This document shows positions 1 through 30,820 of a DNA stretch of 30,820 nucleotides, in pieces (the stretch's first letter is position 1; every line of letters starts with the position of its first letter). A program made the position numbers and the translations under genes. The stretch comes from Bdellovibrionales bacterium (lineage in GTDB: Bacteria > Bdellovibrionota > Bdellovibrionia > Bdellovibrionales > DASUEL01). The stretch lies in assembly GCA_050250255.1 (NCBI GenBank), contig JBFWOZ010000034.1, forward strand, positions 1 through 30,820, read 5' to 3'. The notes below the pieces were generated by a model. It made no database searches, had not been told where the DNA came from, and worked only from the letters and a program-made list of their open reading frames with translations.

Positions 1-71
1 TTGGGGTAACGTATTCGTAAAGTCTCAAGGCGCGTTCGAAGCGCATGTTGTACGGCGATCTGGGTTTTCAT
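1..71 (-). CDS. 5' end of a CDS running off the window; resembles the TIGR02147/DUF4423 family N-terminus
   Basis: Manual translation from ATG at 71 gives MKTQIAVQHALRTRLETLRIRYP. This resembles the region preceding the 'NPxYSLRAFA' motif of TIGR02147 proteins. Only 23 codons are visible. Confidence 0.45.
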   Translation of the reverse strand, partial: MKTQIAVQHALRTRLETLRIRYP

Positions 72-111
72 GAGAGCGAAAGTAATCGAGACTCATTGCT
101 TTTCACAAGAG

Positions 112-136
112 TTTTGGAAACAAAGTGTTTCCAAAA
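112..136. promoter_or_regulatory. 11-bp perfect inverted repeat (operator or weak terminator)
   Basis: TTTTGGAAACA-aag-TGTTTCCAAAA lies between the doxX stop and the next start codon. Confidence 0.4.
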
Positions 137-165
137 TCAGTAACATGAAAGAAGTATAAGAGTGA

Positions 166-633
166 CTAAGGTACGGACACACTTTTGGGACTCGGTGTGT
201 CCCAAAAGTGTGTCCGTACCTTCGAGTCTATGCTCCACTTACCACCGCCTACGCAGACAAAGAAAATGGCGACTGCGAGATAGACAAGAGAGAGCTCTTG
301 TTTTTGGAAAGGGTCTTCTGCGTGACGAACGAAACCGGCAACTCCCATCGTAATTGCGATAAAGAGAGCCGAGGGTCGTACAAATAGACCGATAGCTAAT
401 AAGATTCCGCCCATAAATTCTGCAAGTCCTGCGGACCATGCAAAAACGATAGGAAGAGGGAAGCCCATTTCAATAACGCCCTCGAGAAATTTTTCTGATG
501 GAGGGATTTTGTTCCATCCGTGAGCGAGAGCCATTGTCATTCCCACAAAAACACGAAGAACAAAAAGGCCAAAATGAAACAAGGGAGAGGAAGGATTGGT
601 TTTCGCAAACAGAAATGATTTTAATTTTTTCAT
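166..633 (-). CDS. DoxX family membrane protein with a palindrome-derived C-terminal tail
   Basis: Four hydrophobic segments. Motifs LRVFVG..HGWNK, AEFMGGILLAIGLFVR, QELSLVY and GGGKWSID are typical of DoxX/YphA. RBS AGGAG upstream. Confidence 0.9.
   Translation of the reverse strand: MKKLKSFLFAKTNPSSPLFHFGLFVLRVFVGMTMALAHGWNKIPPSEKFLEGVIEMGFPLPIVFAWSAGLAEFMGGILLAIGLFVRPSALFIAITMGVAGFVRHAEDPFQKQELSLVYLAVAIFFVCVGGGKWSIDSKVRTHFWDTPSPKSVSVP
168..222. repeat. Palindromic element 1 (24-bp perfect arms, 7-nt loop) inside the doxX 3' end
   Basis: AAGGTACGGACACACTTTTGGGAC (168-191) is the exact reverse complement of 199-222. Confidence 0.9.
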
Positions 634-642
634 AAAAGTCTC

Positions 643-1884
643 CTATATCTTAAGTGATTCAAGAACTTTTGTGCGTTTCATGACGGGTGGGTGCGTGTAC
701 TCTAAAAATACCTTTAAAGGATGTGGGTGGAGGTTCGAGAGATTCTCTACAGATAATTTCTTTAAAGCCTCAGAGAGAGCCAAAGGTTTTCCGTAAGTAC
801 GAACGGAATACTCGTCCGCTTCAAATTCGTACTTTCGTGAAAGCGCCAGGTTCCATAAAGAAAGAATTGAACTGATCGGTGAAAACAAAAGAGATAAAAA
901 TAAAAGTCCTGCATAAACGGAAGGTTGGCTCACACGAAAAGCTTCAAAAAGAAAAGGGCTTTGTAAAAGCTGATTGAAAATAAAAAGTGTCACGAAGGAA
1001 GTAGCAAGACTCAAAGTGAGCTGACGCCAAATGTGCTTCAATTTAAAATGTCCAATTTCATGAGCGAGAATGGCCACTAACTCTTCGGTCGTATGTTTTT
1101 CAATGAGCGTATCGAATAAAACGATACGCTTAAACTTTCCAAAGCCTGTGAAGTAAGCGTTGGCTCTTGTGCTTCGTTTAGAACCATCCATTTTGTAAAT
1201 GCCTTGCAGGTAGAAATTTTCCTTTTTTGCAAACTCATTAATCGCGGACTTCAATTCGCCTTCTTCAAGTGGTGTGAACTTATTAAAAAGAGGCATAATC
1301 GTGACCGGTGCAATGAACATCATAAAAAGTGTTACGACCGTGAGGAAAATCCACACGTAAAGCCATGCGTTGCCCGCAAAGCTTTCAAAGAACCAAAGAA
1401 TCGCGGCCAATATGGGGGCCCCAATCAAACAAGTTAAAAGAAGACCTTTAAGTTGGTCGCCGATATAAGTTTTGGCCGTCGTTTTGTTAAAGCCAAAATT
1501 CTTTTCGATGACGAAGGTATGATAAATGCCAAAAGGGAGTGCGAGCATCCATTGCAGATAGCCTAAGATTCCGAAAAATAAAAGTCCGGTGAGTACGGAG
1601 TTCCATTGATAGGATCTGGCCAGCTGATCCACCCATTCAAAGCCACTAAGTAACCAAAAAGTGATGAAACAGAAAAAATGAAAGTGATCGCTCACAAGTC
1701 CAAAGAAAGTATTGGTTTGTAAGTAGCTTTGGCTCTTACGATATTTTTCAGGGTCATAGAGATGCTGGAATTCTACAGGAATTTTGTTCGTGATCTTGGA
1801 AAGATTTAAAAACTCCACGAGCGTTTCTAAAATTAAAAAGAAGGCAAAAAAAGTAAGAGCGAGCCAAGTCCACTGAGAAATCAT
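643..1884 (-). CDS. M48 family (Ste24p/CAAX-type) membrane zinc metalloprotease
   Basis: HEIGH zinc motif, DGSKRSTRANAYFTGFG, KRIVLFDTL, EFEAD and THPP; multiple TM helices. Confidence 0.95.
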   Translation of the reverse strand: MISQWTWLALTFFAFFLILETLVEFLNLSKITNKIPVEFQHLYDPEKYRKSQSYLQTNTFFGLVSDHFHFFCFITFWLLSGFEWVDQLARSYQWNSVLTGLLFFGILGYLQWMLALPFGIYHTFVIEKNFGFNKTTAKTYIGDQLKGLLLTCLIGAPILAAILWFFESFAGNAWLYVWIFLTVVTLFMMFIAPVTIMPLFNKFTPLEEGELKSAINEFAKKENFYLQGIYKMDGSKRSTRANAYFTGFGKFKRIVLFDTLIEKHTTEELVAILAHEIGHFKLKHIWRQLTLSLATSFVTLFIFNQLLQSPFLFEAFRVSQPSVYAGLLFLSLLFSPISSILSLWNLALSRKYEFEADEYSVRTYGKPLALSEALKKLSVENLSNLHPHPLKVFLEYTHPPVMKRTKVLESLKI

Positions 1885-1913
1885 CTGATTTACCGTTCTA
1901 TTTGTGAAGATCG

Positions 1914-3155
1914 TTACCGATCTACATAGTTGAGGTTTTTGCCAAAGGTTTCATCTAAAAAGTAAAGGGCCACACCAGCGATAAGTAAGGATACGGTTCC
2001 GACTATCGCGGCGGAATAAACGAGGGATTGTCCTTCCGCCAAATATTTAAAACTTAATGTCAGGGGGACTACGGCACCACGAACAAAGTTGGGTGCGGTA
2101 GAAGTTGCGGTGGCGCGAAGGTTGGTTCCAAAATGTTCGCTCGCTGTGGTTACAAACATGGCCCAGTAGCCCACGGAAATTCCGAGGAGAACACAAATAA
2201 AATAAAACATGTCAGGGGTAAGGCCCGAGCTTTTTAAATAGACGACGGAGAAAAGAGCGGTGAGAAACATAAAAAACAGAATCACTTTTTTACGGGTGCG
2301 AAACCATTGGCTGAGTAAGCCACTTCCTATGTCGCCTATCGCTAAGCCGATGTAAGAGAACATCACGGATTTACCGGCCGTAATGGGTTCGGTGGTTTGA
2401 AGCTCCTTTGCGAGCTCAGGAGAAAAGGTGATGAGGATTCCAATCACATACCAAATAGGAATTCCGATTAAAATGCAGCTGAGATATTTGATGCAGCGAT
2501 CTTTCTGGTTGAAAAACATGAGAAGGTCGCCACGCTTTACACTTTCTTCTTTCGCCTGATGAAACATGCCTGATTCAAAAATAGAAATACGCATGACGAG
2601 AAGCAGTAGCCCCATCACTCCACCGATAATATAAGCCGTACGCCAGCTCACGGCGCCGCCGATAAGATTGGCGAGTACCGCTCCGAGAAGGCCGAAGGCG
2701 GCGACGAGACTTGTGCCGTATCCGCGGTTCTCTTTCGTCATGGTTTCATTCACCAGAGTGATAGCAGTTCCTAATTCACCGGCAAGTCCAATGCCGGCAA
2801 TAAAACGAAGAAGTGCGTAAGAGTCGACAGAGTACACAAAGCCATTGGCGATATTCGCGACGGAGTAGAGAAGAATGGACCCGAAGAGCACGGAGATTCG
2901 CCCGATTTTATCTCCGAGTACACCCCAGATGAGTCCTCCAAGTAGAAGCCCGATCATCTGCATATTGAGAATGTACACGCCTGCTTCCATAAGCTGAGAG
3001 TCATCGACTCCCAAATCTTTTAAGCTCACTACGCGAACAATAGAAAAAAGAAGAAGATCGTAGATATCTACAAAGTATCCCAGGGCCGAGACAATCACCG
3101 TCATGTTCAAAATTTTAGATGTCACCGCTGGGTGTGAATGAGTTTTCATGGTCAT
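1914..3155 (-). CDS. MFS transporter
   Basis: About 12 TM segments. MFS motif GVLGDKIGRIS, RFIAGIGLAGE, EHFGTNLRATA. The start may be the ATG at 3149 (RBS GAGGAG). Confidence 0.93.
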   Translation of the reverse strand: MTMKTHSHPAVTSKILNMTVIVSALGYFVDIYDLLLFSIVRVVSLKDLGVDDSQLMEAGVYILNMQMIGLLLGGLIWGVLGDKIGRISVLFGSILLYSVANIANGFVYSVDSYALLRFIAGIGLAGELGTAITLVNETMTKENRGYGTSLVAAFGLLGAVLANLIGGAVSWRTAYIIGGVMGLLLLVMRISIFESGMFHQAKEESVKRGDLLMFFNQKDRCIKYLSCILIGIPIWYVIGILITFSPELAKELQTTEPITAGKSVMFSYIGLAIGDIGSGLLSQWFRTRKKVILFFMFLTALFSVVYLKSSGLTPDMFYFICVLLGISVGYWAMFVTTASEHFGTNLRATATSTAPNFVRGAVVPLTLSFKYLAEGQSLVYSAAIVGTVSLLIAGVALYFLDETFGKNLNYVDR

Positions 3156-3252
3156 GTCTCCTCGAGAAACCTATTTATAGACATGAAAGCACACGTTTGA
3201 GTACACCTCATGCACCGAGGCGAACCCTAAAGATAGGATCCTTTATGACTTT

Positions 3253-4512
3253 TTAGGGGCGGTCGAAGCGGTAGAAGAGGATAGGAATGCCACCATTTTT
3301 AAGTTTCACTTTAGTAACGACTTTCCAATCCGTGGAAGACCATGTTTTAGGATCTGAAAGTTGGTGAGTTTCGGAACGTTCTGGGAGCAAAATTCCGATT
3401 CGTTCTGGGGAATAGTTTTTTTCGATTTGTCCAAGAAGCTTTGCAAAGTAGCGGGAGTTTTCTGGCTCTGCTTCCAGTCGCTCACCATAGGGAGGATTAC
3501 AGAGCACCCATCTACGTTCTGAAGAAATCTCCGAGGAAGATTCAAATAAATCTTTTTGTTCGAAAGAAATGCGTTCATTTAAGAGTGTGAGAGTTTCCAC
3601 ACTTCCTGGTATTTTAGCCTTTTTGAGACGCTCAAAATATTTTTGAATCTCTTGTAAGTTCGCTTGAAAAGTCTCTTTCATTTTTGGATCACGGTCATAA
3701 GCTTTGAGGGACTGAATCCCTGTAGGCCATCCGGCGTCCACAAGCGTCTTCCAGTTGTGGGCTTTCAATTTTTCTGGGCAGTTTGTAAAGTGTTCGTAGG
3801 CAAACCCTCGCATATGAAGCGTGAGGTTTTCAAAAAGTGCTTCAAATAAAAGCGTTCCTGAGCCCGCCATGGGATCAATCAAGGTGACCGGCTCTTGAAG
3901 CGAGTCGGACCCTTTGAGGTACTTCCATAAAATGGCGGCAAGAGTTTCGCGAAGGGGTGCGTGAGAAACATTGGTGCGGTAGCCACGTTTATGAAGACGT
4001 TCGCCACTGGTGTCTAAACTGACGGTGCATTGATCTTCGAAGAGGCGGATGAAAACTTCCGGAGAAAATCCATCAACCGCTTTTTTCTCTGGGAAACCTT
4101 CGCAGTATTCTTTGTAAGCGTAGCCGCAAGTCTCTTCGAGTTTACGTTCGACCATAAGGCGCGACTTAGCTGCACTGATATTCCAGCGGATAGGCCCATG
4201 CGGAATGAGTTTGCGCCAATCGAACTTCTTTAATTTGTTGTAGAACTTGACCGTGTCCCTAGAAGAAAACTCTGTCAGCCGCAAAAGAATTCGACTGGGA
4301 ATTTTCAATTGCAGGTTGAGTTTTAAGCCAAACTCAAAAGAACTTTCAAAACTGATTCCACCAAACTCTTCTTTTGGTTTTTGAAGAGTGACGTTTTCTT
4401 TTTTAGCAACGGCTTGGAGTTCCTTAAGGGCTAAGTTCTCGCACCCTGGAGGAATGATCAGGAAAAACGAGCAGATTTCGTCAGCGCTTTGAAAGATAGG
4501 CATGAAGTTCAT
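3253..4512 (-). CDS. THUMP-domain class I SAM-dependent RNA methyltransferase (RlmL-like)
   Basis: SLDTSGERLHKRGYR, APLRETLAA, DPMAGSGT and NPPYGERL motifs. Confidence 0.9.
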   Translation of the reverse strand: MNFMPIFQSADEICSFFLIIPPGCENLALKELQAVAKKENVTLQKPKEEFGGISFESSFEFGLKLNLQLKIPSRILLRLTEFSSRDTVKFYNKLKKFDWRKLIPHGPIRWNISAAKSRLMVERKLEETCGYAYKEYCEGFPEKKAVDGFSPEVFIRLFEDQCTVSLDTSGERLHKRGYRTNVSHAPLRETLAAILWKYLKGSDSLQEPVTLIDPMAGSGTLLFEALFENLTLHMRGFAYEHFTNCPEKLKAHNWKTLVDAGWPTGIQSLKAYDRDPKMKETFQANLQEIQKYFERLKKAKIPGSVETLTLLNERISFEQKDLFESSSEISSERRWVLCNPPYGERLEAEPENSRYFAKLLGQIEKNYSPERIGILLPERSETHQLSDPKTWSSTDWKVVTKVKLKNGGIPILFYRFDRP

Positions 4513-4611
4513 TACGCTGGAATAGAGGCTTTCGCAAGTGCGTCGATAAAGGAGAGGGCCTTATTGATACTCTTTCAAAATCAGCCTATCTTTGACTTTT
4601 AAGGAGTGCTT

Positions 4612-5178
4612 ATGAAACACATGATTCTTGGTCTTGTTCTATTTTCTTTTAGCGCCGCTTATGCTGAAAAGAAGGGAGCTCAAAAAATGGAAACACCAAA
4701 GAGCGTCTACGACTTTAAAGTGAAAGACATTACGGGTAAAGATGTCGATCTTAAAGCCTATAAGGGGAAAGTGGCTCTCGTTGTGAACACGGCTTCGAAG
4801 TGTGGGTACACTCCTCAATATAAAGGTCTGCAGGCACTTTATGATCAATATAAAGATAAGAATTTTGTCGTTCTGGGTTTTCCATCCAATGATTTTGGGG
4901 GTCAAGAGCCTGGAACCCAAAAGGAGATTAAGTCCTTTTGTGAGCTTAACTACGGCGTGAACTTTCCGCTTTTTGATAAAGGCCCCGTAAAAGGCTCAGA
5001 TAAAAGCGCTCTTTATGTCTACCTCACGGAATCTCAAGATCACTCCTTTACGGGTGATGTGGAATGGAACTTTGAAAAGTTCCTTATTGATCGTCAGGGA
5101 CGAGTGATTGGTCGCTATAAATCGAAGGTGAAGCCTGATTCGGAAGAGCTCAAGGAAGCCATCAAAAAAGCACTGTAA
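4612..5178 (+). CDS. Cys-type glutathione peroxidase family protein with signal peptide
   Basis: VNTASKCGYTPQY, GFPSNDFGGQEPG, WNFEKFL. AAGGAG RBS at 4601-4606 favours ATG 4612. N-terminal MKHMILGLVLFSFSAAYA looks like a Sec signal. Confidence 0.95.
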   Translation: MKHMILGLVLFSFSAAYAEKKGAQKMETPKSVYDFKVKDITGKDVDLKAYKGKVALVVNTASKCGYTPQYKGLQALYDQYKDKNFVVLGFPSNDFGGQEPGTQKEIKSFCELNYGVNFPLFDKGPVKGSDKSALYVYLTESQDHSFTGDVEWNFEKFLIDRQGRVIGRYKSKVKPDSEELKEAIKKAL

Positions 5179-5324
5179 GACGAGCGTAGTTTTTTCAAAA
5201 AAGAGTGCCGTTCTCCGTCACTTTTCTAAAATTCCAACAGGGAGCTGTTCAACGGCTCTCTGAAGGTTGGCTCACAACCTGTTGAATTAATTCATTAAAA
5301 ATGAACACCTAAAGCCTTCCATGA

Positions 5325-5340
5325 TGGCCTTTCAATTGCT
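5325..5340 (+). promoter_or_regulatory. sigma-54 (-24/-12) promoter
   Basis: TGGCCTTTCAATTGCT has exact GG-N10-GC spacing, ~45 nt upstream of ATG 5386. Confidence 0.65.
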
Positions 5341-5385
5341 CTTACGAGAGCTTGGATGTTTGCGTCTGTAAATAAGGAGGCCTCT

Positions 5386-7404
5386 ATGAAATCAATGAAA
5401 ACTCTTATTCCTGTGGCAGTGGTGACCCTCGGATTGATCGCGGCTTGTGCCCCGCAATCACGATTTCGTGCCCCTGTTCTTAAAGACGGAAAGTTAAAAA
5501 CGGACGCGGCGGCCGAACAAATCGCACCAACCCCTGGCGGTTCCCCAAGTCTCGAGGCTCCAAAAGACAAATTTTCACTCGACTATGTGAATGAACTAGA
5601 AAACGTTTACGTGCACGTCGAACAGCAAAAAAACAAATCTTTATTGGTTCAAGCCCGAGTACAAAGAAAAAATGTCGGTGATGTTATTTTACAAGGCTCT
5701 ATTGCTGACGGGAAGAAAGAAGCTGAGCTTCAGCAATACATTTCCACTCCAGAAGGTCGCTTAGTGCTGGTCTCAGATGAGAGTGAATCCATCCGTGGGC
5801 AAGTAAAGTGTGAAGAAGGAAAGAGTTGTGAAGAGGCCCTTACAATTCTTGCTCAACCTTTCAAAAAAGGTGAAGAGATCGGCGAATTTAAGATTCAAGT
5901 TCTTAACTCCAAACTTTCAGTAGAAGGCGCGACATTCAAAAAAGGTAAAGATTTCGATGCCACTCTTGCCGAACAGCTTTCACAAGCGGATTCTGTTCGT
6001 CAAGGCACAGTTCAATGGAAGGGTGCTGATGCGAAAGTCACTCATATGATCACTCTTCTTCAAAAGGATGCGAGCAGTCTTTTGATTGCTGCCGCCTCAG
6101 GAAAAATCGACGAAAAAATTGAGAGCCTAAAATTTAAAACTATTAGTAGTAAAGCCACTTTGAAAAAAGATGGAGTGCTTCAAGTCACAGGTCTTTCTTT
6201 GCTGACAGCTAGCGATACAGATGGTCTTCTCAAGAGTACGACCATCACATTGCTCGATAAAGAATCCAATATATTAGAAATTCACTTAAAGTCAGAAAAT
6301 AAAACAGAAGAAAAAACTGAAGATACAGATACAGAAATAACGACTACAAGTGAAGCAGCCGTCGTCAAAGGAGCGCTTGACGAAGTATCTGGCAGTAATG
6401 ATCAACAGACTCCGCCTGATTCGGGAGTGACAACTCGAGTAGGAACTCTTGAAGAAAATAAAGCCAGCGTTCCGGGAGTGATTCCTGGTAAGCCCGAAGT
6501 TCCAACGGTGACGATCTCTACTACTCCGGTAGGAACCCTCGCAGAAAATAAAGCACAGGTGCCTGCAGCGACGGCACCAGTAACGATCGGCATTCCGAAC
6601 TCACAGCCAGCAGGAACTCCTGCGGGTGGAGCATTCGCGGCCGCAAAAGTGGGTGGATCTCCTTCGATGGCAACGACTCCTGTGGCACAGATCTCCGCAC
6701 CACCTGCACCAAAAGCTCCATCGGCGATGATTTCAAATCCCAAGGCTTCGCCAACACTCGGTAACACATTGGCGGCTTTCCCCGTACAGCCTGTTCAACC
6801 AACGGATGATTTAATCTCTAAGAGTGACTTGTTTTGTACTTACGATTTAAGAAACGATCCAACGTCTGAAATGCAAATTTACATCTGGACAGGAAAAGCG
6901 GTTTCTGGTGCGAAGGTAGAAAAAGTTATCCAGATGAAAGCAAAAAAGCTAGATCGCGCACGTAAAGAATTTGTTCGCATCGATGAAGGCAAAAAGGATT
7001 CAAACTATATTCAAGCGAACACCTGTTTGGGCCAATTGACCTTCGTTAAAGAGGGTACATCTTGTCGCGAGCCTTATTTTGAAGTTACTGCTCGCACAAG
7101 TATGGAAAACCAATGTGTGTTAGCGAAAAACTACGGCAGTCCAACAACGTCAGCTATCTACGTTTATTCGAAAGGTGATAAGGCTCAGATCACATTTAAC
7201 GGCGGCCAGGTTGTGCAAGGTAGTAGCATCGGACAGAACTACTCAAAGTTTGAACTTTGCTCGGGAGTTCATGTGCATCATGCAGATGGAGTCGCTCGTA
7301 AGTATGAGAATAAACCTCTTACGGTTTATGGTTACGTGAATCCACAAGGTTCGACTCTTCAAAACAAATGTGTGATTGGTCTTGATTACGCACGAGTGAA
7401 GTAA
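5386..7404 (+). CDS. Large hypothetical lipoprotein with Pro/Ala/Thr-rich linker and Cys-containing C-terminal repeats
   Basis: AAGGAGG RBS before ATG 5386; lipobox LIAAC; low-complexity linker; no family recognised. Confidence 0.8.
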   Translation: MKSMKTLIPVAVVTLGLIAACAPQSRFRAPVLKDGKLKTDAAAEQIAPTPGGSPSLEAPKDKFSLDYVNELENVYVHVEQQKNKSLLVQARVQRKNVGDVILQGSIADGKKEAELQQYISTPEGRLVLVSDESESIRGQVKCEEGKSCEEALTILAQPFKKGEEIGEFKIQVLNSKLSVEGATFKKGKDFDATLAEQLSQADSVRQGTVQWKGADAKVTHMITLLQKDASSLLIAAASGKIDEKIESLKFKTISSKATLKKDGVLQVTGLSLLTASDTDGLLKSTTITLLDKESNILEIHLKSENKTEEKTEDTDTEITTTSEAAVVKGALDEVSGSNDQQTPPDSGVTTRVGTLEENKASVPGVIPGKPEVPTVTISTTPVGTLAENKAQVPAATAPVTIGIPNSQPAGTPAGGAFAAAKVGGSPSMATTPVAQISAPPAPKAPSAMISNPKASPTLGNTLAAFPVQPVQPTDDLISKSDLFCTYDLRNDPTSEMQIYIWTGKAVSGAKVEKVIQMKAKKLDRARKEFVRIDEGKKDSNYIQANTCLGQLTFVKEGTSCREPYFEVTARTSMENQCVLAKNYGSPTTSAIYVYSKGDKAQITFNGGQVVQGSSIGQNYSKFELCSGVHVHHADGVARKYENKPLTVYGYVNPQGSTLQNKCVIGLDYARVK

Positions 7405-7489
7405 TAAAGGTGCCAGTGTCATTTTTCTGGCTACATTGCTTCACAAAAGTGGACGCAGCGTAGCCAGAAAAATGACACTGGCACCTTTA
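7405..7489. repeat. Palindromic element 2 (30-bp perfect arms); probably also a bidirectional terminator
   Basis: TAAAGGTGCCAGTGTCATTTTTCTGGCTAC (7405-7434) is the exact reverse complement of 7460-7489. It fills the whole gap between two convergent stop codons. Confidence 0.9.
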
Positions 7490-8212
7490 ATTCTTGAGAG
7501 CTACGTAGATACGATGGACATCATCGAACTCGTCCACATCACCTAAAAAATCTTCCACTTCTTTACGCTGTTCTGGCGTTACTTCCGTGGTGTTTTTAGC
7601 AATGTAGCTCATTTCGGAAGTCGTGATGATCCACCCGGCTTTAGATAAAAACTTATTTACGGTATCAAGGTCGGTTGGTTCGCAAAAAAACCGAGCTCCA
7701 ATTTGAGTGCCGATCATCTCCGCTTTTTCTAAAGGTTCCACGTTCTGTGCGCCAGCTTCAATCGCGACTTCTTCGATATCTAAAGATTTATTTTCATGGG
7801 TGGCTTCAATGACGCCGAGGTGATTGAACATCCATGTGACACTTCCGATAGCGCCCATTTGGCCTTTTCGAAAGAGAGCCTTGATTTCTGAAGATGTGCG
7901 GTTGCGATTATCCGTTAAGCATTCCACAATGACGGGAACTTTGTGGGGCGTGAAACCTTCAAAAGTGACCATCTCGTACTGGACGGCCTCGTCGAGTAAG
8001 CCCGCACCTTTTTTGATGGCGCGTTCAATTGTGTCTTTAGGGACAGATTGTTTGCGAGCCGCTTCGACAGCGGCTCTGAGTCTTGGGTTATTTTCAGGGT
8101 GCGGGTCGCCGAGCTTCGCCGCCACCATGATCTCTTTGGTGAGCTTGTGAGTTTTTGCACCTTTTGCAGCACTGGCGCCGGCTTTCCCGGCATGTTTCCA
8201 CTGGGCACCCAT
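7487..8212 (-). CDS. yebC: YebC/PmpR family protein
   Basis: MGAQWKH start, NPRLRAAVEAARKQSVPKDTIERAIKKG, VECLTDNRNRT, DDVHRIY. Start trimmed to ATG 8212 by family N-terminus. Confidence 0.93.
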   Translation of the reverse strand: MGAQWKHAGKAGASAAKGAKTHKLTKEIMVAAKLGDPHPENNPRLRAAVEAARKQSVPKDTIERAIKKGAGLLDEAVQYEMVTFEGFTPHKVPVIVECLTDNRNRTSSEIKALFRKGQMGAIGSVTWMFNHLGVIEATHENKSLDIEEVAIEAGAQNVEPLEKAEMIGTQIGARFFCEPTDLDTVNKFLSKAGWIITTSEMSYIAKNTTEVTPEQRKEVEDFLGDVDEFDDVHRIYVALKN

Positions 8213-8222
8213 GTCTATCCTT

Positions 8223-8861
8223 TTATCGCAAACAAGATTGGTAAGTGGAGATTTGGTTTCCAAATCCTGTCCAGCGAACGTAGCCATAACCTACAAAACC
8301 TGAAAGCTCCAAGTTATTTCCAAAGTTGTTCACGTTGAGGCGGAGGTATTGGTTTTTGTAGAAGCCAGTAGCAAATCCACCAAAGACATCAAGGCGAGTG
8401 TAGTGACCTCCGATGTATCCAGAAAAACTTCCTGAATTTTGATCTCCGTAAAATGTGAGGTTTACCCAACCCTTCATGAAACAAGTGTAGGTGAGAACTT
8501 CTCGCATGAGCGTCACATCGCGAGCTTCAGAGCCTGGCGATTGAATGGAGAACACAACGTTCGTTCCAGCTTGGCCGGAAATCCATTCAGAAACAGTTTC
8601 AAGTTTTTGATTTTGAGTCGCTTTGCCGTCCACCGCGCGGATGTAATCGCCAGCTTTGATACCGGAACGTTGAGCGGGGGCGCGATCAAGTAGATCCACG
8701 ATCATTGTTTCTTTCGTTTTTTTGTCTTCAGATTTAACCACTTCAATAGTGATACCAACACCGACATAGGATTCTGTATCTTCTTGTGCGTGGGCTTTTG
8801 AACTTTGAACGGTGAAACCAAGAGCAAGAGCCAAAGCAGTTGCCGAAATTTTTTGTAACAT
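8223..8861 (-). CDS. Secreted PDZ-domain protein
   Basis: GGAGG RBS before ATG 8861; signal peptide ending AHA. CtpA-like PDZ (YVGVGI...APAQRSGIKAGDYIRAVDG...GQAGTNV), then a Gly/aromatic-rich beta domain; no protease domain. Confidence 0.8.
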   Translation of the reverse strand: MLQKISATALALALGFTVQSSKAHAQEDTESYVGVGITIEVVKSEDKKTKETMIVDLLDRAPAQRSGIKAGDYIRAVDGKATQNQKLETVSEWISGQAGTNVVFSIQSPGSEARDVTLMREVLTYTCFMKGWVNLTFYGDQNSGSFSGYIGGHYTRLDVFGGFATGFYKNQYLRLNVNNFGNNLELSGFVGYGYVRWTGFGNQISTYQSCLR

Positions 8862-8934
8862 AATACCTCCGAGGTCAATGTCTGTTGATGAACAAATTCG
8901 GCCACAGACTATGAGTTCTCGAAGAGAGTGGCAA

Positions 8935-9019
8935 GAAAAGGTGCCAGGTTCCGTTTCCGGGTCACACAGCGTCACACATGGACGCGGCGTGACCCGGAAA
9001 CGGAACCTGGCACCTTTTC
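8935..9019. repeat. Palindromic element 3 (31-bp perfect arms plus inner GCGTC/GACGC stem)
   Basis: GAAAAGGTGCCAGGTTCCGTTTCCGGGTCAC (8935-8965) is the exact reverse complement of 8989-9019. Confidence 0.9.
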
Positions 9020-9023
9020 GGGA

Positions 9024-9692
9024 TTACTGTTCGAACATTTGGCGCATTTTTAGAGATTCGGCGGGAGTTTGAACTCCTAAGTTGTGAGCAGCTTGGATAG
9101 CTCCAAGTCGATTTTCTTCTGGCACACCGTTTAAGCCCCAAAGCGTGTTTACGATGTCGGCCGCGCTTTCAGGTCGACATCCCGAGTAAGAAAGGATCAT
9201 TCCAAAGACTGTAGGACCGCGATGCCGGTTTCCATTGCAGCCAACGGCGACATAATTATACTTCTCCATGCAGTACATAAAATTGATTGGTGCATCCGCA
9301 AAACTCGAGCCCAGTTTTTGGATGTATTCTTTAGCCACTTTTTGTGGAGTGGAGCCTCTTGGATTGCTCACATAAATCGCTGAAAAAAGTCTTTCCGCGT
9401 CGGTGTTTCCATCATTCAAGTACCAAGAACAATATTTATCGGAAGATGGAACTTGTCCGAGCGCTTCTGCAGCTTTCGCCACACTTGTAGAATCAGAATT
9501 CCCAATGCCAACTCCGGCAAGAGTGATGCGACCTAATTTAAAAGCGCTCCAGCGTTCAAGACCACTCTCCTTATACTTAATCTTTTTCTGCATAAAAAAA
9601 GCTTTATTACAGTAGGCAGGTTCTGTTCCGTGTGATGTGCTTGCACTCAGTCCGATCATTGCCGTAAGAAAACTTATAATGATTGTTTTCAT
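9024..9692 (-). CDS. Secreted protein with a CX5R (PTP/DSP-like) motif
   Basis: GGAGGGG RBS before ATG 9692; signal peptide. VAVGCNGNRHRGPT followed by a hydrophobic helix and ESAADIV. The CDS is solid; the function is tentative. Confidence 0.6.
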   Translation of the reverse strand: MKTIIISFLTAMIGLSASTSHGTEPAYCNKAFFMQKKIKYKESGLERWSAFKLGRITLAGVGIGNSDSTSVAKAAEALGQVPSSDKYCSWYLNDGNTDAERLFSAIYVSNPRGSTPQKVAKEYIQKLGSSFADAPINFMYCMEKYNYVAVGCNGNRHRGPTVFGMILSYSGCRPESAADIVNTLWGLNGVPEENRLGAIQAAHNLGVQTPAESLKMRQMFEQ

Positions 9693-9831
9693 ATTTCCCC
9701 TCCATAGATTCACTGTTGTTGTGATTAAAATGCTATGCGAGCTTTGTTAGGAAACGATGAGGGAAATATTAGCGTTCTATTAGATAGAATCATCTAGACA
9801 TTCAAAGAAAGAAATCAGTAACATAATTCTT

Positions 9832-10617
9832 ATGAGTTTAATTGAAGCGATACTTCTCGCGATTGTAGAAGGCATTACAGAATATTTGCCGATTTCTTCC
9901 ACTGGTCACATGATCATCGTTTCCTCTTTTTTAGGAATTCAAGATCAGCCGTTCACGAAAGATTTTACGGTCATCGTACAATTTGGTGCGATCATGTCGG
10001 TGCTCGTTTTGTTTTGGAAACGTTTTCTTTCGAGCAAAGATTTTTACTTAAGATTGATTGTTGGTTTTTTACCCGCAGCGGTGATCGGCCTTCTCGTAAA
10101 AAATAAAATCGATGCCATATTAGGAAGCGTCGAGATCGTTGCATGGGCGCTTATGCTCGGTGGTATCATTCTTATTTTTTCAGATCGTCTCAAGGGAGAT
10201 AAAAAATATTCTTCCATGGCTGATATTCCACTTCGTACCATATTTTTAATTGGGTTGATTCAGTGTTTTGCTTTTATACCTGGGGTCTCTCGCTCGGCGG
10301 CGACTATTCTAGGAGGTTTGTACCTGGGGCTTCATCGAACACTCGCGGCCGAACTTTCATTTTTACTAGCGGTTCCTACTTTAGCAGGGGCGACGGCTTT
10401 AAAACTTCTCAAAATATATCCCACCATCGAAGCCTCTCAGATTCAGAACATCGCGATTGGTAACCTTGTTTCTTTTATTGTGGGTCTTCTTGCAATTAAA
10501 GGCTTCATTGGTTTTCTTAGTAAACGAGGGCTTGGATTTTTTGGTTACTACCGTATCGCTTTAGGGGTTGTTCTTCTCATTCTCATTTACTCAGGATTTC
10601 AATTACAACACGTATGA
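9832..10617 (+). CDS. uppP: Undecaprenyl-diphosphate phosphatase
   Basis: EGITEYLPISSTGH and PGVSRSAATI motifs; polytopic membrane protein. Confidence 0.96.
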   Translation: MSLIEAILLAIVEGITEYLPISSTGHMIIVSSFLGIQDQPFTKDFTVIVQFGAIMSVLVLFWKRFLSSKDFYLRLIVGFLPAAVIGLLVKNKIDAILGSVEIVAWALMLGGIILIFSDRLKGDKKYSSMADIPLRTIFLIGLIQCFAFIPGVSRSAATILGGLYLGLHRTLAAELSFLLAVPTLAGATALKLLKIYPTIEASQIQNIAIGNLVSFIVGLLAIKGFIGFLSKRGLGFFGYYRIALGVVLLILIYSGFQLQHV

Positions 10618-12074
10618 TTGATAAAGTTTATTCCATAGACTCTTTAAAGACTGCTTTTTCCACCATTCAAGCAGAATTGTTGAAGCATTACAAAACTCAG
10701 CAAATAGAAAAAGGTGGACTACCTTGGGAAAATCCCGATCTTCTCAAACAAAAAATTCAAGAGCTAATGAATCTTTATCAAGAAAATTCCTCTTTTGAAA
10801 ATAAGCTTCAAAAAATTTCGGAAACTTTCCTGCAGTATTCCAACCGTTTGCATTCTACTCATTATTTAGGTCATCAAGTGGCCTCTTCAATACCTCTAGC
10901 AGCCCTTGGTGAATTGCTTGGCACGATGATGAACCAAGCAACCGGAATTTTTGAAATGAGTCCCTTCTCTGCCACGGCCGAACGAACGATGATTGAGGCT
11001 TTGATTCCTTATGTGGGTTGGAAGGTGGGAGAGAGCGATGGCATTCTTACGCACGGAGGTTCGCTTGCGAATCTCACGGCACTTCTCAGTGCGAGAAATA
11101 TACAAATTCCTCAAAGTTGGTCCTACGGACTACAAAATGAAAAACTCACTCCCATGATCGCAGTAAGTCGCGAAGCCCACTACTGTGTGAAACGATCAGG
11201 AGCGATCATGGGACTTGGAGAAAAAAATATTCTCACTCTCGAAACGGATTCCAAGAGGAGAATTGATCCAGAGAAGGCACGAGCACAAATTCTCAAAGCC
11301 CGCGCCGAGGGCAATAATGTTTTTTGTATTGTGGGGACTTCTGGGGCAACACCGATTGGTTCTTTTGACCCCCTTCACGACCTCGCGGCGATCGCAAAAG
11401 AAGTGGGAGCCTGGCTTCATGTCGATGGCGCTCATGGCGGCGGCTTATTGATGAGCTCGAAATATCGCAAGCTTCTTTCAGGAATTGAAAAATGTGATTC
11501 ACTTGTTTGGGACGCTCACAAGATGATGTTTGTCCCGGCTCTCAGCACATTTGTGCTTTATAAGACGAAAGAAGCGAGCTACCGAGCACTTCAGCAGGAT
11601 GCCCCTTATCTTTTTGATAAAGCGGACCAACCAACCCTTGAATACGATTCCGCCGTTCGCACGATGGAATGTACAAAGCGTGCGATGGTTATGGGAGTGT
11701 GGACAGTATGGTCCGTCTACGGGCCGAAGATTTTTGAACTGATGGTCGATCAGGTCTGTCAGCTCTCGCAAAAGGCCTATGAATATTTAAATGAACAAGA
11801 AGACTTTGAGCCTCTTCACGAGCCAGAGTGCAACATTCTTTGTTTTCGCTTTCTTTCAAAGCGCGTAGGTGAGGACGAGCAAAAGAGATCGCTACTTCAG
11901 AAATTAATCCGCCGCCAATTACTTCAAGACCGAAAATTTTATATCACGGCAACTGTTCTTAATGGAGAGCACTGCTTACGTGTCGTGTTTATGAACCCAC
12001 AAGCAACAGAGCAAGATTTTAAAGAGCTCTGTGCTGAAGTTCGCCAGATCGCGAAGACGTTGTCTGAGACTTAA
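10614..12074 (+). CDS. Group II PLP-dependent amino acid decarboxylase (DDC/GAD/diaminobutyrate decarboxylase family)
   Basis: YLGHQVA, HGGSLANL, AHYCV, HVDGAHGG and WDAHK (PLP lysine). ATGA overlap with uppP. Confidence 0.9.
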   Translation: MIDKVYSIDSLKTAFSTIQAELLKHYKTQQIEKGGLPWENPDLLKQKIQELMNLYQENSSFENKLQKISETFLQYSNRLHSTHYLGHQVASSIPLAALGELLGTMMNQATGIFEMSPFSATAERTMIEALIPYVGWKVGESDGILTHGGSLANLTALLSARNIQIPQSWSYGLQNEKLTPMIAVSREAHYCVKRSGAIMGLGEKNILTLETDSKRRIDPEKARAQILKARAEGNNVFCIVGTSGATPIGSFDPLHDLAAIAKEVGAWLHVDGAHGGGLLMSSKYRKLLSGIEKCDSLVWDAHKMMFVPALSTFVLYKTKEASYRALQQDAPYLFDKADQPTLEYDSAVRTMECTKRAMVMGVWTVWSVYGPKIFELMVDQVCQLSQKAYEYLNEQEDFEPLHEPECNILCFRFLSKRVGEDEQKRSLLQKLIRRQLLQDRKFYITATVLNGEHCLRVVFMNPQATEQDFKELCAEVRQIAKTLSET

Positions 12075-13806
12075 TTAAATTCATTCCTCGAGCGATCAGT
12101 TTTTTCTGATCGGAAGATTTATTTTGTAAAAGTCTAAGCTGCGTCTCCAGTGAATCCACGAGATCGCGCTGTTGGGGATCAAGAAGAGCGAGCTCCAATA
12201 TTTCGAGTCTTAATAGCCAATCCTCAGGGTAGAATTGGTTTAATTGCTTAGCGATAGCTACAAGCTTCTCTTTCATCTTTGGAATTCGTAATTTAGAAAC
12301 TTTTTTCTTTGAATTTTTATTCCAAACTTCACGTAATTTCCGAACCTCAAGATAGAACTTATTTAACTTCTTATTCTCTTTAGTGAGATTGGATTTCTGT
12401 TTTACTTTCGGCTCATGAAGCGTTTTTACGACTTTGTAGTAAGCAGCTCGATCTGCAGCTTCGCCAAAAACAGAAACGATCTCGATGCCCACGGGAATGA
12501 GGTACTCTTTGTGTTTTGAAAGTGGCTTACCGTTTCGAGACACAATCGCTTGAGTTAAAAGAAGCGCCAACACACGGTTGCCATGAGTTGCCACCCTTTT
12601 TAATTTTCCTGTCACCGCGTAACCGGACTCTGGCCACTCAATCGTTCCGCGAGAGCGTGGAGTAAAACCAAGACCTTTAAGTTGGTTTTTACTCACAAGG
12701 GGTGCTTTCATTTTACCAACAGGGCATTCCCAGTTTTTCTTTAAATTTTTAGGGCCAAAGTTTTTAATTTCTTTATTAGCAAAGCTAAGTTGAGCAGGGC
12801 CCTGCCATTTTAAATAAATGGGTTTACCGTGTTCGGCCGAGATTTCGGTGAGCTTGCCGCTGAATTGAACTCCGGTATTCCAGACCGTTGTCGTGAGTGT
12901 GCGAGCTTGCTGTGCTTTCTCGAGGGCTTTTAAACCTCCAATTTTATAAGCGAGAAGTTCGCTGAATTCTTTCAACACCTTTTTCAAATGTGCGAAAGAA
13001 GGAGTGACGAAAAGCTGTGGCTGCGGTTTCGTTATATCATAAGTTTGGTAGATGCAATCCAAAGTGAGCGGACGTTTTTCTACATTATTCGCATAGCAGT
13101 CGTAGGATTCCCCAACAGAAGAGAGGAGCCCTGCGCCGTAAATAAGAGGGCGTTCCATGCTGCCTACAAGGCCATATTCGATGGTCCACCACGCCATGCG
13201 GGAGAGGAGAGTCGCCTCACTCACGTTGGTGTTTTTTTCGTTGGCTCGAATCAATTCCTGATTGGCCTCTTCAATTTCTTTCGGCGTCGACTTTGGATCT
13301 TCCTTTACGTCGGAAAGTTTTCGGATGGCATTGTAAACAGCGAGATCTTCCTCAGAGAAAATCACCTTTTGCGAAACTTCCCCATACTGCCTAATGTAGT
13401 CCGCGTAATCTGCGTTGGCGAGAATAGGCGCGTGTCCCGCCGCCTCGTGAACGATATCAGGCGCTGGAGTGTAGGAAAGATGTTCGGGCGTTCGCATATC
13501 GCAAGCAATAGGAAGTATACCCAAAGAGAGAAATTCGAGAAAAATCGCCGGCGGGATAAAACCACTAATGACTGCGGCATTCCAGCCGAGTTTTTCCAAA
13601 CGTAAATTCATTTCGCTGATCTTCGGAATGTACTCGGTGCTAATGCCGGTGCTGGGTAATCCTTGAAGATAGATGTTGTGGGCATGATCTTTAAAAAAAT
13701 CTTCAGAGATGCGCATGATGTAGCGCCAGCCCGCTTGATCCATAGGAGTGTAACGAGAATAGTTTTGAGTCAGTGTGAATTTTTTAAGGTGAACGGGTAT
13801 TTTCAT
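12019..13806 (-). CDS. phhA: Pterin-dependent aromatic amino acid hydroxylase (long-form phenylalanine 4-monooxygenase)
   Basis: YTPAPDIVHEAAGHAP iron motif, WWTIEYGL, YGAGLLSSVGE, YDITKPQPQLFV; long C-terminal extension with PEDWLLRLE. Start probably ATG 13806. Confidence 0.88.
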   Translation of the reverse strand: MKIPVHLKKFTLTQNYSRYTPMDQAGWRYIMRISEDFFKDHAHNIYLQGLPSTGISTEYIPKISEMNLRLEKLGWNAAVISGFIPPAIFLEFLSLGILPIACDMRTPEHLSYTPAPDIVHEAAGHAPILANADYADYIRQYGEVSQKVIFSEEDLAVYNAIRKLSDVKEDPKSTPKEIEEANQELIRANEKNTNVSEATLLSRMAWWTIEYGLVGSMERPLIYGAGLLSSVGESYDCYANNVEKRPLTLDCIYQTYDITKPQPQLFVTPSFAHLKKVLKEFSELLAYKIGGLKALEKAQQARTLTTTVWNTGVQFSGKLTEISAEHGKPIYLKWQGPAQLSFANKEIKNFGPKNLKKNWECPVGKMKAPLVSKNQLKGLGFTPRSRGTIEWPESGYAVTGKLKRVATHGNRVLALLLTQAIVSRNGKPLSKHKEYLIPVGIEIVSVFGEAADRAAYYKVVKTLHEPKVKQKSNLTKENKKLNKFYLEVRKLREVWNKNSKKKVSKLRIPKMKEKLVAIAKQLNQFYPEDWLLRLEILELALLDPQQRDLVDSLETQLRLLQNKSSDQKKLIARGMNLIKSQTTSSRSGELQHRAL

Positions 13807-13807
13807 C

Positions 13808-14434
13808 TTACATTCCGTTCGCAAAATCTTTAAAGTTAATTGTAGGGCTTTGCCTTACTTGACGAAGCGCTAAAGAATACTCTCGTAGTACTCCTAGAGA
13901 ATACTTCATGCGAGTGATAATACGTTCGTCGTCAGGCGATTCTGGCTTTTCAATATTGTTGAATACTTTCTCCGCGTTTCTCACAATGACATGGTCAGGG
14001 ATATAGCAAAGGCGATTGTTTTTGTAGCTACTCATTCTGAGTTCCGCGATGGGGTAAGCACCACCCATAGAAGACGATACAGTCACAATCAATCCTGGTT
14101 TGTGTCCTAGGTCTTCGTTCTTACAAAAATGAAAGAAATTTTTTAATCCTGCAGGCACAGTTCCGTTCCACTCAGGGGAAATCACGACAACACCATCCGC
14201 TCTTTTCAATTTTTCTGAAAAGGGTTTCCACAGCTTGTCCCACTTGTTGTTGGCCGCCGGGTCCTTATCCCAAACAGATTCATCCCAAAGAGGAAGCGGA
14301 TTTTGTTTTAGATCAATGAACTCCGTCTCTCCAGTATCGGGAAGCCCCTTCAAAAGAAACTGTATGGCGTGCGCAATTTTTGAACTTTGAGATTTGGCTC
14401 GATGACTTCCTGAAATGACAATGTAATTTAACAT
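13808..14434 (-). CDS. NADPH-dependent FMN reductase
   Basis: ISGSHRAKSQS and ADGVVVISPEWNGTVPAGLKNF flavodoxin-like motifs. Confidence 0.92.
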   Translation of the reverse strand: MLNYIVISGSHRAKSQSSKIAHAIQFLLKGLPDTGETEFIDLKQNPLPLWDESVWDKDPAANNKWDKLWKPFSEKLKRADGVVVISPEWNGTVPAGLKNFFHFCKNEDLGHKPGLIVTVSSSMGGAYPIAELRMSSYKNNRLCYIPDHVIVRNAEKVFNNIEKPESPDDERIITRMKYSLGVLREYSLALRQVRQSPTINFKDFANGM

Positions 14435-14442
14435 AGTTGCCC

Positions 14443-14838
14443 CTAGTTGTATGAGCCTGGCTCTACAAGAAAAAATCTTGGAATGTCGATGTTAAAAATT
14501 TTTCGAGTTTCGGGATCGACCATCTGGTAAGTGCCTTCCATCGTTCCGGTGGTTGTCTCAAGCGGACAAAAACTAGAATATTGGTAAGATCCGCCTGGCG
14601 GGATAAGCGGTTGATCACCCACCACGCCTTCGCCTTTCACTTCTTGAGTGCGGCCTTGCCCATCGGTGATGATCCAATGTCGAGCTAACAGTTGGGCGGG
14701 CTTAGTTCCTAAGTTTGTGATCTGAATATTGTAACCAAAAAAATAGCGTTTTCCATGCGGGTCTGATTGTTCCGGAATGTATTGGCTTACGGCCCGAACT
14801 CGAAAATTATGTGTGGTTTTTTCGCTGGAAAGATCCAT
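14443..14838 (-). CDS. apaG: ApaG protein
   Basis: QLLARHWIITDG, EVKGEGVVGDQP, YQYSSFCPL, GTMEGTYQM. Confidence 0.96.
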   Translation of the reverse strand: MDLSSEKTTHNFRVRAVSQYIPEQSDPHGKRYFFGYNIQITNLGTKPAQLLARHWIITDGQGRTQEVKGEGVVGDQPLIPPGGSYQYSSFCPLETTTGTMEGTYQMVDPETRKIFNIDIPRFFLVEPGSYN

Positions 14839-14860
14839 GGCCCAACTCTGCCATAATTGA

Positions 14861-14886
14861 CGAAAAGGTTCCAGGGAACCTTTTCG
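14861..14886. repeat. Palindromic element 4 (short form, 12-bp arms)
   Basis: CGAAAAGGTTCC-AG-GGAACCTTTTCG; same AAAAGGT...ACCTTTT ends as element 3. Confidence 0.75.
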
Positions 14887-14899
14887 CCCTGCATGGCGT

Positions 14900-16054
14900 C
14901 TATTGAGCCGGTGTAACGGTGATCGTGTGGTAGGTCCCTAGGTCGTTGGCATAATCCTGAAGGATAAAACCGTAACCGGGGTAGGACGTTCCGTCTAACT
15001 GAAAATTCACGCCAAACTTTGCTGTGCCCCAAGAATTTTTAAAATAGAAAACACCTTTTCGCGTTTTGGTGACTTTTGTTTTACCGTCTCTGGCAAGGTA
15101 CGAGTAAGTGACTTCGCGCGTATCGTCGTAGCCTACGAGGAGAATTGAGTGACCGGCTGGATCACGTTGTGAAGCCGTACGATCCAACGAATCGTATTCC
15201 GGGTAAGTCACGGCACCCTCTGCCCAAAGAGTGAGGTCGCGCCCAATACCTAAGGAATCCGCCATGCGATGGTTCCAAGCGCCGTAATAGAAATCAAGAT
15301 CGAGCAGGACTGGTTGGCCTTGAGCCAACAGTTGTTTTACCTGTGTGGAATAGATGTAAGTTTGGGGGACAAGGGCTGCCGCTTGAGCGTCGCGAAATTC
15401 ATAGGCGTCTTTTCGTGCGGTTACAAATTCAGGATCATAAAATGGGCTTTTTGGTTTTGATAATTCTGCGTCTAGCTTACTGAGAAGGGCTGGATTTCTA
15501 TGACCGACAAAACAAGCGCCCCGGTAAATGCCAGTTGTATTTTTACAGCGTTTCTCTGCCAAGATGTCAGAGGAGAAGCTTTCCCAATTTGTTCCAATGT
15601 AAGGCATGAAGGTTTCTGAGGCGGTACCATACTGTCGAAGTGCGGAAAAGTTTCGAGGAGAGGTCGACCCGTCACTCAAGGAAATGCTCGCAATCACATA
15701 TTGCAGCCACTCTTCCGAATAATCGACAGAAGACATCGAACGATGTGTGATCACAAGAGACTCAATCAAGGCTGTGGCCGAGAAAATAGAACAAGATCCT
15801 CGTGACTCTTGAGATTTCACCGGAGATTGCTTTTTAATCATTCCAAGCGTGTCAGACTGGAGGGGAAGTTGAAAAGTAGACTCTGCCCTGTGGAAAGCGC
15901 GTTTTGAACGTGAAGACGGTGGCTTAGGATATGGCGGATCGAGCGGGGCCTCATCGATTGCCAACTGCGCTGATGCAGGAGTTAGCAAAAAGTTTGGTAC
16001 GGAAAAAGATAGTGTGACAAGAAAAACGAAGAATAAATTTCGGCGTTTGTTCAT
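14900..16054 (-). CDS. Secreted papain-like (C1 family) cysteine peptidase
   Basis: VKSQESRGSCSIFS (Gln and catalytic Cys), GHSILLVGYDD (His), FKNSWG (Asn). Signal peptide from ATG 16054 with an AGGGGG RBS. Confidence 0.9.
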   Translation of the reverse strand: MNKRRNLFFVFLVTLSFSVPNFLLTPASAQLAIDEAPLDPPYPKPPSSRSKRAFHRAESTFQLPLQSDTLGMIKKQSPVKSQESRGSCSIFSATALIESLVITHRSMSSVDYSEEWLQYVIASISLSDGSTSPRNFSALRQYGTASETFMPYIGTNWESFSSDILAEKRCKNTTGIYRGACFVGHRNPALLSKLDAELSKPKSPFYDPEFVTARKDAYEFRDAQAAALVPQTYIYSTQVKQLLAQGQPVLLDLDFYYGAWNHRMADSLGIGRDLTLWAEGAVTYPEYDSLDRTASQRDPAGHSILLVGYDDTREVTYSYLARDGKTKVTKTRKGVFYFKNSWGTAKFGVNFQLDGTSYPGYGFILQDYANDLGTYHTITVTPAQ

Positions 16055-16126
16055 GGATCCCCCTATTTGATTGAGCAAGCTGTACGAGAGCCGCTCGAGT
16101 TACGCAAAGGAGGTTGGGGAAATTCT

Positions 16127-17134
16127 CTAGACTTGTAAATCTTTCAAAATCCACCCCTTCAAGTAACGGAGCCGATGGATCTCCTCAAGGGAGGAGTGGG
16201 CTTGGAGGTTGGGAGTCGCAAAGGTTTGTGGTTGTTCGATCTCTTTCAGAATGGAGAACTTTCGGTTTTTTTCACGAAAAGCTTCTCTTACCTGCTTTAG
16301 GTAGTGATCTTTGGAGACAGATTCCGAGTTGATACTCGTAATCAAAAGACCTCCTGGCGCTAAGACATCGAGGGCCATTTTGTGAAGAAGGGGAAGATCC
16401 TTTTTAGTAGAAAAAGTGCTCTTTTTATTGCGAGCGAATGAGGGGGGATCGAGGATGACAACATCAAACTTTTCCTCTTGTTTTGCTAAGCGGGGTAAGT
16501 ACTGGAGCGTGTCTTCGGCCATGCATTTTAGCTGCGAGTTTGAAAAAGAGTTGAGTTCCCAATTTTTTTGCGACCAGCGAAGATAGGAAGGTGAGAGATC
16601 AAGGTTGAGTACCGACTCGGCTCCTCCATATTTTGCGGCGATCGAGAGACTGCCGGTATAACAAAAAGTGTTGAGGACACGTGCACCGCGGGGAGTGTTG
16701 AGTTTGAGCCATTGTCGAAGTGGTGCGTGATCTAAAAAGAGTCCCGGATGTCTTGCACTCTGAAAACGAATTGCAAAAGTCATATCATTTTCTTGAACGT
16801 GGATTTCCTCAGGAGGAGAACCAAAAAGTGCGGAAGGGGGCGCGGGAGCTTGCCCGGGTTGAGAGCGCGAAAGAAGAGTCACGCTTTCTGCACCTTTTTG
16901 TTTCAAAAACTCGGTGACCTCAGAAAGAAAGTTTTGGTCGGTCGGTAACGAAAAATCCGTGATCCAGTAATGCGTTTTTTGGTCGGTAAAGCTTTCGATG
17001 ATAATTTGGGAAAGAGAGCCTTTCGCTTCGCCAGGACCGTGAAAGAGCCGATAGGCTGAGCTTACAAGCTGAGCTTCCTGTCGCCAATTCCATGCATGTT
17101 CTAAAGCTGAGTGGAAGGAGCTCTGTTTTGGCAA
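16127..17134 (-). CDS. Class I SAM-dependent rRNA methyltransferase (RlmI/RlmK-like)
   Basis: PGLFLDH, VLNTFCYTGSLS, DLS and FDVVILDPPSF motifs; TTG start uncertain. Confidence 0.88.
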   Translation of the reverse strand: MPKQSSFHSALEHAWNWRQEAQLVSSAYRLFHGPGEAKGSLSQIIIESFTDQKTHYWITDFSLPTDQNFLSEVTEFLKQKGAESVTLLSRSQPGQAPAPPSALFGSPPEEIHVQENDMTFAIRFQSARHPGLFLDHAPLRQWLKLNTPRGARVLNTFCYTGSLSIAAKYGGAESVLNLDLSPSYLRWSQKNWELNSFSNSQLKCMAEDTLQYLPRLAKQEEKFDVVILDPPSFARNKKSTFSTKKDLPLLHKMALDVLAPGGLLITSINSESVSKDHYLKQVREAFREKNRKFSILKEIEQPQTFATPNLQAHSSLEEIHRLRYLKGWILKDLQV

Positions 17135-17257
17135 GGTTCAAATCCTTTGTGCGCGAAGGGTCAATCTCCCCATCATAGACATATTTTTGTTGAGTAACAA
17201 ACAAAGCCATGGATTAAATTTACGATATCTAAAAAATACCGCATCGGAGTACAAACT

Positions 17258-17728
17258 ATGAAACTATCCAAACAAAGTTTATCCCACCTTCTGGTCATGC
17301 TTGCCGTGTTATCCGCTTGCGGAACCATTCGTTTGAACTACGAAGGTGAAGTGCGTTCTGGCGAAGAAAAACCCGCTACCTATAATCTCAAAAAAAGTTA
17401 TGAAGTCGGTGGCCCTCACAAGATGCTCTGTATTTTAACCGGTTGGGCTTTAGGTGGATACTGTTGGTATTACACAGTTATGCCAACAACAGAACAATCG
17501 AAATGGATCGAAAGAGATGCAGAGGCTCGCCTTGATACAATTTATGGAAGTGGTAAGTACACTTTAGTTCGTAAAAATATTGAGGTGGATAGTTGGGGAG
17601 ACTCAGAAGAACAGTCGAATCTTCTTCGCAGTGAAGATGCGCCAACTCCACTCGTAAATGGCAAGCCCGTCGAAACAAAGTCTGCAAAGAAAAAAGTAGA
17701 AGCTCAAAAAACAGAACAAAAACAATAA
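17258..17728 (+). CDS. Hypothetical lipoprotein
   Basis: GGAG RBS; lipobox LSAC; internal CILTGWALGGYCWYY segment. Confidence 0.8.
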   Translation: MKLSKQSLSHLLVMLAVLSACGTIRLNYEGEVRSGEEKPATYNLKKSYEVGGPHKMLCILTGWALGGYCWYYTVMPTTEQSKWIERDAEARLDTIYGSGKYTLVRKNIEVDSWGDSEEQSNLLRSEDAPTPLVNGKPVETKSAKKKVEAQKTEQKQ

Positions 17729-17734
17729 TCATTT

Positions 17735-19633
17735 GTGAATTTGCTTAAAACGACTTTCCCTTTTTTTCTTTGTCTCGTTCTTTTTTCCATGGGTTCCTCC
17801 GCAGGCGCCTCGGAAGCTTTTTCTGAAGCTCTTCTTAAGGAAGTTGCGTTTTCACCCAAATGGCTAAAACTTTTGCACTACAAGTCCAACAATGGACGTT
17901 ACGAGAGTTTAGCTGATGGAAAAGGTTTTTTCTTTTCTCCTAATGGCAAAAGCGATCCTCTCGGAGAATTAAAAGCCAATCTTGAAGCTTTTGGCACAAA
18001 TCGCGAACTAGGATTATTAAAACAAAACACCCAATGTGCCTTTCCAGAACGTTATTTGTTTTTAAAGAAGACTTTTCAACTCAAGTATAAGGATCAAGAC
18101 TGTCCGAAGTTGAAAGAATTTTTATCGCGTTTTAATGCGGAGTCGGTCTCTCTCGTGTTCTCAAGCGCAACCCCGAACAACCCGGCAAGCATGTTTGGTC
18201 ATACTTTTTTAAAAATCAATTCGAAGGGCAAAAGCGATCTTCTCGATTTTGGAGTGAATTTTGCGGCAACGGTTTCTGATGATGAAAATCCCTTTGCTTT
18301 TGTAGCGCTGGGAACCTTTGGTGGCTACGTTGGTCAATATTCTATGCTCCCGTATTATCAAAAAGTTCATGAGTATATCAATATGGAGAGCCGTGATCTT
18401 TGGGAATATGAGCTCAGCCTTACGGAAGAGGAAACAAAGCGCCTTCTCAGTCACACTTGGGAAATCGAAACGAATTCTTACTTTGCCTATTACTTTTTTG
18501 ACGAAAACTGCTCTTATCAACTTTTGGCGGCGATTGAAGCGATCAAACCAGAGTGGAATATTACCAATTTTCCGATTTACGTGATTCCTGGAGAATCCGT
18601 GAAACAACTCACGGAAATTCCCGGTGCGGTGAAAGAGGTTCACTTCCGTCCGTCTTTGCAAAAGAAGATGCTTCAGCATTACGAAGCTATGCACGATGAC
18701 GAGAAGGCGGACTTTGCGAAAGTTCGAGACTCTCGCGCCCATATCGACGAAGTGAAATCACCACTTGTTCTCGAGACTCTCGCCATTAACTATCAGTACG
18801 ATCGTATGCGTGCAGGTAATAAGCCCACCCCTGAAGACAATACCTATCAGCAGGCGCTTCTTAAAAAACGAGCGACCTTAACGGAAGACACAGCATCGCG
18901 TCTCAAACCCATTATCGGAGAAACGCGGCCAGATCTGGGTCACGACTCTTACCGTGTAGGATTTTGGCCTGGAGTCTCTTATCGACAAAATAAAGGTCGA
19001 TTTTTTCAGGAGCTCAGTTGGAAGTCGGCCTATCACGATCTCTTAAATTACGACTTAGGATTTTCTCGTTACTCCCACATCGATTTTCCGGGAATAGATC
19101 TTCGTTGGAATGATGGCGAACGTTTTCTACATGTCGAAAAAATCACAGGCCTCGAAGTGACATCTCTTTTCCCACTGAGCTTTATTGAAAAACGATTGTC
19201 ATGGAAGTTCGCTTCGAACATCTATTCTCCGAAAGATTTTGGTTGCACTTACTGCCAAGTTCTTCATGGTGAAGGTGGAATTGGAGCGGCCATTGATGTT
19301 TTCACGCCCAAGGTCCTCTTTTACGCGCTGGCCCTTGTCCAGGCGGATCTGGGAGATAGTTTTCAACTGGGCTATCGCTATGGACCTAAACTTCAGTCTT
19401 ACTTTTTGTTGAATCCCTGGTTGAAGTACAAGCTTCGAGTGGGGGCCGACGTTGCGTGGGAGGTGAACCCCTTCCACCGCTCTGAGAGGGTCATTTTTTG
19501 GAACCTAGAGCAATCCTACTCTTGGAAAAAAGATTGGGAGACGAGGCTCTTATTCCAAGACATTTCGCCATCTAACGCCTCGCAAAACAAATACAGCGAA
19601 GCCAAATTCAATTTGAACTACTATTTCAATTGA
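17735..19633 (+). CDS. DUF4105 (Lnb N-terminal-like) domain protein with C-terminal beta-barrel-like region
   Basis: WLKLLHY, QCAFPER, PASMFGHTFL, ESRDLWEYEL, YYFFDENCSYQLL. Ends in the aromatic-rich FNLNYYFN, as outer-membrane proteins do. Confidence 0.88.
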   Translation: MNLLKTTFPFFLCLVLFSMGSSAGASEAFSEALLKEVAFSPKWLKLLHYKSNNGRYESLADGKGFFFSPNGKSDPLGELKANLEAFGTNRELGLLKQNTQCAFPERYLFLKKTFQLKYKDQDCPKLKEFLSRFNAESVSLVFSSATPNNPASMFGHTFLKINSKGKSDLLDFGVNFAATVSDDENPFAFVALGTFGGYVGQYSMLPYYQKVHEYINMESRDLWEYELSLTEEETKRLLSHTWEIETNSYFAYYFFDENCSYQLLAAIEAIKPEWNITNFPIYVIPGESVKQLTEIPGAVKEVHFRPSLQKKMLQHYEAMHDDEKADFAKVRDSRAHIDEVKSPLVLETLAINYQYDRMRAGNKPTPEDNTYQQALLKKRATLTEDTASRLKPIIGETRPDLGHDSYRVGFWPGVSYRQNKGRFFQELSWKSAYHDLLNYDLGFSRYSHIDFPGIDLRWNDGERFLHVEKITGLEVTSLFPLSFIEKRLSWKFASNIYSPKDFGCTYCQVLHGEGGIGAAIDVFTPKVLFYALALVQADLGDSFQLGYRYGPKLQSYFLLNPWLKYKLRVGADVAWEVNPFHRSERVIFWNLEQSYSWKKDWETRLLFQDISPSNASQNKYSEAKFNLNYYFN

Positions 19634-19698
19634 ATTCATAAAAAAGCCTCCATACCATTTAATTCACATTAACTAGTTACTCTTCATAAGGAGACATC

Positions 19699-20136
19699 AT
19701 GAAGAAGCTTCTCGTATTATTCGTAGGTTTATTTTTAACTGCTCCAGCTATGGCTGATGATAGCGATGGTTGTGGTCTTGGCTGGCAAGTGACTGACAAG
19801 AAAACTCTTGTTGCTACTACAACTCGCCAAACAACAAACGCCGTTGTTCCTCCATCTTTCGGGATGACTTCTGGAACCATCGGTTGTGCCCAACACGGTT
19901 TCGCTGCTAAGGAACAACAAGCTGTTGAATTCGTTGCTGGTAACTACGAGCCTTTGATCATGGAAATGGCAAAAGGCCAAGGTGAGTACGTTACAGCTCT
20001 TTCTCAGACTATGGGCTGCAAAAATACTGCTGCTTTCGGCGCTTCTTTGAAGAACAATTATTCTTCAATCGTTGGAAAAAGCTCTAACGCTGTTGAACTT
20101 TACAACAACGTAAAAAGCCAAAGCCAGTGCATCTAA
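19699..20136 (+). CDS. DUF3015 family secreted protein
   Basis: Signal peptide; GCGLGW, FGMTSGTIGC, MAKGQGEYVTAL..GC; AAGGAG RBS. Confidence 0.9.
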   Translation: MKKLLVLFVGLFLTAPAMADDSDGCGLGWQVTDKKTLVATTTRQTTNAVVPPSFGMTSGTIGCAQHGFAAKEQQAVEFVAGNYEPLIMEMAKGQGEYVTALSQTMGCKNTAAFGASLKNNYSSIVGKSSNAVELYNNVKSQSQCI

Positions 20137-20156
20137 TCCACTCACGTGGAGAGAAT

Positions 20157-20189
20157 AAAAACGGCGGCCTAGAGTCGCCGTTTTTTTTT
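20157..20189 (+). terminator. Rho-independent terminator
   Basis: AAAAACGGCGGC-ctaga-GTCGCCG followed by T9, just after the DUF3015 stop. Confidence 0.88.
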
Positions 20190-20224
20190 GCCTGAAGCTC
20201 CCTTTCTCAGTAGGGTAAAGCTTC

Positions 20225-21127
20225 ATGAAACAAAGTTTGGCTCTTCTCTTCGTTTGTATTTCTCTATCAGGTTGTTCAAGTCTTCTTTATTATCCCACAC
20301 GCCTAAAATATTCAGAGCCGACGAAGTTGGGTTACGGCTATGTCGAAGAAAAATTTGAGAGCAGTGACGGAACAAAACTTCTTGGTTGGTACTTTCCTGC
20401 CGCAACTTCCAAGGAAGATTTAAAAAAGAAAACGAAAGCTACGACTACTATTATCCACTTCCATGGAAATGGCGAAAACATGTCGTCTCACTACCATTCG
20501 CTCGTGTGGCTCACGAAAGAAAGTTTCAATTTATTCTCCTTTGATTATCGTGGTTATGGGGGAAGTGAAGGGGAGCCTGATCCTGCGGGAGTTCATAAGG
20601 ACGCCTTGGCCGCGATCAAATACATCCTCGAAGATCGAGTCGGAGATAAGCCCGAGCGCGTGATTTTATATGGGCAAAGCTTAGGTGGCGCTGTTTTAAT
20701 GGGAGCCTATGATTCTATCCCGAAAAAAGAAAAAATTTCGGCCGTAGTGATTGAAAGTTCTTTTCCATCCTACCAACGAATCGCGAGACAAAAGCTAGCA
20801 GAGAATTGGTGGTCTTGGATTTTTCAACCTCTGGCCTATGTGGTTCTCTCAGATAAGTACAGTGGCGAAAAGAAAATCGAAAAAATATCTCCGGTTCCTT
20901 TATTTGTACTACATGGAGATAAAGACCCAATTGTGGGTTTTGAAAACGGTGAAAAAGTCTACGAATTAGCCAAAGAACCTAAGTTTTTCTGGAGAATTCC
21001 CGGCGGGCAACATCTTGATCTCATGTACATCGAAAAAGAGAAAAATCGTAACACTCTTGCGGCGGTATTAAGAGCGCTCATTGCTAAAAAGTACGATCAA
21101 ATTCCCATGCTTATCCAGCCTCAATAG
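20225..21127 (+). CDS. Alpha/beta hydrolase lipoprotein (YfhR/ABHD13-like)
   Basis: Lipobox LSGC; HFHGNGEN, FDYRGYGGSEG, GQSLGG nucleophile elbow, HGDKDPIV, GGQH. Confidence 0.92.
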   Translation: MKQSLALLFVCISLSGCSSLLYYPTRLKYSEPTKLGYGYVEEKFESSDGTKLLGWYFPAATSKEDLKKKTKATTTIIHFHGNGENMSSHYHSLVWLTKESFNLFSFDYRGYGGSEGEPDPAGVHKDALAAIKYILEDRVGDKPERVILYGQSLGGAVLMGAYDSIPKKEKISAVVIESSFPSYQRIARQKLAENWWSWIFQPLAYVVLSDKYSGEKKIEKISPVPLFVLHGDKDPIVGFENGEKVYELAKEPKFFWRIPGGQHLDLMYIEKEKNRNTLAAVLRALIAKKYDQIPMLIQPQ

Positions 21128-21220
21128 ATGAATATATTTTAGCCACATCGGTATTAAAGATAGAAAGATTTTTCTTCTGTTAAACGAGCAGGCTTATGGG
21201 CTTTCTCAGTGGTATCTTTG

Positions 21221-21236
21221 TGGCACTTTGATTGCT
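21221..21236 (+). promoter_or_regulatory. sigma-54 (-24/-12) promoter
   Basis: TGGCACTTTGATTGCT is near-perfect to TGGCAC-N5-TTGCW, 35 nt upstream of ATG 21272. Confidence 0.8.
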
Positions 21237-21271
21237 CATGGACAAAGTCACGTTCGCTAAAGGAGTTGTTC

Positions 21272-23563
21272 ATGGGTGGTATCCGGCAGATAGTTTCTCT
21301 CGTAGTGGGTTTACTTTTTTTCACAGCCTGTACAAAAGAAATCAACAATACACGTGAAATTGCTCCTGCCGACAAGCCTCCAGTTGCAACTCCAGCCGCT
21401 CCTGTAACGGCTTCACCTACGGGCAGCATTACGATCTCTAAAGAATTTTTGGATCACGATCTTATTCTCGGCGGGTATATTTCTAACTTCGAAGTGGATT
21501 CCGACCTAGGGAACTTACCGGGCCTTCATTTCACAGGTCTTTCCACTCGTTTGATTCGTATCAAGCAAAAGAAAACTGCAAGTGGTGAAACGCTTGAGTT
21601 TACCAGGTCTCAACAGCGTCCTTGGGAGGGTAGTGCTACTGGAACTTCTCACTCTACGTTTCTCGGTAAAGTTTCAGTGAGAAAAATAACAGACACTCAT
21701 GTCTCTGTAGACGCCGGGGATCTTGGAACTGCCATTGCAGAAATGTTTAAGATTGAAGGCATTATAGCCAAAGACAACGTGGTAAGAGCCTCGGATCAAG
21801 TGAAGACCTTTGCAGATGGCTTTGGGATTGATATTGAAGAAAAAATTCTTGTTCCTGTTCAGAAACAGGAATCCCAGCTCTCTGTAGCGGTGACTTTAAA
21901 TTTTAATATTTTCTTTAAAAAATGGGTTCGAAACGAAAAATTCCAAGAACAAACCATCAGCAAAAATTATGGTTATTTTACTCTGAATGACATGTTTCGT
22001 CGCTCAGAAGATACATATAAAAGAGAGGCACAGAAAAACCCGCAAGCAAAGATTTTGAAATGGGATTTAAATAAAGTGCTCGTGTTTTCCATGGAAAAAA
22101 ACACTCCCGAAAGATTTAAACCAATTATCAAATCGGCGGTAGAAACCTGGAATCAAGTCTTGCGAGCAGAAGCGGGACTCGAAAAAGACTTTATTCGTGT
22201 TGAAGAATCTCAAGAGACGCTCGAGCAGGTTGGAAACCCTTCTAAAAACATCATCTACTGGGAAAATGATATGTCAAAAGGGGCTTCTTTAGCACGAGCA
22301 ACATGGTCCAATGATCCACTGACGGGAGAGATATTTAATGCCCATGTGTACGTGGGTGGGACACGACTCGTTCGTAAGCTTGAAGAGATTTATGCTTTTC
22401 ATGGAAATGTCCGAACTTCTTCGAGTCCACTTGCACCCGTAGCTCAGGCCCTTCAAGGTTTGATTCCTTCTGAAGCTTTAAAGCAACTTTGGAATATTGA
22501 AGCTCCTTCGCAGACTCCCTTGTCACTTTCTTTCGCTGGTAACACGCTGAAGAATTTTGTTGAAGATGATTTTTTGACGTACACACCTCCGTTAGCACTT
22601 CGTGATGAGCGAGCGGTTCTGAGTCGAGAAGAATACATTGATCAAAGCATTCATAATATCTTAATGCACGAAGTAGGGCATATCCTAGGATTACGACACA
22701 ACTTCAAAGGAAGTTTGAGTTATCAAAAAGGAAAGACTCCCTCTACTTCCATTATGGATTACGCCAGCAATTGGACTTATTTAAGAGGGGAGCAACTGAA
22801 AACTCCAGGTGCTTATGATCGTCAGGCCATCGCTTATGGATACGCGAACAAAAAAATCAGCGAGAAGGAAGCTCTCCCTTTTTGCACGGATGACGAAATC
22901 AATCTTAAATTTGGGACTAGCTATAAAACAGAATATGATCCATCTTGTGCAAAGGACGATGAGGGTGCGCGCCCGCTCGTTGAGTATTATCTGCCTTACT
23001 TAAATAAGCTCTACCAAGCTATTGATTTAGAGCAAAATAGCTACTATCGCGACGAGCTCTTTGTGAAATTCGCGGACCTCTTCACGCTTCAGGCCACGCT
23101 ACAGACTGCTAGCCTTAAAGTCCCTCAAGAAGATAAAGATCGTATGTGTGAAGCCGTGGCAGAGATTTTAGCACTTCCGGTTGGCCAATCTGCCGAAACA
23201 GTGGATATCAGGCTTTCTACCGCACTTGTCTATCTCTATCGCTCCACTCCGATGTCTTTAGACACGGGTCGTACTTTGTGCGCCAGCTTTTTAACAAAAG
23301 TGAGAGAGCTCATTTTAGGTAGTGAACAAAGTCACGTCGCTTCTTCTTTGAAAGCCCGCATAAAGCTTCTTGATATTTTTGTTTCGGCGACAAAGCGTAC
23401 TCCGAACAAAGACAATCGTCGAATGGCACTCGCCACTTTGGCGGATTTAAGATCGCAATTGTCTCAGAAGAAAAAATCAAGCGATGTGACAATTCGAGAA
23501 GAAGCGAAAGTCTTATCGGATCTTTTAGAGAAGAAGTTTTTAGTAGATAATATTAAGGATTAA
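21272..23563 (+). CDS. Metzincin zinc metalloprotease lipoprotein (EcxA/DUF4953-like)
   Basis: AAGGAG RBS before ATG 21272; lipobox FTAC; DPLTGEI, HEVGHILGLRHNF, SIMDY Met-turn, GAYDRQAIAYGY, FCTD. Confidence 0.9.
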   Translation: MGGIRQIVSLVVGLLFFTACTKEINNTREIAPADKPPVATPAAPVTASPTGSITISKEFLDHDLILGGYISNFEVDSDLGNLPGLHFTGLSTRLIRIKQKKTASGETLEFTRSQQRPWEGSATGTSHSTFLGKVSVRKITDTHVSVDAGDLGTAIAEMFKIEGIIAKDNVVRASDQVKTFADGFGIDIEEKILVPVQKQESQLSVAVTLNFNIFFKKWVRNEKFQEQTISKNYGYFTLNDMFRRSEDTYKREAQKNPQAKILKWDLNKVLVFSMEKNTPERFKPIIKSAVETWNQVLRAEAGLEKDFIRVEESQETLEQVGNPSKNIIYWENDMSKGASLARATWSNDPLTGEIFNAHVYVGGTRLVRKLEEIYAFHGNVRTSSSPLAPVAQALQGLIPSEALKQLWNIEAPSQTPLSLSFAGNTLKNFVEDDFLTYTPPLALRDERAVLSREEYIDQSIHNILMHEVGHILGLRHNFKGSLSYQKGKTPSTSIMDYASNWTYLRGEQLKTPGAYDRQAIAYGYANKKISEKEALPFCTDDEINLKFGTSYKTEYDPSCAKDDEGARPLVEYYLPYLNKLYQAIDLEQNSYYRDELFVKFADLFTLQATLQTASLKVPQEDKDRMCEAVAEILALPVGQSAETVDIRLSTALVYLYRSTPMSLDTGRTLCASFLTKVRELILGSEQSHVASSLKARIKLLDIFVSATKRTPNKDNRRMALATLADLRSQLSQKKKSSDVTIREEAKVLSDLLEKKFLVDNIKD

Positions 23564-23564
23564 A

Positions 23565-24206
23565 ATGAAGGCATATCTTTATACACTTATTTTAGTTTTG
23601 TTTCCGTTCGTGAGTTCTGCGCAAACGCCTTCAGAAGCGGGCCCTTGGAGAGCTTTAACGATGATGGAAGTTGCAAATAGCGATGAAATTCTGAAATGCT
23701 CTTACTGTTTGCTTTCGAAGTCGTCGTCATTTACCACAGTTAGCTATGGTGGCAATATCGAGGCAGGGGCTTGGATTGTAAGAAATGGTGATCAAGCCTC
23801 TTGTATTTTTCTTCGCAATACGCAGCAAGATTCACGAATTACTATTAACCCAAAAGAAAATCCGCGACCTGGAAATGCCATTGCTCTGATTCATTCTCAT
23901 CCTATGGATACGAGTCCAAAATTAAGTCCAGGAGATTTTGTGGCGGCTCAGAAGTTAAACATGCCCGTCCTTTCGGTGGGTGCAAGAGCGGGTTCTGGGT
24001 TTGCGGGTATCTGGAGCTATTCTCCTCCAAGACCTGTTGCTCCAGAGCAGATAAAAGACGAGTCTGAGCCAGAGAGTGTAAAATTAGTGGATATCGAGCC
24101 AATCCTGGATGCGGGGAAAAGCATAAAAAACATCAAAAAGACGATGGATCGCGACGTTTGTGGTGAGATTCCCACTGTTCAAAAGCTTGAATCTCCAGAG
24201 CTCTGA
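23565..24206 (+). CDS. Secreted protein with JAB/MPN+ (JAMM)-like motif
   Basis: Signal peptide ending SSA; IEAGAWIV...IHSHPMDTSPKLSPGD matches E...HxH-x7-S-xx-D. Confidence 0.65.
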   Translation: MKAYLYTLILVLFPFVSSAQTPSEAGPWRALTMMEVANSDEILKCSYCLLSKSSSFTTVSYGGNIEAGAWIVRNGDQASCIFLRNTQQDSRITINPKENPRPGNAIALIHSHPMDTSPKLSPGDFVAAQKLNMPVLSVGARAGSGFAGIWSYSPPRPVAPEQIKDESEPESVKLVDIEPILDAGKSIKNIKKTMDRDVCGEIPTVQKLESPEL

Positions 24207-24260
24207 CACACCTTAAAAAGGCTTTATTTCCTAAGGGAAAATAGGGTTTAATCTAACCCT

Positions 24261-26495
24261 ATGGCTTACATCGGAAAATCGGTTTTACGTAAAGAAGGTC
24301 AGGACAAAGTTCGAGGCGCGGCCAAGTACATTGATGACCTCACTTTTCCTGACATGCTTCATGGAGTAACGATTCGTAGTTCGATCGCCCGTGGAAAAAT
24401 CAAGAACATTCATTTTGATCCTTCGGTGAATTGGTCAGAATATACGATTGTTACCGCAAAAGACATTCCTGGCAAAAATCATGTAGCGCTGATTCAAAAT
24501 GATCAGCCTTACCTCGTGGATCAGATGATCAACCATCCTGAAGAAGCGGTGGTGCTTATCGCCCACCCCGATAAACATCAGGCGGAACTTGCGCGCACCA
24601 AAATAAAAATTGAAACCGAAGCGATGCCCGGGGTTTTTTCGATTCAAGACTCTTTAGATAAAAAACAAATCATCTGGGGCCAGGATAACGTCTTTAAAAA
24701 ATATCTTGTCGATAAAGGCAATGTGGACCCGGTATGGTCGCAAGCCCACATGGTTGTTGAAGACGAATACTCTACCGGTGCGCAAGAGCAACTTTACATT
24801 GAACCCAACGGCATGGTCGCCGTTGCGGATAAAGAAAATGGCGTAACGGTTTGGGGATCTCTCCAGTGTCCTTTCTATGTTCACAAAGCGCTGATTGATC
24901 TCTTTGCCTTGCCTCAAAATAAAATTCGTGTTGTGCAGGCGGCTACGGGCGGTGGATTTGGTGGGAAAGAAGAATATCCTTCCATGATTGCGGGACATAC
25001 CGCTCTTCTTGCATGGAAGTCTGGAAAGCCCGTGAAAATGATCTACGATCGTGCCGAGGATATGGTTTGTACAACGAAGCGACATCCTTCGCGCACGAAA
25101 CATCGCACCGCCGTTTCAAAAGAGGGAAAACTCCTCGCAATGGAAATAGATTTTGTGATCGATGGGGGAGCTTATATCACGCTATCTCCAGTGGTTCTTT
25201 CTCGAGGAACGATTCACGCGGCCGGCCCCTACGAATGTGATCATGTGAGAATCAAAAGCCAAGCGGTTGCGACGAACGCGCCTCCTCATGGAGCCTTTCG
25301 CGGTTTTGGAGCTCCGCAAAGTTTATTTGCCTTAGAAAAACATATGGATGTCGTAGCCAAAAAAGTGGGCCTCACTCCTGAGGAGTTTCGTCGTCGTAAT
25401 TTTTTAAAAACCAATTCTCGAACAGCCACGAAGCAACTGATTAAAGAAAAAATAGATCTACCAGCGCTGATGGATCTTGGCCTTCGTAACACAAAGTACT
25501 TTGAAAAAAGAAAAAAGTACGAAACGTCTAATAAAAATGGACCGATCAAACGCGGCATTGGATTTGCGACTTTCATGCATGGAGCAGGATTCACCGGGAG
25601 CGGTGAGAAGTATTTAGCTTCTCAAGTGGGCATTGAGGCGACAGAAGAAGGAAACATTCGAGTTCTCGCTGCGAGCACGGAAATTGGTCAAGGAACCAAT
25701 ACGGTATTCTCCCAAATCGTGGCCGATGCGCTGCAAATCTCTTACGAGTCAGTGGAGGTTTTGCAGCCCGATACATCCAAGGTACCTAACAGCGGTCCAA
25801 CCGTGGCTTCAAGAACTTGCATGATTGTAGGGAAGCTTGTGGAGTCTGCGGCTTTAGGACTCAAGCAAACCCTCACTCAAAGTGGGCTTTTAAAAACGAC
25901 TTACACAGATAAAGAATTTCGATTGGCTGTTTTAGAATACTTAAAAAAATTCGGAACCCTTAAGTGCGTTACCGAATATAAACAACCGAACGATGTTCAA
26001 TGGAACGATGAAAAATATGAAGGTGATGCTTATGCCGCTTTTGCGTGGGCCATTTATGTTGCTGACATAAGCGTCGACACCCGTACTTACGAGACGCGAG
26101 TGGAAGATTTCTACGCGCTTCAGGAAATTGGCCGCGTTGTGCATCCGCTCATGGCTGAAGGACAAATTGAAGGTGGGGTCGCTCAAGGAATTGGCTATGC
26201 GCTTTACGAAAAAGTGGTTTGGAAAGAAGGACGCATGATGAATGGTCAGATGACCAATTATATTATGCCCACCTCAGCGGATCTTGGATCTCTTCGTGTG
26301 GAATTTTTAGAAAATCCTACGGAGCATGGCCCAGGGGGCGCGAAAGGAATTGGAGAACTTCCAATGGACGGTCCAGGGCCAGCAATCCTCAACGCGATCG
26401 AGATGGCCGTAGGTAAAACACCTAAGTTTATTCCGTTTCTTCCAGAAGATATGAGACGTCTTTTGAAGAATGAGAAGATGGAAGGCCGCGCATGA
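24261..26495 (+). CDS. Xanthine dehydrogenase family molybdopterin-binding subunit
   Basis: GGGFGGKEE, AFRGFGAPQ, EIGQG, SGPTVASRT, GQIEGGVAQGIG, KGIGELP. Confidence 0.95.
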   Translation: MAYIGKSVLRKEGQDKVRGAAKYIDDLTFPDMLHGVTIRSSIARGKIKNIHFDPSVNWSEYTIVTAKDIPGKNHVALIQNDQPYLVDQMINHPEEAVVLIAHPDKHQAELARTKIKIETEAMPGVFSIQDSLDKKQIIWGQDNVFKKYLVDKGNVDPVWSQAHMVVEDEYSTGAQEQLYIEPNGMVAVADKENGVTVWGSLQCPFYVHKALIDLFALPQNKIRVVQAATGGGFGGKEEYPSMIAGHTALLAWKSGKPVKMIYDRAEDMVCTTKRHPSRTKHRTAVSKEGKLLAMEIDFVIDGGAYITLSPVVLSRGTIHAAGPYECDHVRIKSQAVATNAPPHGAFRGFGAPQSLFALEKHMDVVAKKVGLTPEEFRRRNFLKTNSRTATKQLIKEKIDLPALMDLGLRNTKYFEKRKKYETSNKNGPIKRGIGFATFMHGAGFTGSGEKYLASQVGIEATEEGNIRVLAASTEIGQGTNTVFSQIVADALQISYESVEVLQPDTSKVPNSGPTVASRTCMIVGKLVESAALGLKQTLTQSGLLKTTYTDKEFRLAVLEYLKKFGTLKCVTEYKQPNDVQWNDEKYEGDAYAAFAWAIYVADISVDTRTYETRVEDFYALQEIGRVVHPLMAEGQIEGGVAQGIGYALYEKVVWKEGRMMNGQMTNYIMPTSADLGSLRVEFLENPTEHGPGGAKGIGELPMDGPGPAILNAIEMAVGKTPKFIPFLPEDMRRLLKNEKMEGRA

Positions 26496-26977
26496 AAAAA
26501 GAAGATGTAAAAAAGGAGAAAGTCACCTTTCAAGTCAACGGCAAGATTCAAACAGTCGAAGCTTACCCTATGGAGCGCCTTCTTGATGTTTTAAGAACGG
26601 AAGTTCAGCTCACCGGAACCAAAGAAGGTTGTGGTGAAGGAGAATGTGGTGCATGTTCTATTTTCATGAATGGTCTACTCGTGAATAGTTGTCTTGTTCC
26701 CGTTCACCAAGCAAAAAATGTCCAGGTCACGACGATTGAAGGACTGAGTGAAGATAAAAATCTTCATGTGATGCAAAAAGCCTTCTTGGAATGTGGGGGA
26801 GCCCAATGCGGGATTTGCACTCCAGGAATGATCATGGCTTCTTGTCATCTGTTAGAAAAAAATAAAAATCCTAGTCGCCAAGAAATTGCCGAAGCTTTAT
26901 CTGGAAATCTCTGCCGCTGCACCGGATACACCAAAATTTTGGATTCTGTGGAGCAAGCCCTCAAGGAGCGCACATGA
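26492..26977 (+). CDS. XDH family (2Fe-2S)-binding subunit
   Basis: GTKEGCGEGECGAC, QCGICTPG, GNLCRCTGY. Confidence 0.96.
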   Translation: MKKEDVKKEKVTFQVNGKIQTVEAYPMERLLDVLRTEVQLTGTKEGCGEGECGACSIFMNGLLVNSCLVPVHQAKNVQVTTIEGLSEDKNLHVMQKAFLECGGAQCGICTPGMIMASCHLLEKNKNPSRQEIAEALSGNLCRCTGYTKILDSVEQALKERT

Positions 26978-27846
26978 GAGGTTTTGTTCCTAATTACTCC
27001 ATGGTTTCTCCAAAAAATCTGTCTGAGGCTCTCAGTCTCTTGGAGAAAAATCCTTCGCTGAAACCCTTTGCGGGTGGAACCGATATTATGGTTCTCTTTG
27101 AAGCAGGAAAATTAGAAGCAAAAGAATTTCTCGATATCAATCAGCTCTCCGAATTAAAAAAGATTAAGGTAGAGCCTCAACATATTGAAATTGGGGCCTT
27201 GGCAACCTACACCGACATTGCACAAAATCCTGAGATTCAAAAAGAGTTTCCTATGCTTGTGCAAGCGGCCACTCTTACGGGCGCCGTGGCGATTCAAAAT
27301 CGCGGAACTATCGGCGGGAATATCGCAAACTCTTCTCCCGCTGCGGATACACCACCCGCTTTACTCGCCTACGATGCGGCATTGATTCTCACATCTTCAA
27401 AAGGGGAGAGACAGATTTCTATTTCGCAATTTTTTAAGGCCTACAAAAAGACGGCTTTAGAAAAGGGTGATTTGATCACGAAAGTGATTTTAAAAAGAAA
27501 CTTTCAGCCAACTGATGTTCACTATTATCACAAAGTGGGAACGCGGAAAGCGCAGGCGATTTCGAAAGTGTGTTTTGCGGCTTTTGCAAATATGGAAAAT
27601 CAAAAAATATTGAATGTACGTATCGGCCTTGGGAGTGTAGGACCGACTTCTCAAAGGGCTCTCCAGACGGAAGCTCTTTTAAAGGGGCAAGTGGTCAACG
27701 ATTCGCTGATTCAAAAGGCCAGAGCCTCTCTTGCCCAAGAAATTGTTCCTATAGACGATATACGCTCAGATTCTGCTTACAGACTTGACGTAGCCTGCAA
27801 TCTTTTAGAAGACTTCCTGCATGGATTGGCTCGCCGGCCTTCATGA
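26974..27846 (+). CDS. XDH family FAD-binding subunit
   Basis: AGGTD, IQNRGTIGGNIANSSPAAD, PIDDIRS..YR. Confidence 0.95.
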   Translation: MRGFVPNYSMVSPKNLSEALSLLEKNPSLKPFAGGTDIMVLFEAGKLEAKEFLDINQLSELKKIKVEPQHIEIGALATYTDIAQNPEIQKEFPMLVQAATLTGAVAIQNRGTIGGNIANSSPAADTPPALLAYDAALILTSSKGERQISISQFFKAYKKTALEKGDLITKVILKRNFQPTDVHYYHKVGTRKAQAISKVCFAAFANMENQKILNVRIGLGSVGPTSQRALQTEALLKGQVVNDSLIQKARASLAQEIVPIDDIRSDSAYRLDVACNLLEDFLHGLARRPS

Positions 27847-28639
27847 GGCCCGACAAAATAATCATAGCTGCGTTCTTGTCACTTTGATGGGAATTTCAGG
27901 TTCTGCCCCCCGCGAAAAGGGAGCGAAGATGCTTGTTTTGTCGGATGGTCGTATTCGCGGAACTATTGGGGGCGGGCAGCTTGAGCTCCAGATCATTGAT
28001 GAAGCCAAAAAATATCTCTCTCAAGGCAAATCCGAAACTCTTTATACCCAAGATTATCCGCTCAGCGTGAAAACGCAGCAATGTTGTGGAGGAGTCGTGC
28101 AAGCGCTTTTTGAAGTGTTTCACTCCCAAAAGTCTCTCTATATTTTTGGTGCAGGGCATGTGGGCCAGGCATTGAGTCGAGTTGTTTCGGAATTGCCGTT
28201 AGATGTGCATCTGATTGACGAAAGGCAGGAGTGGGTCTCCCAAGCTTCTTCATCCGTAAAAACCTATCAGCAAAAGCCCCTTGAATTTGTAACCCATCGG
28301 GAATGGAAAAATTCCGATTTCGTGGTGGTATTAACACATTCTCATGATTTAGATTTTGAGCTCATTCATTATTTCTGCGGCAAAAACATTCAGTATTTAG
28401 GTTTAATCGGTAGCGATACAAAATGGGCTCAGATGAGAAAAAAACTTCAGAGTCAGAAACACTCGCTAGAGAACATCGAAAAAATTCGTTGTCCGATCGG
28501 TCTTAAAATTGGTGGTAAAACCCCTGGTGAAGTAGCCATCAGCATTGCGGCTGAACTTCTACAAGAAACAGGAAAGGCAGCTCTTTATGAGAACACTCCT
28601 ACAGAACCAAACTCCACTCATTCTCCTGTGCGCTGGTAA
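27821..28639 (+). CDS. xdhC: Xanthine dehydrogenase accessory protein XdhC
   Basis: GSAPREKGAKMLV, GTIGGGQLE, QCCGG, FGAGHVG, THSHDLD, GLIGS, CPIG, KTPGEVAISIAAE. Confidence 0.93.
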   Translation: MDWLAGLHEARQNNHSCVLVTLMGISGSAPREKGAKMLVLSDGRIRGTIGGGQLELQIIDEAKKYLSQGKSETLYTQDYPLSVKTQQCCGGVVQALFEVFHSQKSLYIFGAGHVGQALSRVVSELPLDVHLIDERQEWVSQASSSVKTYQQKPLEFVTHREWKNSDFVVVLTHSHDLDFELIHYFCGKNIQYLGLIGSDTKWAQMRKKLQSQKHSLENIEKIRCPIGLKIGGKTPGEVAISIAAELLQETGKAALYENTPTEPNSTHSPVRW

Positions 28640-29222
28640 AAGCGAGCGTTTTGGTTCTCCTAAAGGCTTAGCACCTTTTGGCTCAGGAACTTGGCTCAAA
28701 CATCAGATCGAAAGCTTTCGGGAGTTTTCCGAAGCCTCAATATTTGTAACTTTAGGGGCCTATCATCGAGAGTACGACACCGAAATTCAAAACCTTCTTG
28801 AGACAAATAAAAGTTTGAAAATCTTTGGCGTAGAAAACCCGCATCATGAGTGGGGACCTTTTTCGAGCGTGTATGTGGCGGTTAGAGCCGTTCTCAACAA
28901 GAAGTATAAGCAGGGGTTCATCCTTCCCGTAGATGTGGCGCTGCCAAATTCGGAAGTTCTCTCCGTTCTTTTAGAAACTGACGAGAATAAAGATATCATC
29001 GTGCCTGCATATAAAGAAAAGGGCGGACACCCGGTGCTCCTGCGGCATAAGTTTCTGCAAAGAATTAGCGAAGCAGATCCAAAGACTGATCGCTTAGATC
29101 ACTTAATCCGTCAGTGGCCGAGCGAAGGTTATGAGAAAAAAGAGGTCTCGGATATTTTCGTGACGAGTGGTTTTAATACGATTGCGGAATATGAAGCTTT
29201 GAAGGACTTAATCAAAGCATAA
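28587..29222 (+). CDS. Molybdenum cofactor cytidylyltransferase-like nucleotidyltransferase (MocA family)
   Basis: LLCAGKSERFGSPKGL, LPVD, GGHPVLL; last gene of the XDH operon; start probably ATG 28587. Confidence 0.85.
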   Translation: MRTLLQNQTPLILLCAGKSERFGSPKGLAPFGSGTWLKHQIESFREFSEASIFVTLGAYHREYDTEIQNLLETNKSLKIFGVENPHHEWGPFSSVYVAVRAVLNKKYKQGFILPVDVALPNSEVLSVLLETDENKDIIVPAYKEKGGHPVLLRHKFLQRISEADPKTDRLDHLIRQWPSEGYEKKEVSDIFVTSGFNTIAEYEALKDLIKA

Positions 29223-29263
29223 AAATCAACATTCGATAGGATGCTAGCTTTGGAGTCATCCAT

Positions 29264-29383
29264 CCATGTCTGTGACTTTTGAAAGTTGGCTCTGCCGTAT
29301 CCCCTACGTTGGGGGACCCTCGGCAGTGAGCCAATCCCTTCGGGACAGGCTTTCAAAAGTTCTATGGCAAAATCGGTGCTTAA
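29264..29383 (+). repeat. Left copy of a ~120-bp structured inverted repeat flanking the HNH gene
   Basis: Aligns with the reverse complement of 30593-30713. 29283-29339 is identical to revcomp(30639-30695) over 57 bp. Confidence 0.93.
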
Positions 29384-29448
29384 ATTGTTAAATAAAAAAA
29401 TAAGTAGTCATTTTCTGCTAGTTTATAAACATCAAACACAGATTTAAG

Positions 29449-30312
29449 CTACAGAAGTGTTTGACTTTTTAAGTCCCACATTAATTTGTTATGGTTTGAA
29501 CAAAGAAGTCTGAGATTTCTTAACTCTGTCTTTCCCCCGAACGCTAACGGTTTGATATGATCAAATTGAAGATAGTGCTTACTTCCACAAACGCGCCCTG
29601 TCTGAGGGTTTTTATACTGGCAGACTTGATCACGATGAATAATCGTCGCTTTAATAGCTTTAGGAATATAACGAGCCGATGAAACCTTGAGAAGAGGTTC
29701 ACTCCGCTGCGGAGGCAGTGGCGCGTTATGCTTTTGCATGAGTACATTGAGTCCCATTTCAAAAATCTGCGCCATCGAAAGGTTTTGATGAGACAGCTTA
29801 GCTTGAAGTGTTTTTAACTTCTCTTGGCCTGACCTATTTAATGTAAATCGAACTTCCGTATGTTCTTCATCCAGCAGTCGCTGCTTTTCTTCGGGAATAG
29901 GCAAAGGAGCAAGAGCTAAAAGAACTCGCTCTGATTCTTGAGAACTTTTATTTTCTAATTGAGACAAAATCTCTCTTTTTGAATGCGTATCGAGTCTTTG
30001 CTGACGAAAATGAGATTGTGCTTTGCTAATGACGGAAAGATTCAAAACTCCGGATTGGATTTTCTCCTCCACTTCAGGAATTTCTTTAATGAGCCTCATA
30101 GCCGAAATCCTTCGATGTGCACTCGCTTCGGAATATCCAAGCTCTTTCGTACAAAAGGCATAAAGATTGGAGTAACCCATCTGCAAATGAAGCTTACGAC
30201 CTTCCACTTCTCGTAAATGGTGAAGCACAAGATTTAATATCCTTCTTTCCTCTAAAACAAATTGTTTTAAATCCTGAACGAGAATTTCGTTAGTTTTCAA
30301 TTTTAGTTTCAT
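29449..30312 (-). CDS. DUF222-like N-terminal domain / HNH endonuclease protein
   Basis: N-terminal EERR..LHHLREVE.RKLHL.MGYSNLYAFCTKELGYSEASAHRRI. C-terminal RYIP...RDQVCQY...CGS...QFDHIKP..FGG.....NLRLLCSNHN. AAGGAG RBS. Confidence 0.9.
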   Translation of the reverse strand: MKLKLKTNEILVQDLKQFVLEERRILNLVLHHLREVEGRKLHLQMGYSNLYAFCTKELGYSEASAHRRISAMRLIKEIPEVEEKIQSGVLNLSVISKAQSHFRQQRLDTHSKREILSQLENKSSQESERVLLALAPLPIPEEKQRLLDEEHTEVRFTLNRSGQEKLKTLQAKLSHQNLSMAQIFEMGLNVLMQKHNAPLPPQRSEPLLKVSSARYIPKAIKATIIHRDQVCQYKNPQTGRVCGSKHYLQFDHIKPLAFGGKTELRNLRLLCSNHNKLMWDLKSQTLL

Positions 30313-30592
30313 AAATCACTCCTTTGGCTGAATCAAAGATAACATGAGATTTTTTTGAATGAATTTTTAGAGTCTAACGAATGAAAACTAATCTCGCCTT
30401 AATGAAATTTAAAGCCCATTAGGCGAACGAAAAATTACATTTTGATTTTTTCAGAATTGAAACTCTACTACACTGATCAAACGAAAACTTAAGAGCAAGA
30501 AAAGTCGGTCAAGATCTTATTTGCGCCTTTTCAAATTATTTAAAAAAGTGAGACAAAAAATATTCTGCTTTACGCATAGAAGTTTGCAATAC

Positions 30593-30713
30593 TTAAAGTA
30601 CCGATCTCGCCATAGAACTTTTGAAAGCTCGTCCCGATAGGGATTGGCTCACTGCCGAGGGTCCCCCAACGTAGGGGATACGGCAGAGCCAACTTCAAAA
30701 GTCACAGACACGG
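30593..30713 (-). repeat. Right copy of the ~120-bp structured inverted repeat
   Basis: Reverse complement of 29264-29383 with a few substitutions and indels outside the 57-bp core. Confidence 0.93.
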
Positions 30714-30727
30714 TAAATTGAAGAAGT

Positions 30728-30792
30728 AGGGTCTCCAACGGTTGAATAATCTCGGATTAGGAGATTATTAATTGGACTCTGAAGGAGACCCT
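30728..30792 (+). promoter_or_regulatory. Structured leader pairing with the RBS of the downstream ORF
   Basis: AGGGTCTCC (30728-36) pairs with GGAGACCCT (30784-92). Inner stem AATAATCTC (30745-53)/GAGATTATT (30761-69). Confidence 0.55.
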
Positions 30793-30796
30793 TAAA

Positions 30797-30820
30797 ATGA
30801 AATACAAACATTATATCGCC
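30797..30820 (+). CDS. Start of a CDS truncated by the window end (MKYKHYIA...)
   Basis: ATG 30797 preceded by AAGGAG; only 8 codons visible. Confidence 0.55.

Follow-up and report, generated by a model that had tools for sequence, protein, structure and literature searches.

A multi-copy HNH gene between inverted, Y-folding repeats in a Bdellovibrionales genome, with a candidate recognition palindrome in its own linker

Dispersed, multi-copy genes that join a helical N-terminal part to a C-terminal HNH domain are described as DUF222-HNH (PF02720 plus PF01844), as in REP13E12 of Mycobacterium tuberculosis, and their rise to tens of divergent copies in one genome, with no transposase to move them, still calls for explanation. 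The function of the REP13E12 repeats is given as undefined, with a putative prophage attachment site inside the repeat (PMC13061034), and related stand-alone HNH enzymes nick DNA (PMC3592412). The locus analysed here has the same kind of gene and protein layout; it differs in that its protein, at 287 aa, is a short one, falls by the names of its homologues in a Bdellovibrionota clade and gives no PF02720 match (E≤0.1), and in its Y-repeat arms and linker palindrome. We found no description of either the palindrome or the repeat in main texts and abstracts, and PMC10589994 and PMC6006769 added none. Since the protein failed its own PF02720 test, we file it as a clade related to DUF222-HNH/REP13E12 and not as a member; the DUF222 label of the earlier note on this DNA is not confirmed for the window protein itself, while in the wider family 32 of 106 aligned members match at E≤0.01, the best at 3.5e-8.

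Other likenesses concern single parts of the locus. The predicted helix–turn–helix (HTH) resembles the DNA-binding domains of ParB, KorB, Spo0J and SopB, which act with sites such as parS and OB, and the KorB operator oligonucleotide is a palindrome of the same 6-1-6 geometry as the candidate site here (PMC11790492). In contrast to ParB and KorB, the likeness is confined to the DNA-binding domain, no CTPase domain stands out among the Pfam and listed structural matches, the HTH is fused to a ribbon-helix-helix (RHH) and an HNH domain, and the candidate site lies inside the protein's own gene. REP and REPIN sequences carry a GTAG/CGTC-type tetranucleotide foot. Like them, the Y repeat is extragenic, dispersed and palindromic, with conserved pairing, nested modules and a role as IS110-family target (PMC1525189); unlike them, it has a three-way fold, a GGATG tail (a motif absent from the main text of PMC6006769) and a low copy number. 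The right flank, and only that, recalls the IS110/IS1111 elements with their seekRNA or bridge-RNA transposases (PMC11187229), by an inset sub-terminal repeat, a specific target and an element length of ~1.39 kb, although here the element's own transposase is absent from the assembly and it is the Y-repeat tail that is targeted. OMEGA/HEARO systems (IscB with its RNA) likewise place an HNH domain beside a structured non-coding element; in the present case there is no RuvC region and no Rfam match, and the element is not conserved with the protein. A classical insertion sequence with terminal inverted repeats would have a transposase between its arms, where we find the HNH ORF only. The cassette is classed here neither as such an insertion sequence nor as an OMEGA system.

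The locus and the insertion at its right flank

The window, by which we mean the whole stretch of DNA analysed (30,820 nt), is the entire contig C34 of a 3.09-Mb genome assembled in 95 contigs, and its features around the HNH gene are collected in Table 1. As the earlier note had it, the cassette follows the XDH operon (xdhC and then a mocA-like gene precede it) and holds a single gene, a 287-aa HNH ORF, between ~120-bp inverted arms in AT-rich DNA. The ORF has a Pfam HNH match above cut-off. The arms are real (29264–29384 and 30593–30713, inverted copies with 113/122 identical positions, E 8e-48; longest exact core 57 bp, at 29283–29339 and 30639–30695), and the AT-richness is mild (39% GC against 44% for the window, with two spacers at 22% and 30%).

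Table 1. Coordinates of features at the HNH locus (positions of the window)
Feature	Position	Strand	Fold z
Host mocA/MobA-like NTP transferase that closes the XDH operon; convergent with the HNH gene	28587..29222 (longest ORF from 28545)	+	
Left-arm tail: terminal CA-T-GGATG (intact IS110 target) and ~20 bases common to other arms	29242..29270	-	
Left Y-folding repeat, three-way junction, 85 nt past the HNH stop, gene-sense	29271..29363	-	-5.2
Nested inner hairpin module, most of the 57-bp core; also in non-HNH repeats of C11 and C29	29290..29328		
Left-arm inner shoulder, common to the right arm and to arms at C92 and C26	29364..29384	-	
287-aa DUF222-like HNH gene	29449..30312	-	
6-1-6 palindrome CTCCGC-W-GCGGAG in linker codons (LPPQRSE); candidate protein-binding site	29702..29714		
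Extended -10-like motif, ~35 nt ahead of the start; one half of a putative 'split' promoter-like layout	30340..30346	-	
-35-like TTGACC ~200 nt before the start	30507..30512	-	
Right arm, inverted and upstream of the gene: shoulder and Y repeat with its core at 30614-30706; tail cut by the IS	30593..30710	+	
Left end of multi-copy IS110-family (IS1111-like) element (boundary ±1–2 nt); contig end	30711..30820	+	
Sub-terminal repeat of the IS; presumed transposase start	30719..30727; 30797	+	

What the earlier note had taken for the outer ends of an element, TGT...ACA, has another origin. On the right, similarity between the arms stops because the left end of an IS110-family element begins at ~30711, so that this stop is an insertion scar; on the left, where similarity had also been thought to fade, the repeat continues to ~29242, and the outer part of the left arm matches the sequence that follows the IS at three other contig ends (88–92% over 24–26 nt). 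Likewise, the reported lack of any DDE, HUH or recombinase gene holds between the arms but not beyond them, the ORF at 30797 being very probably the start of a DEDD/IS110 transposase.

We show that the right flank is an IS end by several features of the assembly. The last 108 bases of the contig are identical to the start of contig C82, where they again follow a Y repeat. The ends of five other contigs have one sequence in common, with a 9-bp inverted copy of the sub-terminal repeat, which lies 7–8 nt inside the left end of the IS and 3 nt inside the right end. In 5/5 cases the GGATG tail of a Y repeat comes after this right end, and in 2/2 a Y repeat precedes the left end. In run X1 a 1394-bp unitig with a depth of 42, against ~10 for single-copy sequence, ends in the right-end sequence, and the depth across 30775–30820 is also 42; we rejected the reading of the common end of C34 and C82 as two alleles, given the ~4-fold depth and the five right ends. 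A search of 384 genomes with the IS junction pattern gave a match in 12, several of them by chance (matches within ordinary genes were treated as such), and among these L097 is a complete relative. The left end of L097 can be aligned with that of the window (74% of columns). Its ORF of 331 aa begins where the window has 'MKYKHYIA', the start of the ORF at 30797, and matches PF01548 and PF02371 while scoring 118.6 against the NF033542 cut-off of 140; the element is inserted in the same target, the tail of a Y repeat, and has a downstream non-coding region. Sub-terminal repeats, such a downstream region and insertion without added bases are features of the IS1111 group (PMC11187229). Considering this relative, 'MKYKHYIA' is most likely the start of an IS110-family transposase, of which eight codons are assembled in the window; a PF01548 search of the genome itself gave no match because the IS is collapsed in the assembly, and the exact left-end pattern was found in no metagenome contig. 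IS elements that target REP sequences are known (ISPa11, ISPpu9 and ISPpu10; PMC1525189), and a structured target has been reported for ISPpu10 (10.64898/2026.03.19.712850).

The flanks of the IS also bear on the extent of the right arm. Three of the five right-end flanks (on C63, C58 and C48) continue the outer sequence of the left arm and then carry the palindrome of this clade, so the right arm probably ran ~90 nt further to a palindrome. We infer that it continues past the IS into C63, C58 or C48, and a full arm in this clade would then consist of the palindrome, ~85 nt and the Y repeat.

That the inverted layout is itself a mis-assembly through the repeated core is scarcely credible. The contig does end in a collapsed repeat, and among the unitigs listed none spans the whole stretch, so that the orientation of the enclosed segment rests on the assembly. 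Against such an error, however, stand a 410-bp unitig of single-copy depth in run X1 that runs from the HNH start into the middle of the right arm (30259–30668) and a 158-bp unitig in run X3 (30531–30688), which support the right-arm junction, together with the 9 positions at which the arms differ and the recurrence of the layout at C26 and at the L167 locus of another genome. On the left, unitig sequence of the same run, X1, connects the arm with the mocA-like gene (28600–29312). Joints on the opposite strand were considered as a sign of inversion and rejected, as they carry letters of the C92 paralogue and loose ends.

Three runs of one study gave no same-strand joint that skips the cassette, that is, no empty site in their unitigs, and no IS-free allele was seen at C63. 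The junction between the mocA-like gene and 'MKYKHYIA', proposed earlier as the empty site, is not a well-defined one, MKYKHYIA being part of the IS. In other genomes, mocA-like genes were found in 4/40, with no HNH-family gene within ~1.5 kb, and these loci are not syntenic with ours; contigs can attest the presence of a cassette but not its absence.

The Y-folding repeat in this and other genomes

A three-way junction is the fold of each arm on its own (z -4.0 to -5.2; none of 200 shuffles did as well). The repeat thus has a structure independent of its partner and occurs here twice, in opposite orientation. The arms are not a pair of transposon ends: each is a Y-folding repeat of GGATG type, and their long inverted pairing is a composite arrangement local to this site.

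We show that the arms come from a dispersed family. In this genome 16 copies lie at HNH genes, 3' of 14 of the 20 paralogues and inverted upstream of two; the 3' copies are in sense orientation ≤90 nt from the stop, and in six of them the repeat overlaps the stop codon, while 6/20 paralogues have no Y repeat. A covariance model built from six short copies (R1) found all of its 15 matches in this genome (E≤1) at HNH genes, the six training copies included, and a wider model (R2) adds C5 and one weak non-HNH match (C28, E 0.012). Given this strong tie the repeat is not randomly scattered here, which bears out the link to HNH genes that the earlier note had drawn. The inverted-upstream copies are the right arm of the window and a partial copy on C26; from matching 3-bp flanks and leader sequence we take C26 to be the upstream half of the C14 paralogue, probably split by an IS3-like element.

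The repeats of C82 and C92 are 94% alike (inner hairpins removed where present), their proteins ~25–31%, and we show by this comparison of sequences that the Y repeat apparently moves between unrelated HNH clades, its history departing from the gene tree. Within the genome, this Y lineage occurs only at the HNH genes of three clades. The inner hairpin is a separate module, present also in repeats far from HNH genes.

A role for the Y repeat as guide or scaffold RNA of the HNH protein, made by transcription at the gene's 3' end in the manner of OMEGA or HEARO systems, is very improbable. Its strong fold with compensatory changes and its sense orientation just past the stop in most paralogues would suit such an RNA. 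Pairing in the stems does covary, but it is almost purely Watson–Crick (3 G-U and 1 U-G cells of 290 in the model-fitted alignment), as expected of a DNA palindrome; neither the region nor eight repeat loci gave an Rfam match near the gathering score, no variable guide is evident, most homologous loci have no Y repeat, and 20/22 copies in other genomes stand away from HNH genes. The IscB model NF040563 matches the HNH stretch alone, with 18 bits against a cut-off of 175. The earlier suggestion of a nuclease paired with its own repeat-derived RNA is further weakened by the presence of the same fold behind IS1-like, IS481-like and housekeeping genes. PADLOC assigned no family to the locus.

Outside this genome, under strict filters, R1 found the repeat in 4/140 genomes and R2 in 8/149. 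Only two of the 22 loci found lie at HNH-family genes: in L161 the repeat stands 37 nt past the stop, and in L167 it is inverted ~600 nt before the start, which is the layout of the right arm here. Five loci in one genome share upstream sequence, which in L172 is an IS1-like gene; one locus follows an IS481-like gene (both genes below the NCBIfam cut-off), one is near an integrase-like gene, and two share the flank of L167. The rest are at host genes, among them what we take to be dnaK-like and ndk-like genes. Since 20 of the 22 copies are away from HNH genes, the Y repeat would be a general passenger that favours mobile genes, not a partner dedicated to HNH genes. A RAYT was considered as its mobiliser and rejected, as none of the eight Y1/RAYT-like genes of this genome is flanked by GGATG repeats, in an assembly that is 99% complete by markers and drops repeats.

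Homologues of the HNH protein were matched in 26/41 genomes, with a maximum of 47 matches per genome, and these loci provide a test of the inverted pair as a family trait. From 83 top-scoring loci in other genomes, two dropped for short flank, none of the 81 tested has an inverted pair of at least 40 nt (three have pairs of 19–33 nt); 58 of the loci come from eight many-copy genomes and are not independent. An element bounded by inverted repeats, such as the earlier note had envisaged, is thus not supported as a trait of the family, and in this genome 2/20 paralogues have an inverted upstream copy; what recurs is the arrangement at the second paralogue, C26/C14, and once at L167. These data make it improbable that the locus is a unit with long terminal inverted repeats (palindrome, spacer and Y repeat, ~230 bp), both arms of which are cut by the HNH protein to excise, invert or copy it. 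Such a unit would agree with the inverted-upstream and direct-downstream Y repeats at C34 and C14/C26, with the Y repeat and subsequent palindrome at the C92 3' end, with the palindrome-bearing arm tails on C63, C58 and C48, and with the inverted-upstream case of L167, which belongs to another family. On the other side, besides the 0/81, the other clades here have the Y repeat only 3', the left arm in the window has no palindrome, no target duplication is seen (the true right boundary being beyond the unassembled IS), and the opposite-strand joints carry, as stated above, paralogue letters.

The HNH protein and the palindrome in its linker

Around 20 tblastn matches to the protein occur in its own genome (22 by a second search), with 24–86% identity, mostly in open frames and mostly very divergent. 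The AlphaFold2 model, built with 106 sequences, has a pLDDT of 93.5 and predicts a ParB/KorB-like HTH (aa 18–138), an RHH (aa 150–200), a linker and an HNH domain (aa 209–287). In VIA, the first of these resembles ParB–parS (6s6h, Z 7.0) and KorB (Z 6.4–6.9; rmsd 3.3 over ~100 residues), the second RHH proteins (Z ~5) and the third HNH proteins (Z 6.1–6.9); since all of these are below the tool's guide value of 8, the fold likeness is moderate. Foldseek gave nothing at E≤0.001, its best rows being an HNH nickase and P1 ParB at E ~0.1. The catalytic and zinc residues H252, N266, N275, C231, C242 and C271 each show conservation of 90% or more across the 106 sequences. With regard to a CTPase domain, no Pfam match was obtained, no structural match appears among the matches listed, and the model opens with a long helix. 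From its likeness to RHH proteins, the protein is predicted to act as a dimer.

The palindrome in the linker codons (Table 1) is identical in the linkers of C14 and C92, and the other clades have different palindromes at the same place; moreover, C10, C18 and one C8 copy have a second copy of theirs 330–350 nt upstream of the matched region. The linker palindrome, which the earlier note does not mention, is a better candidate than the arms for the recognition target of the protein. It is identical in C34 and C14, the HTH helices of which are nearly identical while their RHH strands differ, and this combination of a common palindrome and HTH helix with different RHH strands points, in these two sequences, to the HTH as the reader. 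A general helix-to-palindrome code was considered and set aside: it is suggestive in one clade only, and some genomes pair one palindrome with different helices. With at most one mismatch, the palindrome of the clade occurs 10 times in the genome, against four times in a reversed-genome control; three occurrences are in clade linkers, five by Y arms or arm tails, one on C29, and one is solo (C14:33284), with gene-like flanks.

We show that linker sequence is duplicated upstream in many members of the family. The test took the best match of a linker 18-mer in the 700 nt upstream, for 88 loci with a usable HNH motif (six were dropped as having no motif, others earlier as having no domain), of which four had less than 450 nt of upstream DNA, leaving 84. 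A copy at 17 or 18/18 was present in 21/84 loci, from 10 genomes, in contrast to controls taken downstream (1/84), from the N-terminal part (0/84) and by cross-genome swap (1/168). The other 63/84 loci fail this strict test, and since the loci are clustered in few genomes they are not independent. The matched upstream words are mostly, not all, palindromic, and perfect seven-pair palindromes are modestly enriched in linkers (24/88 against 10/88 in controls). Considering these counts, the short palindrome of the linker, with linker sequence duplicated upstream, would be a more general cis signal than the arms, on sequence grounds, with this locus itself negative upstream: its best linker copy matches 13/18 within the 508 nt before the contig end.

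Promoter-like sequence also occupies the leaders. TTGAC is found at -250 to -176 in 46/71 loci (a raw count, not set against shuffles), and a -10-like motif lies 165–189 nt past TTGAC in 16 pairs; a promoter scan gave one site where 3.2 were expected.

A possible route of spread

We suggest, at roughly even odds, that this is a multi-copy HNH cassette which binds a palindrome of its own gene and spreads by nicking and host recombinational copying, with the repeats as passengers. A dimer of the protein would bind the upstream and internal palindromes and this binding would repress its own gene; the active protein may nick near the palindrome, whereupon host recombination could copy the cassette or its ends. 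Copying between cassette ends would have made and homogenised the inverted arms, and Y repeats would be carried along with the cassette. Binding, self-repression, nicking and end-to-end copying are steps that we infer. Nick-and-copy would account for the many divergent, intact copies and for solo palindromes with gene-like flanks, and equally for the exchange of Y repeats between clades and the mirror-image arms of one clade. Against it count the very divergent paralogues, which are unlike those of a recently active element, and, with the 508 nt up to the contig end free of an upstream palindrome at this locus, the link to one across the IS is conjectural.

An unlikely but serious alternative is that the gene encodes a resident stress nuclease which represses itself: its palindromes would be operators only, acting by looping as lac O1/O2 do, a separate mobiliser would insert Y repeats after stop codons and in AT-rich leaders, and the inverted pair would result from two insertions followed by gene conversion. 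In agreement, the Y repeat stands 8–129 nt behind a sense stop in 9/22 loci elsewhere, several of them housekeeping genes, four more Y loci share the IS1-like upstream sequence, six of the paralogues here do without the repeat, the position of TTGAC fits a regulated promoter, and gene conversion has been documented among REP13E12 loci (PMC13061034). This reading nevertheless leaves the up to 47 matches per genome and their patchy spread without account, nor does it explain why the Y lineage here keeps to the HNH genes of three clades; the finding that none of the Y1/RAYT-like genes is flanked by GGATG repeats also speaks against it.

Returning to the cassette that nicks and is copied, a wider claim is possible, though we hold it doubtful: that the DUF222-like HNH genes of Bdellovibrionota form a transposase-free mobile class in which a ParB-like reader would sit on a clade-specific palindrome present within the gene and ahead of it, the HNH domain would nick alongside and the cassette would be copied to new sites, while in this clade composite inverted arms of palindrome and Y repeat would have been built, undescribed Y repeats ferried along and these in turn parasitized by an IS110 element. 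If this is true, recognition of palindromes would be a way for transposase-free genes to spread, and a compact family of site-specific reader-nickases would be a useful tool. For the question of how DUF222-HNH genes multiply, the locus offers a candidate site of 13 bp, a protein model with three domains, and natural variants that differ in their palindromes. The Y repeat, together with the IS110 element that targets its tail, is a second, smaller lead.

REPIN-like hairpins and Y1 genes

Three long intergenic hairpins of the window are ordinary REPIN-like repeats of families other than the Y repeat (the Y-folding GGATG-type repeat), and the RAYT-like Y1 genes whose flanks match their terminal words lie outside the window in the same genome, at C8:18852 and C1:52438. 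The genome also carries a second multi-copy Y1/HUH-like gene family (C48:685, C21:1439, C14:17269 and C26:10159), of which three members are close copies and some share a leader; flanking hairpins are absent from this family.

Repeat and insertion features in the window and in other contigs (C) of its genome
Feature	Location	Remark
Long intergenic hairpin	window 168–222	terminal words match flanks of RAYT-like Y1 genes
Long intergenic hairpin	window 7399–7495	as above
Long intergenic hairpin	window 8935–9019	as above
IS inside HNH-clade palindrome	C27:1–170	upstream of C27's gene
IS inside HNH-clade palindrome	C17:54760–54918	in linker of C17's gene
Two-hairpin GGATG repeat copies	C1:110583, C9:74865, C11:76304, C12:2049, C16:43787, C33:15714, C33:15980, C29:21330	

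Surroundings of the HNH genes

Since another IS, recognised by shared contig ends, twice interrupts the HNH-clade palindrome (the candidate binding site of the HNH protein) in this genome, these palindromes may be hot spots for insertion. The DNA upstream of HNH genes carries promoter-like halves spaced about 165–186 nt apart (window 30340–30512; the TTGAC half is found in 46/71 homologous loci, and a −10-like half completes 16 pairs). Several clade-B 3′ regions (C39:22600–22700, C30, C1 and C29) have in common a long imperfect hairpin downstream of the Y repeat, for which Rfam gave only weak miRNA-like scores, far below cut-off.

An intact XDH-type molybdoenzyme operon occupies 24261–29222 of the window; we take three of its genes to encode the large, Fe-S and FAD subunits, and Pfam identified xdhC and a mocA-like gene, the latter having matches, with the query used, in only 4/40 other genomes.

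GGATG repeats at other genes

A separate two-hairpin GGATG repeat family lies distant from HNH genes, and two of its copies contain the inner hairpin of the window arms. In other genomes, the Y repeat makes up part of the 3′ end of IS1-like genes (L172, L163, L169, L175 and L177, all in G021) and of an IS481-like gene (L165, in G219). A complete IS110-family element (L097:121–1512, G071:C123) is inserted in a GGATG repeat tail, and its right end recurs in at least two further genomes of the same order.

What the first reader, a model, noticed from the sequence alone, without database searches (positions are those of the whole stretch)
29275..29360. Each flanking repeat folds into a three-way junction (candidate ncRNA or ssDNA recognition structure)
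Seen in the left copy: P1 ACTTTTGAAAG (29275-85)/CTTTCAAAAGT (29350-60). A long P2 is made of TTGGCTC/GAGCCAA, TGCCG/CGGCA and TCCCC/GGGGA with internal loops. P3 is TCCC-ttc-GGGA. Differences between the two copies fall in the P3 loop (TTC vs TATC), the junction (CAG vs CGA) and one P1 indel, while P2 is invariant. The right copy reads in this same sense on the HNH gene's strand about 280 nt upstream of its start; the left copy points into the gene's 3' end. Inference: structure is under selection, reminiscent of the structured ends or RNAs of IS200/IS605 and OMEGA-type systems, although no sequence match is recognised.
Basis: partly seen in the sequence, partly recalled or inferred. Interest (0 to 1): 0.7.

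Follow-up and report, generated by a model that had tools for sequence, protein, structure and literature searches.

The report
GGA-loop repeat riding on mobile genes
The fold is real and belongs to a small three-armed repeat family, likely related to the known but untested TwoAYGGAY motif, that sits just behind multi-copy nuclease and transposase genes in several related bacteria and likely offers docking loops to the RNA regulator CsrA rather than guiding the nuclease.

Summary
The three-way junction is real (z about -5.3) and under selection: across 11 genomes of this order, 21 of 22 base pairs show changes on both sides. In this genome 14 of 15 copies lie 0-90 nt behind DUF222-like HNH genes. 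In two other genomes the unit lies inside insertion sequences behind the transposase; in a third, in frame inside HNH genes; elsewhere it is free between genes. None of 47 other HNH loci tested carries it, so it is not an OMEGA-type partner RNA. The 'invariant P2' is a 35-nt hairpin private to this genome that replaced the GGA loop; it does not covary. No Rfam match, but sister repeats here score just under the TwoAYGGAY cut-off. The scan found TwoAYGGAY-like repeats before on other DNA (104 notes). New here: repeated sense-strand carriage by three unrelated mobile gene types. CsrA binding and transcription are untested.

The parts
29257..29364 (-). Left unit, read on the HNH strand: outer stem P1, GAA mini-hairpin, second arm (carrying the 35-nt module), then a trailing ATGGAT-loop hairpin; P1 starts 88 nt after the HNH stop
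   Evidence: Model R2 hit, 65.9 bits; distance; folds
29275..29360 (-). The three-way junction of the finding (P1 29275-85 with 29350-60)
   Evidence: family covariation
29335..29345 (-).
   Evidence: sequence; loop tally
29292..29326 (-).
29261..29268 (-). Trailing CATGGATG motif, the only GGA loop left in the left copy
29449..30312 (-). 287-aa HNH endonuclease gene of a multi-copy family (20 hits in this genome); close homologs carry DUF222
30313..30586 (.). AT-rich upstream region of the HNH gene; weakly similar (68% over 134 nt, E 0.005) to contig C26, where it is also followed by a half copy of the unit
30613..30720 (+). Right unit, facing away from the HNH gene; has lost both GGA loops (module in the arm, trailing loop cut)
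   Evidence: Model R2 hit, 49.1 bits; alignment
30652..30686 (+). 35-nt module in the right copy, identical to the left
30712..30820 (+). Sequence that interrupts the trailing GGA loop; identical to the end of contig C82 behind another copy; likely the start of an unassembled insertion sequence (family not shown)
   Evidence: raised depth

Best explanation
The structure is one copy of a dispersed three-armed GGA-loop repeat, likely related to TwoAYGGAY, that lies directly behind most multi-copy HNH genes of this genome and was likely spread as their passenger, with its fold likely kept because it displays GGA loops to CsrA on the transcript. Shown: the family, its covariation, its position behind HNH genes here and inside insertion sequences elsewhere. 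Inferred: (1) a free repeat was captured at the 3' end of HNH genes at least twice in this lineage and then copied with them; (2) copies exchange parts by recombination (mixed HNH and repeat types; one 35-nt module in five junction copies and two sister repeats); (3) the window is an outward-facing pair with the HNH gene between, like TwoAYGGAY doublets; (4) selection acts on RNA bound by CsrA. The two window copies are derived: the module replaced the arm's GGA loop, and the right copy has no GGA loop left.
For: Covariation: 38 rows, 96.3% paired, 16 of 19 pairs change on both sides; 68 rows, 93.4%, 21 of 22 pairs, slid controls 28-53%. GGA in the arm loop in 53 of 60 copies without the module and in the tail in 58 of 65. 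A genome-wide descriptor scan that knew nothing of HNH found 9 short copies, all behind HNH genes; model R2 gives 15 strong hits, 14 of them 0-90 nt behind an HNH stop on the same strand, across three HNH subfamilies 25-40% identical. G021: 5 of 5 copies behind one transposase-like gene, inside 23-bp terminal inverted repeats in the one complete copy. G396: inside an integrase-core IS with 50-bp terminal repeats. G010: 3 of 7 copies in frame in HNH linkers, a 90-nt indel against a paralog. All of these have the GGA strand as the sense strand. Sister repeats in this genome score 32.7-35.7 bits on RF01731 (cut-off 43), and two of them carry the same module. csrA is present, beside fliW. CsrA binding by TwoAYGGAY is a published hypothesis (PMC4333381, passages; 10.64898/2026.09.22.753630, section 8 and passages).
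Against: No transcription or binding data. csrA is in 139 of 150 genomes but the unit in only 11 of 150, so presence does not discriminate. G-U pairs outnumber A-C only 24 to 14. The small hairpin's loops fit stable DNA mini-hairpins at least as well as RNA. Six of 20 HNH genes here lack the unit, and most copies in G125 (24), G030 and G031 are free of mobile genes, so passenger spread cannot explain all copies. The junction itself does not match RF01731 at any threshold tried. Alignments were fitted to the model. Direction is not shown: mobile genes might insert next to the repeat instead.
Confidence: 0.55

Rival explanations
1. The fold works as single-stranded or cruciform DNA: a REP-like recognition structure that a nickase (possibly the DUF222-HNH protein itself) uses to move or target it, which would make HNH the mobiliser of these repeats.
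For: 46 of 63 called small-hairpin loops are G-N-A or G-N-N-A on the GGA strand, the loops of very stable DNA mini-hairpins (PMC13037366, passages); GATA, GTTA and GCTA break the RNA GNRA rule (recalled rule). All 15 copies and one half copy in this genome are next to an HNH gene or its upstream region. Outward-facing pairs occur (window; G030 contig C319). G116 copies share nested lengths of flank with a common end near the unit. An insertion cuts two copies at one base.
Against: 0 of 47 HNH loci in relatives carry the unit; 1 of 24 G125 copies is within 1 kb of an HNH gene and none of 4 in G031. The unit's place relative to HNH differs by lineage (behind, inside, upstream). No terminal repeats or shared target duplications at HNH copies, apart from one 23-bp direct repeat at C5. 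The main loop read on the other strand is the RNA UUCG loop, so it cannot decide (recalled).
Confidence: 0.25
2. It is a stabilising or terminating 3' structure with no specific protein partner; mobile genes and this repeat simply pile up at the same tolerant sites at gene ends.
For: Among non-self copies the upstream neighbour is on the same strand in 23 of 32 and the downstream neighbour faces it in 26 of 40 (rough ORF calls). Other palindromes follow several copies.
Against: No U-rich terminator is called at either copy. It does not explain conserved GGA loops, nor 14 of 15 copies behind HNH genes when 150-nt windows behind them are 0.05% of the genome.
Confidence: 0.13
3. It is the scaffold of a guide RNA for the HNH nuclease, as in OMEGA systems, or an IS200/IS605-type end.
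For: Position at the 3' end of a nuclease gene resembles TnpB RNAs (recalled); 14 of 20 HNH genes here have it.
Against: Only the HNH motif matches the IscB model (18 bits, cut-off 175); no RuvC family hit; relatives lack the unit; close paralogs differ in having it (C6 yes, C73 no, 86% identical); the same unit rides on unrelated transposases; 30 flanks of 30 nt gave only 15-21-nt matches at E 0.01-0.65 elsewhere in the genome.
Confidence: 0.05

Closest known systems
TwoAYGGAY RNA motif (Rfam RF01731; PMC2864571 table entry; PMC4333381 passages; extended form in 10.64898/2026.09.22.753630, section 8)
   Same: Two hairpins on a basal stem; AYGGAY-type loops; two such loops per unit; multi-copy, patchy between genomes; outward-facing doublets; proposed CsrA sites; sister repeats in this genome score near its cut-off.
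   Different: Only one of the two arms has the GGA loop, the other is a GAA mini-hairpin, and the second GGA hairpin lies outside the basal stem. About 80 nt. No RF01731 hit for the junction. The preprint's main text never mentions HNH; its supplementary figures on variants could not be read.
CsrB/RsmY/RsmZ-type CsrA-sequestering RNAs (PMC4333381, passages)
   Same: GGA shown in hairpin loops, in pairs.
   Different: Dispersed repeat with two loops, not a single-locus gene with many sites; expression unknown.
REP sequences and RAYT-associated repeats; REPs as IS targets (PMC1525189, search listing only; rest recalled)
   Same: Short palindromic multi-copy units at gene ends; an insertion sits inside two copies.
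   Different: Branched fold; three RAYT-like genes here are flanked by other palindromes, not by this unit.
REP13E12 / DUF222-HNH repeats of mycobacteria (PMC10589994, passage)
   Same: The adjacent gene is of the same DUF222-HNH type and is multi-copy (87 of 151 genomes of the class).
   Different: I found no report of a structured repeat tied to these genes in three searches.
OMEGA (IscB, TnpB) RNAs and IS200/IS605 ends (recalled)
   Same: Structured sequence next to a nuclease gene.
   Different: No IscB/TnpB architecture, no Rfam match, no conserved link to the nuclease, no guide-like flank.

Membership tests
TwoAYGGAY (RF01731) | Score at or above the Rfam cut-off of 43 bits | tested here: not met
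   No hit in the window at cut-off, none at E<=10 in 18 own-genome loci, none at E<=1 in 14 relatives' loci. Sister repeats reach 32.7-35.7 bits.
TwoAYGGAY (RF01731) | Two hairpins on a common basal stem | tested here: met
TwoAYGGAY (RF01731) | Both arms end in an AYGGAY loop | tested here: not met
   One arm has a GAA-type loop; the second GGA loop is outside the stem; window copies have the module in the GGA arm.
TwoAYGGAY (RF01731) | Multi-copy, patchy, outward-facing doublets | tested here: met
   1-24 copies in 11 of 150 genomes; doublets in the window and G030; enrichment of doublets not tested.
Csr/Rsm-binding RNAs | GGA in hairpin loops, host has CsrA | tested here: met
   met for the family, only partly for the window (one loop left, none right)
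Csr/Rsm-binding RNAs | Transcribed and binds CsrA | not testable with these tools
   No RNA holder listed.
OMEGA (IscB/IsrB/TnpB) RNA | Cognate nuclease with IscB/TnpB architecture | tested here: not met
   fold search gave no match at E<=0.001
OMEGA (IscB/IsrB/TnpB) RNA | RNA conserved beside the nuclease across the family | tested here: not met
   0 of 29 and 0 of 18 HNH loci
OMEGA (IscB/IsrB/TnpB) RNA | Variable guide next to the scaffold with targets | tested here: inconclusive
   No convincing target in the own genome; phage and plasmid sets not searched.
IS200/IS605 ends or RAYT-REP | Y1 HUH transposase flanked by the repeat | tested here: not met
   8 Y1_Tnp hits; none has this unit in the 300-350 nt read on each side.
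MITE | Terminal inverted repeats shared with an autonomous IS and a target duplication | tested here: inconclusive
   P1 varies between lineages; where the unit is in an IS it is internal to the IS ends; the one indel site showed no clear duplication.

The most novel reading that the evidence does not exclude
Unrelated selfish genes (DUF222-HNH, an integrase-core IS, and a second IS type) have each captured the same GGA-loop module in the sense orientation behind their coding sequence because it recruits or soaks up the host's CsrA, and in this lineage the DUF222-HNH nuclease has become the vehicle that spreads TwoAYGGAY-like repeats, supplying the missing mobility mechanism for that family.
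Probability: 0.2. Interest if true: 0.72.

Novelty: new variant of a known kind. Interest (0 to 1): 0.42.

Why it matters
How TwoAYGGAY-like repeats spread and whether they bind CsrA are open questions (10.64898/2026.09.22.753630, discussion passage). This family gives a compact 80-nt test case with strong covariation, natural variants that lost one or both GGA loops, and direct cases of carriage by mobile genes, which offers hitchhiking as one route of spread. B. bacteriovorus CsrA has been shown to work as a repressor in a heterologous assay (PMC13443453, passages), so binding is easy to test. It is not a new RNA-guided system.

Tried and rejected
Rfam at cut-off on the window and at loose thresholds on 18, 20 and 14 loci: no relevant hit. 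DNA search of 40 relatives with the window copy: 0. A strict core pattern in 300 phylum genomes hit only the own genome once, so it was uninformative; a second exact pattern found nothing in the genome collection. Module patterns: 0 in metagenomes, 0 of 220 genomes, one unrelated-looking viral hit. No RNA holder listed among sequencing runs; this is no evidence on expression. Search for an HNH remnant before the right copy: none. Idea that the insertion at 30712 is IS110-like: no transposase of that family over cut-off in the assembly, no match in 300 genomes; unresolved. HNH model (pLDDT 74, pTM 0.46; HNH domain poorly modelled) gave only weak ParB-like helix-turn-helix matches. The HNH tree is the quick one; the careful run did not finish. 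The G064 hit (E 7.7e-4, AT-rich) is counted in 11 of 150 but is doubtful and was left out of the alignment. Three reverse-strand duplicate rows were dropped from the tallies but are in the 68 rows. Paper searches for REP plus CsrA gave nothing; an ISPpu9 small-RNA preprint had none of my terms.

Full report
Observation. The fold is as described. 29275-29360 gives a three-way junction at -42.6 kcal/mol (z -5.3 as RNA, -6.6 as DNA; 0 of 200 shuffles), and the reverse strand folds about as well. The right copy differs by one indel in P1, one loop base and a two-base swap in the junction. These three differences include no compensatory change. Rfam has no match at cut-off.

Context. Between the copies lies a 287-aa HNH endonuclease gene (29449-30312, minus). 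Homologs are named from Bdellovibrionota and some carry DUF222, so the genome is probably of that group (inference). The family is multi-copy: 20 hits in this genome and matches in 87 of 151 genomes of the class.

The family in this genome. Read on the HNH strand, the repeat recurs just behind HNH genes, mostly in a short form: an 9-11-bp outer stem, a small hairpin with a GAA-type loop, a hairpin with a GGATG loop, and after the stem a second GGATG hairpin. A genome-wide descriptor scan found 9 short copies, all behind HNH genes. Model R2, built partly from these copies, gives 15 strong hits; 14 begin 0-90 nt after an HNH stop on the same strand, the fifteenth is the window's right copy. They span three HNH subfamilies (quick tree); 6 of 20 HNH genes lack the unit, including C73, 86% identical to C6 which has it. 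Contig C26 holds a region like the window's HNH upstream sequence followed by a half copy, so the outward-facing upstream copy may not be unique (weak, E 0.005).

The long P2. It is the short arm plus a 35-nt hairpin standing in place of the GGATG loop. The module occurs 7 times with 0-3 differences: five junction copies and two sister repeats, at different loops. Its variants are in loops only. It was found in 0 of 220 other genomes of the order and not in metagenomes. Its invariance most likely reflects recent spread by recombination. The left copy keeps one GGA loop; the right copy keeps none, as its trailing loop is cut at 30712 by a sequence identical to the end of contig C82 behind another copy.

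Other genomes. R1 hit 8 of 150 genomes of the class and R2 11 of 150 of the order, own genome included, with only 31 candidates scored per genome. Alignments fitted to the models show strong covariation: 96.3% of cells paired and 16 of 19 pairs changed on both sides in 38 rows; 93.4% and 21 of 22 in 68 rows from 11 genomes, against 28-53% for slid partners. Shuffles ignore relatedness, but the outer stem has different sequences in each lineage. GGA is kept in the arm loop in 53 of 60 copies without the module and in the tail in 58 of 65. An exact core pattern (small hairpin plus GGATG arm) hit at least 120 places in the genome collection; the 80 listed are mostly Gammaproteobacteria, with Zetaproteobacteria, Desulfobacterota, Nitrospirae and Myxococcota. 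There the core sits in a different frame: R2 found only 2 weak partial matches among 71 of those loci, 7 of 80 are within 300 nt of a tRNA or tmRNA gene, and 20 of 80 scanned gave no TwoAYGGAY hit.

Link to mobile genes. The best HNH locus of 29 other genomes, and 18 further HNH loci from three genomes that have the unit, carry no copy. Yet mobile genes recur. In G021 all 5 copies follow one transposase-like gene (only helix-turn-helix families matched), and in the complete copy the unit lies inside 23-bp terminal inverted repeats. In G396 it lies inside an integrase-core IS with 50-bp terminal repeats. In G010, 3 of 7 copies are in frame in the linker of HNH genes; a paralog lacks exactly 90 nt there, and another has a decayed version, so loss is as likely as gain. 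In all four cases the GGA strand is the sense strand; these are about four or five independent events, so the orientation signal is modest. In G116 two of 8 copies lie 560-590 nt upstream of HNH starts, facing away. Most copies in G125, G030 and G031 are free between ordinary genes, and one site behind the same gene is shared by G010 and G030.

Mechanism. Best reading (0.55): a TwoAYGGAY-like repeat captured by HNH genes and copied with them, kept folded to show GGA loops to CsrA. csrA is present beside fliW but is nearly universal in the order (139 of 150). The DNA rival (0.25) rests on G-N-A and G-N-N-A loops in 46 of 63 called small hairpins, typical of stable DNA mini-hairpins (PMC13037366, passages); G-U against A-C (24 to 14) barely helps. 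The guide-RNA reading (0.05) fails on protein architecture, conservation and flanks. Y1 transposases here have other flanks.

Known relatives. TwoAYGGAY is defined as two AYGGAY-loop hairpins on a basal stem, often in outward-facing doublets (10.64898/2026.09.22.753630; outline, section 8 and passages read; supplements closed, and its figures S25-S29 on variants may bear on novelty). CsrA binding was proposed in PMC4333381 (passages). The junction fails the Rfam score and the two-AYGGAY-arm feature, so I do not file it as a member; sister repeats in this genome score 32.7-35.7 bits against a cut-off of 43 and share loops and the module with it. Paper searches showed no report of this unit on HNH or IS elements; the library lacks most subscription papers. 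The scan holds 104 earlier notes on TwoAYGGAY-like repeats in other genomes, one of them inside IS481 relics; these are unchecked and not counted as support.

Verdict. Real, conserved, a new variant of a known kind; not an RNA-guided system. Interest 0.42.

Noticed in passing
G000 contigs C1:110583, C9:74865, C11:76325, C12:2049, C16:43787, C28:11935, C29:21365, C33:15714 and 15980, C80:5279 (L279-L285, L029, L030): A sister family of two-arm GGA-loop repeats closed by long, nearly perfect stems of 25-40 bp whose sequence differs at every locus; three score 32.7-35.7 bits on TwoAYGGAY.
   Followed up: partly
window 168-222, 7399-7495, 8935-9019: Long palindromes whose arm motifs match the repeats flanking RAYT-like Y1 genes on C1, C8 and C16: probable REP families of this genome.
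   Followed up: partly
window 24261-29222: Xanthine dehydrogenase-type molybdoenzyme operon (large, 2Fe-2S and FAD subunits, XdhC, MobA-like) ending 35 nt before the left unit and facing it.
   Followed up: no
L016 (G000:C5:64000-65900): The C5 HNH plus unit is bracketed by a 23-bp direct repeat (22 of 23 identical) that looks like half a terminator; possible target duplication.
   Followed up: no
L246, L248, L229 (G010): The repeat is translated as about 30 residues of the linker in three intact HNH genes, like palindromic elements inside coding genes.
   Followed up: partly
L025 (G000:C30:16806-16921): In this copy the small hairpin, not the GGA arm, is replaced by a longer 36-nt arm, so both arms accept swaps.
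   Followed up: no
G000 type-C HNH genes, about 250 nt upstream: Conserved upstream region with a TTGAC-like motif shared by ten copies, with no sharp left end or terminal repeat; how these genes multiply is unexplained.
   Followed up: partly
G000 C26:1-126, C92 end, C5:1-125, C62: An identical 125-nt IS end breaks several contigs, including inside the C92 HNH gene.
   Followed up: no
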